Source of the DNA: a virus
Lineage: Duplodnaviria > Heunggongvirae > Uroviricota > Caudoviricetes
IMG/VR virus record: IMGVR_UViG_3300046500_000231
Span: 10,070-74,069 of that record
DNA: 64,000 bases
Strand: one strand, 5' to 3'
In this document: positions 1 through 64,000 of the stretch, one piece after another
How the letters are laid out: each line of letters opens with the position of its first letter
How positions within the stretch are numbered: position 1 is the stretch's first letter
Position numbers and translations under genes: made by a program
Notes under the pieces: generated by a model
Database searches by the model: none
The model's input: only the letters and a program-made list of their open reading frames with translations
Told to the model about the DNA's origin: nothing

Positions 1-1207
1 CGCGGCGTCCGCGGAGTGTTCGGTGCCGCCGGTCTTGTCCACGTCGCGGCTGCCGGGCTTGTAGATCGTCTGCTCCAGCGACTTGATGAAGTGCTTGCAG
101 GAGGCGTCGATGCGAAGCCGCACCTGCCCGTCGGCTGAGCGCAGCATGCGGTTGACCGCATTCACCCGGTCGGCCACGAGCGGGCTCTTGCGCCGGAACT
201 TGATGCGCTTGAAGCCCTTCTCGCGCAGAATGTCCAGGTCCGTCTCCCCGCGCGCGTGCTGGCGCTGGCCGCCGGCCGGGTCGGGATAGATCACCATCTG
301 CTTCTGGTAGCGCCAGTATTTCTTCTCCAGCGCATCAGCCGTCTCCTCGGTGTTGGAGCCGAACTGCACGATCTCATCGACCGCCCAGAGTTCGCCGTTC
401 TCCTGCAACTGGAAAATCACCGTGCTCATCGGGTCGATGTTGAAGTCCATCCCCACCCAGATCGGCAGCTTCGGGTTAAAGGCGAAGTTGCCCACGTGCG
501 TGGAGCGCTCGAACGGGTAATAGACCCGCCCGCTCATCGTCTCGAAGCTCGCGAGGAATTCCTGGTTGTAGGACTTGTCATCCATGTCGCGCTTGGCCGC
601 TTCGAGCTCCTGCAGCGGGATGAAGGGCGACGTGTAGGTCGGGAACTGCCAGCTCGCCCACTCGTTCACGCGCACGCGCCCGTTCGCATCGAGATAGGTC
701 TCACCCCGCTGGCCCATCATGTAGACGGTGTGCAGGTAGTTGTAGGCCTTGGGCGTGCCGATGAACATCGCGTGCCCGCCCGTGTCCGCGAGCGTCGGGC
801 GCAGCACCTTGGTCCACGTCTCCTCGTGCATGTCCTGGAACTCGTCCAGCACGAGAAAATGGATACCCACGCCGCGCAGTGAGTCAGCCTTGTCGGCGCC
901 TTTCAGTTCGATGCGGCTGCCGTTGCGCAGGAAGATCGAGAGGCTCGTCTCGTTGACTTTCCTGATCCATTTCTTTGGGATCGCCTCGAGCAGATCGGTC
1001 CACATGATCTGCTTGGCCATCTTGTAGGTCGGCGCGACATACCAAATCTTGCGGCGCTTGATTTGGGCGAACTTGATGAGCAGGACTTTCGACAATTGCG
1101 ACTTGCCCCAACGGCGCCCCGCGACGACCACCCGAAAGCGCCGACGGTCCTGGTAGACCATCATCTGCTTGGGGTGAAGCGAAAGGCTGGCGGATTTGGC
1201 GGCCATC
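1..1207 (-). CDS. terL: terminase large subunit (N-terminal part; gene continues beyond window start)
   Basis: ATG at 1207..1205. Translation MAAKSASLSLHPKQMMVYQDRRRFRVVVAGRRWGKSQ has the terminase ATPase Walker A (AGRRWGKS). No stop within the window. Confidence 0.85.
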
Positions 1208-1871
1208 AGTCGTCGTCCCCGCCGTCGTCGATGATTTCGTCGTCATCGAGGTCTGCCAGCTCGGCCTCGAGCGCGGCCTGCTCGCTTGGCAGCATCAGCG
1301 CGTCGTCGTCATCGCGGTTACGCAGCGCCTCGATTTGATCGGCGGTGAGTTCCGAGATCACCAGGTCCGGCAGCCCGTCTTCATCGAGCGCGTCATCACG
1401 ATCCAGGCCCAGCACCGCCCAGCGTTCCTCCCGCGCTTTCTTGAGCACGGTCATGGCCGCATCGAGCGCCTTGAGGTTGTTCAGCGCCGTGGCCACCGGC
1501 CGCGACTCTTGCTTGGCGAGCAGAATTTCGTTCCAAGACAGCTTCGCGAGGCCCGCGGCCATCTTGTAGTGTTCTTCCTTGGTCTCCTTGATGCGCGCGG
1601 CGAGCACCGTCGCGTCATCGATCGCGGCGCGCGCGACCTCCTCTTTCACCGCGGCCTTGAGCTCCTCTTTGCGCTTGCCCTTCTCGATGCCCTTGTTCTT
1701 GAAGTGCGCGGAGAACGCCGACTTGTGTTTGCCAAAGCGTGCCGCCAGGTCATCGAGCGTTACTTCACCGGACTCCCAAAGCGCTTCAGCCTCGGCCCAT
1801 TGCTTGGGCGTGAGGCGCGCGTGCTTGGTTTTCGGTGCCGCTGCTGCGGGTGTTGCCGTTGCTTTGGTCAC
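1206..1871 (-). CDS. terS: terminase small subunit (HTH DNA-binding)
   Basis: GTG start at 1871 with GAAGGA RBS. TPKQWAEAEALWESGEVTLDDLAARFG helix-turn-helix, acidic C-terminus. Stop overlaps terL ATG (ATGA). Confidence 0.7.
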   Translation of the reverse strand: MTKATATPAAAAPKTKHARLTPKQWAEAEALWESGEVTLDDLAARFGKHKSAFSAHFKNKGIEKGKRKEELKAAVKEEVARAAIDDATVLAARIKETKEEHYKMAAGLAKLSWNEILLAKQESRPVATALNNLKALDAAMTVLKKAREERWAVLGLDRDDALDEDGLPDLVISELTADQIEALRNRDDDDALMLPSEQAALEAELADLDDDEIIDDGGDDD

Positions 1872-1900
1872 TACTCGGTTCCTTCTCGGTTTCAAAATCC

Positions 1901-1929
1901 AAAAAAAAAGGGCGCAGAGGTGGGCGCCC
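1901..1929 (-). terminator. rho-independent terminator (minus strand)
   Basis: GGGCGC / GCGCCC stem at 1910-1929. A9 run at 1901-1909 is a T-run on the minus strand. Confidence 0.6.
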
Positions 1930-1991
1930 ATTTCGGAGAGAGAAAACGAAAATCAGGGCTCCACTCTAACCGCCGTTCTGGCGAATGTCAA

Positions 1992-2009
1992 CAGTCAGTT
2001 TTGACTATT
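1992..2009. promoter_or_regulatory. conserved phage motif copy (CAGTCAGTTTTGACTATT)
   Basis: Matches the genome-wide 18-bp near-palindromic motif. Overlaps the stop of the upstream gene. Confidence 0.6.
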
Positions 2010-2396
2010 TCCCTCCGCGAGCAGATACAGCAGTCCAAGGGCGAGCGCGCAGCCTTCGTCGGATTGCTCAAACGTGCGCACAAGCTCGCCACCGAGCTCA
2101 AACACACAAACCCAGGTCTCACCCCGTTCGGGGAGCAAGAAGAACGGTTTCCCGCGCTTCTCGAACGCTTCCGCGGTGAGGGATTGATTGAGTGCGAAGT
2201 CAACCGCGGGCACCCAGTTCGATTCGCTGGGCACGCCGGCCGTTTTGTCCCAGCACTTGACGATGCCGTCCTGGATTTCGACAAAGAAGCCGAGCGTGGC
2301 TGCGATGTTGGCGTTGATCAGTTGGGCCGACATTTCGCCCGTGCCCAGCACCCGTGCCGCCGAGCATTGATCAATGTGTTCTTCTACTTCATTCAT
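1995..2396 (-). CDS. hypothetical protein
   Basis: 133-aa ORF with an AT-rich promoter-like patch upstream (2397-2440). Confidence 0.5.
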   Translation of the reverse strand: MNEVEEHIDQCSAARVLGTGEMSAQLINANIAATLGFFVEIQDGIVKCWDKTAGVPSESNWVPAVDFALNQSLTAEAFEKRGKPFFLLPERGETWVCVFELGGELVRTFEQSDEGCALALGLLYLLAEGNSQN

Positions 2397-2484
2397 TACT
2401 TTCTTTATTAGTTATATGTTTTATATACGGTAGCGGTGTGGGAGCCCAAGTCATACCCAAGTGATAGCTGCGGTCCCAACACGC

Positions 2485-2811
2485 TTACGCTGGCTCATAG
2501 AACTCGTCGGACCCGATATCGTCGGCTTCGTCGATGACATACGCCGGCCCCTTCTTGACACCTACGCCCACGTAGCCGGCGCCCGCCGGCGTAATGCCGA
2601 TCATCACGTGCCGGCGGCCGCGCCGCTTTTCGCTACCCAACTTGTGGATGAGCCCGTGCTTGATGAGCGCGCGGATCGAAAACTGGATCGACGCCTTGGT
2701 CGTCTCGTAGTTGATGCGCTCGATGATCTGATCGAGGTCGCACGCGGAACCGTCTTCGTTTCCGGTCCCGATCACGCGCAAAAGCTCGATCTGCTTGACG
2801 GTAAGGTGCAT
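2485..2811 (-). CDS. hypothetical protein, possible winged-helix regulator
   Basis: 108-aa ORF with HTH-like segment LTVKQIELLRVIGTG. Weak. Confidence 0.35.
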   Translation of the reverse strand: MHLTVKQIELLRVIGTGNEDGSACDLDQIIERINYETTKASIQFSIRALIKHGLIHKLGSEKRRGRRHVMIGITPAGAGYVGVGVKKGPAYVIDEADDIGSDEFYEPA

Positions 2812-3719
2812 CAGGCGGCTCCAACCGTGCGGTAGAGGGTCAAGGGTGCATCGACCGGCTGGACGTCGAATTCGAGCAGATGAATGCGATCCGGCAGTTC
2901 ACGGCCAAAGTCGGGGTTCTGGTAGACGCCATAGAGGGGGCTTGCAAACACCAACTGCTGGATCTGCTTGAGGAGCCAGCCCGGTGCGTAGCCGTCGATG
3001 CGTGCCCGCGCGTCAAAGCGCTTGTTGCCCGACTTCTCCCGACTGGAGTTGCGGAAATAGAAGTCGCGCATCTCCTTGATGCACTTCTCCCGCACGGCTG
3101 CCGGCATCGCCTCGAGCTCCTCCATCACGCCCACGTAATCGGAGGGGATCGCATCGAACCAGCGGCGGAAAAACACGAGACCCGCCTCGTATTTCTGCGA
3201 CGGCTCGGGTTTGACAAAGCGCACGCCGGCCTTGGCCGCGAACGGGTTGAACTTGCTCATCGAGGACTGGAACTCCACGATGCGCGCCCCGCTCATGCGC
3301 ATCATGAGGTTCTGCATCCGGTAGGCAATCCCCGCGCCCCGATACATGGTGTCGAGCACCAGGCGCGAGTTCGTGGTCGCGTTGTCGTTGATCCAGTTCA
3401 GGCGGTATTTGTTGATGAGCTTCGAGTCGAGCCCACCCACGTTCGGCCGCAGGTGCGTGAACGCCTTGTTGCGCCCGCTCGAGATCGCCGAGGAAACCGT
3501 CATCACCCCAACGCCGATCGTCTGCCCGCGCAACACGCACCGGTAGAACTTGGGGCCAAACGGCAGGTTCTCCGCCTTGTAGTGGAGCTCGTGCAAGAGA
3601 TCCCAGTCCGCCTTGGTGCCGCGCTCGACGTAAATCTCGGGCAAGAGCGACAGTGTGTGGGCGGTGGGCGGTGCCGATCGTTCGATCAGCACATCGGCGT
3701 TGTCGGTGATGATGGTCAT
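2811..3719 (-). CDS. hypothetical protein, possible GNAT-fold acetyltransferase
   Basis: 302 aa. RGAGIA resembles the GNAT acetyl-CoA motif. Weak. Confidence 0.35.
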   Translation of the reverse strand: MTIITDNADVLIERSAPPTAHTLSLLPEIYVERGTKADWDLLHELHYKAENLPFGPKFYRCVLRGQTIGVGVMTVSSAISSGRNKAFTHLRPNVGGLDSKLINKYRLNWINDNATTNSRLVLDTMYRGAGIAYRMQNLMMRMSGARIVEFQSSMSKFNPFAAKAGVRFVKPEPSQKYEAGLVFFRRWFDAIPSDYVGVMEELEAMPAAVREKCIKEMRDFYFRNSSREKSGNKRFDARARIDGYAPGWLLKQIQQLVFASPLYGVYQNPDFGRELPDRIHLLEFDVQPVDAPLTLYRTVGAA

Positions 3720-3982
3720 GCCTTTTTCTTTTCCATGAAGCGCTGCCAGAACCAGATGCTCGATGCGATCCCGCAGCAGCCGCCGGCAGCGCTCGCGGAG
3801 AACGCCAGGAGGTCGCCAGAAGCCGCCGCGTGCGCAAAGACGAACTGACCCACGCTGATGCCGAAGGACGTCACCACGGACGCGATATAGCGCCCCTGGT
3901 TGACGTTCTTGGACTGAATCCCGAGCAGGAACACCGACCCGAAGGCCGATGCGAACAGGATGAGCAGTTGGAGCGTGGTCAT
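3716..3982 (-). CDS. holin-like small membrane protein
   Basis: 88 aa, ~3 hydrophobic segments, basic C-terminus KKKA. Lies near the terminase, the usual lysis position. Confidence 0.4.
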   Translation of the reverse strand: MTTLQLLILFASAFGSVFLLGIQSKNVNQGRYIASVVTSFGISVGQFVFAHAAASGDLLAFSASAAGGCCGIASSIWFWQRFMEKKKA

Positions 3983-4365
3983 ACGCTGGCTCGTGCGGCC
4001 GCTGAGAGCGAGTTCATCGCTGCGGAGGCGCTGGCTGCCGCATTGGCCGTATTGGTGCAGACGGTTGTCATCGCCGGGTCGTAGACGCCGAGGATCGAGC
4101 CGCCAACTTTGCCGCCAAGCGTGATGCTAGGTGGCGGCGTATGGACAAAACCTCCTCTGGCGAGAGCGTCGGTGATGTTCGGCGAGCCACGAAAGGAGTC
4201 GTCCCGATCAACTGTGCGCGGCACGTCGGCCTTCGGCTGAGCCTTGACCGGCGCCTGACCGAGTGCTTCCAGCTTCTCGCGCAGGAGCGCCTTCAGATCG
4301 GCGTCCATCAGCTCGTTGCCGTCCAGATAGCCCGCAAGCCAGATACAGAAGTGCTCGTGCGTCAT
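3979..4365 (-). CDS. hypothetical protein
   Basis: 128-aa ORF coupled to the holin-like gene. Confidence 0.4.
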   Translation of the reverse strand: MTHEHFCIWLAGYLDGNELMDADLKALLREKLEALGQAPVKAQPKADVPRTVDRDDSFRGSPNITDALARGGFVHTPPPSITLGGKVGGSILGVYDPAMTTVCTNTANAAASASAAMNSLSAAARASV

Positions 4366-4368
4366 GGC

Positions 4369-4566
4369 TTAGCCTGCGAACTGGGCTGCGTTGCTCGGAT
4401 CGAGCGCGGCCGCGGCTGCAGAGTGCTCGGTGCCGTCGGCGTCGACCGTCACCGCGCCCGTGGGCGGCAGATCGTCGTCGTCGCCCTTGTGACGCTTGAC
4501 GAGTGCGGCCACGCCCAGAGCGAGAATGACCAACAGCGGAAAACCTACGATGAATGCGATGCTCAT
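4369..4566 (-). CDS. small single-TM protein
   Basis: MSIAFIVGFPLLVILALGVAALVKRHK. Internal ATG of the track ORF, no upstream coding signal. Confidence 0.45.
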   Translation of the reverse strand: MSIAFIVGFPLLVILALGVAALVKRHKGDDDDLPPTGAVTVDADGTEHSAAAAALDPSNAAQFAG

Positions 4567-4567
4567 G

Positions 4568-4918
4568 TCAGAACTCCAGTTTGATTGAGGTTTCAGCCAG
4601 GCCCAGGTCGCGGAAATACTCGACCAGGGCTTCTTCGGTGCGATCGCCGTTAAAGCGGCCGCGGGGAACACCTGCTTCGATCGTGATAACGGTGGGCACC
4701 GCGCGCACGCCAAAGAGCCCCGCGAGTTCGCGCTCGACCGATGCGTCGACGATGGCAAGGGTGAAACCCCAGTCGTTGGCGAGCTTCGAGAGCTTGGGCT
4801 TGAGCGTGCCGCAGGGGCCGCACCATGGTGCGGTGAATGCGACTACGACCGGCGCCTCGTTGGACTTCTGCGTCACGGCGAGGTCGAACGTGTGGGCGGT
4901 GGGGTTAATGACCGGCAT
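4568..4918 (-). CDS. thioredoxin
   Basis: WCGPC active-site motif. Start at MPVINP. Confidence 0.8.
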   Translation of the reverse strand: MPVINPTAHTFDLAVTQKSNEAPVVVAFTAPWCGPCGTLKPKLSKLANDWGFTLAIVDASVERELAGLFGVRAVPTVITIEAGVPRGRFNGDRTEEALVEYFRDLGLAETSIKLEF

Positions 4919-5570
4919 GCTTGAAACTCCTGTATTGCGTATGAGCGCGCACCGGTCGCGTGAAAGCATCTTCGATGCTCCACCCGGACTCCAGCCTGCA
5001 GCGCAGTGTGTTGAGATTGATCCCGAACTCTTCAGCCCAGAGCGACATAGATTGCGTGCGCCCTCTGAATTCGATGAGTCGGTTTGTTGCCTTGTTGTTC
5101 TGGTTGACCTTGGCGGTCACCCAGCGGCAGTTGCTCGGGCTGTAGCCCTGGTCGTTTTTCTCACGATCAAGCTCAGCGCCAGGAAACGGCACCGGACCCA
5201 TGTCGCGCAAGAACGTCTCAAAAGACGTGATCCACGCGTCGCAGACCGTGATACCTCGACCGCCGTATCGCTTGAAGCGCGAATCCTTCGGGTTTGTGCA
5301 ACGGGCGAGCATGTTCGTCCACACGCGAAACTCCGGCGTGTCGGACTTTCCATGCGTGCGATTCTTGCGACCCATTACCTCCGCACGTCGCTTCATCGCA
5401 CAGCCGCACGACGTGACCATCTTTCGACGCAATAGCTGGCCGATGACGACGAGTTTCGCGCCGCAATCACATGCGCAGTCCCAAGCGGCGCGACCATTGA
5501 CGGAGGCGGCTCGCGCCGTGACCACCAGATCGCCAAAACGCTTGCCATGAAGGTCAATCATTGCCGACAT
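4905..5570 (-). CDS. HNH/AP2-like putative endonuclease or DNA-binding protein
   Basis: Cys-rich N-terminus. TPEFRVWTNMLARCTNP...YGGRGITVCDAW pattern typical of phage HNH/AP2-family proteins. Confidence 0.5.
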   Translation of the reverse strand: MSAMIDLHGKRFGDLVVTARAASVNGRAAWDCACDCGAKLVVIGQLLRRKMVTSCGCAMKRRAEVMGRKNRTHGKSDTPEFRVWTNMLARCTNPKDSRFKRYGGRGITVCDAWITSFETFLRDMGPVPFPGAELDREKNDQGYSPSNCRWVTAKVNQNNKATNRLIEFRGRTQSMSLWAEEFGINLNTLRCRLESGWSIEDAFTRPVRAHTQYRSFKHAGH

Positions 5571-6201
5571 AGTCCACCTTGATCTTTTCCCGGTAACGCT
5601 TTTCTATATAGACGTCCGGCGCTAAATCTTCTTTCAAATCAGGATGAGTCGTCGCAACAATTAGCGTGGCGCCCACCTTCCGAGCAACCTTGGCGATGTT
5701 GAATGCCACCACGCGCGCAGTTACGCGATCCAGAACCGCGAGGAACTCGTCGGCGACCCAGACCTTCACGCCGCTCTCGATGAGCTTGGCAAGGCGAAAG
5801 CGGTAGCGCTGCCCGTCGGACAGTTCGCTCGGCTTGCGAATGAAGAGGTAGGCGTCGTTCAGGCCCGCAATCGAGAGCAGGCGCAGCGCGTCGTTGGTGT
5901 CGACGCCAATCTGATCGATGAGCGGGCAGTCCTTGAACTCCACATAGTCGATGTCAGCGACCGTGAGCGGCACGCCCGACTCCATCTTCGCCTTGAGCTC
6001 GCGCAGGACCGTGCTCTTGCCCGAGCCCGACTGGCCCGTGACATACACCACGTCGCCCTGCTTGATTTCGAGCGGCTGCTGGTCGAAGACGACGAACTCC
6101 TTGTCGTCCAGACCGAGACCAAAGGCTTCCGCGACTTCCAGCACCCGGTCGGAGCGCTCGACGCTGGCGGTGTAGCGCTTGTCGATGATGTAGGTCGTCA
6201 T
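5554..6201 (-). CDS. ABC-type ATPase (soluble, no TM domain)
   Basis: Walker A GQSGSGKST, ABC signature LSDGQRYRF, Walker B VWVADE. Confidence 0.75.
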   Translation of the reverse strand: MTTYIIDKRYTASVERSDRVLEVAEAFGLGLDDKEFVVFDQQPLEIKQGDVVYVTGQSGSGKSTVLRELKAKMESGVPLTVADIDYVEFKDCPLIDQIGVDTNDALRLLSIAGLNDAYLFIRKPSELSDGQRYRFRLAKLIESGVKVWVADEFLAVLDRVTARVVAFNIAKVARKVGATLIVATTHPDLKEDLAPDVYIEKRYREKIKVDYVGND

Positions 6202-6311
6202 GTCGAGAGCCCCAGCAAGAGTCCGGCAGCCAGAGCGGCGATGGTCCATGCAAGAGCATCGATCGCATGCACGGCCGAGTCATACGCCCGTTTGATCAGT
6301 TTTCTCGTCAT
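6198..6311 (-). CDS. small membrane protein (37 aa)
   Basis: MTRKLIKRAYDSAVHAIDALAWTIAALAAGLLLGLST. ATGA overlap with the upstream gene. Confidence 0.4.
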   Translation of the reverse strand: MTRKLIKRAYDSAVHAIDALAWTIAALAAGLLLGLST

Positions 6312-6817
6312 CAGGCGGCTCGCTGGTTGATCGACACCCACCAGGCCATCGCCTTGGGGTTGTCCTGCCAGAGTTGGCACAGGCCGTGAGCGCCCATCGT
6401 GGTGAAGTCTTCCTCTTCCGGACCATCGCCGAGCAGCCCGTAATGGAAGTGAATCGCGTGCAGCACCTCGTGGATGAAGGTGTCGGCCAAGTTCTGCGCG
6501 TTCTGATCCGGCGCCAGGCGAATCGTCTGGTTGATCGGGTTCATGTGGCCGAAGCTCATCGAGGCTTGACTGTCGCCCGAGTCCTGCACCGACACCGCGA
6601 AGCGGAAGTTGCCGATCTTCAGCGAACTCGGCACGCCCACATACGGGTCGAAGGGCTTCACTCGCTGAGCACCGCGACGAGCAGCGCCACCGCGAGGAGC
6701 TCGTCCTCGCTGAGTCCGCTCAACGGGCTTGACGGCTTCGAGCAGATCCAGGCCGTCGCCGCTATCGCCATGCCGACCAGCACCATCACGATGATCGCTG
6801 TCATGTCCATATTTCAT
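6311..6817 (-). CDS. HExxH zinc-metallopeptidase-like protein
   Basis: FIHEVLHAIHFH motif. Basic, low-complexity N-terminus. Confidence 0.5.
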   Translation of the reverse strand: MKYGHDSDHRDGAGRHGDSGDGLDLLEAVKPVERTQRGRAPRGGAARRGAQRVKPFDPYVGVPSSLKIGNFRFAVSVQDSGDSQASMSFGHMNPINQTIRLAPDQNAQNLADTFIHEVLHAIHFHYGLLGDGPEEEDFTTMGAHGLCQLWQDNPKAMAWWVSINQRAA

Positions 6818-6834
6818 AGTCAATTCTGAGTGGT
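6817..6834. promoter_or_regulatory. conserved phage motif copy (TAGTCAATTCTGAGTGGT)
   Basis: Variant of the genome-wide motif. Overlaps the start codon context ATGACTATGAAA. Confidence 0.45.
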
Positions 6835-6841
6835 ATTTAGG

Positions 6842-7483
6842 TTATGCGCAGACAGCCTTGGCGTGAGCCACAAAAGCGTCTGCGCCCGTGAGTCCGGTCT
6901 GTTCTTCGATCAGCGCCATGAACCGCGCGAGGTGCTTTTCATCGCGCCCCGCCACCGCTTTGAAGCCCAGCGCCTTTTCGAGCTTCACTTCCCGCGCGTC
7001 GGTCTTCTCGACCGTTTTGGCGGTCTCTGCAGCCTGCTCGCGCACTTCTGCGTCCAGATCCTCCACGAACGGTTCGTCGTTGATGACCGACAAGTCCGCC
7101 GTCATGAAGTCGAGCTCCTTGGCGTCGAAGATGCTGCCGAGGTCAAAGTCGAGACTGGCGAGTTCTTCCTGCAGGATGCGCGCGTCGATCTCGGAGAGCG
7201 CAACCCTGTTATCGGCCAGGCGCAGCGCCCGCGCCTGCTCTTTGGTGAGGTCATCGCGCACCACCACCGGCACGTGGGTCTGACCGAGCGAGAGCGCGGC
7301 AAGACGCCGGCCGTGGCCTGCGATGATGGTGCCGTCGGCTTCCGCGACGATCGCCGTGTTCCAGCCGAACTCCGTGATCGAGGCGGCGATCTTCTTGATC
7401 TGCGCCTCGTCGTGGGTCTTGGCGTTCAGTTCATACGGCTTGAGCCACTCGACGGGCTTGAGCGTGGGTTTGAATTCGTTCAT
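6842..7483 (-). CDS. ParB-like nuclease domain protein
   Basis: IIAGHGRRLAA ParB N-terminal-domain motif. Confidence 0.7.
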   Translation of the reverse strand: MNEFKPTLKPVEWLKPYELNAKTHDEAQIKKIAASITEFGWNTAIVAEADGTIIAGHGRRLAALSLGQTHVPVVVRDDLTKEQARALRLADNRVALSEIDARILQEELASLDFDLGSIFDAKELDFMTADLSVINDEPFVEDLDAEVREQAAETAKTVEKTDAREVKLEKALGFKAVAGRDEKHLARFMALIEEQTGLTGADAFVAHAKAVCA

Positions 7484-7668
7484 GCGGCTTCCAGCCAGAT
7501 CGGTTCGTGGTCTTCTTCGCCCTTATCGAGCGCGGTGAGCTTGCGCAGGTCTTCGTCGTAGCCGTCGTCCTCGCCGTTGTGCTCGTAGTTCGAGCCCTCG
7601 TCACAGGTGCGGCACTGGAAGGGGTCGTATTCCAGGTTCAGGCAGGTTCGGCAGAAGGCAAACTTCAT
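7480..7668 (-). CDS. small zinc-finger protein
   Basis: CRTC...CRTC Cys pairs. Start choice uncertain. Confidence 0.35.
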   Translation of the reverse strand: MKFAFCRTCLNLEYDPFQCRTCDEGSNYEHNGEDDGYDEDLRKLTALDKGEEDHEPIWLEAA

Positions 7669-7672
7669 AGCG

Positions 7673-8080
7673 TCAAACCGTGATCCAGTCATCGGCGAAA
7701 ATCTCGCTCTGCGTCGGCGCATACACGCGCGGCTCATCGCCCTCGCGCGTCAGCACAATGCGTCCGTTCTGCACGCTCAAGGTGCTCAGGCTCCAGCCAA
7801 CGCGCTTGACCCGCAGACCGTGCTTGATCGCCTCGAGCGCCATGCTGAAGCTCAGCCCGACCGCCTTGCGATAGGCCGCGTCAAAGACGTCCTTGGGGCT
7901 CCACGAGACGTAGCCCGCATGCTTCGCGTGATTCGATGCGCCGCCATCCATGTATTCGACGAGATAGCCGGCGTCGAGCGGGTCTTCGTTTGCCGGAACC
8001 GTCCAGCCGCGATAGTCGTTGTATTCGCCGCGTGTCATGGGCTTGGCGAAAATGACTTTGGTGCCGATGTATCGAATCAT
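7673..8080 (-). CDS. DUF2829-domain protein (Tad2-like) with conserved N-terminal YIGTK domain
   Basis: C-terminal half LSFSMALEAIKHGLRVKRVGW...PTQSEIFADDWITV fits the DUF2829 consensus. N-terminal half YIGTK...PMTR..YNDYRGW...GYLVEY...WSPKDVF. Confidence 0.6.
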   Translation of the reverse strand: MIRYIGTKVIFAKPMTRGEYNDYRGWTVPANEDPLDAGYLVEYMDGGASNHAKHAGYVSWSPKDVFDAAYRKAVGLSFSMALEAIKHGLRVKRVGWSLSTLSVQNGRIVLTREGDEPRVYAPTQSEIFADDWITV

Positions 8081-8730
8081 GATTTCGGGGAGAGAAGGTG
8101 AACGAGCGCTGCGCCCGCGTTGGAAAGCGAGTCGTCTTCGGTGAAGCGCTGCGCCTTCATGGTCTTTTCGATCAGGTCCGTGATGGCGCCGACGTCCTCG
8201 ACGGGCACCTTGAAGCGCATGATCTGGTGCGTCTGCACCACGGCTTCCTTGGGTAACGGGGTTGGGGCCGCGTCATCGTCCGGTATATCTAAGTCATCCA
8301 GTTCTATATTTACGGATGAAAAGATTGAAGCGAAGTCGGCGTCCGTGTAGGGCAAGAAAGTCGACAGGTCTTCCGGCGTGCTCATGCCCTCGAGCAACTC
8401 GGCCAAGCGAAGCGTGTCGTCGTTGCCATAGCGGGCGTTATCCACCAGGCCGATCTCTTTGGCCTTGTTGTCGTCGATTGCGCCCACGTTCATCACGGGC
8501 ACTTTGTCCAGACCGAGGCGGATTGCAGCGTCGCGTCGATGCGCGCCACCGAGGATCTGATAGCTGCCGTCGGCGAGCGTGCGCACGATGATCGGCTTGA
8601 ACATGCCGAGGCGCTTCAGAGACGCCTCGATCTTGGCCTCCTCCTCCGGGCTGCACACGTTGGTGTTCCACGGATTGGGCTTGAGAGCGGAAGGCGACAG
8701 TTCGAGGGTTTCGATGTGGGGCTTACCCAT
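8077..8730 (-). CDS. ParB-like nuclease domain protein
   Basis: LKPNPWNTN and ILGGAHRRDAAIRLG motifs. Confidence 0.7.
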   Translation of the reverse strand: MGKPHIETLELSPSALKPNPWNTNVCSPEEEAKIEASLKRLGMFKPIIVRTLADGSYQILGGAHRRDAAIRLGLDKVPVMNVGAIDDNKAKEIGLVDNARYGNDDTLRLAELLEGMSTPEDLSTFLPYTDADFASIFSSVNIELDDLDIPDDDAAPTPLPKEAVVQTHQIMRFKVPVEDVGAITDLIEKTMKAQRFTEDDSLSNAGAALVHLLSPKS

Positions 8731-8750
8731 AGATTCCAGGCGTGGTTAAT

Positions 8751-8768
8751 TAGTCAGGACTGACTGTT
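8751..8768. promoter_or_regulatory. conserved phage motif copy (TAGTCAGGACTGACTGTT) in divergent region
   Basis: 15 bp upstream of the minus-strand gene start at 8730. 45 bp upstream of the plus-strand helicase. Confidence 0.5.
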
Positions 8769-8796
8769 GGCCTTATACTACGCCTAACACAACAGG

Positions 8797-10368
8797 ATGG
8801 CAACTCGGAACATGGCTACGATCACCCTCGCCTACAACGCGACCACCGCAAAGCTCGTGGAGACCGACCGGGCGCTCAAATTGGAAGTGCAGAAGCTCGT
8901 CTCCTACAAGGTCTCGGGCGCCGAGAACACCCTGCCCTTCAAAACGGGCGGCTGGGACGGCCGCAGCTCCTTCTTCGACTTCCGCAAAGGCACCTTCCCC
9001 GCCGGCTTCGTGCATTTCGTGGCCGCAGGCCTGCGCCGAGCCGGGCACACCGTGCGCTTTGTCGCCAAAGAGGCGCCCGCACCGCTTGGGCCCCTCAACC
9101 CGAAGATCGACAGCTTCCCGGAAGACCCCCGCTACGACTACCAGATGGAGACGGTCAACCGGCTGGTGAAGCACCGCCAGATCATTGCCCAGTTGGCAAC
9201 CGGGGCCGGGAAGTCACGGGTTGCGCGTCTCGCCTTCGCCCGTATCCGCCGCCCGACGCTCTTTCTCACGACCCGCTCGATCCTCATGTATCAGATGAAA
9301 GACGCGTTCGAGGAGCTGGGAGTGAAGTGCTCGGTGCTGGGCGACGGACAGTTCGGAACGGTCACAGTCGGTGCCGACGGTGAAGAACGACACTCGGTGA
9401 AGATGATGAGCGTTGGCATGGTTCAGACGCTCGTAGCGCGTCTTGCCGAACCGTGCCCGGACGATGACGTCGAGAAACAAAACGAGCAAATCCGCATTCG
9501 CAACAAGACGATCGCGCTCCTGGAGAAATTCGAGTTCGTGATCGGTGAGGAGGCACACGAGGCGAGCGGCAATAGCTACTTTGAGATCCTCAAGCACTGC
9601 AAGAACGCGCACTACCGCCTGGCGCTCACCGCCACGCCCTTCATGAAGGACGATGAGGAATCGAACATGCGGCTCATGGCCGCGTTCGGCCCGATCGGCA
9701 TCAAGGTGAGCGAGAAGATGCTGATCGACCGCGGCATCTACGCCAAGCCGTTCTTCAAGTTCATCCAGCTCGAGCACAAGCCCGCCAAACTCTTTCGCGG
9801 CACGACCTGGCAGGCCGCCTACCGGATCGGCATCGTCGACAACGTGGAACGCAACGCCAAGATCGTGTTCGAGGCGCGTCGCGGGGCGGCGCTCAAGCAG
9901 CCGGTGATGATTCTTGTGCAGCAGACGCGGCACGGTGAGCTTTTGCGGGAGCAACTGGCGGCCAAAGGCGTGCGCGTGGAGTTCCTGCAGGGCGAGAACA
10001 ACGCAAAGGAGCGAAAAGCGGCGCTGGGGCGACTTCGGCAGCGCGAAACCGAGGTGCTGATCGGCACGACCATCATGGACGTCGGTGTGGACGTGCCGGC
10101 GATCGGGCTGGTGATTCTCGCCGGCGGTGGGAAGGCGCAAGTGGCGCTACGTCAGCGCATTGGCCGCGGTGCGCGCGAGAAGAAGAAAGGCCCGAACTGC
10201 TTTTTCGTGGTCGACTTCGACGATCCGTGGAATTCCCACACGAAAGAGCACGCTTTGGCGCGCCGTGCGATCGTGGAATCGACGCCGGGCTTTGTCGAAA
10301 ACATCCTCCCGCCGGGCAAGGACTTCGATTTCGTGGGCCTGGGCTTTGCGACTCGCAAGGCAGCGTGA
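8797..10368 (+). CDS. SF2 DEAD/DEAH-box family helicase
   Basis: Walker A ATGAGKS, DEAH-like GEEAHE, helicase C-terminal motifs (TAT, QRIGRGAR). Confidence 0.8.
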   Translation: MATRNMATITLAYNATTAKLVETDRALKLEVQKLVSYKVSGAENTLPFKTGGWDGRSSFFDFRKGTFPAGFVHFVAAGLRRAGHTVRFVAKEAPAPLGPLNPKIDSFPEDPRYDYQMETVNRLVKHRQIIAQLATGAGKSRVARLAFARIRRPTLFLTTRSILMYQMKDAFEELGVKCSVLGDGQFGTVTVGADGEERHSVKMMSVGMVQTLVARLAEPCPDDDVEKQNEQIRIRNKTIALLEKFEFVIGEEAHEASGNSYFEILKHCKNAHYRLALTATPFMKDDEESNMRLMAAFGPIGIKVSEKMLIDRGIYAKPFFKFIQLEHKPAKLFRGTTWQAAYRIGIVDNVERNAKIVFEARRGAALKQPVMILVQQTRHGELLREQLAAKGVRVEFLQGENNAKERKAALGRLRQRETEVLIGTTIMDVGVDVPAIGLVILAGGGKAQVALRQRIGRGAREKKKGPNCFFVVDFDDPWNSHTKEHALARRAIVESTPGFVENILPPGKDFDFVGLGFATRKAA

Positions 10369-10409
10369 ATCATGGTATTTTGACCGTCACTACTGACTAA
10401 GGAGCGCCC

Positions 10410-10595
10410 ATGAAGCACGCCCTGTTTCTGAACCTCATGATTCTCGCGCTCATTCTCGCCGTGGTGTGGGTGACTGGCCGCGGTGAGCCCCTGATTGCGC
10501 TCGTTTTGCTGCGCGATATGCCTTTCGGGTTGCTCATGCAGCAGCCGCCCGAGGAGGACGACGACCCCAAGATCGGCTTCACCGCCGAGGTCTGA
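10410..10595 (+). CDS. small membrane protein
   Basis: AAGGAG RBS. One TM segment, acidic tail. Confidence 0.5.
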   Translation: MKHALFLNLMILALILAVVWVTGRGEPLIALVLLRDMPFGLLMQQPPEEDDDPKIGFTAEV

Positions 10596-10596
10596 A

Positions 10597-10632
10597 AAGA
10601 GCCCCGCTAACCACGCGGGGCTTTTTCTTTGC
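10597..10632 (+). terminator. rho-independent terminator (plus strand)
   Basis: AGCCCCGC...GCGGGGCT stem followed by TTTTTCTTT. Confidence 0.7.
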
Positions 10633-10696
10633 ACGTCAGTTCTGATTGGGCGCTATAATCCGCGTGTATTTATTTTATTTCACGCAAGGAAAGAAC

Positions 10697-10972
10697 ATGA
10701 CAACCACCGCTGACACGAAGCGCTACACCCTCATCATCGGAGCCGAGCAGCAGCAAAAGCTCGCCGCAATGGCCAAAGATAATGGCATCAGCCAGGCCGA
10801 CGTGATCGAGGTGCTGGTCGAGCAGGCCGACGAGGCGAAGCTCAAGAAGGCCTTCGCCACCAAGAAGGAATCGAAGGTCGAGACGCGCGGGCGCAAGAAG
10901 GATCTCACCAAGATGATCGAGGCGCTCTCACCGGAAGAACGCGCCGCGCTGATGGCGAAGCTGCAGGGATGA
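10697..10972 (+). CDS. hypothetical protein
   Basis: 91 aa. Preceded by a TATAAT box (~10653) and AAGGA RBS. Confidence 0.5.
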   Translation: MTTTADTKRYTLIIGAEQQQKLAAMAKDNGISQADVIEVLVEQADEAKLKKAFATKKESKVETRGRKKDLTKMIEALSPEERAALMAKLQG

Positions 10973-11349
10973 CCCGGCTACTCGTCTGTGGTGGGCGAGA
11001 TTTCGAGGATCAGCAGTTCACCGATTGGGCGATGGATGCGATACACGCACGGCGCCCAATTTCATTGCTGATCGAAGGAGGCGCTCGAGGTGGCGATCGG
11101 TGCGCTCGGACGTGGGCTGAGAAGCGCGGCATTCCGGTGAGAACGTTCGAGGCGGACTGGAAGCACTACCGTCACCGCGCCGGCCCCATTCGAAATCAGC
11201 AGATGCTCGACGAGGGGCATCCCGAGCTCGTGGCGGCGCTCCCAGGCGGCAAGGGCACGACCGACATGGTGATGAAGGCTCGCGCAGCCGGGGTGCGCGT
11301 CATCACCCTCTGGAGCCATTACGAGCGTTACAGGTTGGCGTTCAGATAG
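10969..11349 (+). CDS. SLOG-fold DUF2493-like protein
   Basis: LLVCGGRDFED...LLIEGGARGGD signature. ATGA-coupled to the upstream gene. Confidence 0.6.
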   Translation: MTRLLVCGGRDFEDQQFTDWAMDAIHARRPISLLIEGGARGGDRCARTWAEKRGIPVRTFEADWKHYRHRAGPIRNQQMLDEGHPELVAALPGGKGTTDMVMKARAAGVRVITLWSHYERYRLAFR

Positions 11350-11789
11350 CCCCGGAACTTCGTCTGGGGCAGCATCACCTTCGTCGCACAGTCCGCATAC
11401 GCGGGCCCTGGCGTGCCGTCGCTCTGATACATGTTGCGGCACAGCGCATCCAGCGTAATCACCATCCCTCCTCCCGCTGTCGGCACCCGTCGCGCAAAGA
11501 AGCCCACCATCCCCGTGTTGGGCGGCGTGAAGGTGTCGATCGCCGCCGCATCCATCTCTCGCACGCGGGTGTCCGAGTTCGCCTCGACGTAGTTGCGCGT
11601 GAGCAGCCACGCCCGATCACAGGTGGTCGTGTCCGGGCAGGAGAAGGTTCCAGCGACGCGAGCCCGCGCCAGCACGTTTTCCAGGCGTTGCACGGCCTGA
11701 TCGTGTTCGGCTTGCTGCTCGGGCGTCATGGTGTTGCAGCCAGTGAGTGCGAGCGCAGCGAGCCCGATGGCGATGATGGTGTTGCGCAT
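11328..11789 (-). CDS. lipoprotein
   Basis: Signal peptide with LALTGC lipobox. Convergent with the plus-strand island. Confidence 0.6.
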   Translation of the reverse strand: MRNTIIAIGLAALALTGCNTMTPEQQAEHDQAVQRLENVLARARVAGTFSCPDTTTCDRAWLLTRNYVEANSDTRVREMDAAAIDTFTPPNTGMVGFFARRVPTAGGGMVITLDALCRNMYQSDGTPGPAYADCATKVMLPQTKFRGYLNANL

Positions 11790-11910
11790 GGTGTTGGGTC
11801 TCCCTCGAAATGATCGGAGGGATTATAGACAGCCCGGAAGGGCCGCCGAACGCGAAGTGTAAGGAAACGACACCCGTGCCTGCGAGCAGGTAGTCACTGG
11901 CTCCCTATAT

Positions 11911-11930
11911 TCAGTCATTATTGACTGTGT
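11911..11930. promoter_or_regulatory. motif variant (TCAGTCATTATTGACTGTGT)
   Basis: Upstream of the plus-strand HNH gene. Confidence 0.4.
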
Positions 11931-11942
11931 AGCGGGGATGCA

Positions 11943-12470
11943 ATGACGGAAGAATGGCGTAATGTCGTAGGTTTTGAAGGACTTTATCAGGTGTCGGACC
12001 TCGGACGCGTGAAGCGCCTCGATCACCATAGAGACGGTCGGCATCTGTGCGAGAAGATTTTGAAGGCCACGCCAACCGGCGATGGTCATCTGCAGGTCGG
12101 TCTGGGTGCGGACGGCGCCAAGGTGCGCAAATTCACAGTCCATTCTCTCGTGCTGCTCGCGTTCGTCGGACCTCGCCCCTTTGGGGCGCAGGGCCGGCAT
12201 CTGGACGACGACCCAGCAAATAATCGGCTGGACAACTTGGCATGGGGAACGCCCAAAGACAACGCGGCGGATCGGGGCAAGAATAATCCTGGATACCATC
12301 GCTCCCCATCGCGGCGTTTGGAGATTGCGGAGGCGATCAGTCTGCAGCCAGATATGAGCTACGCTGAAATGGCGGAGTTGGGAGAGCGATTCGGGGTGTG
12401 TGCGAAGACCGTCAGGCGGACTCGGGACGCGTGGCAAGCTGGAAAGATCAGCTTGGGCGCCAAAGTATAA
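11943..12470 (+). CDS. HNH homing endonuclease (NUMOD4 + HNH_3)
   Basis: WRNVVGFEGLYQVSDLGRVKRL NUMOD4. HSLVLLAFVGPRP...DDDPANNRLDNLAWGTPKDN HNH. Confidence 0.8.
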   Translation: MTEEWRNVVGFEGLYQVSDLGRVKRLDHHRDGRHLCEKILKATPTGDGHLQVGLGADGAKVRKFTVHSLVLLAFVGPRPFGAQGRHLDDDPANNRLDNLAWGTPKDNAADRGKNNPGYHRSPSRRLEIAEAISLQPDMSYAEMAELGERFGVCAKTVRRTRDAWQAGKISLGAKV

Positions 12471-12592
12471 GGAAGTGCTCGGCCGGGATACCGGGAAATA
12501 TAAGGAAGGGTCATTTTCCTCATGGGCCGAGGAAGGCAGGGCCTTCGACGCGCGCGAGAATCTCTAGGAGATTGACTTCTCGCGCGGTCCCT

Positions 12593-12778
12593 CTACTGCA
12601 CGCGTCGCACGTTCACGCTCGCGACTGCACGCAGCGTCGCGTTCGTTTCTGCACGCTTGCGAATCTCGTTCAAGCGTCGCGCATAGTTGCGTTCGGTGCT
12701 TTCGATCAGATACGCGACAGAACCGAAAGCGAGAATTGCAGAGACGATAGCGAAAAGAGAGAACGGTTCGAAGTGCAT
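12593..12778 (-). CDS. small membrane protein
   Basis: 61 aa, one TM segment. Confidence 0.35.
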   Translation of the reverse strand: MHFEPFSLFAIVSAILAFGSVAYLIESTERNYARRLNEIRKRAETNATLRAVASVNVRRVQ

Positions 12779-12787
12779 GTTTTATCT

Positions 12788-12805
12788 CAGTCAGTTTTGA
12801 CTGTT
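12788..12805. promoter_or_regulatory. conserved phage motif copy (CAGTCAGTTTTGACTGTT) abutting parS
   Basis: Exact core motif. Its 3' end overlaps the parS site. Confidence 0.6.
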
Positions 12806-12817
12806 TCACGTGAAACA
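12802..12817. promoter_or_regulatory. parS site (TGTTTCACGTGAAACA)
   Basis: 16/16 match to the canonical ParB-binding parS palindrome. Confidence 0.75.
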
Positions 12818-12873
12818 GTCATGCGGTTAGAAACGTGCGTGCTACAGAGAGAATACTAGCACGTATTTTAAAG

Positions 12874-12887
12874 CAACGTGCAAGTAT
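12874..12887. repeat. left arm of island-flanking inverted repeat (AACGTGCAAGTATT)
   Basis: Reverse complement found at 14592-14605. Confidence 0.5.
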
Positions 12888-13058
12888 TTTCGTTCACGTA
12901 AGCGTAGCACTTCTGTTCGAACGTGAAACCGTGACCGTGAACAATGCGAGTAACGATGATATACATGATTAGACTTGATTAGAGACGTTTTGAGCGATTC
13001 TCTCTCTGTGCGGTGCGTCTGAGAGTGCAGCGCGCACAGAGAGACGGTTAGAGACGGT

Positions 13059-13592
13059 TTAAGCGATGCAGTGTTTCAGATTGTCGCGTTCGTCATCGTA
13101 GAATTGACCGTCGAATTGCTGCATATGCAAGTCACGCAGCATTGCGAGCGTTTCACGCTGCACGCGTTCGTCATCGCTCAGAAGCAACGAAAGCAAGTCA
13201 AGCGAGATAGTCAGATTACCGTGTGTAGCAGAATCCGCAGTCTCAATGTTAGTCACGCGTGCATCGAACGTTGCTTCGTTGTCATCGTTGATACTGACAG
13301 TCGAAGCAATGTATTTAACGTTGATTGCGCTATCGTGCGCGCGTGCTTTCAGAGTGTCGATACATACGGACCGAAACACGCTTTCGCACGTCTGCGACGG
13401 ACTATCAGCGCTTTCGTATTCTGCAATCATGACAAGTGCAGAGCGACGCACCGCTTCTGACAACGACAAGTCAGAATGTCGATACAGTTCGCTTTGTTCG
13501 TTCTCGCTAAACGCGATGCACTCATACGAACCGCGTTCGTTCGTTTCGATAATGACGGTCAAATCGTCATCGGTGATTTTCGAGATTTGCAT
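13059..13592 (-). CDS. acidic hypothetical protein (low-GC island)
   Basis: 177 aa. Lower-GC codon usage than the surrounding genome. Confidence 0.45.
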   Translation of the reverse strand: MQISKITDDDLTVIIETNERGSYECIAFSENEQSELYRHSDLSLSEAVRRSALVMIAEYESADSPSQTCESVFRSVCIDTLKARAHDSAINVKYIASTVSINDDNEATFDARVTNIETADSATHGNLTISLDLLSLLLSDDERVQRETLAMLRDLHMQQFDGQFYDDERDNLKHCIA

Positions 13593-13622
13593 GATAAACC
13601 GTGTGTGAGTGTGATTAGTGAG

Positions 13623-13638
13623 TGTTTCACGTGAAACA
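13623..13638. promoter_or_regulatory. parS site (TGTTTCACGTGAAACA)
   Basis: Second perfect canonical parS, followed by a half motif TTGACTGTT. Confidence 0.75.
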
Positions 13639-13659
13639 CTCACTATTGACTGTTACGCG

Positions 13660-14469
13660 TTAGACTGCTTTAAACATCGCTTGCACCGCTTGTGCAGCTT
13701 TCGAGTCAGTGAGCGTCATCGAGTCATCTTTGCGCGACTTGATGACGTTGCAGACGTTCAGAAAGCGCATTGCTTGACGCGTGCTACTCGCTTGCGTGCT
13801 CGCGGTTGACGGTTCACACAGCTTGAACGAGCGCACCGCTTGACTTTGCATGTCTTCCGTGAATACGACTTTGTTAGACAACGAGATTTGAGAACCGCGG
13901 TTCGACAACGATTCGAGTTTGACGAGATTGCGCATAATCGCTTGCGTATAACCGTCGAAAACCGACGTCATACCGGTTGCGAGCGCAAACAGCGATTTGC
14001 GCACTTTCTGTGCAGCGTAAATCGCAATGTAGTCATACGAGTTTTTATCTGTCGTTGCATATGCACGTGCAAGCGCGTCAAAATCAACTTCAAGCGCGAT
14101 GCACTTCTCGATAGCGAGCATTGCATTCGTTCCGCTGAGCGCGCGCAATTCTGCGTGCATGTTCTTTGCAAAGTTCGCGTTCGGTGCATGTTCGATTCGA
14201 ACCGCGATAGCATCGCAAAGTTGCTTTTGCGCTTCTGCTGCTTGCTCGCGCAGCGTCTTTGCGCTTGCTTCTGCGTTTTCAAGCTCTTTCGCTGCTGCTT
14301 CGCGCGCTGCTGCTTCTGCTGCTTCTGCTTCTGCTTTGCGCGCTGCTGCTGCTTCTGCTTTCGCTGCGTCATTCTGAGCACGCGACGCTTTGCGACGCGC
14401 TTCTTTCTGCGCTGCTTTAGCTGCTGCGTTCAGTTCGTTTGCTGCGTTCGTGTTAGCTGCGTTCGTCAT
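13660..14469 (-). CDS. Ala/Glu-rich coiled-coil protein (KfrA-like?)
   Basis: N-terminal AEAAAARKAEAEAAEAAAREAAAKELE coiled-coil. Sits in the low-GC island next to the parS sites. Confidence 0.4.
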   Translation of the reverse strand: MTNAANTNAANELNAAAKAAQKEARRKASRAQNDAAKAEAAAARKAEAEAAEAAAREAAAKELENAEASAKTLREQAAEAQKQLCDAIAVRIEHAPNANFAKNMHAELRALSGTNAMLAIEKCIALEVDFDALARAYATTDKNSYDYIAIYAAQKVRKSLFALATGMTSVFDGYTQAIMRNLVKLESLSNRGSQISLSNKVVFTEDMQSQAVRSFKLCEPSTASTQASSTRQAMRFLNVCNVIKSRKDDSMTLTDSKAAQAVQAMFKAV

Positions 14470-14591
14470 TTTTCTTTCTCTCTAGTGTGTGTCTCGCTTG
14501 CACTGTGCAGCGAGTGATTGAATTATGCACGTCTTATTTCTCACGTGCAATGTTTTTCTACGTGCAGGTTTAGAGTGCATTCTCTAAAAAG

Positions 14592-14605
14592 AATACTTGC
14601 ACGTT
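14592..14605. repeat. right arm of island-flanking inverted repeat
   Basis: AATACTTGCACGTT is the reverse complement of 12874-12887. Confidence 0.5.
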
Positions 14606-15035
14606 CGAAATAACACGTGCTATAGTTCTCTCACTGCAACACGAAACGGAGAAAACGAAACGACACACACAAGAGCGAGAATCGACCGATGACTGAAACC
14701 GAGCGCGCAACGCGAGCGCAGCGGACCGAAAACGGAACGCATGCGACGCAGACGCGAAACACGGTGCGCACGCAGTGAGACTGCGCGACACGTGACGCTC
14801 GAACCGCGCGCGATGCGCGACGCACGCGCTTGTGCGGCGCTTTTACCGCGCAGGCGAAACCCCTAGGTCGATTCCCGCGCCCACGGGTCAAACTCCCTAT
14901 CAGTGTCGGCCGAGGCTCCCGTTTGGGTGGCGCCCAAGGGCATCGGCCTAGCGCAAAATCCACGGCCGCGCCTAAAACTCCCAATGAGTGTCGGCGGCGG
15001 CTCCCGTTTCCAGCAAGCCGCCGCGCCCTGCTCCC

Positions 15036-15230
15036 TCAATACAGCTCCATCATGCCCACGCGCCCATTGGTGCGGATCTGACGGCGCAGGTGAGCAATCT
15101 CCGCCTCTTCCTGCTGCTCCTCGAGCCAGTCGATGAGTTCGTGCGGCTTGGCGGCGCGGTGCTGGTGGTCCGCGGCTTCGATCGAGGCTTCAACGGCGAT
15201 GTGGGTGTGTGCGGCGGTCTTCATAGTCAT
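15036..15230 (-). CDS. small hypothetical protein
   Basis: MTMKTAAHTHIAVEAS... Confidence 0.4.
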   Translation of the reverse strand: MTMKTAAHTHIAVEASIEAADHQHRAAKPHELIDWLEEQQEEAEIAHLRRQIRTNGRVGMMELY

Positions 15231-15241
15231 TTTTGAGTGTT
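15224..15241. promoter_or_regulatory. motif copy inside a gene overlap (TAGTCATTTTTGAGTGTT)
   Basis: Overlaps the ATGACTATGAAG start context. Confidence 0.4.
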
Positions 15242-15363
15242 GGTGCGGTTGCGGGTAAGAAACAGGAGCAAATCGACGAACTTCATCCATGCGTAGGTCA
15301 CACCGGCGCCCAGGAGGGCGATCAGCAGGACCGCGACGATGAGCTGCGCGGTGTCTTGGGTCA
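15228..15363 (-). CDS. small TM protein (45 aa, below the ORF-track cutoff)
   Basis: MTQDTAQLIVAVLLIALLGAGVTYAWMKF... Stop overlaps the next ATG. Confidence 0.4.
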
Positions 15364-15367
15364 TGGG

Positions 15368-15670
15368 TCAGTCATCCAGCTCGAACGTGAGGCCGACGAT
15401 CGATTCCGGGTTCAGGATGCGATCTTCGCGGGTGTTCTCGTCGCTCAGCACAAGGTGCAGGACGTCGATCATGTCCTGCGAGAACGTTTCGATCACGCGC
15501 ACCGTGCCCTGACCGATGCAGTTCAGGTCGTCGGCAGACACGACGCGCACATAGAACAGCGGACCCTGCGTGAAGTGGACGACATACATGCGCTCTTGGG
15601 CGCTGTATTCCGCGATTTGGGCGTGAATGTAGCTCATGATGTTTCGCTTCGTTGTTGTGTGAGCAGTCAT
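15368..15670 (-). CDS. hypothetical protein
   Basis: 100-aa ORF. Confidence 0.45.
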   Translation of the reverse strand: MTAHTTTKRNIMSYIHAQIAEYSAQERMYVVHFTQGPLFYVRVVSADDLNCIGQGTVRVIETFSQDMIDVLHLVLSDENTREDRILNPESIVGLTFELDD

Positions 15671-15704
15671 TGTCTCGACTGCTCGCAGGACATGTGGTGG
15701 GCAG

Positions 15705-16031
15705 TTACAAGGCGATCGGATTCTTCTCGGGATCGAGGTGATCGTTCAGGTCGAAATACAGGGCGCGCAGGCAGGCATCGTTGCAGGCGGTGATATCGGC
15801 ATCGAAACAGGAGCGATGGATCTCGTAAACCGTGGAGTCGGCACCGTGCGTCTGCTGTTGCAGGGCGACGAATTCGAGCGTTTCCGGATCGCAGGTGATC
15901 AGAAAGAGGCTGAACGTCGAGTCGAGAAAGAGGTAGGCGGCGCGCTCAAACGGGGCGTCAGAGCGGTTGGCTTCGTAATACGCACGCAGATCAGCAATCG
16001 CAAGGGTGGTCGGTTTCTTCGTCGTTTTCAT
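15705..16031 (-). CDS. hypothetical protein
   Basis: Start at MKTTKKPTT. Confidence 0.45.
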   Translation of the reverse strand: MKTTKKPTTLAIADLRAYYEANRSDAPFERAAYLFLDSTFSLFLITCDPETLEFVALQQQTHGADSTVYEIHRSCFDADITACNDACLRALYFDLNDHLDPEKNPIAL

Positions 16032-16622
16032 CGCGTTTCTCGCGTTGTTTGAGAGTGATTGCATTGTGCAGCACATACTCAGGAATGACTGCGGCTATCG
16101 GCATGGGAGCGCGCACTCCGCCGGCCTAGGCCTTCTCCCTTGGGCACGCCCTGCTCCCTACCCCTACCGAGGCCTAGGCGCTCTCCCTCGGGCACACGCC
16201 TTGGGTATCGGCCTAAAGAGCCCAAGGACACTCCCGCTCAAATTTCCTATGGGTGTCGGGCGCCGCTCCCGTTTCCTGCTCCCGAGGGGTAAGCCCTAGG
16301 CGTGAGGAGTGGGTGCGGGTAAAACTTGGGATATGTGTCGGCGTCGGCTGCCGTTTCCTCGAGCTTCCCCACGCACGCGCACGGGGTTTGGTTTTGGGTT
16401 TTACTAGACACATCCGATGAGGAACCCTAGTGGAAGAATAAGCCCCCCTACCCCCCACAGACCTATAATCCCTGTGTGTGAGAGATAGAGAGCCCTATTC
16501 GTCCCCAAGGCACCCACATCGGAGCTATCCGCGTATGGCAACCCAACAGGTAAGAACAAGCCCCCAGAAAAGAAGCGACTCCCGACGCCAAACACTCGTC
16601 GGCAAACAATGTGAGGGAATCA

Positions 16623-16640
16623 TAGTCAGTGGTGACTGTT
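16623..16640. promoter_or_regulatory. motif copy (TAGTCAGTGGTGACTGTT)
   Basis: In the non-coding repeat region downstream of the GYGEVW cluster. Confidence 0.5.
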
Positions 16641-16764
16641 GCGTCAAGCGGCAGTTTGGGGTGGGTAGCGTGGGAAGTGTAAGAGTTGGGAGTTGCGGGA
16701 CATTTTTCGTCGCTCCATAGCTATCCCCACACCACACGCGCCCTTTCCTCTCTCCCCTACGGGC

Positions 16765-17073
16765 CTACCACACCTCCCCATACCCCTGAGCGTGATCCTT
16801 CTGCGCATCTTCATCAGCCAGCAGCCTCTTCCGTAGCGTCTTGAGTGGGCTCTCGAACTGGAGATCCCAGATATCCAGCTCCTTGAATCCCGCTCCCTGC
16901 AGTCCGACGATCGAGTCTCCTGCCTTGAGGGTGTTGCGGATCGTCTCGTATCTGTGGGCTAGGTCAGTTTCTTGGATCCAGCCGGTGCCAGTGTCTCCCG
17001 TGCTCTCGCTCTTTACGGTGACGGGGTATCGGCCGGCGCTGCTTTTCTCGCCTATGATCTTGAACTGCGCCAT
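16765..17073 (-). CDS. GYGEVW-tail family protein (paralogue 3)
   Basis: Ends ...AQGYGEVW. Confidence 0.5.
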   Translation of the reverse strand: MAQFKIIGEKSSAGRYPVTVKSESTGDTGTGWIQETDLAHRYETIRNTLKAGDSIVGLQGAGFKELDIWDLQFESPLKTLRKRLLADEDAQKDHAQGYGEVW

Positions 17074-17361
17074 CTACCAGACCTCCCCGTATCCCTGCAC
17101 CTGGTCCTTCCCGCTGTCGAGCTTCCCTGGTCTGCCCATCCCCACGAAGCTGGTTTTGATCCTCTCCAGCGGGTAGTCTGGAAAGGACGTGCCGAGCATC
17201 GCCTTGACCGGATTGTCGTAGCCTTCGAATCCGTATCGTATGGCTACGTCCTCGGTTAGCGCGTAGCCTTCCTTGACCAGTGCGCTGCCGTGTTCCCAGT
17301 AGATGACCCTGAGCCAGTCCTCGCTCACAGCGCCGTCGATCTTGATTGTTGCCATCACCAC
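17074..17361 (-). CDS. GYGEVW-tail family protein (paralogue 2)
   Basis: Ends ...VQGYGEVW. Confidence 0.5.
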   Translation of the reverse strand: MVMATIKIDGAVSEDWLRVIYWEHGSALVKEGYALTEDVAIRYGFEGYDNPVKAMLGTSFPDYPLERIKTSFVGMGRPGKLDSGKDQVQGYGEVW

Positions 17362-17597
17362 ACCTCTCCATATCCGGTCGCTTCGTCCTTCTCGGTGTAG
17401 GGTGTGTCGTCAGGGCCGGTCAGGGCGAACTTGAGCCATTCGTGATCGAAGTTCCCGAGAAGCTGACCTGCCTCAATCGGTGCCGGATATTTGCTCTGGA
17501 GCCAGGTTGCCGGCATGGTGTGTTGCTCGTGCGTCTTGGCGATGTGAATGGTGATCCAGGAGTCGGTGACTTCCAAGACCTCTACGTCGATTAGCAT
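17355..17597 (-). CDS. GYGEVW-tail family protein (paralogue 1)
   Basis: Ends ...ATGYGEVW. Confidence 0.5.
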   Translation of the reverse strand: MLIDVEVLEVTDSWITIHIAKTHEQHTMPATWLQSKYPAPIEAGQLLGNFDHEWLKFALTGPDDTPYTEKDEATGYGEVW

Positions 17598-17940
17598 GGG
17601 CCTTTACTCTCTCGTTGCGTTATTCGATTGTCTCGACCGCGGGTTGGAATGTCTGCGGGTATCGTGCGTGGCTCTGAGCGCTTTAGAGACGTTTTGAGCG
17701 GTCGGGGCGTTTTGACGTATGTCGTGTCATCTTGAGCTTGGTGGGGCGCATGCCGCGCTTTCTGATGCGTCCCTGATGCGCTTCGTTCGGTGCGGTCTGC
17801 TGCTTTGTGTGCTGCTCGGGCGGGCTCAGAGTTAGCTTATACTTCTGTCGGAGGACGGCCAATCTATAAGCATGGAAAAAGCCTTATAGATCAATGACTT
17901 AGGAACGTGGTTGCTTGAGGCCTTCCTAGGGCCGGTAACT

Positions 17941-17970
17941 CGACGAAAAGAAGGGGCATGGATGCCCCTT
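17941..17970 (-). terminator. rho-independent terminator (minus strand)
   Basis: AAGGGGCAT/ATGCCCCTT hairpin, then a T-run on the minus strand, just after the stop at 17977. Confidence 0.6.
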
Positions 17971-17976
17971 TGTGCC

Positions 17977-18216
17977 TTACCACGAGCCTGCATCGGCGTA
18001 GGTTGGCGGGATCAGGTCGATCTTGATTTGCGGCTTTACGACGGCCGACCACAAGCTCCAGGCCACGTTGTCGATGAACACAGGACTCTCGTCGGTAGCC
18101 ATCTGACTGCTCACGTAAATTCGCGAGGTGTCCATGTTTGCCGATCGATTGGTGTTCTCCAGCCACACCCGGTAGCCATCCACCATCCCTTCAGCAATTT
18201 CGTCGCATTCGGTCAT
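17977..18216 (-). CDS. hypothetical protein
   Basis: MTECDEIAEGMVDGYRVWLEN... Confidence 0.45.
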   Translation of the reverse strand: MTECDEIAEGMVDGYRVWLENTNRSANMDTSRIYVSSQMATDESPVFIDNVAWSLWSAVVKPQIKIDLIPPTYADAGSW

Positions 18217-18350
18217 GGCGTGTCGGGGTAATCGCAGCAGCCGACGATGATGGCGTCTTGGGCGAACAGCAGGGCTTCGCCCAGTGTGACGTGATGGAAG
18301 AAGTAGCGCGAGCCGTCCGCCCGGATTGCCTTGAACAGATAGATTTTCAT
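18213..18350 (-). CDS. small protein (45 aa, below the track cutoff)
   Basis: MKIYLFKAIRADGSRYFFHHVTLGEALLFAQDAIIVGCCDYPDTP. ATGA overlaps on both ends. Confidence 0.4.
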   Translation of the reverse strand: MKIYLFKAIRADGSRYFFHHVTLGEALLFAQDAIIVGCCDYPDTP

Positions 18351-18622
18351 TCGGGAGTCTCCTCGTTCGCCAGCCACACCCACGCCTGCACCCAGACGCC
18401 ATCGTCGGCGACAGAGGATGCGGCGCCATCATCGATCTCGATGTCGTCATCGCTACCTTGCGCGTATTCCTCACGCGCCCTGTCGATCTCCTCATCGTCG
18501 GCGAAGGTGAGATCCTTGCGGGCCTGCCGGAGCTGGTTCAGGGCGGCGCCGACCTCGCCATCCGTGCCGTTGTCCAGCTTCTCAAGGTAGGCGTCGAGCG
18601 CCTCAACGATTCGCAGGCTCAT
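18347..18622 (-). CDS. acidic hypothetical protein
   Basis: 91-aa ORF. Confidence 0.45.
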   Translation of the reverse strand: MSLRIVEALDAYLEKLDNGTDGEVGAALNQLRQARKDLTFADDEEIDRAREEYAQGSDDDIEIDDGAASSVADDGVWVQAWVWLANEETPE

Positions 18623-18624
18623 GG

Positions 18625-18906
18625 TCAGTTCCTCTCGTCGCCGAAATCCACGTTGAAAACACTCTCGTCCATGTCCTGATAGACGCCGGATTCGACCAGG
18701 CTCAGTCCCGGCGGCGATTCGCCCGGATCCAAAACCATCTGCACGCAGGCGCGCACGTCGATCATCCCTTCGGGTCGCAGCAGGTTGCGGGCGTTGCTCT
18801 CGGTGAGCGGAACCGCCGCGGTCGTTGCGACTTTCATCGCTTGATCGAACAACTTCTCCTCGTCGTCGACCTCGACGTCCATCGTGAACGTGTAGAGCTT
18901 TGCCAT
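18625..18906 (-). CDS. hypothetical protein
   Basis: Strong RBS AAGGAGAAG. Start MAKLYTFTMD. Confidence 0.5.
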   Translation of the reverse strand: MAKLYTFTMDVEVDDEEKLFDQAMKVATTAAVPLTESNARNLLRPEGMIDVRACVQMVLDPGESPPGLSLVESGVYQDMDESVFNVDFGDERN

Positions 18907-18943
18907 TTCTCTCTTCTCCTTCTGTGAATTCTCAGGCCTGGTC

Positions 18944-19050
18944 ACTGGCGGCGGGACTCGAACCCGCAATTACCGGCGGTTTCAGGTTTGATGGCGTCGA
19001 GTTCTGGCGCCTCGCTTACCAACCCCGGAAACCCTAGCCGCCCGCGTCTA
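18944..19050 (-). ncRNA. tRNA-like element (T-arm GCGGGTTCGAGTCCCGC) flanked by 17-bp inverted repeats
   Basis: Canonical T-stem-loop. I could not fold a full cloverleaf by eye. Confidence 0.35.
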
Positions 19051-19148
19051 CCAATTTCGCCACGTCAGTGGCCAGGCCTGAGAACCCACCTATCGGTAGG
19101 TCAGTTTCAGCAAGAAATTGCGGGGTTTACGCAACTTCTTGCCAGGGG

Positions 19149-19628
19149 TTAGTGGGCGCTGCTCGGGCGCTGACGGAACGCCGAGTTCAGCAGATCGGTC
19201 ACTTGCGCTTGGATCTGCTCGGGCGAGCCCTTCAGCACGACGTATCCGCGCGGCAGGACGTTCGGGCCATCGCCCTGCGCCATGTCCTTGAGCTGGGCGA
19301 CGCCGGCCGCATCACGCGGTTCGCTCCAGGAGCGCAGGTATTCGTCCTTCGTCATCGACGGGCGCGCGGCCGCAACTTCTTGCTGCGTCGGTGCGGGATT
19401 GACCGGCTCGGCCGATAGGCGCGCGACTTCGGCGGCGAGAACGCCGGCCGCCAGGTGGCACATTTTGTCCACACCCTCGAACATCATCAGGGCGGAAAGG
19501 CGATCCACGTGCGCCTCGCCCGTCATTGCGGCTTCGAGGGCGAAGCGGGCCGAGACGTCACGCAGTATGCGAAGGCCGGCGGACAATTGGGTGAGTGCGG
19601 GCGCGGTGGATTGTGCGACTTGGTTCAT
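19149..19628 (-). CDS. hypothetical protein
   Basis: 159-aa ORF. Confidence 0.45.
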   Translation of the reverse strand: MNQVAQSTAPALTQLSAGLRILRDVSARFALEAAMTGEAHVDRLSALMMFEGVDKMCHLAAGVLAAEVARLSAEPVNPAPTQQEVAAARPSMTKDEYLRSWSEPRDAAGVAQLKDMAQGDGPNVLPRGYVVLKGSPEQIQAQVTDLLNSAFRQRPSSAH

Positions 19629-19734
19629 GTGTGTGTTGCTCCTTACGTTGTGCGCTTCGTTGCGCGTGTTGTTTCGATGTATGTATTGTCTCGACCGGTG
19701 CGCGGGGTTTGTGCGCTCCCGGTGCGATACCCGG

Positions 19735-20100
19735 TTACTTGCCCGCGCTCGGTAGCGGCCACCCGAACACGAACTGATCGAAGCGGTTCGAGAGGGTGTG
19801 GGTCACGCGAAAGCGCTCCCCTGCGAACGGCCCGCGCATCGCGCGAACCTCCTGCCCGACCTTGATCGACGCAAACCCTTCGGCCAACTCCCAGTGCCAC
19901 AGGCGGGTGCCGAGTTCTCCCGTCGCCGGCGCGGCCGCGCGGTCGTGTTCTTGGCGCATCACCTGCATTTCGTCGTTGTATCCCTTGATGAATGCTTTCT
20001 GCCGCCAACCCTGGCCCTTCCAAAACTCACGGAAGCCGGGCGACTTGTCGGCGCGCGCCAAAGCGCGCCCTTCGGCTTCGTAGTGCGCCTTGTTCCTCAC
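19735..20100 (-). CDS. hypothetical protein
   Basis: GTG start overlapping the upstream stop (GTGA). Confidence 0.4.
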   Translation of the reverse strand: MRNKAHYEAEGRALARADKSPGFREFWKGQGWRQKAFIKGYNDEMQVMRQEHDRAAAPATGELGTRLWHWELAEGFASIKVGQEVRAMRGPFAGERFRVTHTLSNRFDQFVFGWPLPSAGK

Positions 20101-20399
20101 TCGACGCTCCCGGCGGTGAACACCCACCAGTTGCCTTCTTCCTTCACCGTGCCGTAGGCCACTGCGTCCTGCATGTTGGTGAAGGGGCCGATTACCTCGA
20201 AGCCTTCGAGGATCGGGTCGCCGCGGACCAAGAAGGTGTGGCCGTCGGGATCTTGAATGCCACCTTCCGGCACCATGACGGGAACGAATTCGGTATCGGT
20301 CCACTCATCCTCTGCATCCATACTGGCTTGCGTCAGTGGCCCGGTGAATTGGAACCCCGTCGTGAAGCGGCCTCGCACGGCCACAAAAAGCTGTTTCAT
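20097..20399 (-). CDS. hypothetical protein (MKQL family)
   Basis: MKQLFVAVRG... Confidence 0.45.
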   Translation of the reverse strand: MKQLFVAVRGRFTTGFQFTGPLTQASMDAEDEWTDTEFVPVMVPEGGIQDPDGHTFLVRGDPILEGFEVIGPFTNMQDAVAYGTVKEEGNWWVFTAGSVE

Positions 20400-20650
20400 T
20401 CGCCGCACTCCTCGTCGCGCACTTCGCACTCGCACTTCGGCCATTCTTCGCCATCCTCGTCCACGACGACCATCGTGCGCTCGCCATTGGAGAACGTCTC
20501 ACGCGTCTCCTGGCTGTCCCAGTCGACCTCGCTGCCGCCGGCGTAGATCGGCTCGCCGTCTTCTTCCCAACCCTCGACGCCGGCAACCGCCTTCACGGTG
20601 TCGGCCGTGCCCGTGATCTTCTTGCCATTGGGCGCGTAAAGCTGTTTCAT
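20396..20650 (-). CDS. hypothetical protein (MKQL family)
   Basis: MKQLYAPNGK... Cys pairs near the C-terminus. Confidence 0.45.
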   Translation of the reverse strand: MKQLYAPNGKKITGTADTVKAVAGVEGWEEDGEPIYAGGSEVDWDSQETRETFSNGERTMVVVDEDGEEWPKCECEVRDEECGE

Positions 20651-20662
20651 GCGTCGCTCCTG

Positions 20663-21058
20663 TCAGTAGATGCAGCCGTGATACTCGTCGACCAACTCGC
20701 CCTTCTGCTTTTTGATGTAGACCATTGCCGACACGATCGAGTCGAATCCGCCTGCGGGAATGTGCATGGCGCGGTCGTTGTCCCAACTTCCGATGGTGAT
20801 GTAGCACTCGTCGCGGGCTACGCCATCCAGCTTGGTCCGCGCGTCCAACTCGTCCTTGAGGCCCGCCGCTTCCCACTCCGCGATCACGGCGGCGGGAATC
20901 TTTTCGTAGAAGCCCGATTCGCCTGCGGCTTCGTTGGCCGGCCAGTCGGAATTGATCCAGTCGAACGTGGCCTTGCCCACGACGTAGATCATGGTGTCGC
21001 CACCGCCCTCGAGGTTGATGAGGTAGAGCGGGGTCTTTGGTTTCGCAGTTTTCGGCAT
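20663..21058 (-). CDS. hypothetical protein
   Basis: Start MPKTAKPKTPLYLINLEGGGD. Confidence 0.45.
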   Translation of the reverse strand: MPKTAKPKTPLYLINLEGGGDTMIYVVGKATFDWINSDWPANEAAGESGFYEKIPAAVIAEWEAAGLKDELDARTKLDGVARDECYITIGSWDNDRAMHIPAGGFDSIVSAMVYIKKQKGELVDEYHGCIY

Positions 21059-21068
21059 TGCCTGCTCC

Positions 21069-21341
21069 TTACCAGTCGTATTGCGGGAGTTCGTCGATGG
21101 CGTCGCCATCACAGTCGAGGCGAACCCATTCGGCGCCCTGCTCGCGCACCCATGCAAAGATGGCCTTGAGGCTCTCGGGCGTGTCGGGTTCCGGCTCCGA
21201 CTGCGCGTAGAGGAAGAAGCCCTCCAGGTAGGAAGCGCAGCTTGTCCAGGGGTTGTTGTCGCCCAGATCCTCGAGCTGCTTGGCGACTGCTGCGGACAGG
21301 TGGCCGGTGGATATCACCGGCACTTTGTCGATGCGTGGCAT
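21069..21341 (-). CDS. hypothetical protein
   Basis: Start MPRIDKVPVISTGH. Confidence 0.45.
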   Translation of the reverse strand: MPRIDKVPVISTGHLSAAVAKQLEDLGDNNPWTSCASYLEGFFLYAQSEPEPDTPESLKAIFAWVREQGAEWVRLDCDGDAIDELPQYDW

Positions 21342-21351
21342 TCTCTTCTCC

Positions 21352-21609
21352 TCAGATGAGCGCGAGGACTTCGCGCTTGAATTCGTTGTGTGCAGCCTCG
21401 TAGGCGGCAAACCCGGCGCCGAACTCCACCTCCTGCCAGTCAGTCGGCTCCTGATCGCTGCCGTCATACTCCATGCCGTAGGGCATGAGGAATGTCAGCA
21501 CCGAGTAGGACACCGGGCCGGTAGGCCAATCCGTCTGATGGGACATCAGGCGCACGGTCTTGCGATCGAGCGTCAAGCTACGGAATTCTTTGGCAATGAG
21601 CGTGGTCAT
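21352..21609 (-). CDS. hypothetical protein
   Basis: 85-aa ORF, motif 75 bp upstream. Confidence 0.45.
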   Translation of the reverse strand: MTTLIAKEFRSLTLDRKTVRLMSHQTDWPTGPVSYSVLTFLMPYGMEYDGSDQEPTDWQEVEFGAGFAAYEAAHNEFKREVLALI

Positions 21610-21682
21610 TTCGGTCGCTTTCGCTGTTGTTTTCGACAGAGAAAGTATCTCGCAACGATGCAGGAATGTATGCGGCTATATT

Positions 21683-21699
21683 ATTCAGTTTTGACTGTT
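21683..21699. promoter_or_regulatory. motif copy (ATTCAGTTTTGACTGTT)
   Basis: Intergenic, upstream of the minus-strand gene at 21609. Confidence 0.55.
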
Positions 21700-21889
21700 T
21701 GTGCAAGCGCCAAGGCGCAGCGCTGTGAGCACAAAACAACACGTTTTAGGGGAAATTACGCGAGCGATTTTGAGCGCTGGTGTGCGGTAGGTTTGCGTGC
21801 GCTCGTGTGTCGATACTGACTGTTTTTCCGACCGAAGGCCTCGCACTGCCCTAGGCGTCTTCTAACACCGCCCGAAGGCGGTGGGGCGA

Positions 21890-22135
21890 TCAGAAGTTGC
21901 GTTCGTGATAGCAGGCCGACTTCCACGCGTCTTCCTCGCTATCGCTCACGTCGCCATCCTGAAACTCGTCCGAGTCTTTCATCATCCAGCGGAACGAACC
22001 CGACCACCAACCCTCGCCCCAGACTGCGTGCATATCCTCGATGTAGTAACCCTTTGCGGTCAGTTCGGCTTTGCGTTCGGCTGTAATCATGGCTTCGGTT
22101 CCGGTTCGTTGCTGCGTCATTCGCAGTAGAGACAT
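21890..22135 (-). CDS. hypothetical protein
   Basis: Trp-rich small ORF. Start uncertain (22135 or 22087). Confidence 0.35.
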   Translation of the reverse strand: MSLLRMTQQRTGTEAMITAERKAELTAKGYYIEDMHAVWGEGWWSGSFRWMMKDSDEFQDGDVSDSEEDAWKSACYHERNF

Positions 22136-22301
22136 TTTCGCAACCGGTTCGAGGACATACTGTGGCTATCGACGAGCACCTAGCCTCTCGCCTAGGGCGG
22201 CGCGGGGCGAAAAAAGAGGCGCCACCTGGGCGCCCCGAAAATACAACACACACTAGTCGGAGCTAGACTTTAGGCGCCGCTCCGGGAACGCCGATTCGAT
22301 T

Positions 22302-22655
22302 CTACCAACCACCACCGGGGGTGACAGGCGTGTCCTTGAACCCGAGTCGCTTCTTCTCGGCCTGATACTCCTCGTCGGACTTCAGGAGACTCGGGGCAAC
22401 GCGCCAAGTGTTGCGCATCCGATCGCCCTTCGCGTCCACCTGCGTGCAGTTGATGCTCTTGGCGTTGATCTTGTCGATCACGACATGCACGAGTTGGCCG
22501 TATTTCGACACGAACATCGCCCGCTGCCCGATGCGGAACTTCGATCCGGCCGCCACCTGCGTTTGCGTCTGACGGTGGCGAAGAATGCTGACGATGGCGT
22601 TGTTCATGTCGCGCAGCGTGTCGGTGGAGAGTGCGTTCAGTTTCGAGAGGTCCAT
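22302..22655 (-). CDS. hypothetical protein
   Basis: Start MDLSKLNALSTD. Confidence 0.45.
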   Translation of the reverse strand: MDLSKLNALSTDTLRDMNNAIVSILRHRQTQTQVAAGSKFRIGQRAMFVSKYGQLVHVVIDKINAKSINCTQVDAKGDRMRNTWRVAPSLLKSDEEYQAEKKRLGFKDTPVTPGGGW

Positions 22656-22748
22656 GTCCAAGTCCTGAATGAATGTGGTGGTCAATCTGGAAAGCGCACG
22701 CACGGGTGCGCTTTGCGGATTGGAGGGGCGCGAAGCCCCTCGCCCGAG

Positions 22749-23639
22749 TTACAGACCGAGTTCCGCCTTCGCCTTCGCGAGAATCAGCGAGTCGGGGTTC
22801 GCGACCATCTTGCCGCGCTCCTTCACCGTGACTTTCAGCGCAGGCAGCAGCATGAACATCTGGTTGGCTTGCGAGGCGGCGGTGCCCTTCGAATACGGCT
22901 TGGAGAGCAGGTTCTGTTGCAGGTTGCCCTTCTCGCCCGACGTCAACTCCCCGTCCTTCGCCAGCACCTCGAACGTGCGACGCATCACTTCGTTGAGCGC
23001 ACCGCCGTTCTTGAGCCAACCGAACAGCATGGTTGCTTTCTCGCCCACTTTCTTCGCCAGGCTGTCGATCTCGGCGAGCACCTTCTCCTGCTTCGCCTTG
23101 AGCGCTTCCTCGTCCAGCTCCGCGTCTGCGATTTCGAGCAGGAGGAACTCGCTCGCTTTCTCACCGAGCTTGGCGACGACTTTTTGCGACTTGGACAGCG
23201 GCGGCCCCTGACGCACCGTTGCGCGCGGTTTGCCCTTCGCCTTCTCGACACCCTCGACCGACTCGTCCGCAGGCTTGTCGGCGTCGCTCACCGGACCCGC
23301 TGCCGTGCCCGCTTCCGCATACGCTGCTTGCGTCGCGTCGATGATGGCGGCGTCGGCAGCGACTTCATCCAGCAGCGCGTCGTCGTGCGACTCGACAGCG
23401 GAGGTGTCGGGCTCGATGATCGGCGTCTCACCGGCGACCGCAGCTTCGACTTCGGGCTCGATGGCGGCTTCGAGGATCTCGTCGACTTCGGGCTCGACCG
23501 CGGCGAGTGCGGGAGCGTGACCGATCGGGTCTTCGAGGACTTCATCGGGCAACGCGCCCGTGCCGCCGAGTTCTGCGAGGAGCTCGCCCAGCAGCGCGTT
23601 TTCGTCAACCGTGTTCGTGTTCAGTGCGATGTTTTCCAT
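22749..23639 (-). CDS. acidic hypothetical protein
   Basis: Start MENIALNTNT, motif ~80 bp upstream. Confidence 0.45.
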   Translation of the reverse strand: MENIALNTNTVDENALLGELLAELGGTGALPDEVLEDPIGHAPALAAVEPEVDEILEAAIEPEVEAAVAGETPIIEPDTSAVESHDDALLDEVAADAAIIDATQAAYAEAGTAAGPVSDADKPADESVEGVEKAKGKPRATVRQGPPLSKSQKVVAKLGEKASEFLLLEIADAELDEEALKAKQEKVLAEIDSLAKKVGEKATMLFGWLKNGGALNEVMRRTFEVLAKDGELTSGEKGNLQQNLLSKPYSKGTAASQANQMFMLLPALKVTVKERGKMVANPDSLILAKAKAELGL

Positions 23640-23722
23640 GATTCGTTTTCTCCGAAAGTTGATTTGTGTGTATCGCGTCGCTTTCATGCTGTATCGCGTG
23701 TTTCGCTGCGATGTATGAATAT

Positions 23723-23738
23723 TAAGTTCTGACTATTG
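23723..23738. promoter_or_regulatory. weak motif variant (TTAAGTTCTGACTATT)
   Basis: Upstream of the gene starting at 23639. Confidence 0.35.
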
Positions 23739-24109
23739 GGTTGTCTGTGGGCATCGGCATGGGCGTATCAGGGAGAAAACCGCGCTATTTACATGTGTGA
23801 TGCGCACGCGAATACCACGTGGCGCCAGGGCTGTCTGCGGGTATCGGCAAGGGTGTAGGCGTGGGGCTGGGCGCGGCGCCGGGCGTTGGTAATACGCCGT
23901 ATTGCGTGGGATTCTTGGCTGGGCGCGGCCGCGCCTGGAGAGGCCTAGGGATTGGACCTAGGGCGAACGCCTAGGCCTGTGGCTTGGACGCGCGCTGGGA
24001 GTGGACTGGAGATGGCTTGGAATGTGGCTCGGGCGAGCCTCGGCGCAACGCCATAAAGGAAAACGCCCGCACACGTGAAAAACTCCAACACGTGTCGGGC
24101 GCGGCTCCC

Positions 24110-24283
24110 GTTTCAGACGGTCGAATTGAGCCTTGCGACTATGCGAGCGGCGATCTTGAGCGCTTCCGTGCGTGTCATGTCGGGATGATCGGCCTGCAGA
24201 TCGTTCGCCATGCGCGCCTCTTCCTGAATACGCTCGTCGCGCTCTCGGTCGAGGCGGTTCGTGAACGTGTCCTGAATCACCAC
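24110..24283 (-). CDS. small protein (57 aa, below the track cutoff)
   Basis: GTG start in a GTGA overlap. VIQDTFTNRLDRERDERIQEEARMANDLQ... Confidence 0.3.
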
Positions 24284-24738
24284 GCTCCCACCTCGTCGTC
24301 GGTGTCGGTCGTCGGCTTGTTCGGATCAGGAGGCTTGGGTGGCTCGACCGGCTTCAGGGTGTTGCCAACCTCAACCAGCACCTCCTCGCCCGTCTCGAGA
24401 TCCACCTCCAGCTCGCTCTCGGTCCACTTGGCGATGAACGTGGTGTAGAAATCCACCGCCGCGCGCTCGTTGCAGAACGTCTTGCCGTCGTCCACCGGGT
24501 CAGCGCGCAACGTGCCGTCGCTCGCGTAGTTGTGGACCATCAGCATGAAAAGCGGCCACGTGTCGGGGAAGCTCGCGTGCGGGTTCGGCACGCGCCCCAT
24601 CCATTCGAGGATCACCCGCACCTTGCCGTTGTCGAACTGCTTGACGAGGGCGTAGCTCTCGTCTTGCCGATACGTCTTCCACTGCGCGAGCGGGATTGAA
24701 TTGCCGTCGCGGTCGAAATAGCCGATCTTGACTGCCAT
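24277..24738 (-). CDS. hypothetical protein
   Basis: Start MAVKIGYFDRDG. Confidence 0.45.
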   Translation of the reverse strand: MAVKIGYFDRDGNSIPLAQWKTYRQDESYALVKQFDNGKVRVILEWMGRVPNPHASFPDTWPLFMLMVHNYASDGTLRADPVDDGKTFCNERAAVDFYTTFIAKWTESELEVDLETGEEVLVEVGNTLKPVEPPKPPDPNKPTTDTDDEVGAW

Positions 24739-24739
24739 G

Positions 24740-25027
24740 TCATTGCTCCTTTTCGTAAGCGGCGAGCTTGGCTTGGAGCTCGCCGATGAGTTCGTAGGCC
24801 TGCACGCGCTCAATCGGCATGTCAGGGCGTTCTTTCAGAATCCGGGCCCGCTCGACCTCGCGTGCGTGGTTGGCCTTCCAGTGCGTGACTTCGGCCTGCA
24901 GCGCGATGATTTCGTCCATTGCCGTTGCCAGCAGGCGGCGTGAACTGTCCTCGAGCCCTTCTCGGCCGATGCGGCTAATGATCTGACGCACTAGTTCGTC
25001 CTGACGCGTCTCTCCCTTCTTGGTCAT
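24740..25027 (-). CDS. hypothetical protein
   Basis: Start MTKKGETRQDE. Confidence 0.45.
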   Translation of the reverse strand: MTKKGETRQDELVRQIISRIGREGLEDSSRRLLATAMDEIIALQAEVTHWKANHAREVERARILKERPDMPIERVQAYELIGELQAKLAAYEKEQ

Positions 25028-25356
25028 ACCTTCTCCTCGAATCCAGTGGGATAGCGCCGGGCCAGCCACTCGTTGTATTCCTGGTGTTCCTTCCAGCCAA
25101 GCCACCCTTGCCGGTAGCCGCGCTCGATGCACCAGTCCCGAAGCGTGTGCGCATTCCAGGCAAGAAAGCCCGCCAGTGGCGCGCTCGGGTGTCTCTTGCG
25201 GTCACGCGCCATCATGTCGGCCGGGGTGGTTGCCCCGTGCGCCACGCAGTAAGCGACGTAGCGTGGCTGGTGGTAGCGCCAGGGGTTCGGCGCGTTGCGG
25301 CCGATCTTGGGCGTCGCCGGCGTCGTGGGCTTCGGGCGGTGCAGGTAAAACGTCAC
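25024..25356 (-). CDS. hypothetical protein
   Basis: 110-aa ORF. Confidence 0.4.
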   Translation of the reverse strand: MTFYLHRPKPTTPATPKIGRNAPNPWRYHQPRYVAYCVAHGATTPADMMARDRKRHPSAPLAGFLAWNAHTLRDWCIERGYRQGWLGWKEHQEYNEWLARRYPTGFEEKV

Positions 25357-25601
25357 TTCGGGTCTTCCTCTGGCCGCGTTCGCTCGATCACCGCCACGCG
25401 AAGCGTCTGCCGGTAATAGCCAAGCGGGAGCTTGCCGATCAGATCCTCGACCGCGGGGATTGGCGCCGTCTGGGCGGCGCTGAGCACCGGGTCCATGATC
25501 TTGTCCATCTTCGCGTAGAGCGCCGGCTGGTCGGCCGCCGGCACCTTGAGGGTCTGCGCGGTCAGGTCGTGCAGGGTTTTAAGCTGCGAGGCGTTGAGCA
25601 T
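25353..25601 (-). CDS. hypothetical protein
   Basis: 82-aa ORF. Confidence 0.4.
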   Translation of the reverse strand: MLNASQLKTLHDLTAQTLKVPAADQPALYAKMDKIMDPVLSAAQTAPIPAVEDLIGKLPLGYYRQTLRVAVIERTRPEEDPK

Positions 25602-25815
25602 CGACGATCTCCTTCATGAGCCGCACCGCCTCGTCAAAGGACGGCGCTTCGGTTTTGTGGGGTCCGAGCACGACTTCGAAGAAGCGGCCCTTGCAGGTGT
25701 GGCGAATCTGGCGCTCCTCCACCGCGTCGGCATACCAGCGCCAGAGCTCGGCGTCGGCCTTGTTGGCGTTGGCGCGTGCGGTGAGGCGAATTGTGTCGAG
25801 GTGGGTGGCGTTCAC
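25579..25815 (-). CDS. hypothetical protein
   Basis: 78-aa ORF. Confidence 0.4.
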   Translation of the reverse strand: MNATHLDTIRLTARANANKADAELWRWYADAVEERQIRHTCKGRFFEVVLGPHKTEAPSFDEAVRLMKEIVDAQRLAA

Positions 25816-26102
25816 CAGATCACCTCCGCGGTTTCGACGGCATCAGCCTCGACGTAGACCTTGCGGTCGGTGGGTTGGTAGTGCTCGGATGGGCCGGCAA
25901 AGGCCTTGTGATACGTCACCTTCTCCCACACCTGCAGAACCACAACGAGTCCGTCGACCCGCTCCACTGCGCCGTGAATCTCCTGACCCGAGCGCGTGAC
26001 GATGTGGAGCGTGTAGGCGTTACCGTCGTCCCGTGAGGCGTGCTCGGCGTCTGCGATGGCGTAACGAAGCGCGCTCATTGGCCGCTCACCGGGAAGTGCC
26101 AC
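25812..26102 (-). CDS. hypothetical protein
   Basis: 96-aa ORF. Confidence 0.4.
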   Translation of the reverse strand: MALPGERPMSALRYAIADAEHASRDDGNAYTLHIVTRSGQEIHGAVERVDGLVVVLQVWEKVTYHKAFAGPSEHYQPTDRKVYVEADAVETAEVIW

Positions 26103-26536
26103 TTGCCCGTGTGCTCGGTGGCGGGGTTCGGGTAGTTGACCGTGTTGGCGATCTGTTCGCGCAAGCGGTTCTCGAATGCGCCTATGGCGTCGTCGGCCGC
26201 GTAAAGATCAAACCGATCCTGAAGCCGGTCGGCGTCACGGCTGTTTAGGCTCGTCATAGCCTGGATATTTTGAACGCCAAACCGACGCCTCAGACTGCCG
26301 ACACTGCCTCGGTTCAACCCGGTGGAGCACACTTCCTCCAATTGCTCTGGCGAGAGGAGCGCGCCGATAGCGCACAGGCAAGAACTTCCGTCCGCTTTCA
26401 TGGACACGTAGCGCTGCGCCGCTTGAGCGGTCACTCGCTTGTCCGCGACAGCGACGAGGAGCTTCTTGTAGGCATCGTGGCGCGTCGCCGGCACGATGTG
26501 GCCGTTGATGTTGATGACGTTGTAGGGGCGTGGCAT
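26075..26536 (-). CDS. hypothetical protein
   Basis: Start MPRPYNVININGHIV. Confidence 0.45.
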   Translation of the reverse strand: MPRPYNVININGHIVPATRHDAYKKLLVAVADKRVTAQAAQRYVSMKADGSSCLCAIGALLSPEQLEEVCSTGLNRGSVGSLRRRFGVQNIQAMTSLNSRDADRLQDRFDLYAADDAIGAFENRLREQIANTVNYPNPATEHTGKWHFPVSGQ

Positions 26537-26563
26537 TTTTCTCACTCCGTTTGTGTGTTTCGA

Positions 26564-26582
26564 TGACTCAATTCTGACTGTT
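26564..26582. promoter_or_regulatory. weak motif variant (TGACTCAATTCTGACTGTT)
   Basis: ~30 bp upstream of the start at 26536. Confidence 0.4.
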
Positions 26583-26607
26583 CATCGCAGGGAACGTGTT
26601 GGGTATT

Positions 26608-27252
26608 TCAGTGGCGATTTGCGTATTCGCGGGCGGCGCGCATGTAGCGGCGCTCGGCGAGTGCATCGCGCGTGGCGACGTCGGCAAGCGGGTCCGACAG
26701 CACCAGCGTGCCGTTGCTTGGGCGCACCATCAGGTTCGCGGAGTGCAGATCCAGCCCCCACCCTTCCTCGACGTTGCTGGTGAATTTGTGCAGGTCCGCA
26801 AAGCCCTCCTGCAGCGACTCGGGCAGCACTTCGTCCATCGAGAGCTCCTCGATCGCAAGCACCAACCCCTCGCGCTTGCGATGAAAGCGCAGGTGCGTGT
26901 TGGCGTGGGTCGTGGCCTGTTTGCAGATGCGGCGCGCAAGAGCGCGGGCCTCACCGCCCTTCGGCAGCTTCTCCAGCTTCTCGCATTCGAAGAGGTAGAC
27001 GTGGTGACCGTCCACCTCGCCCACTTCGCCGTAGTTGTGCAAAACTCGGGTGAAGTGTTGGCTGTGGCACCCGATTACCTGGTCGGTGCCGAGCATGTAG
27101 GCGTATTGGTCGAGCGTGAGCTTCAGAACGGTGTCGCCATTGTCGAACACGGCGGAAAACGCACCGCGCGCCATGATCTTCTTGCCGCGAATCGCTTCGT
27201 GTTGCCGAGCCTGCTTGATCCCTGCGTCACTGACGCGCAAAGCCTTGAACAT
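26608..27252 (-). CDS. protein-kinase-like protein
   Basis: GLDLHSANLMV resembles the kinase catalytic loop (HGDLHxxN). Confidence 0.45.
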   Translation of the reverse strand: MFKALRVSDAGIKQARQHEAIRGKKIMARGAFSAVFDNGDTVLKLTLDQYAYMLGTDQVIGCHSQHFTRVLHNYGEVGEVDGHHVYLFECEKLEKLPKGGEARALARRICKQATTHANTHLRFHRKREGLVLAIEELSMDEVLPESLQEGFADLHKFTSNVEEGWGLDLHSANLMVRPSNGTLVLSDPLADVATRDALAERRYMRAAREYANRH

Positions 27253-27282
27253 AACCGCACCTCCAGAACTGTCTGTTTCGAT

Positions 27283-27300
27283 AGTCAATTGTGACAAACG
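27283..27300. promoter_or_regulatory. motif copy (TAGTCAATTGTGACAAAC)
   Basis: First of two tandem copies upstream of the kinase-like gene. Confidence 0.5.
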
Positions 27301-27314
27301 ATGTGAGGATAATA

Positions 27315-27332
27315 TAGTCAGTTGTGACTGTT
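27315..27332. promoter_or_regulatory. motif copy (TAGTCAGTTGTGACTGTT)
   Basis: Second tandem copy. Confidence 0.55.
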
Positions 27333-27428
27333 TAGCAAGGGGCGTTTTGTTGCGTTTTAACGACCGTTACAGCGTGCCATTGCATGTGTGTCGTGTGCTG
27401 AGAAGTGCGCGAGACAGTGGCACGAACT

Positions 27429-27450
27429 GATAGCTTGGTATCAAGCTATC
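27429..27450. promoter_or_regulatory. 22-bp palindrome GATAGCTTG-GTAT-CAAGCTATC (operator-like)
   Basis: Perfect 9-bp arms between the terminator and the motif copies. Confidence 0.45.
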
Positions 27451-27461
27451 TTGCTATCAAG

Positions 27462-27489
27462 ATACAAAAAGAGCAGCGAAATTCGCTGC
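27462..27489 (-). terminator. rho-independent terminator (minus strand)
   Basis: GCAGCGA/TCGCTGC stem plus TCTTTTTGT on the minus strand, after the stop at 27496. Confidence 0.65.
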
Positions 27490-27495
27490 CCTTTC

Positions 27496-27717
27496 TTAGT
27501 GGGTGGACGATTGCGGCAGACAGACGCCGTGAACTTTTGGCTTCGGATAACCATCGGGCACACTGGCGATGATCTGCCTTCGCGTCATGTCGGCCGCCGC
27601 GGCACAGGAACGGAAGTCCGCGAACTGCATGGAAGAGACCTGTGCGGCCGTGCCGGTGCCTGTGCCGCCCGTGCCGACGAGATAGACGATGGTGACGATG
27701 AGGATGAAGCCGTTCAA
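27496..27717 (-). CDS. small hypothetical protein
   Basis: Hydrophobic N-terminus, Gly/Thr repeat. Confidence 0.4.
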   Translation of the reverse strand: MNGFILIVTIVYLVGTGGTGTGTAAQVSSMQFADFRSCAAAADMTRRQIIASVPDGYPKPKVHGVCLPQSSTH

Positions 27718-28067
27718 GAGTTCTTCTCCTTCTCGTGGCTATCGATCAGCGTCAGCGCATTGTTCAGGCGGATCGCCAGGTGCTCGATGCTTGAGTCAGT
27801 CAGAACGGCCTTGAGCGCGTCGACCGTAGCCTCCCTCTCATTGGCCTTCTTCTCCAGCTTTGTGACGTAGTTGCCGTAGCCGTCGGTGACGTGGCCGCAC
27901 TTGTCGTTCGTGCAGATGAAATCGGCCGTCTCCCACAACACGCCCTTGAGCTCCACGTCCTTGCGTCGGTAGGCGGCTTTGGGGAGGTTGTGGTGAAGGT
28001 CGCCCGGCGCCGTGATGCAGGTCTGCACCATCATGCGCGTGTCGGAACCGCACTTGGGGCACTTCAT
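27714..28067 (-). CDS. zinc-ribbon protein
   Basis: CPKCG...C..DKCGH. Confidence 0.45.
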   Translation of the reverse strand: MKCPKCGSDTRMMVQTCITAPGDLHHNLPKAAYRRKDVELKGVLWETADFICTNDKCGHVTDGYGNYVTKLEKKANEREATVDALKAVLTDSSIEHLAIRLNNALTLIDSHEKEKNS

Positions 28068-28564
28068 GCGCCCTCCGTTGGCTTCTTGCTAAGCACAGCC
28101 AACACGTCCTTGAGCGCGTCGTTGTATCCGAGCTTGCGCGCCAATGTCGGATTGTTGGCCGGGTTGCCGAGAAAGTCGCCGGGGATCTTCTTGGACATGC
28201 CCTTGATTTCTGAGAACCCTGCCTCGATGCGCGAACGATGGAAGCTCTCCGCGTAATCGCGCATCTGATCCATCGTGTAGAGCGGCGTCACGCTTCCGCC
28301 TCGTCGCTTGATATCCTCAAGCTGGAATTCGCTCGGTGCAGTGCGCTGGAACTTATCCATCGCGGAACCTACGCCGGGATCAACCAACCACGCCACCGGC
28401 TTCCTCTCCGCCAATACGCGGGATTCGAGTGCGACTCTGGCTTGCCATGCGTCCCACGCGCGGCTCGTGAAGTCGCTGTCGTATGTATCGTCGAATGGTG
28501 TCAGGTCCAGCGTTCCCGGCTGCTGCTGCTTTGCCCATGCTTCGAACTTTTCACGTTCGGTCAT
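28064..28564 (-). CDS. hypothetical protein (shares repeat segments with next two genes)
   Basis: Start MTEREKFEAWAKQ. Contains ALESRVLAE. Confidence 0.45.
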   Translation of the reverse strand: MTEREKFEAWAKQQQPGTLDLTPFDDTYDSDFTSRAWDAWQARVALESRVLAERKPVAWLVDPGVGSAMDKFQRTAPSEFQLEDIKRRGGSVTPLYTMDQMRDYAESFHRSRIEAGFSEIKGMSKKIPGDFLGNPANNPTLARKLGYNDALKDVLAVLSKKPTEGA

Positions 28565-28803
28565 TTGCTCGCTCCCTCCACTATGTCTGCGTCGATAATG
28601 GACTGCTCGCCGGCCGAGATATAGCCAATGGCCAGAGCGTGTCGCCACCGCTCCGCATCAATCCTGTCTTGCTCTGCCGTAGCTAATACGCGGGATTCGA
28701 GGGCGCGGGCGAAGGCGAGCAAAGATTCGCCCGTAAAGCACCACTCTTTCGCGCTTCCGTGATCCTGCGCATAAGCGAGTTGTTTGATTTCGTCGTTAGT
28801 CAT
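28561..28803 (-). CDS. hypothetical protein (AEQDRIDAER repeat family)
   Basis: ALESRVLATAEQDRIDAERW. Confidence 0.45.
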   Translation of the reverse strand: MTNDEIKQLAYAQDHGSAKEWCFTGESLLAFARALESRVLATAEQDRIDAERWRHALAIGYISAGEQSIIDADIVEGASK

Positions 28804-29558
28804 TTGCTCGCTCCTTTGGCCGAATCGATGAAAGTCCGAATGTCGCTTAGATCACCATCACCGCCGCGCATCAAGACGTGCCTCGTATAGCTGTTCAGCA
28901 GATCCGCGCTCAAGTTACGACTGAGCCAAACGAGCCGCTCCGCATCAATCCTGTCTTGCTCAGCGGACTGGGCGGGAGGGGCGGCATCAGGGATCAGACG
29001 GTGCAGTTCCATTGCTACCCAGCCGATGGGCAGCCCCATTTCTTTAATCGCTGCTGATGCCTCGGAATATGAATCCCACAATCGAGATTCGGGCGGAACC
29101 GCATAGGCAAGCTCTTTTCGTGGAGTCCCGGTGTCAACGACAGCTTCGCGCGCAACGATCCACTTCGCCACCGCCTCTTGCTTGTCGCTCGGAGTGGCGG
29201 AAGTGGCGGCGTCTCGCAACTCTGCGACCATCCGCGTGAGGTCATAGACTAGACGATGCGGTTTGTCTTTCCACGTAAAGGCGTGGGGACCAACCCCGCC
29301 GACGCCTTCATGAAACGCTCTGAGGTCCGGGTATTTCGCGGCAGGGCTAGGGAAGTCGTTAGCGTGCTCCGGCTCGATCTTCCATCGTGCCTCTTGCTCA
29401 CCGCTCTCCAGCAGCGCGTTGGCGCGCTCCTTCGCCAGCTCGAACACCACTTTCAGCAGCTTGGCGTCGTAGTTGGTGTCGTGCTCGATGTGGTAGAGCA
29501 GGAGGTCCGGGTGACAGTTGACGATCTTTTCCAGACCTTCTTTCTGTTCTGGGGTCAT
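28800..29558 (-). CDS. hypothetical protein (AEQDRIDAER repeat family)
   Basis: SAEQDRIDAERLVW. 24-bp exact DNA repeat shared with 28643-28666. Confidence 0.45.
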   Translation of the reverse strand: MTPEQKEGLEKIVNCHPDLLLYHIEHDTNYDAKLLKVVFELAKERANALLESGEQEARWKIEPEHANDFPSPAAKYPDLRAFHEGVGGVGPHAFTWKDKPHRLVYDLTRMVAELRDAATSATPSDKQEAVAKWIVAREAVVDTGTPRKELAYAVPPESRLWDSYSEASAAIKEMGLPIGWVAMELHRLIPDAAPPAQSAEQDRIDAERLVWLSRNLSADLLNSYTRHVLMRGGDGDLSDIRTFIDSAKGASK

Positions 29559-29561
29559 GCC

Positions 29562-29990
29562 TTACTCCTTGAATACCGGTAGCGGCGCGTTCATGATGCG
29601 CACGGCAGTCGGGTCATAGATGGGTGTGCCCTTCAGGTCGTGGTCGATAGGGCCAAAGCCGAAGAACGCCTTTGCCTGCTCATCGGTCCAGCGCAGCCCG
29701 AGCTTCGTCATCTGCTCATCCACCGCTGTGTCAAACGCTTCGGGATAACCGGCTTCGGGCTTGTCGGTCAGGCAGTAGGTGACGTGCTTGTCATTCACCG
29801 GCACGCGCACCGTTAGCGCCTTGCCCCGACGAACGTGCCGGTAGCGCGAGGCATCGCGGGCGTCGGACAGGCGCGCCGCGTTGATCAACTCCTTTGCCGC
29901 CGCATAAACGTAGTCCTTGAGGTCGGTCTGCCCGTCCTTCACGGTGAAGCCATTCTTCAGGAAGATGGCGCGGATTTGATCTTTGGTCAT
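29562..29990 (-). CDS. hypothetical protein
   Basis: Start MTKDQIRAIFLKNG. Confidence 0.45.
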   Translation of the reverse strand: MTKDQIRAIFLKNGFTVKDGQTDLKDYVYAAAKELINAARLSDARDASRYRHVRRGKALTVRVPVNDKHVTYCLTDKPEAGYPEAFDTAVDEQMTKLGLRWTDEQAKAFFGFGPIDHDLKGTPIYDPTAVRIMNAPLPVFKE

Positions 29991-30101
29991 CCCTTTCTCC
30001 GTGCGGTTGTCACCCAGAGCGCGGCCATCGCCAACATGCCGGCGAAGCCACCCACTGCGAAAATGCCGAACACCCCGTTCAGCGTGCAAATCATGGTCAT
30101 G

Positions 30102-30428
30102 TCAGTCCTCGAATCGTTGCCAGCCGGTGATAGCGACTTGCTTGTAGCCTTCGTGGGCGATCACCAAGTCCCTGACGTATTCCAGATCGCGCGTGCCGCG
30201 GATCGCGTGTTTGAGATTCAGCTCCACCCAGCCATTACCGAACGAACCATCGTGACCCGAATGGCTGTAGGCGACGAAGTAGCGGTGCTTTTGGGGCGTC
30301 GGCTCGTCCTTGCCTCTGGCTGCCGCATCCAGCGCGTCCGCAATCATGTTGACCGTCGCCTTCGGCAGCAGGCAGTCAGCCGCCCAGCCCTTCTTCGTAA
30401 GCTCGCGCAGAGCGTTTGTGTCGATCAT
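30102..30428 (-). CDS. hypothetical protein
   Basis: Start MIDTNALRELTKKGW. Confidence 0.45.
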   Translation of the reverse strand: MIDTNALRELTKKGWAADCLLPKATVNMIADALDAAARGKDEPTPQKHRYFVAYSHSGHDGSFGNGWVELNLKHAIRGTRDLEYVRDLVIAHEGYKQVAITGWQRFED

Positions 30429-30994
30429 GCCGCCACCTTCAGCTTCTCGGTGAAGTCCGCCGGCAGCGTCCAGCAGCCGCGCTTCACGCCTTCGAAAAAC
30501 GCGGTCATCATGCGTTCCACGTCGTATTCCGCAGCATGCGCAGCGCTCGCATCGAATGGCACGTTCAGCGCGAAGCACAGTTCTTCCAGACGCGGTAGCT
30601 TTCCGTCCGGGCAAGCCCAGCGCGATTCGCTGCAGGTGTCAAAGCCATCGACGTCGGGCAGCGTCATACCGCACGCCTTGAACTCCTCGTAGAGAAAGCC
30701 CAGGTCGAAGCCGATGTTGTGCGCGATCACCAGATCGGCGTCGGCAAAGCGCTCGCGAATGTCGGCCGACAGGTCGGCGAACTTGGGCTTGCCGGTCAGA
30801 TCGCTGTAGGCGATGCCATGCACTTCCTGAGCCTTCGCGCTAATGGGACGTTCCGGGTCCATGCGCTCGACGTATTTGTCCACCAGCTTGCGCGTGTGAA
30901 AGTCGTAGGTGAGCAAGGCGACTTCGATGATCTTGTCGCCCTTCTCCGCCTCGAGCCCGGTGGTTTCGGTGTCGAACCCGACGAGCTTGATCAC
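30425..30994 (-). CDS. DnaQ-like 3'-5' exonuclease (DEDDh)
   Basis: FDTETTG, HNIGFDLGFL, AHAAEYD motifs. GTG start overlapping the upstream stop. Confidence 0.75.
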   Translation of the reverse strand: MIKLVGFDTETTGLEAEKGDKIIEVALLTYDFHTRKLVDKYVERMDPERPISAKAQEVHGIAYSDLTGKPKFADLSADIRERFADADLVIAHNIGFDLGFLYEEFKACGMTLPDVDGFDTCSESRWACPDGKLPRLEELCFALNVPFDASAAHAAEYDVERMMTAFFEGVKRGCWTLPADFTEKLKVAA

Positions 30995-31374
30995 GCCGTC
31001 ACCTCGCCCTTCATGGCGGCTTCGAGACGCTCGACTTCGGGCTTGACCTTTCCGCCGTCGAATTCGATCTTCTTGCCGTAGTTGATGAGGTAGTGGGCTT
31101 CCGGCAACTCGCCGCGGTTCACGAGATCCTGCAGCCACAGCTCGGCCGTCATAAACGGGGTGATCGCCTTGAGCTCCTCGTCGAACGCCGCGCGCACGCT
31201 CGGCTCGAACGCCTTCTTCTCGACGCGGCCCATATCCACGAGCATTTCGGCACGCGGCAGTTGGCGTTGAATGTAGGCTTCGGTCCGGTAGGCCGCTTTG
31301 ACGAGCGCTGCCAGGTCATCGAACTGAAGCACCAGGGCGCGCATTTCTTTCGTTTCGATCAGCAACGTTGCCAT
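30991..31374 (-). CDS. hypothetical protein
   Basis: 127-aa ORF. Confidence 0.45.
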   Translation of the reverse strand: MATLLIETKEMRALVLQFDDLAALVKAAYRTEAYIQRQLPRAEMLVDMGRVEKKAFEPSVRAAFDEELKAITPFMTAELWLQDLVNRGELPEAHYLINYGKKIEFDGGKVKPEVERLEAAMKGEVTA

Positions 31375-31418
31375 ATCGATTTCTCCTCTGAACGGTTAAA
31401 CACTTAGTCTTGCGTCAC

Positions 31419-31436
31419 TAGTCAGTTTTGACTAAT
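31419..31436. promoter_or_regulatory. motif copy (TAGTCAGTTTTGACTAAT)
   Basis: 45 bp upstream of the start at 31374. Confidence 0.55.
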
Positions 31437-31474
31437 GACGCAATGTTAAATGTTCAAAGTTGGGACCGCAATAC

Positions 31475-32311
31475 TTACTTCGCTTGGATCAGCGTATTGC
31501 CGCCCTGGCCGATGATCATCGTGCAGTGCTCGTTGCTCGCACAGGCTTGCAGCGCTTGGTTGTATTCGTGCTGCAGGAACGCCGGTGTCAGGGTCTTCTG
31601 GAGCTCGGCATTGGCGTTCGCCTGGCCTTCCGCATTGATCCGTCGAATCTCGGCATCTTTGTGTGCGACTTGCGCCTGATTCTCCTTTTGCGCCAGTTGT
31701 TGCTGAGCCAATACGGTCTGCTGGATCGCCTGGTCGATGGTCGGATCGGTTTGGATCTTGCGCACGACCACCCGCGTCACGACAAATGTGCCCTTGACTG
31801 ACGGATCGGCATCGAGAAGCGCCTGTGTCTGTGCCTTGATCTTGCCCTCCAGTTCCGAGCGGTTCTGGTTCAGGGATAGGCTGTCGAACTCGGTCACGCT
31901 GTCATAGACGGCGCCTTTGGCGAGGTTGGCGACGAGGTTGTAGCCAGGGCGGGCGAAGTCCTCGCGCTCGAATTTGGCGGACTGGCCGGCGTGGGAGGAG
32001 ACGAACTTGGCGATCGTGCCCGGAATGCCGCGGTAATAGACCGTGACTTCCAGATCCTTCACCGTGAGCTTGTCTTTGGCGCGCGGGGTGAGGTCGTTCA
32101 GGTCGATCGACGTCTCCTTGACCGTGTATTCGTCCACGTGCGAGAAGACTGCCATGTAGATGCCCTGCCCCTCTTCCTGCTGGCTGACGTCACCCATCGT
32201 GGTGCGCACGCCGACCGAGCCGGTTTCGATGATGCCGCCGCAGCCGGATAGACCGATGCAGAGTGCCAGCGCCGCAAAGGCGCCGAAGATGAAGCGTTTG
32301 GTGCGTTGCAT
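31475..32311 (-). CDS. SPFH/band-7 domain lipoprotein
   Basis: Signal peptide + LSGC lipobox. Prohibitin-like core with a long Q/A coiled-coil. Confidence 0.65.
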   Translation of the reverse strand: MQRTKRFIFGAFAALALCIGLSGCGGIIETGSVGVRTTMGDVSQQEEGQGIYMAVFSHVDEYTVKETSIDLNDLTPRAKDKLTVKDLEVTVYYRGIPGTIAKFVSSHAGQSAKFEREDFARPGYNLVANLAKGAVYDSVTEFDSLSLNQNRSELEGKIKAQTQALLDADPSVKGTFVVTRVVVRKIQTDPTIDQAIQQTVLAQQQLAQKENQAQVAHKDAEIRRINAEGQANANAELQKTLTPAFLQHEYNQALQACASNEHCTMIIGQGGNTLIQAK

Positions 32312-32325
32312 GAGGGTATTGCTCC

Positions 32326-32523
32326 TTAGTGTCGTTCGACCGTTATGATCATCGCCAAAGTCGCTACGGTCAGCGCGACAGAGACGGTAATGAGGAAACT
32401 GCGGCGAAGGATGCGGCGCACTCGGGCGCGGTCTTTGAAGTAAGGCGTGGAGCTGGCAAGCCAGAGCACGCCATACAGACCGCAGGAGAGCAGCACCACC
32501 ATCAGGTAGGCGCGTGCGAGCAT
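32326..32523 (-). CDS. small 2-TM membrane protein (possible SPFH partner)
   Basis: 65 aa, two hydrophobic helices. Immediately upstream of the SPFH gene. Confidence 0.45.
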   Translation of the reverse strand: MLARAYLMVVLLSCGLYGVLWLASSTPYFKDRARVRRILRRSFLITVSVALTVATLAMIITVERH

Positions 32524-32524
32524 G

Positions 32525-33115
32525 TCAGGCGGACTCCTCCAAGCTCTTGCGCAGGGCGTTGACCCAGGCGGTGCGGTTGGCGTTGTTTTCCGTCTCTTGC
32601 CGCGCGCCCTCCTTCATCTGCTTGACCCATCGCTCCCGGTATCCGAGCTCCTCGACCTTGTATTGCTCGACGCTCACAGGCTCCGGGCGCGGGAAGTCGC
32701 GGCAGTCCCACTGGATCGACTCCTCGATCTGCTGGCGCATGAAGTTCTGGAGCTCGACGTGATCGGGCGACGGCGGCACCCAGGCATTCACCTGCTTGGC
32801 CATCGCCAGATACTTCTCGCGCAGCGCAGCATGGCGCGCGCAGGACTCTTCCCAAGACTTCAGGTTTGTCGCGTTGGCTTCCTGCACCTTCGCTTCCCAC
32901 TGCTCGGGCGTGAGTGCGAGGAGTTCCGCGAGCGCGTCTTCCGCCTCTTCGACCCGCGCGGGGTAGTAGCTATCGACCGGCAACTGGTCGGGGATGGGCG
33001 CATCCATCGGCAGGTCGCGCATGAAATACAGTGCGCCGAACTGGCGAGCGCACGTCAAAGCGAATTGCTTGAAGGAGATGCCGTCAGCAATGTCGGCGGT
33101 GAGTCCGGTCGGCAT
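32525..33115 (-). CDS. hypothetical protein
   Basis: 196-aa ORF. Confidence 0.45.
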   Translation of the reverse strand: MPTGLTADIADGISFKQFALTCARQFGALYFMRDLPMDAPIPDQLPVDSYYPARVEEAEDALAELLALTPEQWEAKVQEANATNLKSWEESCARHAALREKYLAMAKQVNAWVPPSPDHVELQNFMRQQIEESIQWDCRDFPRPEPVSVEQYKVEELGYRERWVKQMKEGARQETENNANRTAWVNALRKSLEESA

Positions 33116-33126
33116 GCGATCGCTCC

Positions 33127-33477
33127 TTAGGCGCCAAGAGCATTCAGGCTGCCGGCCAGGCCGGCGCCGACCCAGCTCATGTCGTTCTCGATCGTCGGCT
33201 CGCCCGCGACTTCGACAGGCGCCGGCTGTGTCGGCTCGTCGGTGGTCTTGGCGGCGCGCTGCGGGAGGATGGCACGGATCGCGTCGGCGTTAACGAGGAC
33301 AAAGCGTGCAACCTGAGCCGCCGACGTGCCTACGTGAAGGCTTGGCAGACCTACCGCAACCAGCTCCTCGAGTTGGTCGATGCGATCCAGCGTCTTTTGA
33401 TGCGCCTGCGCATCCTTCTTGTCGGTGAAGATTTGGCCGTCGGTGGTTTCATAGCTGGCGACGCGCTTGATTTTCAT
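33127..33477 (-). CDS. hypothetical protein
   Basis: Start MKIKRVASYETTDG. GAGGAG RBS. Confidence 0.45.
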   Translation of the reverse strand: MKIKRVASYETTDGQIFTDKKDAQAHQKTLDRIDQLEELVAVGLPSLHVGTSAAQVARFVLVNADAIRAILPQRAAKTTDEPTQPAPVEVAGEPTIENDMSWVGAGLAGSLNALGA

Positions 33478-33503
33478 GTGTGTTGCTCCTCGTTGTTGAA
33501 CGT

Positions 33504-33521
33504 TAGTCATTTTTGACTGTT
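33504..33521. promoter_or_regulatory. motif copy (TAGTCATTTTTGACTGTT)
   Basis: 27 bp upstream of the ATG at 33477. Confidence 0.55.
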
Positions 33522-33540
33522 TATATTGTTACGGAAAAAT

Positions 33541-33954
33541 TCAGGGTTTTTGCTGGGAATCGTCGCTCCCGCTCATGCTTGCCAGATACTTGCCGTGATC
33601 GAACGCCTTTTTCATGGCGCGCAACTGGGCGAGCGTGGGCTTGTCCTTCGAGTCGTGCCAGGAGATTGCCGACAGCCACGAACGGAGACGAGTCTCGTCG
33701 CGCGAATCCTTCACCTTCTGCGTGATTGGCTCGATGCTGCCGTTGACCGCGCCCACGAAGTAGCCCGTCTCCCGGTTGACGCGATGCTCGTTTCCGTTCG
33801 CATCTGTCAGGACGAACTGCGTGCGCGTCAGGCGATCGACCGTGAACAGCACATAACCGTGGTGACGCGTTCGGTGCGCGACTTCCTGGCCGGGCCGAAG
33901 CGACTTCAGCCACTCGGCGCGTTCTTCTCTCTCATCCATCACCAACTCCCCCAT
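33541..33954 (-). CDS. hypothetical protein
   Basis: 137-aa ORF. Confidence 0.45.
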   Translation of the reverse strand: MGELVMDEREERAEWLKSLRPGQEVAHRTRHHGYVLFTVDRLTRTQFVLTDANGNEHRVNRETGYFVGAVNGSIEPITQKVKDSRDETRLRSWLSAISWHDSKDKPTLAQLRAMKKAFDHGKYLASMSGSDDSQQKP

Positions 33955-34466
33955 TGTTCGTGTGCGACAGTTGCGCCGCTTCGCTTGGCGTATTCGTCGG
34001 CTGATAGCGACCGTGCCTGCGCCTTCAGGTTTTCACGCAACTCCCGATCCCCCGCCGATTCGTTCAGCACCATGTTCGCGGGCGTGAAGCTGCCAACAAA
34101 GCACGGGTAATAGTCGTCGGTGTTGGACGTGCCAAACTCGATCACAACCTTGCCCGTCACCATGTCGACCAGCTCCACGACGTCATGGTTTTCGTTGGCA
34201 CACTTACGGCCGATCACCTTCACCGGCGCGAACGTATTCTTGATGCCCTTGCCGTCGGAGATAAAAATATCGCGCAACGACGAGCGATAGCCGTCACTCG
34301 GGTCCTCCATTGCCGTGTAGCACTGACCGTTCAGGATGAAGGAAAATGCGGTCGCATCTTCCTCACCCCTCCAACTGACACTTGTCAGCTTTTGCTCCTC
34401 GCTGCCGACGCCGGTGAGAACAAACGACTTCCCGATGAAGAAGTCGAAATCCACTGTCGTTTTCAT
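33939..34466 (-). CDS. hypothetical protein
   Basis: 175-aa ORF. Confidence 0.45.
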   Translation of the reverse strand: MKTTVDFDFFIGKSFVLTGVGSEEQKLTSVSWRGEEDATAFSFILNGQCYTAMEDPSDGYRSSLRDIFISDGKGIKNTFAPVKVIGRKCANENHDVVELVDMVTGKVVIEFGTSNTDDYYPCFVGSFTPANMVLNESAGDRELRENLKAQARSLSADEYAKRSGATVAHEQWGSW

Positions 34467-35173
34467 TCGTCCTCGTCCTCGTCGCTGCCGTCACCGATGA
34501 ACTCAATGTATGCGGCAATCAACTTGCCCTCACCGTGGCGCAGCACGTAGCAGTTGTAGCCGCCGTCGCCATAGCCGCTCGAGGAGAGTGCGCCGAACTC
34601 CACGACACCGAAGCTGAGTTCGGTGTCCAGTGTTTGGGCGCAGGCTTTGCGGTAGAAGGTTTCGTCGATCCGATCGCCACTCGCGACCTTCACGTATTCC
34701 GCCAGATCGAAGAAGCCGGCCTGGCCTGAATCGACGCCCACGTCCAGACCCTCGACCAGCTTGAATTGCTTCGGATCGAGCGCCGCCGGATCGTCCTTGT
34801 AGGCTTCGTGGACGATATGAATGTAGGCGACGCGGCCCTTGTAGTTGGCGATGCCGCGCTCGTAATCCTTGATGTCTGAATCGTAGAGGCTGGCGCGCAT
34901 ATTGGCGAGCTCCTCGTCATGACCTGCGGCAATCGCCACGTCATAGGCGGCTTTTTTCTTCCCCTTCGCCTTATCGAGCCACTTCTGGCAATACTTGATA
35001 TCCGTCGGGTCGAGGAACATGCCGACATGAGCGTGCCACGTGCCATTAGCGACGTCTTTCAAATCGCCCGCGCACCACGTGCTCATCTTGTAGCAGGGAT
35101 CGGTCACGCGCAGTGCCCCGGAGGCGACAGCGAAGGTGGCGATCGGGGACTTGCTGTTGATGTGTTTGAACAT
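34463..35173 (-). CDS. hypothetical protein
   Basis: 236 aa, acidic DEDEDE tail. Confidence 0.45.
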   Translation of the reverse strand: MFKHINSKSPIATFAVASGALRVTDPCYKMSTWCAGDLKDVANGTWHAHVGMFLDPTDIKYCQKWLDKAKGKKKAAYDVAIAAGHDEELANMRASLYDSDIKDYERGIANYKGRVAYIHIVHEAYKDDPAALDPKQFKLVEGLDVGVDSGQAGFFDLAEYVKVASGDRIDETFYRKACAQTLDTELSFGVVEFGALSSSGYGDGGYNCYVLRHGEGKLIAAYIEFIGDGSDEDEDE

Positions 35174-35185
35174 TGTTCGTCTCCT

Positions 35186-35407
35186 TCAAACGGGCTCCAC
35201 CATGTCGGCGTGCAGCAAAAACTGGTTGATGAGGGGTTGGTCGACGTCGATCGCCCAGATCGGCGCGCGGGGATGGCCCATGTTCTCGACGCCGGTGATG
35301 CGCATGTCTTGCGACTGGCGAATTGCTTCCGCACAGGTCAAGTGCAGATCGACGTATTCGCGGTCATTGAGGCGCACGCGCTGCCCGATGATTGGCTTCT
35401 CACGCAT
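35186..35407 (-). CDS. hypothetical protein
   Basis: 73-aa ORF. Confidence 0.4.
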   Translation of the reverse strand: MREKPIIGQRVRLNDREYVDLHLTCAEAIRQSQDMRITGVENMGHPRAPIWAIDVDQPLINQFLLHADMVEPV

Positions 35408-35858
35408 TGCGTGCCCTCAGCATCAGGCCGCGACCAGCCGTCGGGTCGAAGGGCTCGTTGTATTCCTGGAACAGACGCAGCACGCGGCGCTTCCAGAGGC
35501 GTTTGCCGGACATGGCTGTGATCTGCTTCTCGGTCAACTCCTCGTCCTTGTAGCCGGTGCCGTGCGCTTCGAACAGCTCCTCTTCGCCGGGCTGAAGGTT
35601 GAACACCTCGCGCAGCGCGCCAAAGCCCCAATCCGTTTTGTCGGTGCGTGGCGATCCGCCTTCAGAAGCGCTCAGACCCGCCTGATTCATGACCGGGTGC
35701 ATGGCGAGCCAACCCCCTGCACAGGCGATCGTGCCGCAGCTCATACCTCTGTTCTTCGTGCGCCACGAGTCGAGGTCGAAAGACTTTTGGGGAATCCCGT
35801 CGATGATGGCGAAGGCGTCGCGCAGCAGCGGGAAATTGGGTCGAGTGGTCGTATTCAT
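35400..35858 (-). CDS. hypothetical protein
   Basis: 152-aa ORF. Confidence 0.45.
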   Translation of the reverse strand: MNTTTRPNFPLLRDAFAIIDGIPQKSFDLDSWRTKNRGMSCGTIACAGGWLAMHPVMNQAGLSASEGGSPRTDKTDWGFGALREVFNLQPGEEELFEAHGTGYKDEELTEKQITAMSGKRLWKRRVLRLFQEYNEPFDPTAGRGLMLRARNA

Positions 35859-35877
35859 CGTTCAAACCTCCGTGTAA

Positions 35878-36495
35878 TCAGGCCACGACCAGTGCATGCG
35901 ATACCGCCGGCTTGACCACACCTATCTTGACGCCTGCAGCCTTGAGCGCTGCATTCAGGTCACCTACAGGCAACGCTGGCAACATCGGCTTCGGCGCGGT
36001 CAGATTTGCGGGCAGAAACGTCTCGACTTCGGGCCACATTTCGATCAATTTTTTGAGCGAAGTGGTGGAGTAGACCGTGCGCTTGAGGCTATGCTTCAGC
36101 TCTTGGCGCTTGTTGTCGATATCCTTCTTTTCCTCCATGATTGCCCGATATTCCGCGTGCAATTCGTTGCTGTTGATGGTCAGCGTGTTGTTGTTGCTGG
36201 GGAAGGGCACCGTGCGGGAAAGTGCCACTGACCAAACGCTGTCGCGGCTGTAGCCCGTTTCCGGGTCGGTGAAGCAGAGGCGTGCCTCGTTGCACATGAA
36301 CAGGAAGCTCTCCGGCGCTTGGCGTGCAGCTTTCTCCTGCGCGACGCTGACGATGGAGCGGTAGCACTTGTCAGCGAGCTTGGTCAGTCGGGCCTCGTGC
36401 GCCTTCGATTCTTTGGCAAACGCATCGTGCATGGCATTGCTTACGATCTGATCGCGGGAATGATTGTTCAGCTTGATATTGGTCGTCATGGTCAA
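35878..36495 (-). CDS. hypothetical protein
   Basis: 205-aa ORF. Confidence 0.45.
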   Translation of the reverse strand: MTMTTNIKLNNHSRDQIVSNAMHDAFAKESKAHEARLTKLADKCYRSIVSVAQEKAARQAPESFLFMCNEARLCFTDPETGYSRDSVWSVALSRTVPFPSNNNTLTINSNELHAEYRAIMEEKKDIDNKRQELKHSLKRTVYSTTSLKKLIEMWPEVETFLPANLTAPKPMLPALPVGDLNAALKAAGVKIGVVKPAVSHALVVA

Positions 36496-36929
36496 ACCTC
36501 CTTGTAGCCTTTGGGGGTGAGCTTCTCGCCCACTCCGTTGAAGAAATCCTGCGCCTCGCGCGCGGTGTCGAAATTCATTACACGTGGGGCGCCGTGCGCC
36601 TCACCCATCAACACGCGGTCCTCGCCCGCAGTCCACGCCACGCGCAGCAAACTTGCATTCCGAAAACCGGGCGCGCGGCTGAACACCCGCTTTAATTCGA
36701 TGGCGCTCGTCGGGCACAACGCCTGTGCCTCGCTCACCAACTCGATGAAATCCTTTCTGAGCAGCCCGCTCACGGCCATGAACAACACGTCCACGCCGGT
36801 TGAGAATTGGTGCGCAGTGATGCGCCCTTGTGCGACCGAATGCGTGAGCCACTCCAGCGTCTCGAACGCCTTGCGGTCAATTTCCTCTTGCAGCGTCGGC
36901 AAGTCAGTGTTGACTTTCGCCAAACCCAT
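36492..36929 (-). CDS. hypothetical protein
   Basis: 145-aa ORF. Confidence 0.45.
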   Translation of the reverse strand: MGLAKVNTDLPTLQEEIDRKAFETLEWLTHSVAQGRITAHQFSTGVDVLFMAVSGLLRKDFIELVSEAQALCPTSAIELKRVFSRAPGFRNASLLRVAWTAGEDRVLMGEAHGAPRVMNFDTAREAQDFFNGVGEKLTPKGYKEV

Positions 36930-37003
36930 GTTCTGCCCCTCTAGATAACGTGCGCAACGTTGCGCGACTTGTTGTTATCTTATAGATTGCTGCTCGGGAA
37001 AAC

Positions 37004-37020
37004 AATCAGTTTTGACTGTT
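37004..37020. promoter_or_regulatory. motif copy (AATCAGTTTTGACTGTT) inside a flanking inverted repeat
   Basis: GCTCGGGAA...TTCCCAAGC arms flank the motif. 66 bp upstream of the gene start at 36929. Confidence 0.55.
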
Positions 37021-37040
37021 CCCAAGCAGATTACCAACAC

Positions 37041-37670
37041 TCAGTGCAAGAGCGCGCCTGCACCCACTGCGGTCTGGATCAGTTGCAGGGTTTTCGCCTG
37101 CGCCCGGTTGACTGCGAATTCCACCGCCTCGACCCGATCGTTAAGCGACAAGGTGCGGCGCGGAATGTAGAAGTGCGTGGGCGTGACCCGCTCGTCCGAC
37201 AGCAAACCGAGGCAGATGGCCGACAGATGCTCGATATACGCCCGGTTCGCCGCGGCCTTGCCTTCTTCCGCAATGACCGGAATGCCCGGCTGCACCAAAA
37301 TCAACACCCCAAACCGGCGGTTGGTGACGTCGATGCAGCGCTGCACGTAACGGGCGAGCCGCTCCTGATCCTCGTCCGCGACCCGATCGCCATGTGCTTC
37401 CGCGAGGGTATAGCTGATCATGTCCAGCGGCGTGCGGTCGGTGATGACATCCTCACCTACGTGCGCCGCATAGATCGCGTCGATCCGCGCGAGGATCTTC
37501 TCCTGATGGTCAAGCCGCTCCGCAAAACTGTGCTCTTTCGTCAGATCGAAGCCAAGTTCGCGGTTGATGGCGCTGACCGACGTTTCGAGGAACGTCGCGC
37601 CGGACTTCAGCGCATACGCCTTCGCAAGCGTTGTCTTGCCCGTGCGGTGGGCGCCACAGAGCCCAATCAT
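37041..37670 (-). CDS. P-loop NTPase (AAA_28/NadR-like kinase family)
   Basis: MIGLCGAHRTGKTTLA Walker A. Confidence 0.5.
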   Translation of the reverse strand: MIGLCGAHRTGKTTLAKAYALKSGATFLETSVSAINRELGFDLTKEHSFAERLDHQEKILARIDAIYAAHVGEDVITDRTPLDMISYTLAEAHGDRVADEDQERLARYVQRCIDVTNRRFGVLILVQPGIPVIAEEGKAAANRAYIEHLSAICLGLLSDERVTPTHFYIPRRTLSLNDRVEAVEFAVNRAQAKTLQLIQTAVGAGALLH

Positions 37671-38338
37671 TACGCTGCCGCCGTGCTTGCGTCGTTCGCC
37701 GCACCTTCCAGGAGCTCGCGCTCCGCCCCAACGTCGCGGTTCACTGCGGCGTTCGGGTCGAACGAGCCCGCCTTGTAGCGGCCCGCCTTCTTGTCGTTCA
37801 GCTTCTTGATGTTGGCGAACTGGCACTGCTCGCGGCTGTAGCCGAGTGCATCGAGTGCGATTTCGCCATACCAGGATGCGTCGCCCTGTTCTTCGAGCAG
37901 ATTCACCTTGTCCACCGGCGTGCCGAAGAACGACGGCACGAGCGCTTCGAGGAATTCGGTCGATTCGGTGAATTGACCCAGCGCTGCGTGCAGCAGGCGC
38001 ACATCGACGCTGCCCAGCGAGAGCATCTGCTTGGCTTGCGGGTCGATGGCGCTGAAGAAGTCGGCATCGCGCGGGTCACGGTAACGCTCGGTTGCGAGCG
38101 GGAAGCCGATATCCTGGGTGATCTGCGGAATCGCCTTGAGCGCATTGCCGACGACTTGCTGATCGACGTCCTTGCCGTAGTAGATGGCGCGTTTGACTTG
38201 ATCGAGCAGATTGCCCGCCTGCACCGCCAGTTGCAGCGCCATGAGCAGCGTCGCGGGGCCGAAGTTGACGGCTGCGGGCTTTGATTCGGTGGCGAGAACG
38301 GCGTCGCGGTAGTCTTGATTGTTCAGCGTGTTGGACAT
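37670..38338 (-). CDS. possible MazG-like nucleotide pyrophosphohydrolase
   Basis: EEQGDASWYGEIALDAL resembles the MazG EExGE motif. Weak. Confidence 0.35.
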   Translation of the reverse strand: MSNTLNNQDYRDAVLATESKPAAVNFGPATLLMALQLAVQAGNLLDQVKRAIYYGKDVDQQVVGNALKAIPQITQDIGFPLATERYRDPRDADFFSAIDPQAKQMLSLGSVDVRLLHAALGQFTESTEFLEALVPSFFGTPVDKVNLLEEQGDASWYGEIALDALGYSREQCQFANIKKLNDKKAGRYKAGSFDPNAAVNRDVGAERELLEGAANDASTAAA

Positions 38339-38371
38339 GGGGTATTTCTCCTTGCAAAAATGCACGTGTGG

Positions 38372-38641
38372 TTAAGCTGCGAAAAGGGTCTTGGATTCTT
38401 GATAGCCGACGACTGCGGCCATCTTCTGGGCGATATCGAGGGCGCGCTGCGATTCCGCGGCAGACGCGGCGCGCTTCGCTTCGAGCGCTGCCATCTCGGT
38501 CACGGCGTCGGCCGCCACGCTGTTGTGGTGATCGGCCACGTCGTGCAGCTTCTCGATGGTGTCGTGAAAGGCGCTCATCACGCCGTCGACGGACTTGGAC
38601 GTGCTCGGCTCGAGGCCCAGAAATGCGGTGATCTTGCTCAT
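38372..38641 (-). CDS. hypothetical protein
   Basis: 89-aa ORF. Confidence 0.4.
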   Translation of the reverse strand: MSKITAFLGLEPSTSKSVDGVMSAFHDTIEKLHDVADHHNSVAADAVTEMAALEAKRAASAAESQRALDIAQKMAAVVGYQESKTLFAA

Positions 38642-38670
38642 GGTGTTTCTCCTGTCAGTGTGTGTTGTGG

Positions 38671-38880
38671 TTACGCCAAGTAGCTGTTGAGCAGGTGCGT
38701 CGTATTGCTCGCGCGTTCAATCTCGGCACTAAGCTCAGAGATACGGTCCTCGAGCGCGTAGTTTTGGGCTCTCAATTGCTCGCGTTCAGCGATCGCCTTG
38801 TCCAACCTGACGCGCAGACTGGCGATGATTTTCTGAATAGCTTCTTTGTCCATGTGTGTGCTCGGTTGTGGTTCAGCCAT
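38671..38880 (-). CDS. coiled-coil small protein
   Basis: 69-aa ORF. Confidence 0.4.
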   Translation of the reverse strand: MAEPQPSTHMDKEAIQKIIASLRVRLDKAIAEREQLRAQNYALEDRISELSAEIERASNTTHLLNSYLA

Positions 38881-39049
38881 ACGTCGCTTCGGTGACGACG
38901 CCCTTCTTGATGGTCAGGTTGCAGCGGGTGAAACAGACGTCAGCCGTGACCATGAAGGACTTTTGATCCTCCTTCACGATTCGGTAGCTGTGGCCCGCGG
39001 CCTGCAGCAGATTGATGGCTGCTGCTTTGGTCAGTCCGACGAGCTTCAT
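38873..39049 (-). CDS. small protein (58 aa, below the track cutoff)
   Basis: MKLVGLTKAAAINLLQAAGHSYRIVKEDQ... Overlaps the start of the next gene. Confidence 0.35.
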   Translation of the reverse strand: MKLVGLTKAAAINLLQAAGHSYRIVKEDQKSFMVTADVCFTRCNLTIKKGVVTEATYG

Positions 39050-39891
39050 GCCGCTACTCCATAGATTTCGTGCTCGACACGCTCGCGGAACTGGCGCCAG
39101 CCGCGGAAGTTCTTCGATTGGGCCGTCGCGAGCCGCATCGGGTAGGCTTGGTGCTCAGTGGGTGAGGCGTGAATCGGACGCGCGCCCACGAGGTCGCTGT
39201 ATAGCTTCAGATCCTTCTCGATCACCGGGTTCGTGCCGTCGTGATTCAGGTAGGACGTGCGCGCGCAGCGAGCGCCCGAGACCTTCGCCAGAAACTCAGG
39301 CACGTCGCGGTTCAGATGGCGCTCCGTGTCGCTCACATACGGCAGATGCCAGTTGTAGGCGTCGGTGCGATCCAGGCGACGCAGAACCGGCATCGAGCCA
39401 TCCATTGCCGCCTGCATCTGCAAGGCGAGTTCATGGATCTCCGGCTGTGCGTCGGGATGCGCGCGCAGTTCAAAGAAGTTGTCCCACTCGGTGCCTGTGA
39501 TGACCGTGTGCATCCACTGAAAAGGCTCGAGGATGCGGTTGACGACCTGCTTGTGCGCGCCGGTGGCATTCATGCGCTCGGCAATGTCGGCCGCCATATG
39601 AGCGGCATAGCGCCAGTAGCCTTGTGCGTCGATCAATTCGCGCCCCGTCAGCTCCTCGTTTGCCTGCATGCCGGGCTGGTTCTTGCCCCAGTGGATCGGC
39701 ATCGCCGGGTCGTTGCGCACCTGCTCGATCATCTTGGCAACCGGGATCGCACGCGACGAGGCGGAGTTGCCGCTCAGCATGCGATGGGTCTTCAGCTCCG
39801 AATGGATGAAGCGCTGATACACCAGTTGGAACGTGATCAGGCGTTTGCCCGCTTCGCTGATGGAGTCTTCGATGACTTTGACCGAAATCAT
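39046..39891 (-). CDS. thyX: flavin-dependent thymidylate synthase ThyX
   Basis: ThyX signature ELKTHRMLSGNSASSRA (RHRxxxxxS). Confidence 0.8.
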   Translation of the reverse strand: MISVKVIEDSISEAGKRLITFQLVYQRFIHSELKTHRMLSGNSASSRAIPVAKMIEQVRNDPAMPIHWGKNQPGMQANEELTGRELIDAQGYWRYAAHMAADIAERMNATGAHKQVVNRILEPFQWMHTVITGTEWDNFFELRAHPDAQPEIHELALQMQAAMDGSMPVLRRLDRTDAYNWHLPYVSDTERHLNRDVPEFLAKVSGARCARTSYLNHDGTNPVIEKDLKLYSDLVGARPIHASPTEHQAYPMRLATAQSKNFRGWRQFRERVEHEIYGVAA

Positions 39892-39900
39892 GGTCGCTCC

Positions 39901-40455
39901 TTAACGGCGGCCGCTGCTGTAGCTGCGGGAGGAATACGAGGACGAGGAATAGCTGCTACGCGCGCTGTAGGAGCCGCTGTAGCTCGTCGCTTTCGGTGCG
40001 CTATAGGTGGGCACCGAGGCAACCGGCGAGCGATACACGGGCGTCGGTGCGCTGTAGCTGGGCGCCTTCGCAACGGTTGCGGGCGCCGCCGGCTGCACGT
40101 AGGTCTTGTTGATCGTCACGTTCTTGGTGACGTTCTGAGCGGGCGCGGCCGCTGCCGGCGCGTTGTTGTAGTGGTGCTCGACGCGCGTGCCGCCACCACC
40201 GCTCATGAGGTGGCCCATCAGCATGCCGGTGAAGAATCCGTCGTGCGCCGGCGCCTGATTCACGATCACGGGCGGCGCTGCGACCACTGCCGGTGCGACT
40301 GCGGGAGCCGCAATAACTTGCGGAGCCTGCGCAATAACTTGCGGCTGCGGTGCGTAGGCGTAGTCCGGCGTGCGGCGCGAGCAACTCGCGATGATGCACA
40401 GCACGACGATTGAGCCACCGACCGCGAGGGCGATCTTCTTCTGCTTGGGTGTCAT
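39901..40455 (-). CDS. lipoprotein with Ser/Tyr-rich low-complexity C-terminus
   Basis: Lipobox IIASCS. YSSSSYSSRSYSS tail. Confidence 0.45.
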   Translation of the reverse strand: MTPKQKKIALAVGGSIVVLCIIASCSRRTPDYAYAPQPQVIAQAPQVIAAPAVAPAVVAAPPVIVNQAPAHDGFFTGMLMGHLMSGGGGTRVEHHYNNAPAAAAPAQNVTKNVTINKTYVQPAAPATVAKAPSYSAPTPVYRSPVASVPTYSAPKATSYSGSYSARSSYSSSSYSSRSYSSGRR

Positions 40456-40529
40456 TGTTTCCTCAACGTGGGACTGGAAACCCCGGTCGCGCTGACCGGG
40501 GCGAAACTGCGTTACTGATACTTATATTA

Positions 40530-40547
40530 TAGTCAGTTTTGACTATT
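40530..40547. promoter_or_regulatory. motif copy (TAGTCAGTTTTGACTATT)
   Basis: ~75 bp upstream of the gene start at 40455. Confidence 0.6.
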
Positions 40548-40570
40548 ACTCGACGGCAGATGAAGCGGGA

Positions 40571-41572
40571 TTACCACTCAAGAGCGCCGCCCACGGAATA
40601 GTCCGTGACCTTTCCTTCGAAGAAGTTTTGCTTCTTGCCATTGATGCGGGTCGCGTCCTTGAACCACGGCACCGGCCTGCCATCGGAGAAGATCGGCTCC
40701 ATGCCGAGCATCGCCGCGCACACATTGGCCCGATCCTTCACGAACCCTTCCATGATCGCGTCGGTGAGCCCCAGAATGCCGCCCTGGATGATGTGCTTAC
40801 CCCAGGCGATCTCAAGCTCGGCCGCTGCCTTCAGGAGTTGCCGCGCCTGGCGATAGAACAGTGTGTCGAACACGTCGGGGTTTTCCGCCTGCAGTGTGTG
40901 ATACATGTTCTTGAAAAGCTCCAGGTGCGTGCCCTCCTCGTCGCGCTGGATATAGCGGATCATGTCGGCCGAGCCGAGCATCTTTCCGTTCTTGGCGAGG
41001 ACGTAGAAGACCAGAAAACCACTGAAGAAATAGATGCCTTCGAGCGCGACGTTGGTGACGGTCGCCAGCGCGAAGTTGCGCGGGCTGAACTCGCTGCCGA
41101 GGATCGCGTTCTGTTGCAGCACGTGCTCGTTCTTGGCCGCGAGCATGCCGTCGGTTTCAAAGCGCATGTAGACCGCCATCGGGTCAGCGCTGATCGCTTC
41201 CGCGAGGGTCGAATAGGCTTTGACATGCAGCGCTTCTTCCCACGCTTGACGCACCAGACACATGCGCACTTCGGGCGAGGTGACGTGGTGGTTGATGTTG
41301 TCGGTCAGGTTGTGGAGCTGAAAGCCGTCGAGGTTCGAGAGGAACGCAAGCGCGCTGTCGTAGGCGAACTTTTCTTTCGCCGTGAGACCGCCCTGCTTGT
41401 ATTGCTTGATGTCCCGCGACAGGTCGATATCCTTCGTGAACCAGGTGTTGTCCTCCATCACCTGCAGGACGTTGCCGGCCCACGCATGCTTGAGCGGCGA
41501 GATCGCCATCAGCTTGTCGTCGGGTCCGAGAATCAATCGGCGCGCGTTCACGCGTTCGGCAGTGGTTGTCAT
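40571..41572 (-). CDS. nrdB: ribonucleotide reductase class I small subunit NrdB
   Basis: Ferritin-like diiron subunit. Start MTTTAERV. Confidence 0.8.
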   Translation of the reverse strand: MTTTAERVNARRLILGPDDKLMAISPLKHAWAGNVLQVMEDNTWFTKDIDLSRDIKQYKQGGLTAKEKFAYDSALAFLSNLDGFQLHNLTDNINHHVTSPEVRMCLVRQAWEEALHVKAYSTLAEAISADPMAVYMRFETDGMLAAKNEHVLQQNAILGSEFSPRNFALATVTNVALEGIYFFSGFLVFYVLAKNGKMLGSADMIRYIQRDEEGTHLELFKNMYHTLQAENPDVFDTLFYRQARQLLKAAAELEIAWGKHIIQGGILGLTDAIMEGFVKDRANVCAAMLGMEPIFSDGRPVPWFKDATRINGKKQNFFEGKVTDYSVGGALEW

Positions 41573-41841
41573 GCTGCGTTTCCAGGGGTCGGTTGAACGA
41601 AGTGGCGAAGCGCGTGTTGCGCCATGACGCCGTGATCGAAGCCGGCGCGGCTGTAGAAAACGAGCGCGTCGCACATTTCGTCCAGCACCGAGGCGGGCAA
41701 TGCGGCAAACGCCTCCGGCTCGCGCACGACCGGCGCAGGCGCTTTGGGCACCGGCATGATCGGCATGGCGGGAATCGGCACCGGTTGAGCGGGTGCGCTG
41801 GCTTGCGCCTGCTGGCGGGGCTTGAATTCGAGGACAGTCAT
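41569..41841 (-). CDS. Pro/Ala-rich hypothetical protein between nrdA and nrdB
   Basis: ATGA-coupled to nrdB. GGAG RBS. Confidence 0.45.
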   Translation of the reverse strand: MTVLEFKPRQQAQASAPAQPVPIPAMPIMPVPKAPAPVVREPEAFAALPASVLDEMCDALVFYSRAGFDHGVMAQHALRHFVQPTPGNAA

Positions 41842-41860
41842 TGCTTTCTCCAGGGAAAAC

Positions 41861-41881
41861 TCCCCGCACGTGGCGGGGAGA
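41861..41881. promoter_or_regulatory. 8-bp GC stem-loop (CTCCCCGC-ACGTG-GCGGGGAG) between motif and RBS
   Basis: Perfect inverted repeat in the 5' leader. Confidence 0.45.
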
Positions 41882-41899
41882 TAGTCAGTTTTGAGTGTT
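41882..41899. promoter_or_regulatory. motif copy (TAGTCAGTTTTGAGTGTT)
   Basis: Shares the extended GAGTGTTGCT tail with the copy at 44278. Confidence 0.55.
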
Positions 41900-41913
41900 G
41901 CTAAGTGCCTGAT

Positions 41914-44238
41914 TTATTGGCAGCTTTCGCAGTTCGGGTCATCCAGCGAGCAAAGGTTGACCACTTCATCCATCACGTCAGCCGGCTTCTCGCTTTCCGC
42001 CTTCTTCAACGCCTTTGCCTGCTTCTTGGCGAGGTCCGCGGACTGGCTGCGCAGGTAGTAGGTCGTCTTGCAGCCGAGCTTCCACGCCAGCATGTAAAGA
42101 TCGGACAAGTCGCGCCCCTTCGTGCCTTCGCGGGCGAAGATATTGAGCGACTGCGCCTGGTCGATCCACTTCTGGCGCAGCGCTGCGGCCATCACCAGAT
42201 AGCGCTGGTCAATGTCATACGACTCGACGCACAGGTCCGGGCGACCGTATTTCAGGCACGGGTCGACCACCTTGAACGAACCGGAGAGGTTGCCCTCCTC
42301 GTATTCGGTCTGGAACACCGGCTCGATCGTGGGCGTGGTGCCGACGATGTTGCTGATGGTCGCCGTCGGTGCGATCGCCATCGTGTTGCTGTTGCGCATG
42401 CCGTGCTTCGCCACCAATTCACGCAGGGGCAGCCAATCCAAAGCGCATTCCGCTCCGCCGTGCAGTTGCTCGCCGATTGCGCGGGCGGTGTCCATCGGGA
42501 AGACGCCGATGCTCCACAGCGAGTTCTTGTAGGACGGATACGCGCCACGCTCTTGTGCGAGCAGTGCAGACGCCTCGATCGCCAGATACGACACCTGCTC
42601 CATCATGCGGTCGGCTTTGAATAGGTGCTCGACCGATTCCCACGCGATGCCCTGCGCGACGAGCCACTCGGTGTAGCCCATCAGGCCCATGCCGACCGGA
42701 CGATGGCGCAGGTTGGAGTTCTTCGCGCGCTGGCTCGGGTAGAAGTTGATATCGATCACGTTGTCCAGCATGCGCATGGCGATGCGGATCGTGTATTTCA
42801 GCTTCTCCACGTTCAGACCGCTCGGGCTCGCCGGATCGACGTGGCGCGCGAGGTTCACCGACCCCAGGTTGCACACCGCCGTCTCGTCGTCGGAGGTGTT
42901 GAGGGTGATTTCCGTGCAGAGGTTGGAGTTGTGGATCACCCCGACGTGCTGCTGCGGGTTGCGCCGGTTGCACTCGTCCTTGAACGTGATCCAGGGGTGG
43001 CCCGTCTCGAACAGGAAGCCGAGCATCTTCTTCCAGACTTCCATCGCCGGCATCTGGAATCGATACGCTCCGTCAGCCTCCAACTGCTCATAGCGGCGTT
43101 CGAAGTTCGCGCCCCAGAGTTCGTGCAGTTCCGGGTATTCGGACGGCGAGAAGAAGCTCCACGTGCCGCCCTCCTCCACGCGCTTCATGAGCAGGTCCGG
43201 AATCCAGTTGGCCGGAAAAATGTCGTGCGCGCGGCGGCGCTCGTCGCCTGAGTTCTTCTTCAGTTCCAGGAACGCCATTAGGTCCGGGTGCCACGACTCC
43301 AGGTAGGCTGCAAAGGCGCCGTTGCGCTTGCCGCCCTGGTTGACGGCGACCGCCGTGTCGTTCCACACCTTGATGTAAGGCACGATGCCGCTCGACTTGC
43401 CGTTGGTCGACTTGATCGGGTCGCCCTCGCTGCGCACGCGCGTCCAGTCCGTGCCGATACCGCCGGCGAACTTGGAGAGATTGGCGCACTCCTCGATCGT
43501 GCCGTAGATCGAGGCGTAGCGGTGCTGGCCTTCTTCGTTGGAGATTTGGTCCGCGACCGTATTCAGGTAGCAGGACGACAGTTGCGAGTGCCGCGTGCCG
43601 GCATTGAAGAGAGTCGGCGTCGAGGACATGAAATCGAACGAGGACAGAATCTCGTAGAACTCGATGGCCCGGCGCGTTTGCTGCGCCTTCGGCTCCTTGA
43701 TGGCAAGGCCCATTGCCACGCGCATGAAGAAATGCTGCGGCAGCTCGATGATCGGGGCTTCAGCCACGCCCGCGCGCTCCTGACGGCGAATGAGATAGCG
43801 ATCAACCACCGTCTGCAGGCCCAGATAGGTGAATTGCAGGTCTTGCTCGGGGCGAATCGCGGTGTTGAGCGCCTCCAGATCGAACTTGCCGAGCTTCGGG
43901 TCGATGCGTTCTTCGGCGATGCCTTCGGCGATGTAGTCCTTCAGATGACCGTAGTGCGCCTCGCCCGCGACGTCCTTGTAAAGACGCGAGAGCAGGTAGC
44001 GGGCCGCCACGAAGGTGAAGTCCATGCGCATCGGATCGCGGTTGATGAGGCCGGCGGCCGCTTTCACCTGCGCATCAAAGATTTCGCTGGTGGTCATGCC
44101 GTCGTAAATCAGGAGCTTGGTTTCGCGCTTGAGCAGCGCGACATCCACGTTCAAGCCCTGGGTAGCGAATTCGGTGAGGCGATCGATTTTGGTAGCGTCG
44201 AATTGTTCGCGCGATCCGTCGCGCTTGATGACTTCCAT
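41914..44238 (-). CDS. nrdA: ribonucleotide reductase class I large subunit NrdA
   Basis: ATP-cone N-terminus (MEVIKRDGSREQFDATKI). RNR catalytic core. Confidence 0.85.
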   Translation of the reverse strand: MEVIKRDGSREQFDATKIDRLTEFATQGLNVDVALLKRETKLLIYDGMTTSEIFDAQVKAAAGLINRDPMRMDFTFVAARYLLSRLYKDVAGEAHYGHLKDYIAEGIAEERIDPKLGKFDLEALNTAIRPEQDLQFTYLGLQTVVDRYLIRRQERAGVAEAPIIELPQHFFMRVAMGLAIKEPKAQQTRRAIEFYEILSSFDFMSSTPTLFNAGTRHSQLSSCYLNTVADQISNEEGQHRYASIYGTIEECANLSKFAGGIGTDWTRVRSEGDPIKSTNGKSSGIVPYIKVWNDTAVAVNQGGKRNGAFAAYLESWHPDLMAFLELKKNSGDERRRAHDIFPANWIPDLLMKRVEEGGTWSFFSPSEYPELHELWGANFERRYEQLEADGAYRFQMPAMEVWKKMLGFLFETGHPWITFKDECNRRNPQQHVGVIHNSNLCTEITLNTSDDETAVCNLGSVNLARHVDPASPSGLNVEKLKYTIRIAMRMLDNVIDINFYPSQRAKNSNLRHRPVGMGLMGYTEWLVAQGIAWESVEHLFKADRMMEQVSYLAIEASALLAQERGAYPSYKNSLWSIGVFPMDTARAIGEQLHGGAECALDWLPLRELVAKHGMRNSNTMAIAPTATISNIVGTTPTIEPVFQTEYEEGNLSGSFKVVDPCLKYGRPDLCVESYDIDQRYLVMAAALRQKWIDQAQSLNIFAREGTKGRDLSDLYMLAWKLGCKTTYYLRSQSADLAKKQAKALKKAESEKPADVMDEVVNLCSLDDPNCESCQ

Positions 44239-44277
44239 TTGATACCTTTCTAGTCGGTTGGCGGGGTTGGAATAATA

Positions 44278-44294
44278 CGTCAGTTCTGAGTGTT
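44278..44294. promoter_or_regulatory. motif variant (CGTCAGTTCTGAGTGTT)
   Basis: 40 bp upstream of nrdA. Confidence 0.5.
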
Positions 44295-44312
44295 GCTCTA
44301 TAAGCGCCTGAA

Positions 44313-44474
44313 TCACCACACGTCGTCTGTGGTCATCGGCGTGTCGCGGTCGACCATGTAGGCCGACTCGTCGAGCGCAGTCTTCGCCCAAATCTCTGCC
44401 TCCTCTGCATTGAGAGTGAATGGCTGGATCATGTATTGGTCTAGGAAGTCTTTCGTGGCGACGGCGCCCATATC
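44313..44474 (-). CDS. small acidic protein (53 aa, below the track cutoff)
   Basis: MGAVATKDFLDQYMIQPFTLNAEEAEIWAKTALDESAYMVDRDTPMTTDDVW. GGAGAG RBS. Confidence 0.4.
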   Translation of the reverse strand, partial: DMGAVATKDFLDQYMIQPFTLNAEEAEIWAKTALDESAYMVDRDTPMTTDDVW

Positions 44475-44483
44475 TGCTCTCCA

Positions 44484-44500
44484 GGTCAAAACTGACTACA
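44484..44500. promoter_or_regulatory. motif copy, inverted orientation (GGTCAAAACTGACTACA)
   Basis: Forms a divergent pair with the copy at 44510. Confidence 0.5.
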
Positions 44501-44509
44501 CATTGATTA

Positions 44510-44527
44510 TAGTCAGTTTTGACTGTT
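44510..44527. promoter_or_regulatory. motif copy (TAGTCAGTTTTGACTGTT)
   Basis: Exact consensus. Confidence 0.6.
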
Positions 44528-44542
44528 GTTGACGAGGAAACT

Positions 44543-45148
44543 TTAGGCGGCTACCCGCAGACCGCGCATGAACGACAGAATGCCTTTCAGTTGGTCGGTC
44601 TTGATCCCAGCCTCGATCGCCCCCACCGCGTCCGCCAGGTGCTCGTTGGCCGCCACCGGCACCATCTGACCGGCACGCTTCGTGAGCAGCCAGTTGGCGG
44701 TGGGGAACTTGTCCATCGCCCACTCGATCATTTCTTCCTTCGTGCCGGATTTGAACCCGGTGCCGGCGAGCTTCACCTCGGTGGGCGTCACCTGAATGAG
44801 CGGGATCGGACAGGCCGACAGAACGCCAATACAGACGCCATACGAGGCCATTGCGCGCGCGGACTGCGAACCCACGGGAACTTCCGCAAAGGCGAAGGAA
44901 GCGCCTTTACACGCCTCCATCATGCCCTCGTAGAGCTTGCGCGCCCGCTCCAGGTCTTCGGAGTTCTTGCGCACGACCTTTTTGACCTTCTTGTCCTTCT
45001 CGTTCTCGGTTTTTACGAGCACGAGGTCGTTGATGGCGTAGTTGAGTGTGTCGGGGTCGAGCGTCGCTTTGGCGAAGCCGAAGTTGCTCAGCGAGGGGTC
45101 CATCCCCACGATTTTGATGCCGTTGATTACTTGCTTGGTGTCGCTCAT
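44543..45148 (-). CDS. RuvC-like Holliday junction resolvase
   Basis: IKIVGMDPSLSNFGFA and ANEHLADAVGA motifs. Confidence 0.6.
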   Translation of the reverse strand: MSDTKQVINGIKIVGMDPSLSNFGFAKATLDPDTLNYAINDLVLVKTENEKDKKVKKVVRKNSEDLERARKLYEGMMEACKGASFAFAEVPVGSQSARAMASYGVCIGVLSACPIPLIQVTPTEVKLAGTGFKSGTKEEMIEWAMDKFPTANWLLTKRAGQMVPVAANEHLADAVGAIEAGIKTDQLKGILSFMRGLRVAA

Positions 45149-45387
45149 ATGATTCTCTTGTTGTGAATAGTTGCGGGCGGGCGTCGATAGGGCTTGCCCG
45201 TTGCGCGTGCGAGCCGAACCGCCTCGCACCAGTCGCGCTTCGTGGGCAAGTCATCGACCGTGTGAGCGTCGGCGCAGTCGTCGCACACCGCGACGTCCCG
45301 CACCGGCTCCCACATTGGCGTTGTTTTGCCGCAGAGACAGCAGTTCTCATGGGGCGGACCCCACGGATTGCGCGTTGTGGCGATCAC
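45145..45387 (-). CDS. small zinc-finger protein
   Basis: CCLCG...CDDC. Confidence 0.4.
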   Translation of the reverse strand: MIATTRNPWGPPHENCCLCGKTTPMWEPVRDVAVCDDCADAHTVDDLPTKRDWCEAVRLARATGKPYRRPPATIHNKRII

Positions 45388-45578
45388 CGCCGCCTCCGTT
45401 CTTCAGCGTTGGCGCCCGCAATGGCACCAGCCCAAATCAACAAAACGGCTGTCGCTGTTGCCGCCAGTGCAGCCGCTCCACGCGTATCGCAAATACCAGC
45501 GGCGAGCCACACGAAAAGAATTCCGCTGAACAGGTAGCGCTGCGCCAGTGTGAGCTTGACCCAGAGTGCTTTCACCAT
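45384..45578 (-). CDS. small membrane protein
   Basis: MVKALWVKLTLAQRYLFSGILFVWLAAG... Confidence 0.35.
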   Translation of the reverse strand: MVKALWVKLTLAQRYLFSGILFVWLAAGICDTRGAAALAATATAVLLIWAGAIAGANAEERRRR

Positions 45579-46285
45579 GAGCCGAACTCCTGATAGCTCT
45601 CCATCGCTTCGGCGTTCGCCTCGATCTCCGCGGCGCGCTTGGCTTGTGCGGTGAGCTCCTCCTTCGCCTCGAGCACGTCGGCGAGCACCTCCTTCATGTA
45701 GATCGGGAACTGCGCGCCAAACACCGTGCGGCACGACTTCTCGGGCACTTCGATGGTTTCGAACTCGCTCGGGTCTTTAGGCTTGAACACGATGATCGTG
45801 CCGTGCTTCTTGCCCACATAAGCGCGCACCGGCTCGAACTCCTCGCCACCGATGAAGGCCTTGATCTTGTAGCCCTGCCCTTCGATCGCAGTGGTGAGCT
45901 TTTGCGGGGCGCCGACCATGAACGTCTTGGGCGTTTCCTTGAATGCGGCCGCGTATTGCGCGACCAGTTTGGCGAGTTCGGTTTGCTCGCCGGTTGCTTC
46001 TGCCATATCGACCTCCTCGTCGAGTGGTGGTTGTGCCGGTGGCCTGGGCCGCGGCTTGGTTCCGTTGCGGTAATGCAGTTCCTCCCGGTAGGCATCCGGC
46101 CCGCCGGGGAATTTGCTCGCCTCCTCGCTGTTGAAGCCGGGAATCCGCATGTCTGACACGAGGATTTGCCCTGCGCGCTTGGTAGAGACGGTGCGCCCCA
46201 GAGGGCGAGGCGACACCGTGACAGGATCGATGGGTTTGACCATGCTCAGGGACTTGCCAAAGAACGCGTCAGAGTCAAATGGCAT
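45572..46285 (-). CDS. hypothetical protein
   Basis: 237-aa ORF. Confidence 0.45.
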   Translation of the reverse strand: MPFDSDAFFGKSLSMVKPIDPVTVSPRPLGRTVSTKRAGQILVSDMRIPGFNSEEASKFPGGPDAYREELHYRNGTKPRPRPPAQPPLDEEVDMAEATGEQTELAKLVAQYAAAFKETPKTFMVGAPQKLTTAIEGQGYKIKAFIGGEEFEPVRAYVGKKHGTIIVFKPKDPSEFETIEVPEKSCRTVFGAQFPIYMKEVLADVLEAKEELTAQAKRAAEIEANAEAMESYQEFGSW

Positions 46286-46288
46286 GAC

Positions 46289-48238
46289 TCACGACCCACG
46301 AACGTTTGCACCCGTGACCTGCGTAAGTCCGCCGCTTTTCTCGGCGACAATCACTTGGTCGCACCAGTCGGCGAGCGAGTTGTGCGATATCACCACGACC
46401 GTTCCGCGTTCTCTCGCCTTTCTCTCCAACACAGTCATCAGACGTTCGAGACCAGCCTCGTCCAGAGCATGGTCAACCTCGTCGGCAACAAAAAGATTGA
46501 TCGGCTTCGTTGCGCGCGTGGCTACCATGTCCTGCAGGGCCATCGACGACGCGAGACGGGCCTTGCGCTTCTCCCCGCCCGACAGACCGGCGAACGACTT
46601 CGCGCCCTTGTCGTTGGTGACTTCGATGTTGAACTTCTCTTTCAACTCGCCCTTCGCCGTCTTGGCGAGCGTGTTCCAGGTCGCGTGAATGTTGCCGTCG
46701 GCGAGGATGCCCAGGTAGTCGCTCGTCTGATCGTTGAGGATCGGCGTCACCGTGTCGAGAATGTGGGCGCGCACGCCGGCCGGCCCGTAGACCTTCGCCA
46801 CGGTCTGGGCGATTTCGTTGTCGGTGACGGCCTTCCCCAGCGCGACTTCCGCATCCTTCAGACGAAGCTCGGCATTACCCTGCTTCACGCGAGCGGCGTT
46901 CTCGACCTTCTGCCAGGGGTTCTCCGCCTCCAGATGCGCCTTTGCCGCCTCCTTGATCGTGTTGATCTGATACCCGAGCGTCGTGCTATGCCGCGTGAGT
47001 GCGCGCACTTCGTTCAGGACGCTGTTCAAACGCGTGTTCTCGCGCGCCACCTCGCTGACGTCAGTCATCGACGCTTCGAACTTCGTGGCGGCTTCTTGCA
47101 GCGCTTTGAGTTCTTCCTGCGCGGTGCGAATGGCTTGCGCGATCGGCAGCAATCCCGCCTTCTGCTCGTTGATCGTTTTTACGCGCGCAGCCTTTGCGGC
47201 CTCCAGGTCGTGCTCGCAATAGGTCTTGCCGCACTCGCCGCACGGTTTGCCAATCTGCGACTCGATCTCGGCGAGCATCTTTTGCTGCGCTTCGAGCCCC
47301 CTCTTGCCGCCCGTGAGCGAGCCCATCGCCGTTGCAATCTCGCGCTCTTTCTTTGCCACCGCCTCTTTGTGGGTGGCGAGGATCTTCTGCTCGGCCTTGT
47401 GACCGTCGAGCTTCGCCTGACAGGCAGCAATCCGTTTTTCGAGCATCGCCTCGTCCTCGAGCTCGCCGCGCTTTTTCGTGTTCTCCACGATCTGCGCATT
47501 GATTGGCGGAATCTTGGCGAGCTCAGCCTTCGCCCTGTCTTTGCGCTGCGATTCGAACAACGCTTTTTGCTCCTCTGCGGCCTTGATCTCATCGGCGATC
47601 GTTTTCAGCGCGTCCATCGCGTTGTCTCGGGTCGATCGAGCCACCGATTGCGCCGTCTCTGCCGCGAGCGCACGCTTGCGGGCCTCTGCGTAGGCTTCGG
47701 TGAGCACTTCCACGCCGGCCGACTCCTCGATCAGCGTCTTGAGCGCCTTGTCGGTCATGCCCGGCAGGTCCGGCATCTTCTCCTGACCTGCGTAGACCGC
47801 AGCGGCGAACACCTCCTTGCTCGCGCCGACGATCTTCTCGACGACCTTCTGCGTCTCCTTGTCGGTGCCCTTTGAGAGATCCACCGTCGGCGAGCCGGCA
47901 ATCAATTGCTTCACGATCAAGGCGTTCTTGATTTCCTTGCTCTTGCGACCGCGCGAGATTTCGTAGGTGTCGTCGCCGTCCTCGATCACGACCGTGACGT
48001 GGCAGTCCTTGCCGGCGGTGTCGTTGATGACGTCATCACCCGAGACGCCACGCGCGGTTTCGCCATAGAGCACCCAAAAGAGCGCATCGACGATGGAAGA
48101 CTTGCCCGCGCCGTTGGACTTGGCCGACGGATCATCGAGGTTCGATCCCTGAATGAGAAGGAGACCGCGGTTATCCAGTTCGAGTTTTGCCTCACCGATG
48201 GTGAGGAAATTCCTGATGGTGAGTTCTTTGATATCCAT
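46289..48238 (-). CDS. sbcC: SbcC/Rad50-like SMC ATPase
   Basis: N-terminal Walker A GAGKSS, long coiled-coil, CGECG zinc hook, C-terminal signature/D-loop. Confidence 0.8.
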   Translation of the reverse strand: MDIKELTIRNFLTIGEAKLELDNRGLLLIQGSNLDDPSAKSNGAGKSSIVDALFWVLYGETARGVSGDDVINDTAGKDCHVTVVIEDGDDTYEISRGRKSKEIKNALIVKQLIAGSPTVDLSKGTDKETQKVVEKIVGASKEVFAAAVYAGQEKMPDLPGMTDKALKTLIEESAGVEVLTEAYAEARKRALAAETAQSVARSTRDNAMDALKTIADEIKAAEEQKALFESQRKDRAKAELAKIPPINAQIVENTKKRGELEDEAMLEKRIAACQAKLDGHKAEQKILATHKEAVAKKEREIATAMGSLTGGKRGLEAQQKMLAEIESQIGKPCGECGKTYCEHDLEAAKAARVKTINEQKAGLLPIAQAIRTAQEELKALQEAATKFEASMTDVSEVARENTRLNSVLNEVRALTRHSTTLGYQINTIKEAAKAHLEAENPWQKVENAARVKQGNAELRLKDAEVALGKAVTDNEIAQTVAKVYGPAGVRAHILDTVTPILNDQTSDYLGILADGNIHATWNTLAKTAKGELKEKFNIEVTNDKGAKSFAGLSGGEKRKARLASSMALQDMVATRATKPINLFVADEVDHALDEAGLERLMTVLERKARERGTVVVISHNSLADWCDQVIVAEKSGGLTQVTGANVRGS

Positions 48239-48507
48239 TATTCGTGCCCCTCGATGTATTCCTTGATCACATCGCCATGACAGGCGAGTGGTTTGCAGAA
48301 GCACCCCAGGCGCTTGCCCTTGAGTGCCATCACGCGGTCGTGAAAGCCGGGATCGGCGCGCAGCTTCTCCCTGAAATGCGAGCGGTAGGCGTCGATCACT
48401 TCCTCACGCGTGCCGTTTGGCCCGATCTGATACGGGTTGCCGAACTCGGACCCGCGCCCGATATACACGTCGAACGAATCGCGCCGCTTGTTGACGACGA
48501 GCGTCAT
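48238..48507 (-). CDS. DUF4326-family protein
   Basis: GNPY...CFCKPLACHGDVI pattern. Confidence 0.5.
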   Translation of the reverse strand: MTLVVNKRRDSFDVYIGRGSEFGNPYQIGPNGTREEVIDAYRSHFREKLRADPGFHDRVMALKGKRLGCFCKPLACHGDVIKEYIEGHE

Positions 48508-49565
48508 GCTTCCACCGCGCGCACGTGGTCGAGCACGTCTTGGCAGGCCTTCGCAACCGCCGCTTCGTGCGGGCTCGCGATGCTTTTCACGTAGTCGAAA
48601 ACCGAGCCATCGAGCGTCGTGCTCCTGATCGCCGATCCGGCTGCGCGCGTAATGGCGGTCGCGCTCTTTTGCACGTTGAGCACCACGCCTGCCGCGCCCT
48701 TCTCGATAAGGAACGCACGCAGCGCTTCGACTTCTTCCATCTTGGCGGTCGCGATCGTGGCGCGGACGTAATTGCCATCGACGATCAGCGGCACGTCATC
48801 GGGGTCGGTCGAAGCGTCGAGTTCCACGAACTCCGGTGCGCGCGACTTCATCCACGTGACACTCTTGTCATCCACGACGAGAAAGCCTGCTTTGGCGCCG
48901 ATATCGCTCCAGGTCTGTGGCGTGAGCGAGCCGATGCTGTAGACGCCGCGGCCCAGATCCTTGTGGGCGTGATAGTGGCCGCAAAAGATGCGACGAAAGC
49001 CCAGCGAGCCGAGATAGCCGGGGTCCAGACCGTGATCGGGGATGCCGGGAATCACGCCATCGACCGGTGCGTGCAGGATGAGGTCACACGCACCACGGTC
49101 TGCCGGATCGATGGACTCGATCTGTTTCTTGAGCCCTTCGATCGACGGATTCCAGGGGATCATCGCCACGTCATCGCTCGCAGCGAGGCCGCCGACATTG
49201 AAGCCGTTCACGACCTTGCAGCCGATGCCTTCGAGTGCGGTGATGGCCGATCCGACGCGGTTCGACTCTTTGCCTTCAAGATCGTGGTTGCCGGCGAGGA
49301 TGATGATCTGCATGCCGCTGTCCAGGATCTTCTTGTAGGTGTCGATCGTCGGATTGAGCACCGAAGGCGCGATCGAGCCGCGCACGTGAAACAGGTCGCC
49401 CGCGTGGTAGATCGTGTTGCCGCCCAACGTCTGAACGGCAGCGGCGCAGCGCAGCGTCTCGTTCAGAATCATCTGAAGCCTGCTGTTCACCCCTTCCGGC
49501 GTGGTCGTTGCGAACGCACTCCAGTTGTGGTGATGTGTATCGGAAATGACGCCATACGGTCGCAT
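48504..49565 (-). CDS. sbcD: SbcD/Mre11-like nuclease (calcineurin-like phosphoesterase)
   Basis: DTHHH, GDLFH, GNHD, GHYH motifs. Confidence 0.8.
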   Translation of the reverse strand: MRPYGVISDTHHHNWSAFATTTPEGVNSRLQMILNETLRCAAAVQTLGGNTIYHAGDLFHVRGSIAPSVLNPTIDTYKKILDSGMQIIILAGNHDLEGKESNRVGSAITALEGIGCKVVNGFNVGGLAASDDVAMIPWNPSIEGLKKQIESIDPADRGACDLILHAPVDGVIPGIPDHGLDPGYLGSLGFRRIFCGHYHAHKDLGRGVYSIGSLTPQTWSDIGAKAGFLVVDDKSVTWMKSRAPEFVELDASTDPDDVPLIVDGNYVRATIATAKMEEVEALRAFLIEKGAAGVVLNVQKSATAITRAAGSAIRSTTLDGSVFDYVKSIASPHEAAVAKACQDVLDHVRAVEA

Positions 49566-49577
49566 TCTTCTCTCCTT

Positions 49578-49596
49578 AGTCACTTCTGACTGGTTC
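49578..49596. promoter_or_regulatory. motif variant (TAGTCACTTCTGACTGGTT)
   Basis: Packed between the SleB stop (49598) and the sbcD start (49565). Confidence 0.5.
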
Positions 49597-49597
49597 G

Positions 49598-50002
49598 TTA
49601 CTTATAAAAAACGTGGTTTCCGGCCGCATATACGCGCGTCATGCCGGTATCCCAATTCGGATGCACCGTGCGGGTGTGGTAATACATCGCACCGTGCGTG
49701 AAATCATGGGCTTTCTTCTTCAACGTCACATACGCCACCGCACGTGCAGTGCGCCACGCATCTTCATCACGCGGCAGCGCGCGGTTGGTAATCTTCCAGC
49801 GCCCTTTTTGACGGATTACGAGCCTGTTCGCCCACGAAAACTGCTTGGGCTTGAACACGACTTCGCACACTTTCGTCGGATCGCCTTCTGCTCGGTTCAT
49901 CGTGGTCATTGCGACGGCTAACTGGCCCTGAATCGGTTCGCCACGACTCTCGTGGAAAACATTCAGCGCTAGACACAGAAAAGCACTCGCCAAGATCATC
50001 AA
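49598..50002 (-). CDS. SleB-family cell wall hydrolase (Hydrolase_2)
   Basis: Signal-like N-terminus. NVFHESRGEP motif. Confidence 0.65.
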   Translation of the reverse strand: MMILASAFLCLALNVFHESRGEPIQGQLAVAMTTMNRAEGDPTKVCEVVFKPKQFSWANRLVIRQKGRWKITNRALPRDEDAWRTARAVAYVTLKKKAHDFTHGAMYYHTRTVHPNWDTGMTRVYAAGNHVFYK

Positions 50003-50042
50003 ACTCCTCGCTACTCGACTTAAAATTCATTATACACCGAGT

Positions 50043-50060
50043 AGTCAGGGGTGACTGTTA
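50043..50060. promoter_or_regulatory. motif copy (TAGTCAGGGGTGACTGTT)
   Basis: Upstream of the SleB gene. Overlaps the upstream TAA stop. Confidence 0.55.
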
Positions 50061-50423
50061 TCGCATCGACATTGCCGACGCAATTCCCTTTGTTGTCTTG
50101 CCCGGATGATGGCGGAACCGGATCAGCGGCAGCCCTCTTTGCCGCGTCGTGCCCCAGTGGGCGAACGAACGCGGATCGTCAAAGAAGTCGTCCACGAACG
50201 TCAGGTAGAGGTTGCCCTTCTTGCCCGTCGTTTTCACGCCAATCACCTTGATGCCGCGGGCCTTGCACTCCTCTAGCGTGGCGACGTCGATGCACCAGGC
50301 GTTTTTCTTCTGGTAGACCTCGCGGCTCTTGCGCGAGGCGATGTAGCAGGCGCGGCCAGAGTCGAGATAGTGGAACCACCCGTAGAACTTGCCGTGCTGG
50401 GTGTGCATGTAGCGATTGGACAT
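50058..50423 (-). CDS. hypothetical protein
   Basis: Start MSNRYMHTQHGK. Confidence 0.45.
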   Translation of the reverse strand: MSNRYMHTQHGKFYGWFHYLDSGRACYIASRKSREVYQKKNAWCIDVATLEECKARGIKVIGVKTTGKKGNLYLTFVDDFFDDPRSFAHWGTTRQRGLPLIRFRHHPGKTTKGIASAMSMR

Positions 50424-50779
50424 TAGAAGGCGCCCCACCCCGCGTCATCGTAGGCTTGTGCTAGCTTGCGATTCTCGCGCTTTTGCGCGCGCTTCTGCTC
50501 TTTCGAGAGCGGCTTACGTGCCGGCGGTTTGGAGTCGTCGACATGCACTTCGTCCAGATGCACACCGCCTAACGAGAGCGACGCGCCACTCGACCTGCCG
50601 AGCCGACGACCGCCTGACACCAATGCTCGCCCGAGCGATTTGTCAATGGACTCCCACATCATGTCCTCAATCTGGCGGCGCGCCTTTTCCTCGTCGGACC
50701 ACGCCTTCTCGGCCTGCGTCTTGCCCATGCGTCGATCGCGCGACTCGCGCTGTGCCCACCGAACTTGATCCTGATACAT
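50423..50779 (-). CDS. hypothetical protein (GWGAF tail)
   Basis: Ends ...AYDDAGWGAF. Confidence 0.45.
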   Translation of the reverse strand: MYQDQVRWAQRESRDRRMGKTQAEKAWSDEEKARRQIEDMMWESIDKSLGRALVSGGRRLGRSSGASLSLGGVHLDEVHVDDSKPPARKPLSKEQKRAQKRENRKLAQAYDDAGWGAF

Positions 50780-51150
50780 CAGAAGCCTCCCCAACCCATT
50801 TCGTCATAAACCTTTGCCCGCTCCGCCTCTGCCCGCTCCGCGGCACGCTTTTCCTCGCGCTTCTCTGCCGTGTATTCATCGGGCAAAAGGTAGCCGTAGT
50901 TGACGCAGCGCTCGTCATCAATGATCGCGTCCAGCACCGCGGTGAGGAGCTCGTCCTTGAAGTGGACTTTCATTTCTGACTTCGGGTGCGCATCGACCAC
51001 AAACTTGTCGACCACCCAGCACATGTAGGTCGGACGCGTAGCGAGCAGTTCTCGCGGCGTCGTGCCTTTGTATTTGCCGAACGGCAGTGGCGTGTCGAAG
51101 TCGAGATTGACGTGCCAGGTGGTGTTCTTGAGTTGGACTTCGCTCACCAT
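50779..51150 (-). CDS. DUF3820-like protein (GWGGF tail)
   Basis: LPFGKYKGTTPRELL...YMCWVVD. Confidence 0.5.
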   Translation of the reverse strand: MVSEVQLKNTTWHVNLDFDTPLPFGKYKGTTPRELLATRPTYMCWVVDKFVVDAHPKSEMKVHFKDELLTAVLDAIIDDERCVNYGYLLPDEYTAEKREEKRAAERAEAERAKVYDEMGWGGF

Positions 51151-51497
51151 GTCCCCCAATCTGCTGAAGGGGCGTAAGCGACGACGGGCTCATGGGTCGG
51201 TGCGGCGGCGATCGGATCGTCAGGCTCGCCATCGATGGTGGCCTTCACCATGAACTCGGGCGGCTGACTTTGCCAGTGCCGGTAGTCCCGCTTCTCGCGA
51301 GTCGTGGCAAAGTTCCAGATCCATTCGTCGAGCTTGTCGTTCGCCTCTTGATCGAGGAACGACTGGCGCTTGTTCTTCGCAATGTCATCCCGCAGCCAGC
51401 ACAGGTAGCGCGGGTTCACAGTGATGACTTCGGCGATGGTCTTGCCCTTCATCTTGCCGAAGTTCATCGTGTCTTTAAGGCCGTTTCCGGTGCTCAT
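51144..51497 (-). CDS. DUF3820-like protein
   Basis: MNFGKMKGKTIAEVI...YLCWLRDD. Confidence 0.5.
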   Translation of the reverse strand: MSTGNGLKDTMNFGKMKGKTIAEVITVNPRYLCWLRDDIAKNKRQSFLDQEANDKLDEWIWNFATTREKRDYRHWQSQPPEFMVKATIDGEPDDPIAAAPTHEPVVAYAPSADWGTW

Positions 51498-51844
51498 TCC
51501 AATCTCCGCAAATACACGACAGTCGCCTTTTTGGTTGCCGTCGCAATGTGTGGTCCGTTTATCTTTTGCAGCAGCGCCATCAACCGCTCTGCGTGCTTGC
51601 CATCTGGCGCATCAATCTCGGTGTGGTTCATGGCCGCGTGCTCCGCGCACAACTCAGCCAGGCGCCCCACCTCTACTCGTTCGACAACTGCTTTGCCAAA
51701 GACCTCGCGGGCTTTCGAGTCCATCAGGAAGACTTCTTCCCCTTGCTGAAGGTGCTTGGCATAGAAGCCGCCAATGCGAAACGTGTTGAACTGCCCTTCG
51801 GTGCCGACGATCGGCGGAATAAAATCAATGACGCGCGTTTTCAT
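51494..51844 (-). CDS. hypothetical protein (possible ASCH-like)
   Basis: 116 aa. Weak. Confidence 0.35.
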   Translation of the reverse strand: MKTRVIDFIPPIVGTEGQFNTFRIGGFYAKHLQQGEEVFLMDSKAREVFGKAVVERVEVGRLAELCAEHAAMNHTEIDAPDGKHAERLMALLQKINGPHIATATKKATVVYLRRLE

Positions 51845-51903
51845 GAGTCGCTCCTAACGGTGAGTGCATTACACACATCATAGTCAGGAGCGACTTACTG
51901 CCG

Positions 51904-52932
51904 TTAGGCGGCCGCCGTGATGGGCGCGGGCAAGAACTTGAGCAGCTCATCCCACTGATTGTTGGCACGAATGTGCTCAGCCAGCGCCTTCACGTGATAC
52001 TTCTTACCGTCGATCCACGTCACATACGGCTTCGAGTAGGGCAACGTGCCCTTGTCCTTCAGAAACTCGACCGTTGAGAAGAAGCGGTCCAAGCGCGCAG
52101 TGCCTGCCTCGTCGAACGTCATGCGCAGGCTCGCTTCCTTGAACGGCTTGGTGAGCTTCGACTTCGTGACCTGCGCCGTGATGTTCTGACCGACGAACTC
52201 TTTGCCGCCAGCGACTTGCTCCATCACCTTCTGGCGACCGAGCGCAATGCGCGCGGTGGAATAGAACTCCATCGCCCCACCACCCGGCGTCGTGCGCGGA
52301 TCGCCGTAGACAACGCCGGGCTTGGTGCGGATCTGATTCAGATACAGGAAGGTCGCGTTTAAGTCCTCGCAGTGCTGCGCCATCGCCTTGAGCGTGGTCG
52401 ACGTCACGCGCGCCAGGGCGGTGGTGTCGTTCATGGTGTATTCGTCGATCTCCTTCTCCGCCTGCGACTTCGGCAGGGCCGCCGCGATCGAGTCGAACAC
52501 GAACAGAATCGGCGCGTCGTCGGCAATCGCCCCGCTCTTGCGAATCGCCTGGCACGCTTTCGCCGCGAACACATTGCCTTCTTCCCACGTGCGCGGCTTG
52601 CCGTAGATCCAGCGCGGCCGCTTGTTGTCGAGCCCGAAGCCGGCAGTTGCCAGATCCACCGAGAACGAACGCTCCCAGTCGATGAAGCCCGCTACGCCGC
52701 CCGCCGCTTGCGACTTCGCCATCCAGTCGGTAGCGAGCGCCGTCTTACCGGACGAGGACGGGCCGAACATTTCGACCATGCGACCATACGGCAGGCCGCC
52801 GTCGTATTTGCCGCTGATGGCGTAGTTCAGTTCGGGAAAGCCTGTGTCGATGAACTGCGTCACCGCCTGGTTGTCGGCGTTTGCACCGATCGCGGCGTCG
52901 AGTGCGGAACAGAGGTCGTCAAGTTTGCTCAT
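51904..52932 (-). CDS. RecA/UvsX-like recombinase
   Basis: Walker A GPSSSGKT. RecA-fold length and layout. Confidence 0.65.
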   Translation of the reverse strand: MSKLDDLCSALDAAIGANADNQAVTQFIDTGFPELNYAISGKYDGGLPYGRMVEMFGPSSSGKTALATDWMAKSQAAGGVAGFIDWERSFSVDLATAGFGLDNKRPRWIYGKPRTWEEGNVFAAKACQAIRKSGAIADDAPILFVFDSIAAALPKSQAEKEIDEYTMNDTTALARVTSTTLKAMAQHCEDLNATFLYLNQIRTKPGVVYGDPRTTPGGGAMEFYSTARIALGRQKVMEQVAGGKEFVGQNITAQVTKSKLTKPFKEASLRMTFDEAGTARLDRFFSTVEFLKDKGTLPYSKPYVTWIDGKKYHVKALAEHIRANNQWDELLKFLPAPITAAA

Positions 52933-52939
52933 AGTGTGT

Positions 52940-52957
52940 TAGTCAGTTTTGACTGTT
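52940..52957. promoter_or_regulatory. motif copy (TAGTCAGTTTTGACTGTT) 7 nt from a start codon
   Basis: Exact consensus. No room for a conventional RBS between it and the ATG at 52932. Confidence 0.6.
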
Positions 52958-52977
52958 GTCAAGTTTAAACGTTGAAT

Positions 52978-53892
52978 TCAGGGCTTGAAAGCGTGTGCCC
53001 AGGCGGAAACGTCACGGAGAATCGAGCGAAATGCGAGCTCCTCGCAGACTTCGGCGAACTTGTCCAAATCGAACTTGCCGATGACCACCCGCATGTCTTC
53101 CTTCTTCGGCTTCTCGACCTTCAAAAGCTGCATTAGGCGCAGGTTGCGGGCAAAAATCTTGCGCCCCTCCGGCGACGCGAGATTCTTGTGATGCACATAC
53201 TTGGGAACGAACGCACCGCTGTCACAGCGTCGCCAAAACTCACGCACCGATCCGAACTCAGCGATGAACTCTGGCGCGCGCGTTTCACCGAGCTTTCCGG
53301 TGCCTGGAATCACGTCAGAGGTATCGCCCACGAGGCACTTGCCCTCGAGAAAGGCATACGGCGTCGGGAACCCCGTCATGTCCATGAAGTTCTTCATGGT
53401 GATGCGCTTGTCGTCGTCACGGTGGTCTTGCCAGTCGACGTTATGGCGCACCAGTTGCGCCCAATCTTCGTCGCCGGTGACCAGCTCGATTTGGTTCTCG
53501 GGGTTCTTGGAGAGCTCAGCCACGAAGTAGCCCGCCATGTCATCGGCTTCGTGCGTCATTGCCGTGACCTGGCGAATACCGAGGTGTTCGAGCGCGCGTG
53601 CAATGTAGGGCCGCTGCAGCTTGTAGGATTCACGCTCCGCCTTTTTCTTGGCGTCGTTTTCCCGGTTGCTCTTATACGGCGGGTGCAGATCGAAGCGCCA
53701 CTGCGCACGGCCGTCCCAGAGGACCATCGGGGTCCAGTCGGGGCGCCGGCGCTTCAACACGCGCATCGAATTGAGGGTGCCGTAGATGGCTTGGGTCTCG
53801 AGTTCGCCCGAGCGCAGCTTCGTGCCGCGGTGCGCTGCGTGACCGATCGAGTTGCCATCTACGAGAATTGTCTTGCTCAAGATTTCCTCCAC
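52978..53892 (-). CDS. 5'-3' exonuclease / flap endonuclease
   Basis: ILVDGNSIGHAAH N-terminal motif of the PolI 5'-exo/T5 D15/T4 RNase H family. Confidence 0.75.
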   Translation of the reverse strand: MEEILSKTILVDGNSIGHAAHRGTKLRSGELETQAIYGTLNSMRVLKRRRPDWTPMVLWDGRAQWRFDLHPPYKSNRENDAKKKAERESYKLQRPYIARALEHLGIRQVTAMTHEADDMAGYFVAELSKNPENQIELVTGDEDWAQLVRHNVDWQDHRDDDKRITMKNFMDMTGFPTPYAFLEGKCLVGDTSDVIPGTGKLGETRAPEFIAEFGSVREFWRRCDSGAFVPKYVHHKNLASPEGRKIFARNLRLMQLLKVEKPKKEDMRVVIGKFDLDKFAEVCEELAFRSILRDVSAWAHAFKP

Positions 53893-53959
53893 GTGGACGA
53901 AGAAAAAGGACTGGCACCCGAAAGTGCCAGCCCTCTAAGGCAGGCCGGCTTGCTGCGTA

Positions 53960-54802
53960 TTACGTGCCGGTTGCTTCCAGATCGCCCAGCAGATCGTCCA
54001 GCTCGCTGTCGAGTGCGACGCTTGCCGCCGACGCACCGCCCGTGACCGGCGCCGAACGCATTTCAACTTCACGCAGTTCGTCATCGCCATCGAGCTCGGG
54101 TGCTGCCAGCGTCTTGGGCTTGTCGCGGTCCTCGCCCACCGGTGCGGAGAGCAGACCCGCCACCGACGAGATTGCCGACAGTGCGCGGCGCGTTTGCTCC
54201 TCGTTTTCCTGAGCGACGTATTCGTCCAGGTTGTGGAGCTTCGCTTGGATGCCGGCCGGCAGCGTGTGCTTCTTCGGCGACGCCTGAACCGCATACTTCG
54301 TGTTCAGACCCTTGCCGTCGCGCTGGATCACGACGATTTGCGGGGTGGCCGGATCGAAAATCTGCGCGCCCCACTCCTCGACCAGATCCACGAACTGCGT
54401 GAATGCCGACTTGCCCAGTTCGTAGATCACCGGCTCGTCCTTCGTCGGGCCGTCCAGATCGAGCACGTTCAACACGAAGCCTTGCTTGGACTTCGCGCCC
54501 TTGAGCAGCTCCACCGTTTCGTCGTCGGTCGTCACGCGCATGGCCTTGTTCAGACCCTCGCACGCGGCGCACGGCTTGCCGAAGGTGGCTTCCGCACACG
54601 GGATGACTGCCTGGATTTCACCCGCTGCGTTCTTGATGAAGTGCTGACCCCACTCGTGGAAGAACGTCTCCGGGTCTTCCTTGCGCCAGCCGCCAAGCAC
54701 GACGATGCGGTTGGTGCCAGGACGCGGCTTGACAGTCTTTTCCTTCGGCTTGAGCGCGGCCTTCTTTTGCTTCATCAGGCTCATCAGCTTGCTCGTATCC
54801 AT
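53960..54802 (-). CDS. putative ssDNA-binding protein (acidic C-terminal tail)
   Basis: CxxC...CAAC pair and ELDDLLGDLE acidic tail. Tentative. Confidence 0.35.
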   Translation of the reverse strand: MDTSKLMSLMKQKKAALKPKEKTVKPRPGTNRIVVLGGWRKEDPETFFHEWGQHFIKNAAGEIQAVIPCAEATFGKPCAACEGLNKAMRVTTDDETVELLKGAKSKQGFVLNVLDLDGPTKDEPVIYELGKSAFTQFVDLVEEWGAQIFDPATPQIVVIQRDGKGLNTKYAVQASPKKHTLPAGIQAKLHNLDEYVAQENEEQTRRALSAISSVAGLLSAPVGEDRDKPKTLAAPELDGDDELREVEMRSAPVTGGASAASVALDSELDDLLGDLEATGT

Positions 54803-54894
54803 TTCGCTTTTCCTTTTACAGTTTGGTAGTTAGGTTTATGCCTTTTAGACTTCGCGGTGAGGATCACCGCGTCATCGTTTCAGCTAGAACATTA

Positions 54895-54912
54895 TAGTCA
54901 GGATTGACTATT
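54895..54912. promoter_or_regulatory. motif copy (TAGTCAGGATTGACTATT)
   Basis: 93 bp upstream of the start at 54802. Palindrome GCGGTGAGGATCACCGC at 54854-54870 lies in between. Confidence 0.5.
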
Positions 54913-54927
54913 GCTCTCGTGGCAATT

Positions 54928-56103
54928 TTAGCTGTTTGCTGCCCGAGCGGCATTCACCGCACGGTTGGCCAGGTGGTCGCGCTCGGCTTGCGCAGCCATG
55001 ATACGAACCTGACCCTTGCTTTCGTCGCGGCGATCGGCACCGAGCTGGATCACCATGTCCCGGCGATCGGCAAGCGCACCGACGCAGGCCTTTGCGACGG
55101 CTGCGATCGACTCGGCCTCGATAACCATGATCTTGCCGGCGATCCACTTTGGATCGAGCTTGACCGCGTTCTCGATAGCCTTCTCGGTAGCCTTCTCGCC
55201 CGCTTTGGCGAATTCCTTTCGATGGTGGGCGTAAAGCTGCGCCTCGCGCACGTCAAAACGCGCCTTGATGGATGCGGCTTGCGCTTCTGCACGCGCGGCG
55301 ACCGCACCGTGGTAGGCACGCATCGACGCCTGCGTCATCATGCAGTTGTCCAGGTTCGTCTCCGTCACCTGCATGTCGCGCTTGAATTCGTCCACGTCAA
55401 TGTAGAAGTCGAGCGATGCCTTCGCCTTTTTCTTGACCGCTTCAGCAAGAGCTTCTTCTTCCTCTGCCGAGATTGGGGTCGGTTTTGGGGCCGGTGCTGG
55501 CTTTGTCGGCTCGGGTTCCGGAGTGGGCCTGCCCTTCTGGAAGTTCCTCATCGCTTCCTCCAGCTCTCCAACGTCCTCCCCGGCCGCTTTTGCGGCTGCA
55601 ATCGACTTCTCAAGGTGGGCTCGCTGCGCCGCACCGATCTTCGCCATCTCTGCGCCAGCTACGGCGAGAATGTCGGCATCGCTGAGCGCGGCGGGCTGCT
55701 CTTGCCAGGGCGGTGTCTCAGGCGGCGCAACCGTGCCCGATGCAATCTCGGCTTCGAGTGCCGCGAGATCGTCATCGACGTTGGATTCAGTCGTTGCGGG
55801 CGTGCCCGAGAGCGACGCAGGCAGCACGAAGGTCGAGCCGTCATCGTCTTCCATCACCACCGCACCCTCGTCGGTCGCTTCGGGCGTCGGCACTGGCACT
55901 ACCGGCTCGGGCTGCGCCGGTTTCTCATACAGACCGCCGTCGAGCTCCAGCTCGTCGAGCTCCTCGTCGCTCACTTCCGGCTCTGGGGCGGGTGCCGCTT
56001 TCGGTGCGGGGGTGGCGGCGACCGCGGAGACGCCGGTCGAGGCTTCCAGTTCTGCCATCAGCGCGTCGAGTTCTTCGTCGGACGCCGGAATTTCGTTTGC
56101 CAT
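54928..56103 (-). CDS. hypothetical protein with acidic disordered N-terminus
   Basis: 391-aa ORF. Confidence 0.45.
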   Translation of the reverse strand: MANEIPASDEELDALMAELEASTGVSAVAATPAPKAAPAPEPEVSDEELDELELDGGLYEKPAQPEPVVPVPTPEATDEGAVVMEDDDGSTFVLPASLSGTPATTESNVDDDLAALEAEIASGTVAPPETPPWQEQPAALSDADILAVAGAEMAKIGAAQRAHLEKSIAAAKAAGEDVGELEEAMRNFQKGRPTPEPEPTKPAPAPKPTPISAEEEEALAEAVKKKAKASLDFYIDVDEFKRDMQVTETNLDNCMMTQASMRAYHGAVAARAEAQAASIKARFDVREAQLYAHHRKEFAKAGEKATEKAIENAVKLDPKWIAGKIMVIEAESIAAVAKACVGALADRRDMVIQLGADRRDESKGQVRIMAAQAERDHLANRAVNAARAANS

Positions 56104-56173
56104 GTTTGCTCCTCGTGTATGTGAAAAACTTCACTGACTGACGCGCATTGTATCGACGCGCGTCAGGGTTTAC

Positions 56174-56191
56174 TAGTCAGTTGTGACTGTT
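56174..56191. promoter_or_regulatory. motif copy (TAGTCAGTTGTGACTGTT)
   Basis: Between the dnaE stop and the next start. Confidence 0.55.
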
Positions 56192-56205
56192 GCCACGAAG
56201 CAACG

Positions 56206-59200
56206 TCAGTTGACGCACTCAGCCGCCTTCTCGAACACTGCCGAGAGAATGTCAGCCTTCGCGGGGTCAAAGAGGATCTGTTGTGCGTTAATCCCGCAGA
56301 CGATCGAGGCATCCAGCGCCTTGTCGAAGATCACCTTGCCCGCCAGTTCTGCCGTGCCGCCCTTGATCCCCGGCACGAAATACTTGATTACGGCCGAGCC
56401 AAGCGCAATGATCACCGCCGGCTTCACGAGCTCCAGTTCGCGCTTCAAAAACCCCGAGCACGCGTTGATCTGACCATTGGAGAGGAACTTGTCGTTCTTC
56501 TTGGCCTTCACAAGCGACGTGTAATAGCCCTCTGCCGGGTTGAGCCCCGCATCGGTGATAGCCGCCTTGATGAATGCCGCCGCCTCCCCTTCGAGCATCT
56601 TGTCCGCCTTCTCCTCCTGCCAACTCGGGCAGTCGGACACGACCATGAACTTGACGGTGTGCTTGGCGCGCACGGTCGGATGCGGTTGCCCTGCCAGATC
56701 GCAGCCTTCGCAACCCTTGTATTCCTGCACGAGCGAGATCACCTTCGCCCGCAAGAACTTCTCCTTGAGGTCGGTGGTGCGATCCGCCTTCACCGCGTCG
56801 ATAATCAGCCCGCCCATGAGTTCGGTCTGATCGCGGCGTCGGTCCAGGTGGCGTGCGGGTAGCGATCCGGGTTTGATCGGCACGAGCGCCCCGACCTTCT
56901 CCAGCGCATCGCGCACCTTCACGTTGACTTTCGACCCCTTCGCCGTCGTGATATCGAGGAAGTTCGCTTCATCCTTGAAAGTGCCGCCATTCATGTTGCG
57001 CAGCTCCACGATGCGCTTGGCGGTGTTCTCGGATATGCCCTTCACCGCCGAGAACGGTGCGAGCAGGTGATTGTCATCGGGGATGGTGAAGCGCTCGCGC
57101 GAGAGGTTGATATCAGGCGGCAGCACTTCAATGCCGTATTCGCGTGCCTCCTCGACGAGCTTGGGCAGCTTCTCCTCGTCCACGATCGACATGCAGGCAG
57201 CGAAGTATTCCGCCGGGTAGCGCACGCGCACCCAGAGGCTCCAATACGATATTACGGAATACTCAACGGCGTGGCTCTTGTTGAAACCGTAGCCGGCAAA
57301 TGCTTCGATCTTGTCGAAGATGCGGCCCGCTGCGTCTTCGTCCATGCCCGACGTCGATGCACAGCCCTTGACCCACTTGTCGCGCATTTCGGCCATCTTG
57401 TCCTTGTCTTTCTTGCCCATCGCTTTACGAAGGTGATCCGCTTCCGCCTTCGTAAAGCCCGCAAGATCGACCGCGACCTGCATGACCTGTTCCTGATAGA
57501 CGATGACGCCGTAGGTGTCTTTGAGCGCCGCCTCCATGTTCGGGTGGTCGTAGGTGATCGACTTCACGCCCTGCTTGATCTGGATGAAGTCGTCCATCAG
57601 GCCCGAATCCATCGGACCGGGCCGGTAGAGTGCGGTCGCCGCGGTCACATCATCGAACGTGAGCGGCCCGCCCATCGCCAGGTTCTTGAGCAGCGCCTTC
57701 ATGCCGCCTGAGTCGAACTGGAACACACCCGTTGTATCGCCGCGCCCGAACGCATCCATGACGTCGTGTTCGCCCAGCGGAATGTCGAGGTAGTTGACCT
57801 TCACCCCGTGCCGCTCCTCGATGTAGCTCTTGGCGATCTCCAGCACGTCGAGGGTGGAGAGGCCCAGAATGTCCATCTTGACCAAGCCCCAGTCTTCGAC
57901 CACGCGCTTGTCCCAGTTCACAACCGGGGACTCGCCGCGTGTCTCGACCACCGCCCGGTTCACGAGCGGCTCGCCCGCCACCACAATGCCGGCTGCGTGC
58001 TGACCGAAGTTACGCATGACGCCTTCCAGCTTGAGCGCGTGCGCCCAAATCTCGGCGTGTTCGTCGCGGAACTTCTCAAGCTCGGGCACGACCTTCGCCG
58101 ACTCGGTGAGCGAGAGCGAAATGCCGTGCTCTTTGGGCACGAGCTTGGTTGCGGTGAGGTCAAGCGGCTGCATGCCATGCACGCGGCCGGTGTCGCGCAG
58201 CGCGGAGGCCGAAGCGAGCGTCGAGTAATTGGAGATCCCAGCGACCCGATCGGCGCCGTATTTCTTCGTCAGATACTCGATCACCAGGTGGCGCTTGCTC
58301 GACATGAAATCGAGGTCGGCGTCGGGCAAGTCCAGACGTTCGGGGTTGATGAAGCGCTCGAACAGGAGATTGAAGCGCATCGGGTCCACGTCGGTGATGC
58401 CAAGCAGATAAGCGACGAGACTTCCTCCAACTGATCCGCGGCCGGGACCGACGATAATTCCATTTTCCTTCGCCCACATCACGAGGTCTTCCACGAGCAG
58501 AAAGTAGCCAGAGAAGCCCATTTTCTTGAGCACCGACAGTTCGTATTGGAGACGTGCCTTGTAGGCTGGCATGTCGGCCGGGCCCGGCAGATACCCGAGC
58601 ACCGGTGTCGAGAAGCGGCGCTTCCACCCTTCCAGGCACTTCTTGCCGAGCGTGACGAATTCGTTCTCTGCCATTTCGGGCAGAGAGACCGGCTGCTTCT
58701 TGAACTCGTAGCCGCATTTGGCCGCGATCTTCTCGACGTTCTGCAGGCCGGCGAGCCAGAGCTTGGGCTCATTCACGCCGTAGAACTTCACGGCGCGCGC
58801 GTGCGCGACCTTCATTCGGTCGACCAGGTGCTTCGGATCGTGAAAGGCGAAGTCCTTCACGTGCTGGATGGAGCGGAACTTCGTGTCCATTTTGTCGCCG
58901 TCGGCGATCACCTTCAGCACCGCGAGGGTGTCGGCGTCGGCGTTGTCCCGATAGTAGGTCGGGTAAGAGAGGATCGGCTGAACGCCCAGATCGCGCGCGA
59001 CCTCCAACGCCTTCGCGTTGAGCGTGTCGTAGAGCGGCGTGTCAATCGGCACGAGCTCCACGAAGAAGTCTTCGCCAAAGCAGTGCTCCAGCTCGGTAGC
59101 AATCGCCTTAGCTTGCGGGTGATGGAAGAGTCCGTTGTAATCGCCGGTAGTGACGACCACGCCATCGAGCATCGAAATGTCAGCGAGCCCAACCCGCGAC

Positions 59201-59571
59201 ACGTAATAGAAATACTCGGGCGAATTCGCCTTCGAGAGCAGCTTGATGAGGCTTGAGACGCCCTTCTCGTCCTTCGCATACACCTTCAGGGTGTAGCTAG
59301 GGTTGGGCTTTTCCGCGATCCCCTCCGCCTTCTTGGGCTTCCGATACGTGGGATCGTCGACCACGCGGATTTCGCAGCCGATGATTGCCTTGATGCCAAC
59401 CTTCTTGGCGCGGTTCGCAAAATCGACCATAGCGTGCAGACTCATGGCGTCGGTGAGCGCTACCGACTCGTAGCCCAGCTCCTTCGCCTTCTCGACCAGT
59501 TGGTCGACTTGCAGCATCGACCGACCGATGGAGAAGTCGGAGCGCACGCCGAGCGCGTGACCCAGATTCAT
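56206..59571 (-). CDS. dnaE: DNA polymerase III alpha subunit (DnaE-type, PHP domain)
   Basis: 1121 aa. N-terminal PHP domain, PolIIIA core motifs. Confidence 0.9.
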   Translation of the reverse strand: MNLGHALGVRSDFSIGRSMLQVDQLVEKAKELGYESVALTDAMSLHAMVDFANRAKKVGIKAIIGCEIRVVDDPTYRKPKKAEGIAEKPNPSYTLKVYAKDEKGVSSLIKLLSKANSPEYFYYVSRVGLADISMLDGVVVTTGDYNGLFHHPQAKAIATELEHCFGEDFFVELVPIDTPLYDTLNAKALEVARDLGVQPILSYPTYYRDNADADTLAVLKVIADGDKMDTKFRSIQHVKDFAFHDPKHLVDRMKVAHARAVKFYGVNEPKLWLAGLQNVEKIAAKCGYEFKKQPVSLPEMAENEFVTLGKKCLEGWKRRFSTPVLGYLPGPADMPAYKARLQYELSVLKKMGFSGYFLLVEDLVMWAKENGIIVGPGRGSVGGSLVAYLLGITDVDPMRFNLLFERFINPERLDLPDADLDFMSSKRHLVIEYLTKKYGADRVAGISNYSTLASASALRDTGRVHGMQPLDLTATKLVPKEHGISLSLTESAKVVPELEKFRDEHAEIWAHALKLEGVMRNFGQHAAGIVVAGEPLVNRAVVETRGESPVVNWDKRVVEDWGLVKMDILGLSTLDVLEIAKSYIEERHGVKVNYLDIPLGEHDVMDAFGRGDTTGVFQFDSGGMKALLKNLAMGGPLTFDDVTAATALYRPGPMDSGLMDDFIQIKQGVKSITYDHPNMEAALKDTYGVIVYQEQVMQVAVDLAGFTKAEADHLRKAMGKKDKDKMAEMRDKWVKGCASTSGMDEDAAGRIFDKIEAFAGYGFNKSHAVEYSVISYWSLWVRVRYPAEYFAACMSIVDEEKLPKLVEEAREYGIEVLPPDINLSRERFTIPDDNHLLAPFSAVKGISENTAKRIVELRNMNGGTFKDEANFLDITTAKGSKVNVKVRDALEKVGALVPIKPGSLPARHLDRRRDQTELMGGLIIDAVKADRTTDLKEKFLRAKVISLVQEYKGCEGCDLAGQPHPTVRAKHTVKFMVVSDCPSWQEEKADKMLEGEAAAFIKAAITDAGLNPAEGYYTSLVKAKKNDKFLSNGQINACSGFLKRELELVKPAVIIALGSAVIKYFVPGIKGGTAELAGKVIFDKALDASIVCGINAQQILFDPAKADILSAVFEKAAECVN

Positions 59572-60017
59572 GCCTGCTCCTTGATGAATTCACGGATGCG
59601 CTGCGCCACTTCAAAGGGCGTCGTGCCTTCGTAGCTGTGGGCGCTCTGCGAGAACAGGTCGGACGCCTCGCTGTTCTCCAGACCGAAGAACTTCTCCACC
59701 GCCCGCCAGCCGATCTCGCCCTCGAAATAGGGCACCCCCTGACAGTCGCTCATATCGGCGAGGAGCTTGAAGCCTTCGGCTTGAAACTCGGGCATCATCG
59801 CCGCGTGACCGCAGGCGCAAGCGGCGGTGCCACACGCGATCGTCGTCGGGTCGACTTGCCACATTTCGCCGTCGGGCGTATCAATGGCTTCGCCGAAGGT
59901 GCAGAAGGAGTCATGGTCTGTGGCTTCGAACCACTCATCCAGCTTGAATTCCGCCTTCGCCACGAACTTCTGCGCTTCGAGCACTTCCGCCAGGCGCGTC
60001 AAGCGTTCCACGTTCAT
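59568..60017 (-). CDS. hypothetical protein
   Basis: Start MNVERLTRLAEVLEAQ. Confidence 0.45.
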   Translation of the reverse strand: MNVERLTRLAEVLEAQKFVAKAEFKLDEWFEATDHDSFCTFGEAIDTPDGEMWQVDPTTIACGTAACACGHAAMMPEFQAEGFKLLADMSDCQGVPYFEGEIGWRAVEKFFGLENSEASDLFSQSAHSYEGTTPFEVAQRIREFIKEQA

Positions 60018-60057
60018 TTCGTCCTCCAGTGTGTTGTGTTCGCGTGCTGCTATTGAA

Positions 60058-60819
60058 TCAAGCGCGCGCAGGGGATAGTGAAAGGCAACCGTCGATTTCG
60101 ACGGCAATGTTGAACTTCGTGAAAAGCGGCCAAACTTGCGACACGTGCGACGACGCGGCCGAATCGCCCCAACCGAGCTCCTGCACGAATCGCTGCTTTA
60201 GAGCGCTTCTCGTCGTGCCACCGGTGATCAGTGCGTCGCAGACTATGCGCATAAATTCTGGCTTGCTCTGAGCGAACGGATTCACGCCGGCTAACAAGTC
60301 TTTGCGCATGCGCTCAAGTAGTCCGGATTTGATGAAACGCGACGCGTGTTCGGCCGCTTTCTTGGGTAGCGTGGCGAGCACCGCTTCGTCGTCGGCGAGA
60401 ATGGGCATTTCCACCTTCTCCACCTTCGTCGTGCGGGCTACCGGCGTCTTGGGCAGTTCGGGCTTCGCCGGCACCGCTGCCACCACCTCGTCTTCCTGAT
60501 CGAGCATGGCTTGCTGCACCGTCGTCACCTGAGCGGCGGGTGCGGCCTGCTGTGCCTGGATCTGTGCGGCCTGCGCCCGCAGTGCCGGACCGGGCATCGG
60601 TCCACGCACCTTCTTCCTGGCCGCTTCGTGGCGTGCGAGCAAGTCGCGCACGTTCACGGTCGTTTGGATCGCCTGGAGCGTCTTGACCGCCTCGCCCGCG
60701 CACTGATCGAACACGGCGCACTGGCGGCAGACTTGCGAGTCGTGGCTAAACACGCTCGCGGCAGCAAAGCAGCCCGGCGCCATCACCGGTGCTGCGAGAA
60801 CTTCAATGGACGGCTCCAT
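60058..60819 (-). CDS. hypothetical protein
   Basis: Start MEPSIEV. CxxC pair. Confidence 0.45.
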   Translation of the reverse strand: MEPSIEVLAAPVMAPGCFAAASVFSHDSQVCRQCAVFDQCAGEAVKTLQAIQTTVNVRDLLARHEAARKKVRGPMPGPALRAQAAQIQAQQAAPAAQVTTVQQAMLDQEDEVVAAVPAKPELPKTPVARTTKVEKVEMPILADDEAVLATLPKKAAEHASRFIKSGLLERMRKDLLAGVNPFAQSKPEFMRIVCDALITGGTTRSALKQRFVQELGWGDSAASSHVSQVWPLFTKFNIAVEIDGCLSLSPARA

Positions 60820-60830
60820 GCTCAGATTCC

Positions 60831-61478
60831 TTACAGTGATTCGATCAACTTGCGCACTTCCTTGCCGGCAGCCGTAATCTCTTTGGCGCGTTCGGGCATG
60901 GTCAGGCGCAAGAACTTGCAGATGAAGGACACATTCACGCCCGCGAAGCTGCGCATGTCCTGTCCGACGCTGCGCGCGTATTCGGCGTGGGCCTGATGCT
61001 TGGCGACTTCCTCGAGCAGTAGCTTGGGCGGCTGGGCGATCCACTCAACGATCACCGCGGCGATCGGGCTCAAGCCCTCAACCACCCGCTCCATCGCCTC
61101 GCTCGCTTCGCGCCGCTCAAGCCATTCGTCCGGGGTCATCGCCTCGCACGGAATGCGCTCGATGGCGTGCATGTCCTCGTCGGTCGTGAGCTCCTCGAAG
61201 CTGCGCACGCCGTTGGTGATGCGCTCCTCCTCGACGTCTTCCGCCACGCGGTTGAGCTTGTTGTAGGCAGCGCGTGCGAAGTAGGTGTTGAATTCGAAGC
61301 CCTTCGTCGGATCAAACTTCTGATGGGCCTCAACAAAAGCGATGCGCACATCGCCAAACACATCGTCATAGTCCAATGCGGCGCCCATCCCCTGGAGCCG
61401 TCCGTAGCACTTGCGCGCTACCGTGTGGACGAACCCCAGGTTGCCGGCATAGCACTCGGAAACGTCAGTGCTATACAT
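60831..61478 (-). CDS. phage-encoded sigma-70-family RNA polymerase sigma factor
   Basis: Region 2 match FDPTKGFEFNTYFARAAYNKLNR (cf. FDPxRGFxFSTYA...R). Confidence 0.6.
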   Translation of the reverse strand: MYSTDVSECYAGNLGFVHTVARKCYGRLQGMGAALDYDDVFGDVRIAFVEAHQKFDPTKGFEFNTYFARAAYNKLNRVAEDVEEERITNGVRSFEELTTDEDMHAIERIPCEAMTPDEWLERREASEAMERVVEGLSPIAAVIVEWIAQPPKLLLEEVAKHQAHAEYARSVGQDMRSFAGVNVSFICKFLRLTMPERAKEITAAGKEVRKLIESL

Positions 61479-61483
61479 GGCGA

Positions 61484-62683
61484 TTACGAGAAGATGCGTT
61501 GAGCCAGGCCGTCGCAGACTTCGCGGTCCACTTTCGACAGCTTGTTGATGAAGGACAGTTGCAAGCCCTGGCGCCACGAACCGCGCTTCACGCCGATCTT
61601 TGCCGCGTAGATCAAGGTGCGAGGCGAGATCACATCGCTGATCTTGGCGCCGTCGTAGGCTTCACGAACGAGCGCGGCGAAGTCCACGAGCTTGTCGGCG
61701 TCATCGGCGCGCAGACCGCAGCGCTTTTGCAGGATGAGGCTTTCGAACTGTTTCTTCATGTATTGCTTGTGGATCACCATGCCGAAACGGTCGTAGTTGG
61801 CGCTGTTTTGCAGCGACGTGCCCTGATACAGACCGGTTTCGTCACCCGAGCCGTTGGTGTTGCCGGTTGCCACGAAACGGAAGTTCGGGTGCGGCTTGAT
61901 CACGCGGTTGGCGGCGTCCGCCTCCTTGATCACGAGCGGCTTGCCCTCGAGCACGGCCTGATACACCGAGAGGACCGACGGCAGCGCGAAGTCGTATTCG
62001 TCGGCGGCGTAGACCCAGCCGTTTTTCATGGCAAGCGGGAGCGGTCCGAGTTCGAACTGCGTGGCGCCGTCCTTGACCGTCCACTGACCGACGATGTGGC
62101 TTTCTTCCGTGTTGACCGTATGCTGCACGCGCAGTTGGGCGCGACCGGTGCGGGCGCAAATCTGCTCGTAGAGGTCCGACTTGCCCGAGCCCTTGTGACC
62201 CCACACGTAGCAGGGGATGCCGAGCTCCAGCGCGAGGATGACGTTCTTCAGTTCGTCCACGTCATACACGTAGTCATCCGAGATCGTCGGGACCATATCC
62301 GGGTGCTCCGGCGTCGGGATGATGCTGATCGGGATCGCTTCGCCCTTCGCCGACAGTGCCGTCTTGATCTTGCCCAGGTTGAACACTTCGTGGAACGCGC
62401 CCTTCGTCGTCGCGCCCTTCGGGATCAGTGCCGACACCGATGCGAGTGCTGCGCCCGTGCCTGCCATCTCGACCGCAGCCGGTGCGGCTGCTGCTGCCGC
62501 TTCCTTATCGCGGCGCTTCTTCTCCAGTTGCTCTTGCGCGAGCGCCGAGAGGATCGGTGCGTCGGGGAACTTCGTCTGATACTCGGCGATGCTCAACTCC
62601 GGATGGTCGTTCTTCAGGTGCGACTGGATGACGTGGACGTGCGCACCGCAGATTTTGCATTCGATTTTGTTGGTGTCGCTCAT
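61484..62683 (-). CDS. CobS/MoxR-like AAA+ ATPase with N-terminal C2H2-like zinc finger
   Basis: GHKGSGKS Walker A. CKICGAHVHVIQSHLKNDH. Confidence 0.65.
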   Translation of the reverse strand: MSDTNKIECKICGAHVHVIQSHLKNDHPELSIAEYQTKFPDAPILSALAQEQLEKKRRDKEAAAAAAPAAVEMAGTGAALASVSALIPKGATTKGAFHEVFNLGKIKTALSAKGEAIPISIIPTPEHPDMVPTISDDYVYDVDELKNVILALELGIPCYVWGHKGSGKSDLYEQICARTGRAQLRVQHTVNTEESHIVGQWTVKDGATQFELGPLPLAMKNGWVYAADEYDFALPSVLSVYQAVLEGKPLVIKEADAANRVIKPHPNFRFVATGNTNGSGDETGLYQGTSLQNSANYDRFGMVIHKQYMKKQFESLILQKRCGLRADDADKLVDFAALVREAYDGAKISDVISPRTLIYAAKIGVKRGSWRQGLQLSFINKLSKVDREVCDGLAQRIFS

Positions 62684-62772
62684 TGTTCTTTCTCCAAAGT
62701 GTGGTGAGTTATTACTGAGTGCAGCAACGTTGCTGCGATATGAGAATGATAATGTCGCTTGCTCGGGAACGC

Positions 62773-62790
62773 TAGTCAGTTTTGACTGTT
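62773..62790. promoter_or_regulatory. motif copy (TAGTCAGTTTTGACTGTT) flanked by 10-bp inverted repeats
   Basis: GCTCGGGAAC...GTTCCCGAGC arms on either side. Confidence 0.6.
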
Positions 62791-62808
62791 CCCGAGCAAA
62801 AACAACAA

Positions 62809-64000
62809 TTAGCCGATCAGCAGACCGCGCAGCTCCTTCATCACGCGCGCCGGCAGTTCGCTCACGTCATTGAGGACCATGTGGCGCTTGTAGAAGCGGG
62901 TGACTTCGGTCGACTCGATGCCGATGCCAACGACGCGCACGCCCGCCTTCTCGATCTTCTCCACCGTGTCCTTCAGGTGGGTGCGCAGCACCGCGCCACC
63001 GGCGTAGGCTGCAGGCGCTCCGTCCGAGAGGACGATCATGATCTTGCCCGCCTCGCGTCGGCTCATCAGGCGTCGCGCGGCAATCTCAATGGACTCGCCA
63101 TCGACGTTGTTGTTGAGCGTCGCCACATTGGGCAGCCAGGCGAAGCGATTGCGCACTTCGGTCGAGCCCATGCGCTCGTTATACGACTTGAGGATCGGCA
63201 TGTAGAGGCTTTCGATGCGCGAGAACGACCTGCCCCCAAGCAGCTTCGACTCCTCCGCGAGCTTCTCCCGGTCGACGATTTCGCCAGTGGTGAAGCAGAT
63301 CACCTCGCACTTGATGCCCAGGCGATCGAGGACCGAGGCGAGCGCGTAGCCCGCTTTGGCCGCGGTGTGGATCTTCGAGCCCATCATCGAACCGGATTTG
63401 TCAATCACGAGCTCCACCGCAACGTCCTTGCTCGTCGATTCGTGCTTTTTACGGAATACGCGCGTGTCACCTACCGCCAAGCGTGAGAGATTGCCCGCGT
63501 GCAGCCGACCGCTGCGCCGGCCGTTCTCCCACACCGACAGTGAGCGGGCGGAAATGGCGCGCTCCAGATCCTTTTGCAGCGGACCCACCATGTGGTCGAC
63601 GTCATCGGCCATGCGCTTGGTCATTTCGGGCTTGAAGCCCGAGCCCACGTGCAGTGGCTCGATGCGATCGTGGTCTTTGGTGTAGACGAGGTAGTCGGAG
63701 TGCTTGGCGGTTTCGACCGCTTCGTTGGTAATGATGCGGCTCATGGCATCGTCGAACCCGTTGGCTGTCTCCTTGTCGAGCGCTTCGGCAAATCCGTCCG
63801 AGCTGCCATCGGTCGAGTCCTCGCCGTCGTCACCGTCATCGGATTCGCCAGCACCGCCCTCGCCTTCTTCGTCGGTCTCCTCGCCTTCGTCGCCTTCTTC
63901 GCCCTCCTCGCCTTCTTCGCCCTCCTCGCCCTTGCCTTCGTCCTCCTCTTCGGACTTTTCGCTGCTCGACTTGCCGGCGCCGGACGTGCCTTCCTCATCC
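62809..64000 (-). CDS. CobT-like VWA-domain protein (partial, N-terminus beyond window)
   Basis: MIDAS DKSGSM. In-frame acidic Asp/Glu-rich region continues to the window edge without a stop. Confidence 0.6.
   Translation of the reverse strand, partial: DEEGTSGAGKSSSEKSEEEDEGKGEEGEEGEEGEEGDEGEETDEEGEGGAGESDDGDDGEDSTDGSSDGFAEALDKETANGFDDAMSRIITNEAVETAKHSDYLVYTKDHDRIEPLHVGSGFKPEMTKRMADDVDHMVGPLQKDLERAISARSLSVWENGRRSGRLHAGNLSRLAVGDTRVFRKKHESTSKDVAVELVIDKSGSMMGSKIHTAAKAGYALASVLDRLGIKCEVICFTTGEIVDREKLAEESKLLGGRSFSRIESLYMPILKSYNERMGSTEVRNRFAWLPNVATLNNNVDGESIEIAARRLMSRREAGKIMIVLSDGAPAAYAGGAVLRTHLKDTVEKIEKAGVRVVGIGIESTEVTRFYKRHMVLNDVSELPARVMKELRGLLIG

What the first reader, a model, noticed from the sequence alone, without database searches (positions are those of the whole stretch)
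18931..19087. tRNA-like element (canonical T-arm GCGGGTTCGAGTCCCGC) flanked by 17-bp inverted repeats: possible partial tRNA or attP-type core
On the minus strand the sequence ...GGTTCGAGTCC... with a GCGGG/CCCGC stem is a textbook tRNA T-arm followed by an acceptor-like 3' strand. I could not assemble a complete cloverleaf by eye. The element is bracketed by CTCAGGCCTGGTCACTG (18931-18947) and CAGTGGCCAGGCCTGAG (19071-19087), one mismatch apart, so it forms the loop of a long hairpin. Phage attP cores often carry the 3' portion of a tRNA gene, but no integrase is visible in this window. Alternatives are a complete unusual tRNA or a tRNA-mimicking regulatory RNA.
Basis: seen in the sequence. 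Interest (0 to 1): 0.6.

Follow-up and report, generated by a model that had tools for sequence, protein, structure and literature searches.

The report
Phage tRNA-like RNA with cargo domain
The flagged sequence is a complete but non-decoding tRNA-shaped RNA gene of a large phage, in which the anticodon loop is replaced by a conserved folded 58-base domain and both ends are locked in a long helix; it belongs to a widespread family of phage RNAs that I could not find described.

Summary
The inverted repeat is the strongest in the whole window (27 nt, 85% complementary).

On the minus strand (19069-18943) lies a complete tRNA-like gene, not a partial one. Rfam tRNA scores 34.8 bits against a threshold of 29. 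It has a 7-bp acceptor stem, a tRNA-Leu-type D arm and a canonical T arm.

Three features rule out a decoding tRNA:
- A 58-nt insertion replaces the 7-nt anticodon loop.
- Position 73 is G, not A.
- The leader and trailer extend the acceptor stem by 15-20 bp.

Four homologues in unrelated viral contigs keep every helix, including the insertion helices and the extension. Pairing is 97% against 31-44% in slid controls, and 22 of 41 pairs changed on both sides.

A wider family has about 45 distinct members. All keep the same tRNA-Leu scaffold but carry about 20 unrelated middles. One phage has five paralogues with identical scaffolds.

attP core, tmRNA, Y-RNA-like RNA and intron-bearing tRNA are each disfavoured or rejected.

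Best reading: a natural tRNA scaffold displaying a structured cargo domain, probably released from the operon transcript by a double-strand RNase. What the cargo does is unknown.

The parts
19070..19089 (-). 5' strand of the leader/trailer helix that extends the acceptor stem. Positions -1 to -15 (19070-19084) form the solid core. The outer 5 nt can instead pair in a small upstream hairpin.
   Evidence: the repeat finder arms. MFE fold. Pair listing: 20 positions with one C.A mismatch. The extension is conserved and covaries in homologues.
19063..19069 (-). Acceptor stem, 5' strand ACUGACG (positions 1-7). There is an A5.C68 mismatch.
   Evidence: Rfam alignment; pair table.
19044..19062 (-). 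U8 G9 followed by the D arm GCG-AAAUUGGUAGA-CGC: a 3-bp stem and an 11-nt loop containing G18 G19. It is identical to the D arm of canonical tRNA-Leu(UAG) genes.
   Evidence: Rfam alignment. The same 17-mer occurs in the canonical tRNA-Leu genes of L075 and L082.
19038..19042 (-). P1 5' strand GGCGG, the equivalent of the anticodon stem.
18980..19037 (-). The 58-nt cargo domain that replaces the 7-nt anticodon loop. It contains: internal loop CUA/GAAA; P2 GGG/CCU (19032-19034 with 18984-18986); variable segment 19022-19031; P3 UGGU/GCCA (19018-19021 with 18992-18995); P4 CGAG/CUCG (19011-19014 with 18998-19001); and the loop GCGCCAGAA (19002-19010).
   Evidence: Rfam reports 58 nt in place of the 5 unshown central positions of the 7-nt anticodon loop. 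RNAalifold consensus. Pair counts on 5 homologues. CCAGAAC is invariant.
18975..18979 (-). P1 3' strand CCGCC.
18968..18974 (-). 7-nt variable region GGUAAUU (consensus GGYARYU). There is no long variable arm.
   Evidence: Alignment.
18951..18967 (-). T arm GCGGG-UUCGAGU-CCCGC.
18944..18950 (-). Acceptor stem, 3' strand CGCCAGU.
18924..18943 (-). 3' strand of the leader/trailer helix. It begins with G73, which pairs with C-1, followed by ACCA. There is no free discriminator or CCA end.
19085..19142 (-). Conserved upstream leader. It holds a 13-bp hairpin, GCAAGAAGUUGCG-loop-CGCAAUUUCUUGC (19142-19110), then a small hairpin CCUACC-GAUA-GGUGGG (19100-19085) that overlaps the outer end of the long helix.
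   Evidence: Sequence. The same leader is conserved in L024 and L038, and the first hairpin also in L021.
18625..18920 (-). Downstream gene in the same orientation: 93 aa, ATG at 18906, Shine-Dalgarno AGGAG at 18920-18916, which is 3 nt after the end of the helix. No family match.
   Evidence: JGI gene calls on the identical contigs L039 and L040 leave the element intergenic. No Pfam or PHROG hit.
19149..19628 (-). Upstream gene in the same orientation: 159 aa, no family match.

Best explanation
SHOWN. The element is a genuine structured RNA gene on the minus strand, derived from a tRNA-Leu.
- It keeps the parts of a tRNA that form the L-shaped 'elbow' and the acceptor/T minihelix.
- It cannot decode, because a conserved, folded 58-nt domain (P2-P4, with an invariant CCAGAAC loop) sits where the 7-nt anticodon loop should be.
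- Its 5' leader and 3' trailer continue the acceptor stem as a 15-20 bp duplex.
- It has G at position 73.
- It lies between two same-strand genes of a roughly 113-kb phage with T4-like replication genes.
- The same architecture recurs, with compensatory changes, in four unrelated viral contigs.
- A wider family of phage tRNA-Leu-like genes keeps the scaffold constant while the middle varies. One phage has five copies of one scaffold carrying five different middles.

INFERRED.
- The tRNA part works as a natural 'tRNA scaffold': a compact, nuclease-resistant fold that presents the inserted domain.
- The inserted domain is the working part, most likely a binding site for a host or phage factor.
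- Because the leader is paired, RNase P is unlikely to act first. The RNA is probably cut from the operon transcript within the long duplex by a double-strand-specific RNase (RNase III type). That cut would also separate the upstream and downstream messages.
- It is probably not leucylated, since LeuRS needs A73.
For: tRNA likeness:
- Rfam tRNA 34.8 bits against a gathering score of 29, covering all 71 model positions with a 58-nt insert.
- ARAGORN finds it only when introns are allowed.

Conserved structure:
- Homologues L104, L105, L180 and L181 were found through three different anchors.
- On their alignment, 97.1% of pair cells are standard pairs, against 31-44% when partners are slid.
- 22 of 41 pairs changed on both sides, and 0 of 500 shuffles reach the observed score.
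- In the 17-pair extension-plus-acceptor helix, 16 pairs changed on both sides. P1, P3 and P4 each have one compensatory pair.

Wider family:
- 78 loci were retrieved, giving 60 distinct sequences. 41 of these have 7/7 acceptor pairs, and a few of those are tandem-tRNA or att-duplication artefacts. Position 73 is mostly A.
- None of the true members has a canonical anticodon arm.
- There are about 20-25 unrelated middles.
- L016 carries five paralogues with identical scaffolds next to a full set of normal tRNAs.

Genomic setting:
- The element is intergenic according to independent gene calls.

From the literature:
- The engineered tRNA scaffold keeps the acceptor, T and D arms, replaces the anticodon stem-loop with an insert, and is stable in E. 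coli (PMC3753655).
- Sequestering the 5' leader controls RNase P cleavage (PMC7897497 abstract).
- E. coli LeuRS needs A73. C73 abolishes charging and G73 is an antideterminant, while the anticodon and variable arm are dispensable (PMC9976931).
Against: - There are no expression or processing data, so the RNase III step and the scaffold role are inferences.
- Only five sequences support the cargo helices. Each of P1, P3 and P4 has a single compensatory pair, and P2 has none.
- The cargo alone does not fold better than shuffled sequence (z = -0.63).
- In the closest relatives of this phage the tRNA-like part is dispensable. L024 and L038 hold an unrelated RNA in the same stem. L022 keeps only a D-arm relic. 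L021 has neither.
- No protein partner is consistently encoded nearby.
- No enriched complement to the invariant loop occurs in the window.
Confidence: 0.6

Rival explanations
1. The conserved function is the long hairpin itself, as an mRNA processing or stability site between two genes. The tRNA-like interior is a decaying passenger with no role of its own.
For: Related phages keep the stem, with compensatory changes, and the leader, but carry a different interior (L024, L038) or only a D-arm relic (L022). The CM scores the L022 relic at 16.7 bits.
Against: The same tRNA-like interior, including the insertion helices and the invariant loop, is kept in four unrelated viral contigs. 97% of pairs are intact and P1, P3, P4 and the T stem show compensatory changes. 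A decaying pseudogene would not keep these. The D-loop and T-loop tertiary-contact bases are all intact.
Confidence: 0.15
2. It acts as a tRNA mimic or decoy. The tRNA-like body titrates or blocks a host tRNA-binding enzyme, for example a tRNA-targeting defence nuclease, a modification enzyme or a tail-modifying toxin. The insertion serves only to keep it out of translation.
For: The elbow and minihelix are fully conserved. tRNA-cleaving defence systems are common, and phages do carry tRNAs that interact with them (PMC13056530; titles). Most of the wider family keeps A73, so those members could even be charged (PMC9976931).
Against: Neither an anticodon loop nor a free 3' end is available in this subfamily, and these are the usual targets of such enzymes. 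The insertion is itself conserved in sequence and structure, which a mere spacer would not need. One phage carries five scaffolds that differ only in their middles.
Confidence: 0.15
3. It is a real tRNA gene interrupted by a short intron in the anticodon loop. After splicing it decodes Ser, Pro or Leu codons.
For: The insertion sits exactly in the anticodon loop. G follows the putative anticodon, as in Leu and Pro tRNAs.
Against: - No group I intron model matches even at E <= 10.
- The junction is a 3 x 4 internal loop, not a bulge-helix-bulge (by inspection).
- Any splice register gives inconsistent loops among homologues: C at position 37 in L104 and L105, or anticodon AGG in four against AAG in L180.
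- The ends are paired and position 73 is G or C.
- L016 has five same-scaffold copies beside a normal tRNA-Leu.
Confidence: 0.07
4. It is an attP-type core: a phage copy of part of a host tRNA gene, used for site-specific integration.
For: Phage attP sites often carry tRNA 3' segments (general knowledge). The family search did pick up true examples of that kind elsewhere: L075 is a complete tRNA-Leu followed by a duplicated 3' end.
Against: - The whole tRNA-like body is present, including the 5' half.
- No integrase was found among about 40 ORFs scanned.
- The phage resembles roughly 110-kb phages with T4-like replication genes.
- The 3' 21-mer is found in only 5 species genomes, none in a tRNA-Leu.
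- The flanking helix covaries as RNA rather than being sequence-conserved.
Confidence: 0.02

Closest known systems
Canonical bacterial or phage tRNA-Leu (Rfam RF00005)
   Same: 7-bp acceptor stem, U8, a D arm identical to tRNA-Leu(UAG) genes, a canonical T arm, a 5-bp stem at the anticodon-stem position, and a score above the Rfam threshold.
   Different: There is no 7-nt anticodon loop; 58 structured nt take its place. There is no long variable arm. Position 73 is G. The leader and trailer are base-paired, so no free CCA end exists. Default ARAGORN rejects it.
Engineered 'tRNA scaffold' for recombinant RNA expression (Ponchon and Dardel; PMC3753655)
   Same: The acceptor stem, T arm and D arm are retained. 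The anticodon stem-loop is replaced by an insert closed by the anticodon stem. The insert varies while the scaffold stays constant.
   Different: This one is natural, phage-encoded and derived from tRNA-Leu. This subfamily also adds a long leader/trailer helix. Whether it is processed and stabilised like the engineered version is untested.
T4 RNAC and RNAD, small stable RNAs from the phage tRNA gene region
   Same: They are phage-encoded small RNAs associated with tRNA genes, and their roles are unknown (PMC3014915).
   Different: No blastn match to any isolate phage, including T4-like ones, was found.
Bacterial Y-RNA-like YrlA (tRNA-like module on a long terminal stem, partner of Rsr/Ro)
   Different: Here the long stem continues the acceptor stem, whereas in my recollection it continues the anticodon side in YrlA. 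No Rfam Y-RNA or YrlA hit appears even at E <= 10. No ORF of about 500 aa with a Ro-like match is in the window.
tmRNA
   Same: It is a tRNA-like acceptor/T-arm domain with a large structured RNA in place of the anticodon arm.
   Different: This element has a full D stem, no tag reading frame, is 127 nt long rather than about 360 nt, and shows no G3:U70. ARAGORN's tmRNA mode and Rfam find nothing.
RNase III processing stalks that flank rRNAs and spacer tRNAs in rRNA operons, and T7 intergenic RNase III sites
   Same: A long, near-perfect duplex is formed by sequences flanking a stable RNA inside a polycistronic transcript.
   Different: Cleavage here is only inferred. The stalk is directly coaxial with a tRNA acceptor stem.

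Membership tests
tRNA (Rfam RF00005) | Covariance-model score at or above the curated gathering score | tested here: met
   34.8 bits against 29, model positions 1-71.
tRNA (Rfam RF00005) | Acceptor stem, D arm with G18 G19, and T arm with UUCRANY | tested here: met
   Alignment to the model. Acceptor pairs 6/7, T stem 5/5.
tRNA (Rfam RF00005) | 5-bp anticodon stem closed by a 7-nt loop with U33 and an anticodon | tested here: not met
   58 nt stand in place of the central positions of the 7-nt loop. Default ARAGORN reports 0 genes. No canonical arm was found in the explicit test.
tRNA (Rfam RF00005) | Single-stranded discriminator and CCA end, with an unpaired leader for RNase P | tested here: not met
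   Positions -1 to -20 pair with 73-92, with one mismatch.
tRNA-Leu (chargeable by bacterial LeuRS) | Discriminator A73 together with D/T-loop tertiary elements | tested here: not met
   Position 73 is G here and C in four homologues. C73 abolishes charging and G73 is an antideterminant (PMC9976931). The D/T-loop elements are present.
tRNA gene with a group I intron | Group I catalytic core within the insertion | tested here: not met
   No Intron_gpI match at E <= 10 over 18800-19250. The insert is 51-58 nt.
tRNA gene with a protein-spliced (bulge-helix-bulge) intron | Two 3-nt bulges separated by a 4-bp helix at the exon-intron junctions, and a consistent spliced anticodon loop in homologues | tested here: not met
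   The junction is a 3 x 4 internal loop followed by a 3-bp helix. Candidate spliced loops differ in anticodon or place C at position 37. Whether the host has a splicing endonuclease cannot be tested here.
tmRNA | tRNA-Ala-like domain plus a tag-peptide reading frame | tested here: not met
   ARAGORN -m finds nothing even at a lowered threshold. There is no Rfam tmRNA hit.
YrlA / bacterial Y RNA | Match to the family model, and an rsr (Ro) gene nearby | tested here: not met
   No Rfam match at E <= 10. None of the long ORFs is Ro-like.
attP core carrying a tRNA 3' segment | Identity to the 3' part of a host tRNA gene, an integrase in the phage, and only the 3' part of the tRNA present | tested here: not met
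   5 genome hits to the 3' 21-mer, none a tRNA-Leu and none sharing the 5' part. No integrase found. The full-length tRNA-like body is present. The host genome is unknown, so the identity test is indirect.
Phage tRNA-Leu-like scaffold RNAs (family defined here) | Covarying 7-bp acceptor stem, Leu-type D arm, canonical T arm, and 60-90 nt in place of the anticodon arm and variable arm | tested here: met
   Model R1 scores other members at 30-91 bits.
CCAGAAC-loop subfamily (WIN, L104, L105, L180, L181) | P1-P4 cargo architecture, an invariant GCCAGAAC loop, a 7-nt variable region, non-A73, and an acceptor stem extended by 11 bp or more | tested here: met
   R1 scores 155.8 bits for the window and 161-176 bits for the others, although these sequences trained the model.

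The most novel reading that the evidence does not exclude
Phages carry a widespread, so far unrecognised class of natural 'tRNA-scaffolded' RNAs. A constant tRNA-Leu-derived body displays interchangeable structured cargo domains, sometimes several per genome, which act as aptamer-like effectors on host or phage factors. The window element is one cargo class. It is additionally packaged in a double-strand-RNase processing stalk, which in related phages has been reloaded with a different RNA.
Probability: 0.35. Interest if true: 0.8.

Novelty: new variant of a known kind. Interest (0 to 1): 0.62.

Why it matters
- **Missed by annotation.** Default ARAGORN reports none of these RNAs in the window or in the 15 family loci it was run on. 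The Rfam tRNA model reports only the window copy and one of its closest relatives (L064); L104, L105, L180, L181, L013 and L098 are missed.
- **A natural counterpart of a laboratory tool.** If the scaffold reading is right, nature arrived at the 'tRNA scaffold' used to stabilise recombinant RNAs, and phages use it to deploy many different small structured RNAs.
- **A ready-made set of candidates.** The family offers about 20 cargo classes as candidate phage effector RNAs, each with a built-in handle for purification.
- **A separation-of-function case.** Wider-family members with A73 could be leucylated without decoding, whereas this subfamily has lost that option. The contrast helps ask what the tRNA body is for.
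- **Exchange of small RNA genes.** Cargo replacement inside a conserved stem at one locus in related phages suggests cassette-like swapping of small RNA genes.

Tried and rejected
- **Isolate phages.** blastn of the locus, of the element, of two homologues and of an L016 paralogue pair against 50,697 isolate phage records found nothing.
- **Flanking 159-aa protein.** It has no relatives in IMG/VR by peptide patterns. It has only two clusters among 5.8 billion proteins, so very close relatives for covariation do not exist.
- **Two loose viral scans.** The scan on the conserved leader returned only L024's own contig. The pattern GCGGCTAGGG...CCAGAAC returned 76 loci, of which 74 were chance hits.
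- **Antisense targets.** Complements of the invariant loop are not enriched in the window: 16 matches against 9.7 +/- 3.2 expected, one of them the element itself.
- **Conserved protein neighbour.** Contexts differ: DNA polymerase, exonucleases, terminase, UvsX, HNH endonucleases and a CI-like repressor.
- **Hammerhead ribozyme.** The CUGAUG/CAUGA motif in the flanks of L104, L105 and L013 is simply a helix strand, and L181 and L180 pair it differently.
- **K-turn or tetraloop-receptor at the CUA/GAAA loop.** This does not fit by inspection.
- **An encoded CCA end.** ACCA follows an optional eighth pair in the window, but the register differs in the homologues.
- **First cargo clustering.** It was uninformative because the identity threshold lay below the shuffled-sequence level, so it was redone.
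- **Literature.** Five full-text searches found no description of such RNAs. The library omits most subscription journals, so this is weak evidence of novelty.

Full report
**1. The observation**

- The T arm GCGGGTTCGAGTCCCGC lies on the minus strand at 18967-18951.
- The repeat is longer than reported: arms 18924-18950 and 19063-19089, 27 nt, 85% complementary. It ranks first among the 22 inverted repeats of at least 16 nt in the window.
- The minus-strand RNA 19095-18925 folds at -82.6 kcal/mol, z = -3.99.

**2. What lies between the arms**

Rfam's tRNA model matches 19069-18943 on the minus strand at 34.8 bits (gathering score 29). The match spans model positions 1-71, with 58 nt where the central positions of the anticodon loop belong. 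Default ARAGORN finds no tRNA or tmRNA in the whole window. With introns allowed it draws a cloverleaf with a 51-nt 'intron'.

Reading the sequence:
- Acceptor stem ACUGACG/CGCCAGU, with an A5.C68 mismatch.
- U8 G9, then the D arm GCG-AAAUUGGUAGA-CGC.
- A 5-bp stem GGCGG/CCGCC in the anticodon-stem position.
- A 7-nt variable region, then the T arm GCGGG-UUCGAGU-CCCGC.
- G at position 73.

The 17-nt D arm is identical to that of canonical tRNA-Leu(UAG) genes picked up in the metagenome scan (L075, L082).

The 'inverted repeat' is the acceptor stem plus a 20-position extension with one mismatch. That extension pairs the 5' leader with the 3' trailer.

**3. Genomic setting**

- The window is part of a large phage. 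It encodes a DnaE-type polymerase, ribonucleotide reductase, SbcCD, a UvsX-like recombinase, a gp32-like protein, a UvsW-like helicase, ThyX and CobS/CobT-like proteins.
- An identical copy of the upstream protein is recorded on a contig of 113 kb. Two shorter identical contigs were retrieved (L039, L040).
- The nearest cultured relatives by one protein are roughly 110-kb Pseudomonas and Stenotrophomonas phages.
- No integrase or RNA-processing enzyme appeared among about 40 ORFs scanned.
- The element is intergenic, between a 159-aa and a 93-aa gene on the same strand. Independent gene calls on the identical contigs L039 and L040 agree.
- The Shine-Dalgarno sequence of the downstream gene starts 3 nt after the helix ends.

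**4. Homologues and covariation**

Exact-pattern scans of IMG/VR, anchored on three different parts of the element, recovered four true homologues. They sit in otherwise unrelated viral contigs: L104, L105, L180 and L181. L104 belongs to a temperate-looking phage with a CI-like repressor and HNH endonuclease genes.

All four share with the window element:
- P1, an internal loop CUA/GAMA, and P2 GGG/CCY.
- A variable segment, then P3 and P4.
- An invariant GCCAGAAC loop, a 7-nt variable region GGYARYU, and non-A at position 73.
- An acceptor stem extended by 11-14 bp.

Pair counts on the five-sequence alignment:
- 97.1% of 205 pair cells are standard pairs, against 31-44% when the 3' partners are slid by 1-3 columns.
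- 22 of 41 pairs changed on both sides.
- No shuffle out of 500 reaches the observed covariation score.
- In the 17-pair extension-plus-acceptor helix, 16 pairs changed on both sides. The T stem has three compensatory pairs, and P1, P3 and P4 have one each.

Five sequences, two pairs of which are close to each other, is a small sample. The cargo helices are therefore supported but not proven. The tRNA arms and the extension are well supported.

**5. The wider family**

Scanning for the exact D arm followed 65-95 nt later by GGTTCGAGTCC gave 20 viral and 58 metagenomic loci.

- Of 60 distinct sequences, 41 have 7/7 acceptor pairs, with many different stem sequences. All but one also have 5/5 T-stem pairs, and position 73 is usually A followed by C.
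- A few are artefacts: tandem tRNAs, or a tRNA followed by a duplicated 3' end as at att sites (L075, L082, L084, L092).
- None of the true members has a 5-bp stem with a 7-nt loop after position 26.
- Their middles fall into about 20-25 unrelated classes.
- The window class also includes L064 (91 bits with model R1).
- In L016, a Bacteroidota-type phage with about 24 ordinary tRNAs including tRNA-Leu(UAG), there are five paralogues. They share the same acceptor stem (AGUCAGG/CCUGACU), D arm and T arm, but have five unrelated middles of 47-72 nt.

A constant scaffold with variable cargo, in several copies beside a normal tRNA set, is hard to reconcile with intron-bearing isoacceptors.

**6. 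The same locus in related phages**

- L024 and L038 keep the upstream leader: a 13-bp hairpin with the conserved stem GCAAGAAGUUGC, then a small hairpin. They also keep a long leader/trailer stem with compensatory changes.
- Between the stem strands, however, they carry an unrelated RNA of about 100 nt with four hairpins. It has no Rfam match.
- In L038 the downstream gene is the homologue of the window's 93-aa gene, so the interior was exchanged between conserved flanks.
- L022 has a 16-bp stem whose loop is a recognisable remnant of the D arm (16.7 bits).
- L021 has only the first hairpin.

So within this phage lineage the stalk is the stable feature and its content is replaceable. Across lineages, the tRNA-like RNA together with its stalk is the conserved unit.

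**7. Mechanism**

Shown: the fold, its conservation, and the absence of an anticodon loop, of A73 and of free ends.

Inferred, in four steps:
- (a) The tRNA body is a scaffold. This parallels the engineered tRNA scaffold, which keeps the acceptor, T and D arms, replaces the anticodon stem-loop with an insert, and is stable in E. coli (PMC3753655).
- (b) The cargo domain is the effector, because it is conserved within a class while classes differ on one scaffold.
- (c) A paired leader disfavours RNase P. A designed riboswitch controls RNase P simply by sequestering the leader (PMC7897497 abstract). Release would therefore come through the duplex of 22-27 bp, by a double-strand RNase, which would also uncouple the flanking messages.
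- (d) Leucylation is unlikely for this subfamily. E. coli LeuRS depends on A73, C73 abolishes charging, and G73 is an antideterminant, whereas the anticodon and variable arm are dispensable (PMC9976931). By the same argument, the A73 members of the wider family could be charged.

**8. Rivals**

- **Hairpin-only function with a vestigial tRNA.** Section 6 supports this; section 4 argues against it.
- **tRNA decoy.** This is possible, but the usual enzyme targets (anticodon loop, free tail) are missing, and the cargo is itself conserved.
- **Intron-bearing tRNA.** There is no group I core and no bulge-helix-bulge motif. Hypothetical spliced loops are inconsistent among homologues.
- **attP core.** The full-length body is present and no integrase was found. 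The 3' 21-mer occurs in five species genomes only, all unrelated genes.
- **tmRNA and Y-RNA-like RNA.** Neither has model support.

**9. Novelty**

- Five full-text searches found no description of tRNA-like phage RNAs with structured anticodon-loop replacements.
- A survey of candidate structured RNAs in viruses mentions only generic 'tRNA or tRNA-like' candidates (PMC10690425).
- The T4 RNAC and RNAD RNAs remain without a known function (PMC3014915).
- The library lacks most subscription journals, so prior description cannot be excluded.
- I rate this a new variant of a known kind (phage tRNA-like RNA). It has a fair chance of representing a broader unrecognised class.

Noticed in passing
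L024:13120-13262 and L038:3530-3660 (the position syntenic to window 18924-19089): Related phages hold a different RNA of about 100 nt in the same leader/trailer stem. It has four hairpins and several GGA motifs conserved between the two copies, two of them in hairpin loops (AAUCGGA, GGGGGAAA). It has no Rfam match. It could be a protein-sponge type of small RNA.
   Followed up: partly
L022:13725-13775: A 16-bp stem, CTCATGGCTGGCGTCT/AGACGCCAGCCATGAG, whose loop GTCGGTGGCGAAACGGT is a remnant of the tRNA-like D arm. It looks like a deletion derivative of the window element.
   Followed up: partly
window 19110-19142, and 19370-19385: A 13-bp hairpin has the sequence-conserved stem GCAAGAAGTTGC. 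The loop varies in L021, L024 and L038 while the stem sequence does not. A third copy lies inside the upstream gene and is complementary to the first (16 nt, 94%). It may be a protein operator or a terminator without a U tract.
   Followed up: partly
window 19085-19100: A small hairpin, CCUACC-GAUA-GGUGGG, is conserved in L024 and L038. Its 3' strand overlaps the outer five pairs of the long helix, so the two pairings exclude each other.
   Followed up: no
L016: 576-717, 854-981, 1552-1684, 5139-5253, 5596-5709 (minus strand): One phage carries five long tRNA-Leu-like genes with identical acceptor, D and T arms but five unrelated middles. They are interspersed with about 24 normal tRNA genes.
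   Followed up: partly
L016:978-1586 (= L009:11771-12379): A 202-aa ferritin-like/rubrerythrin protein is encoded between two of those paralogues. It has a weak, sub-threshold resemblance to the tRNA hydroxylase MiaE.
   Followed up: no
L045:3472-3576 (Blastocatellia MAG): A non-canonical tRNA-like gene (Rfam 37.8 bits) has almost the same acceptor stem as the window element, including the A5.C68 mismatch. It has a hairpin inserted in its anticodon loop, and a group II intron domain lies 3.4 kb away.
   Followed up: no
L042:809-902 (Caulobacterales MAG): A 93-nt tRNA called Ile(UAU) has a 23-nt variable region and the same T arm and 3' acceptor strand as the window element.
   Followed up: no
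L104:6246-6767 and 9023-9490: Two HNH endonuclease genes flank the homologous element in a temperate-looking phage. This suggests the RNA gene sits in a region prone to homing-type exchange.
   Followed up: no
window 26608-27297 (minus strand): A 229-aa protein has a weak local match to the PHROG family annotated as a T7 gp0.7-like kinase, described there as a positive regulator of RNase III. This could be relevant if the long helix is an RNase III site, but the match is short.
   Followed up: no
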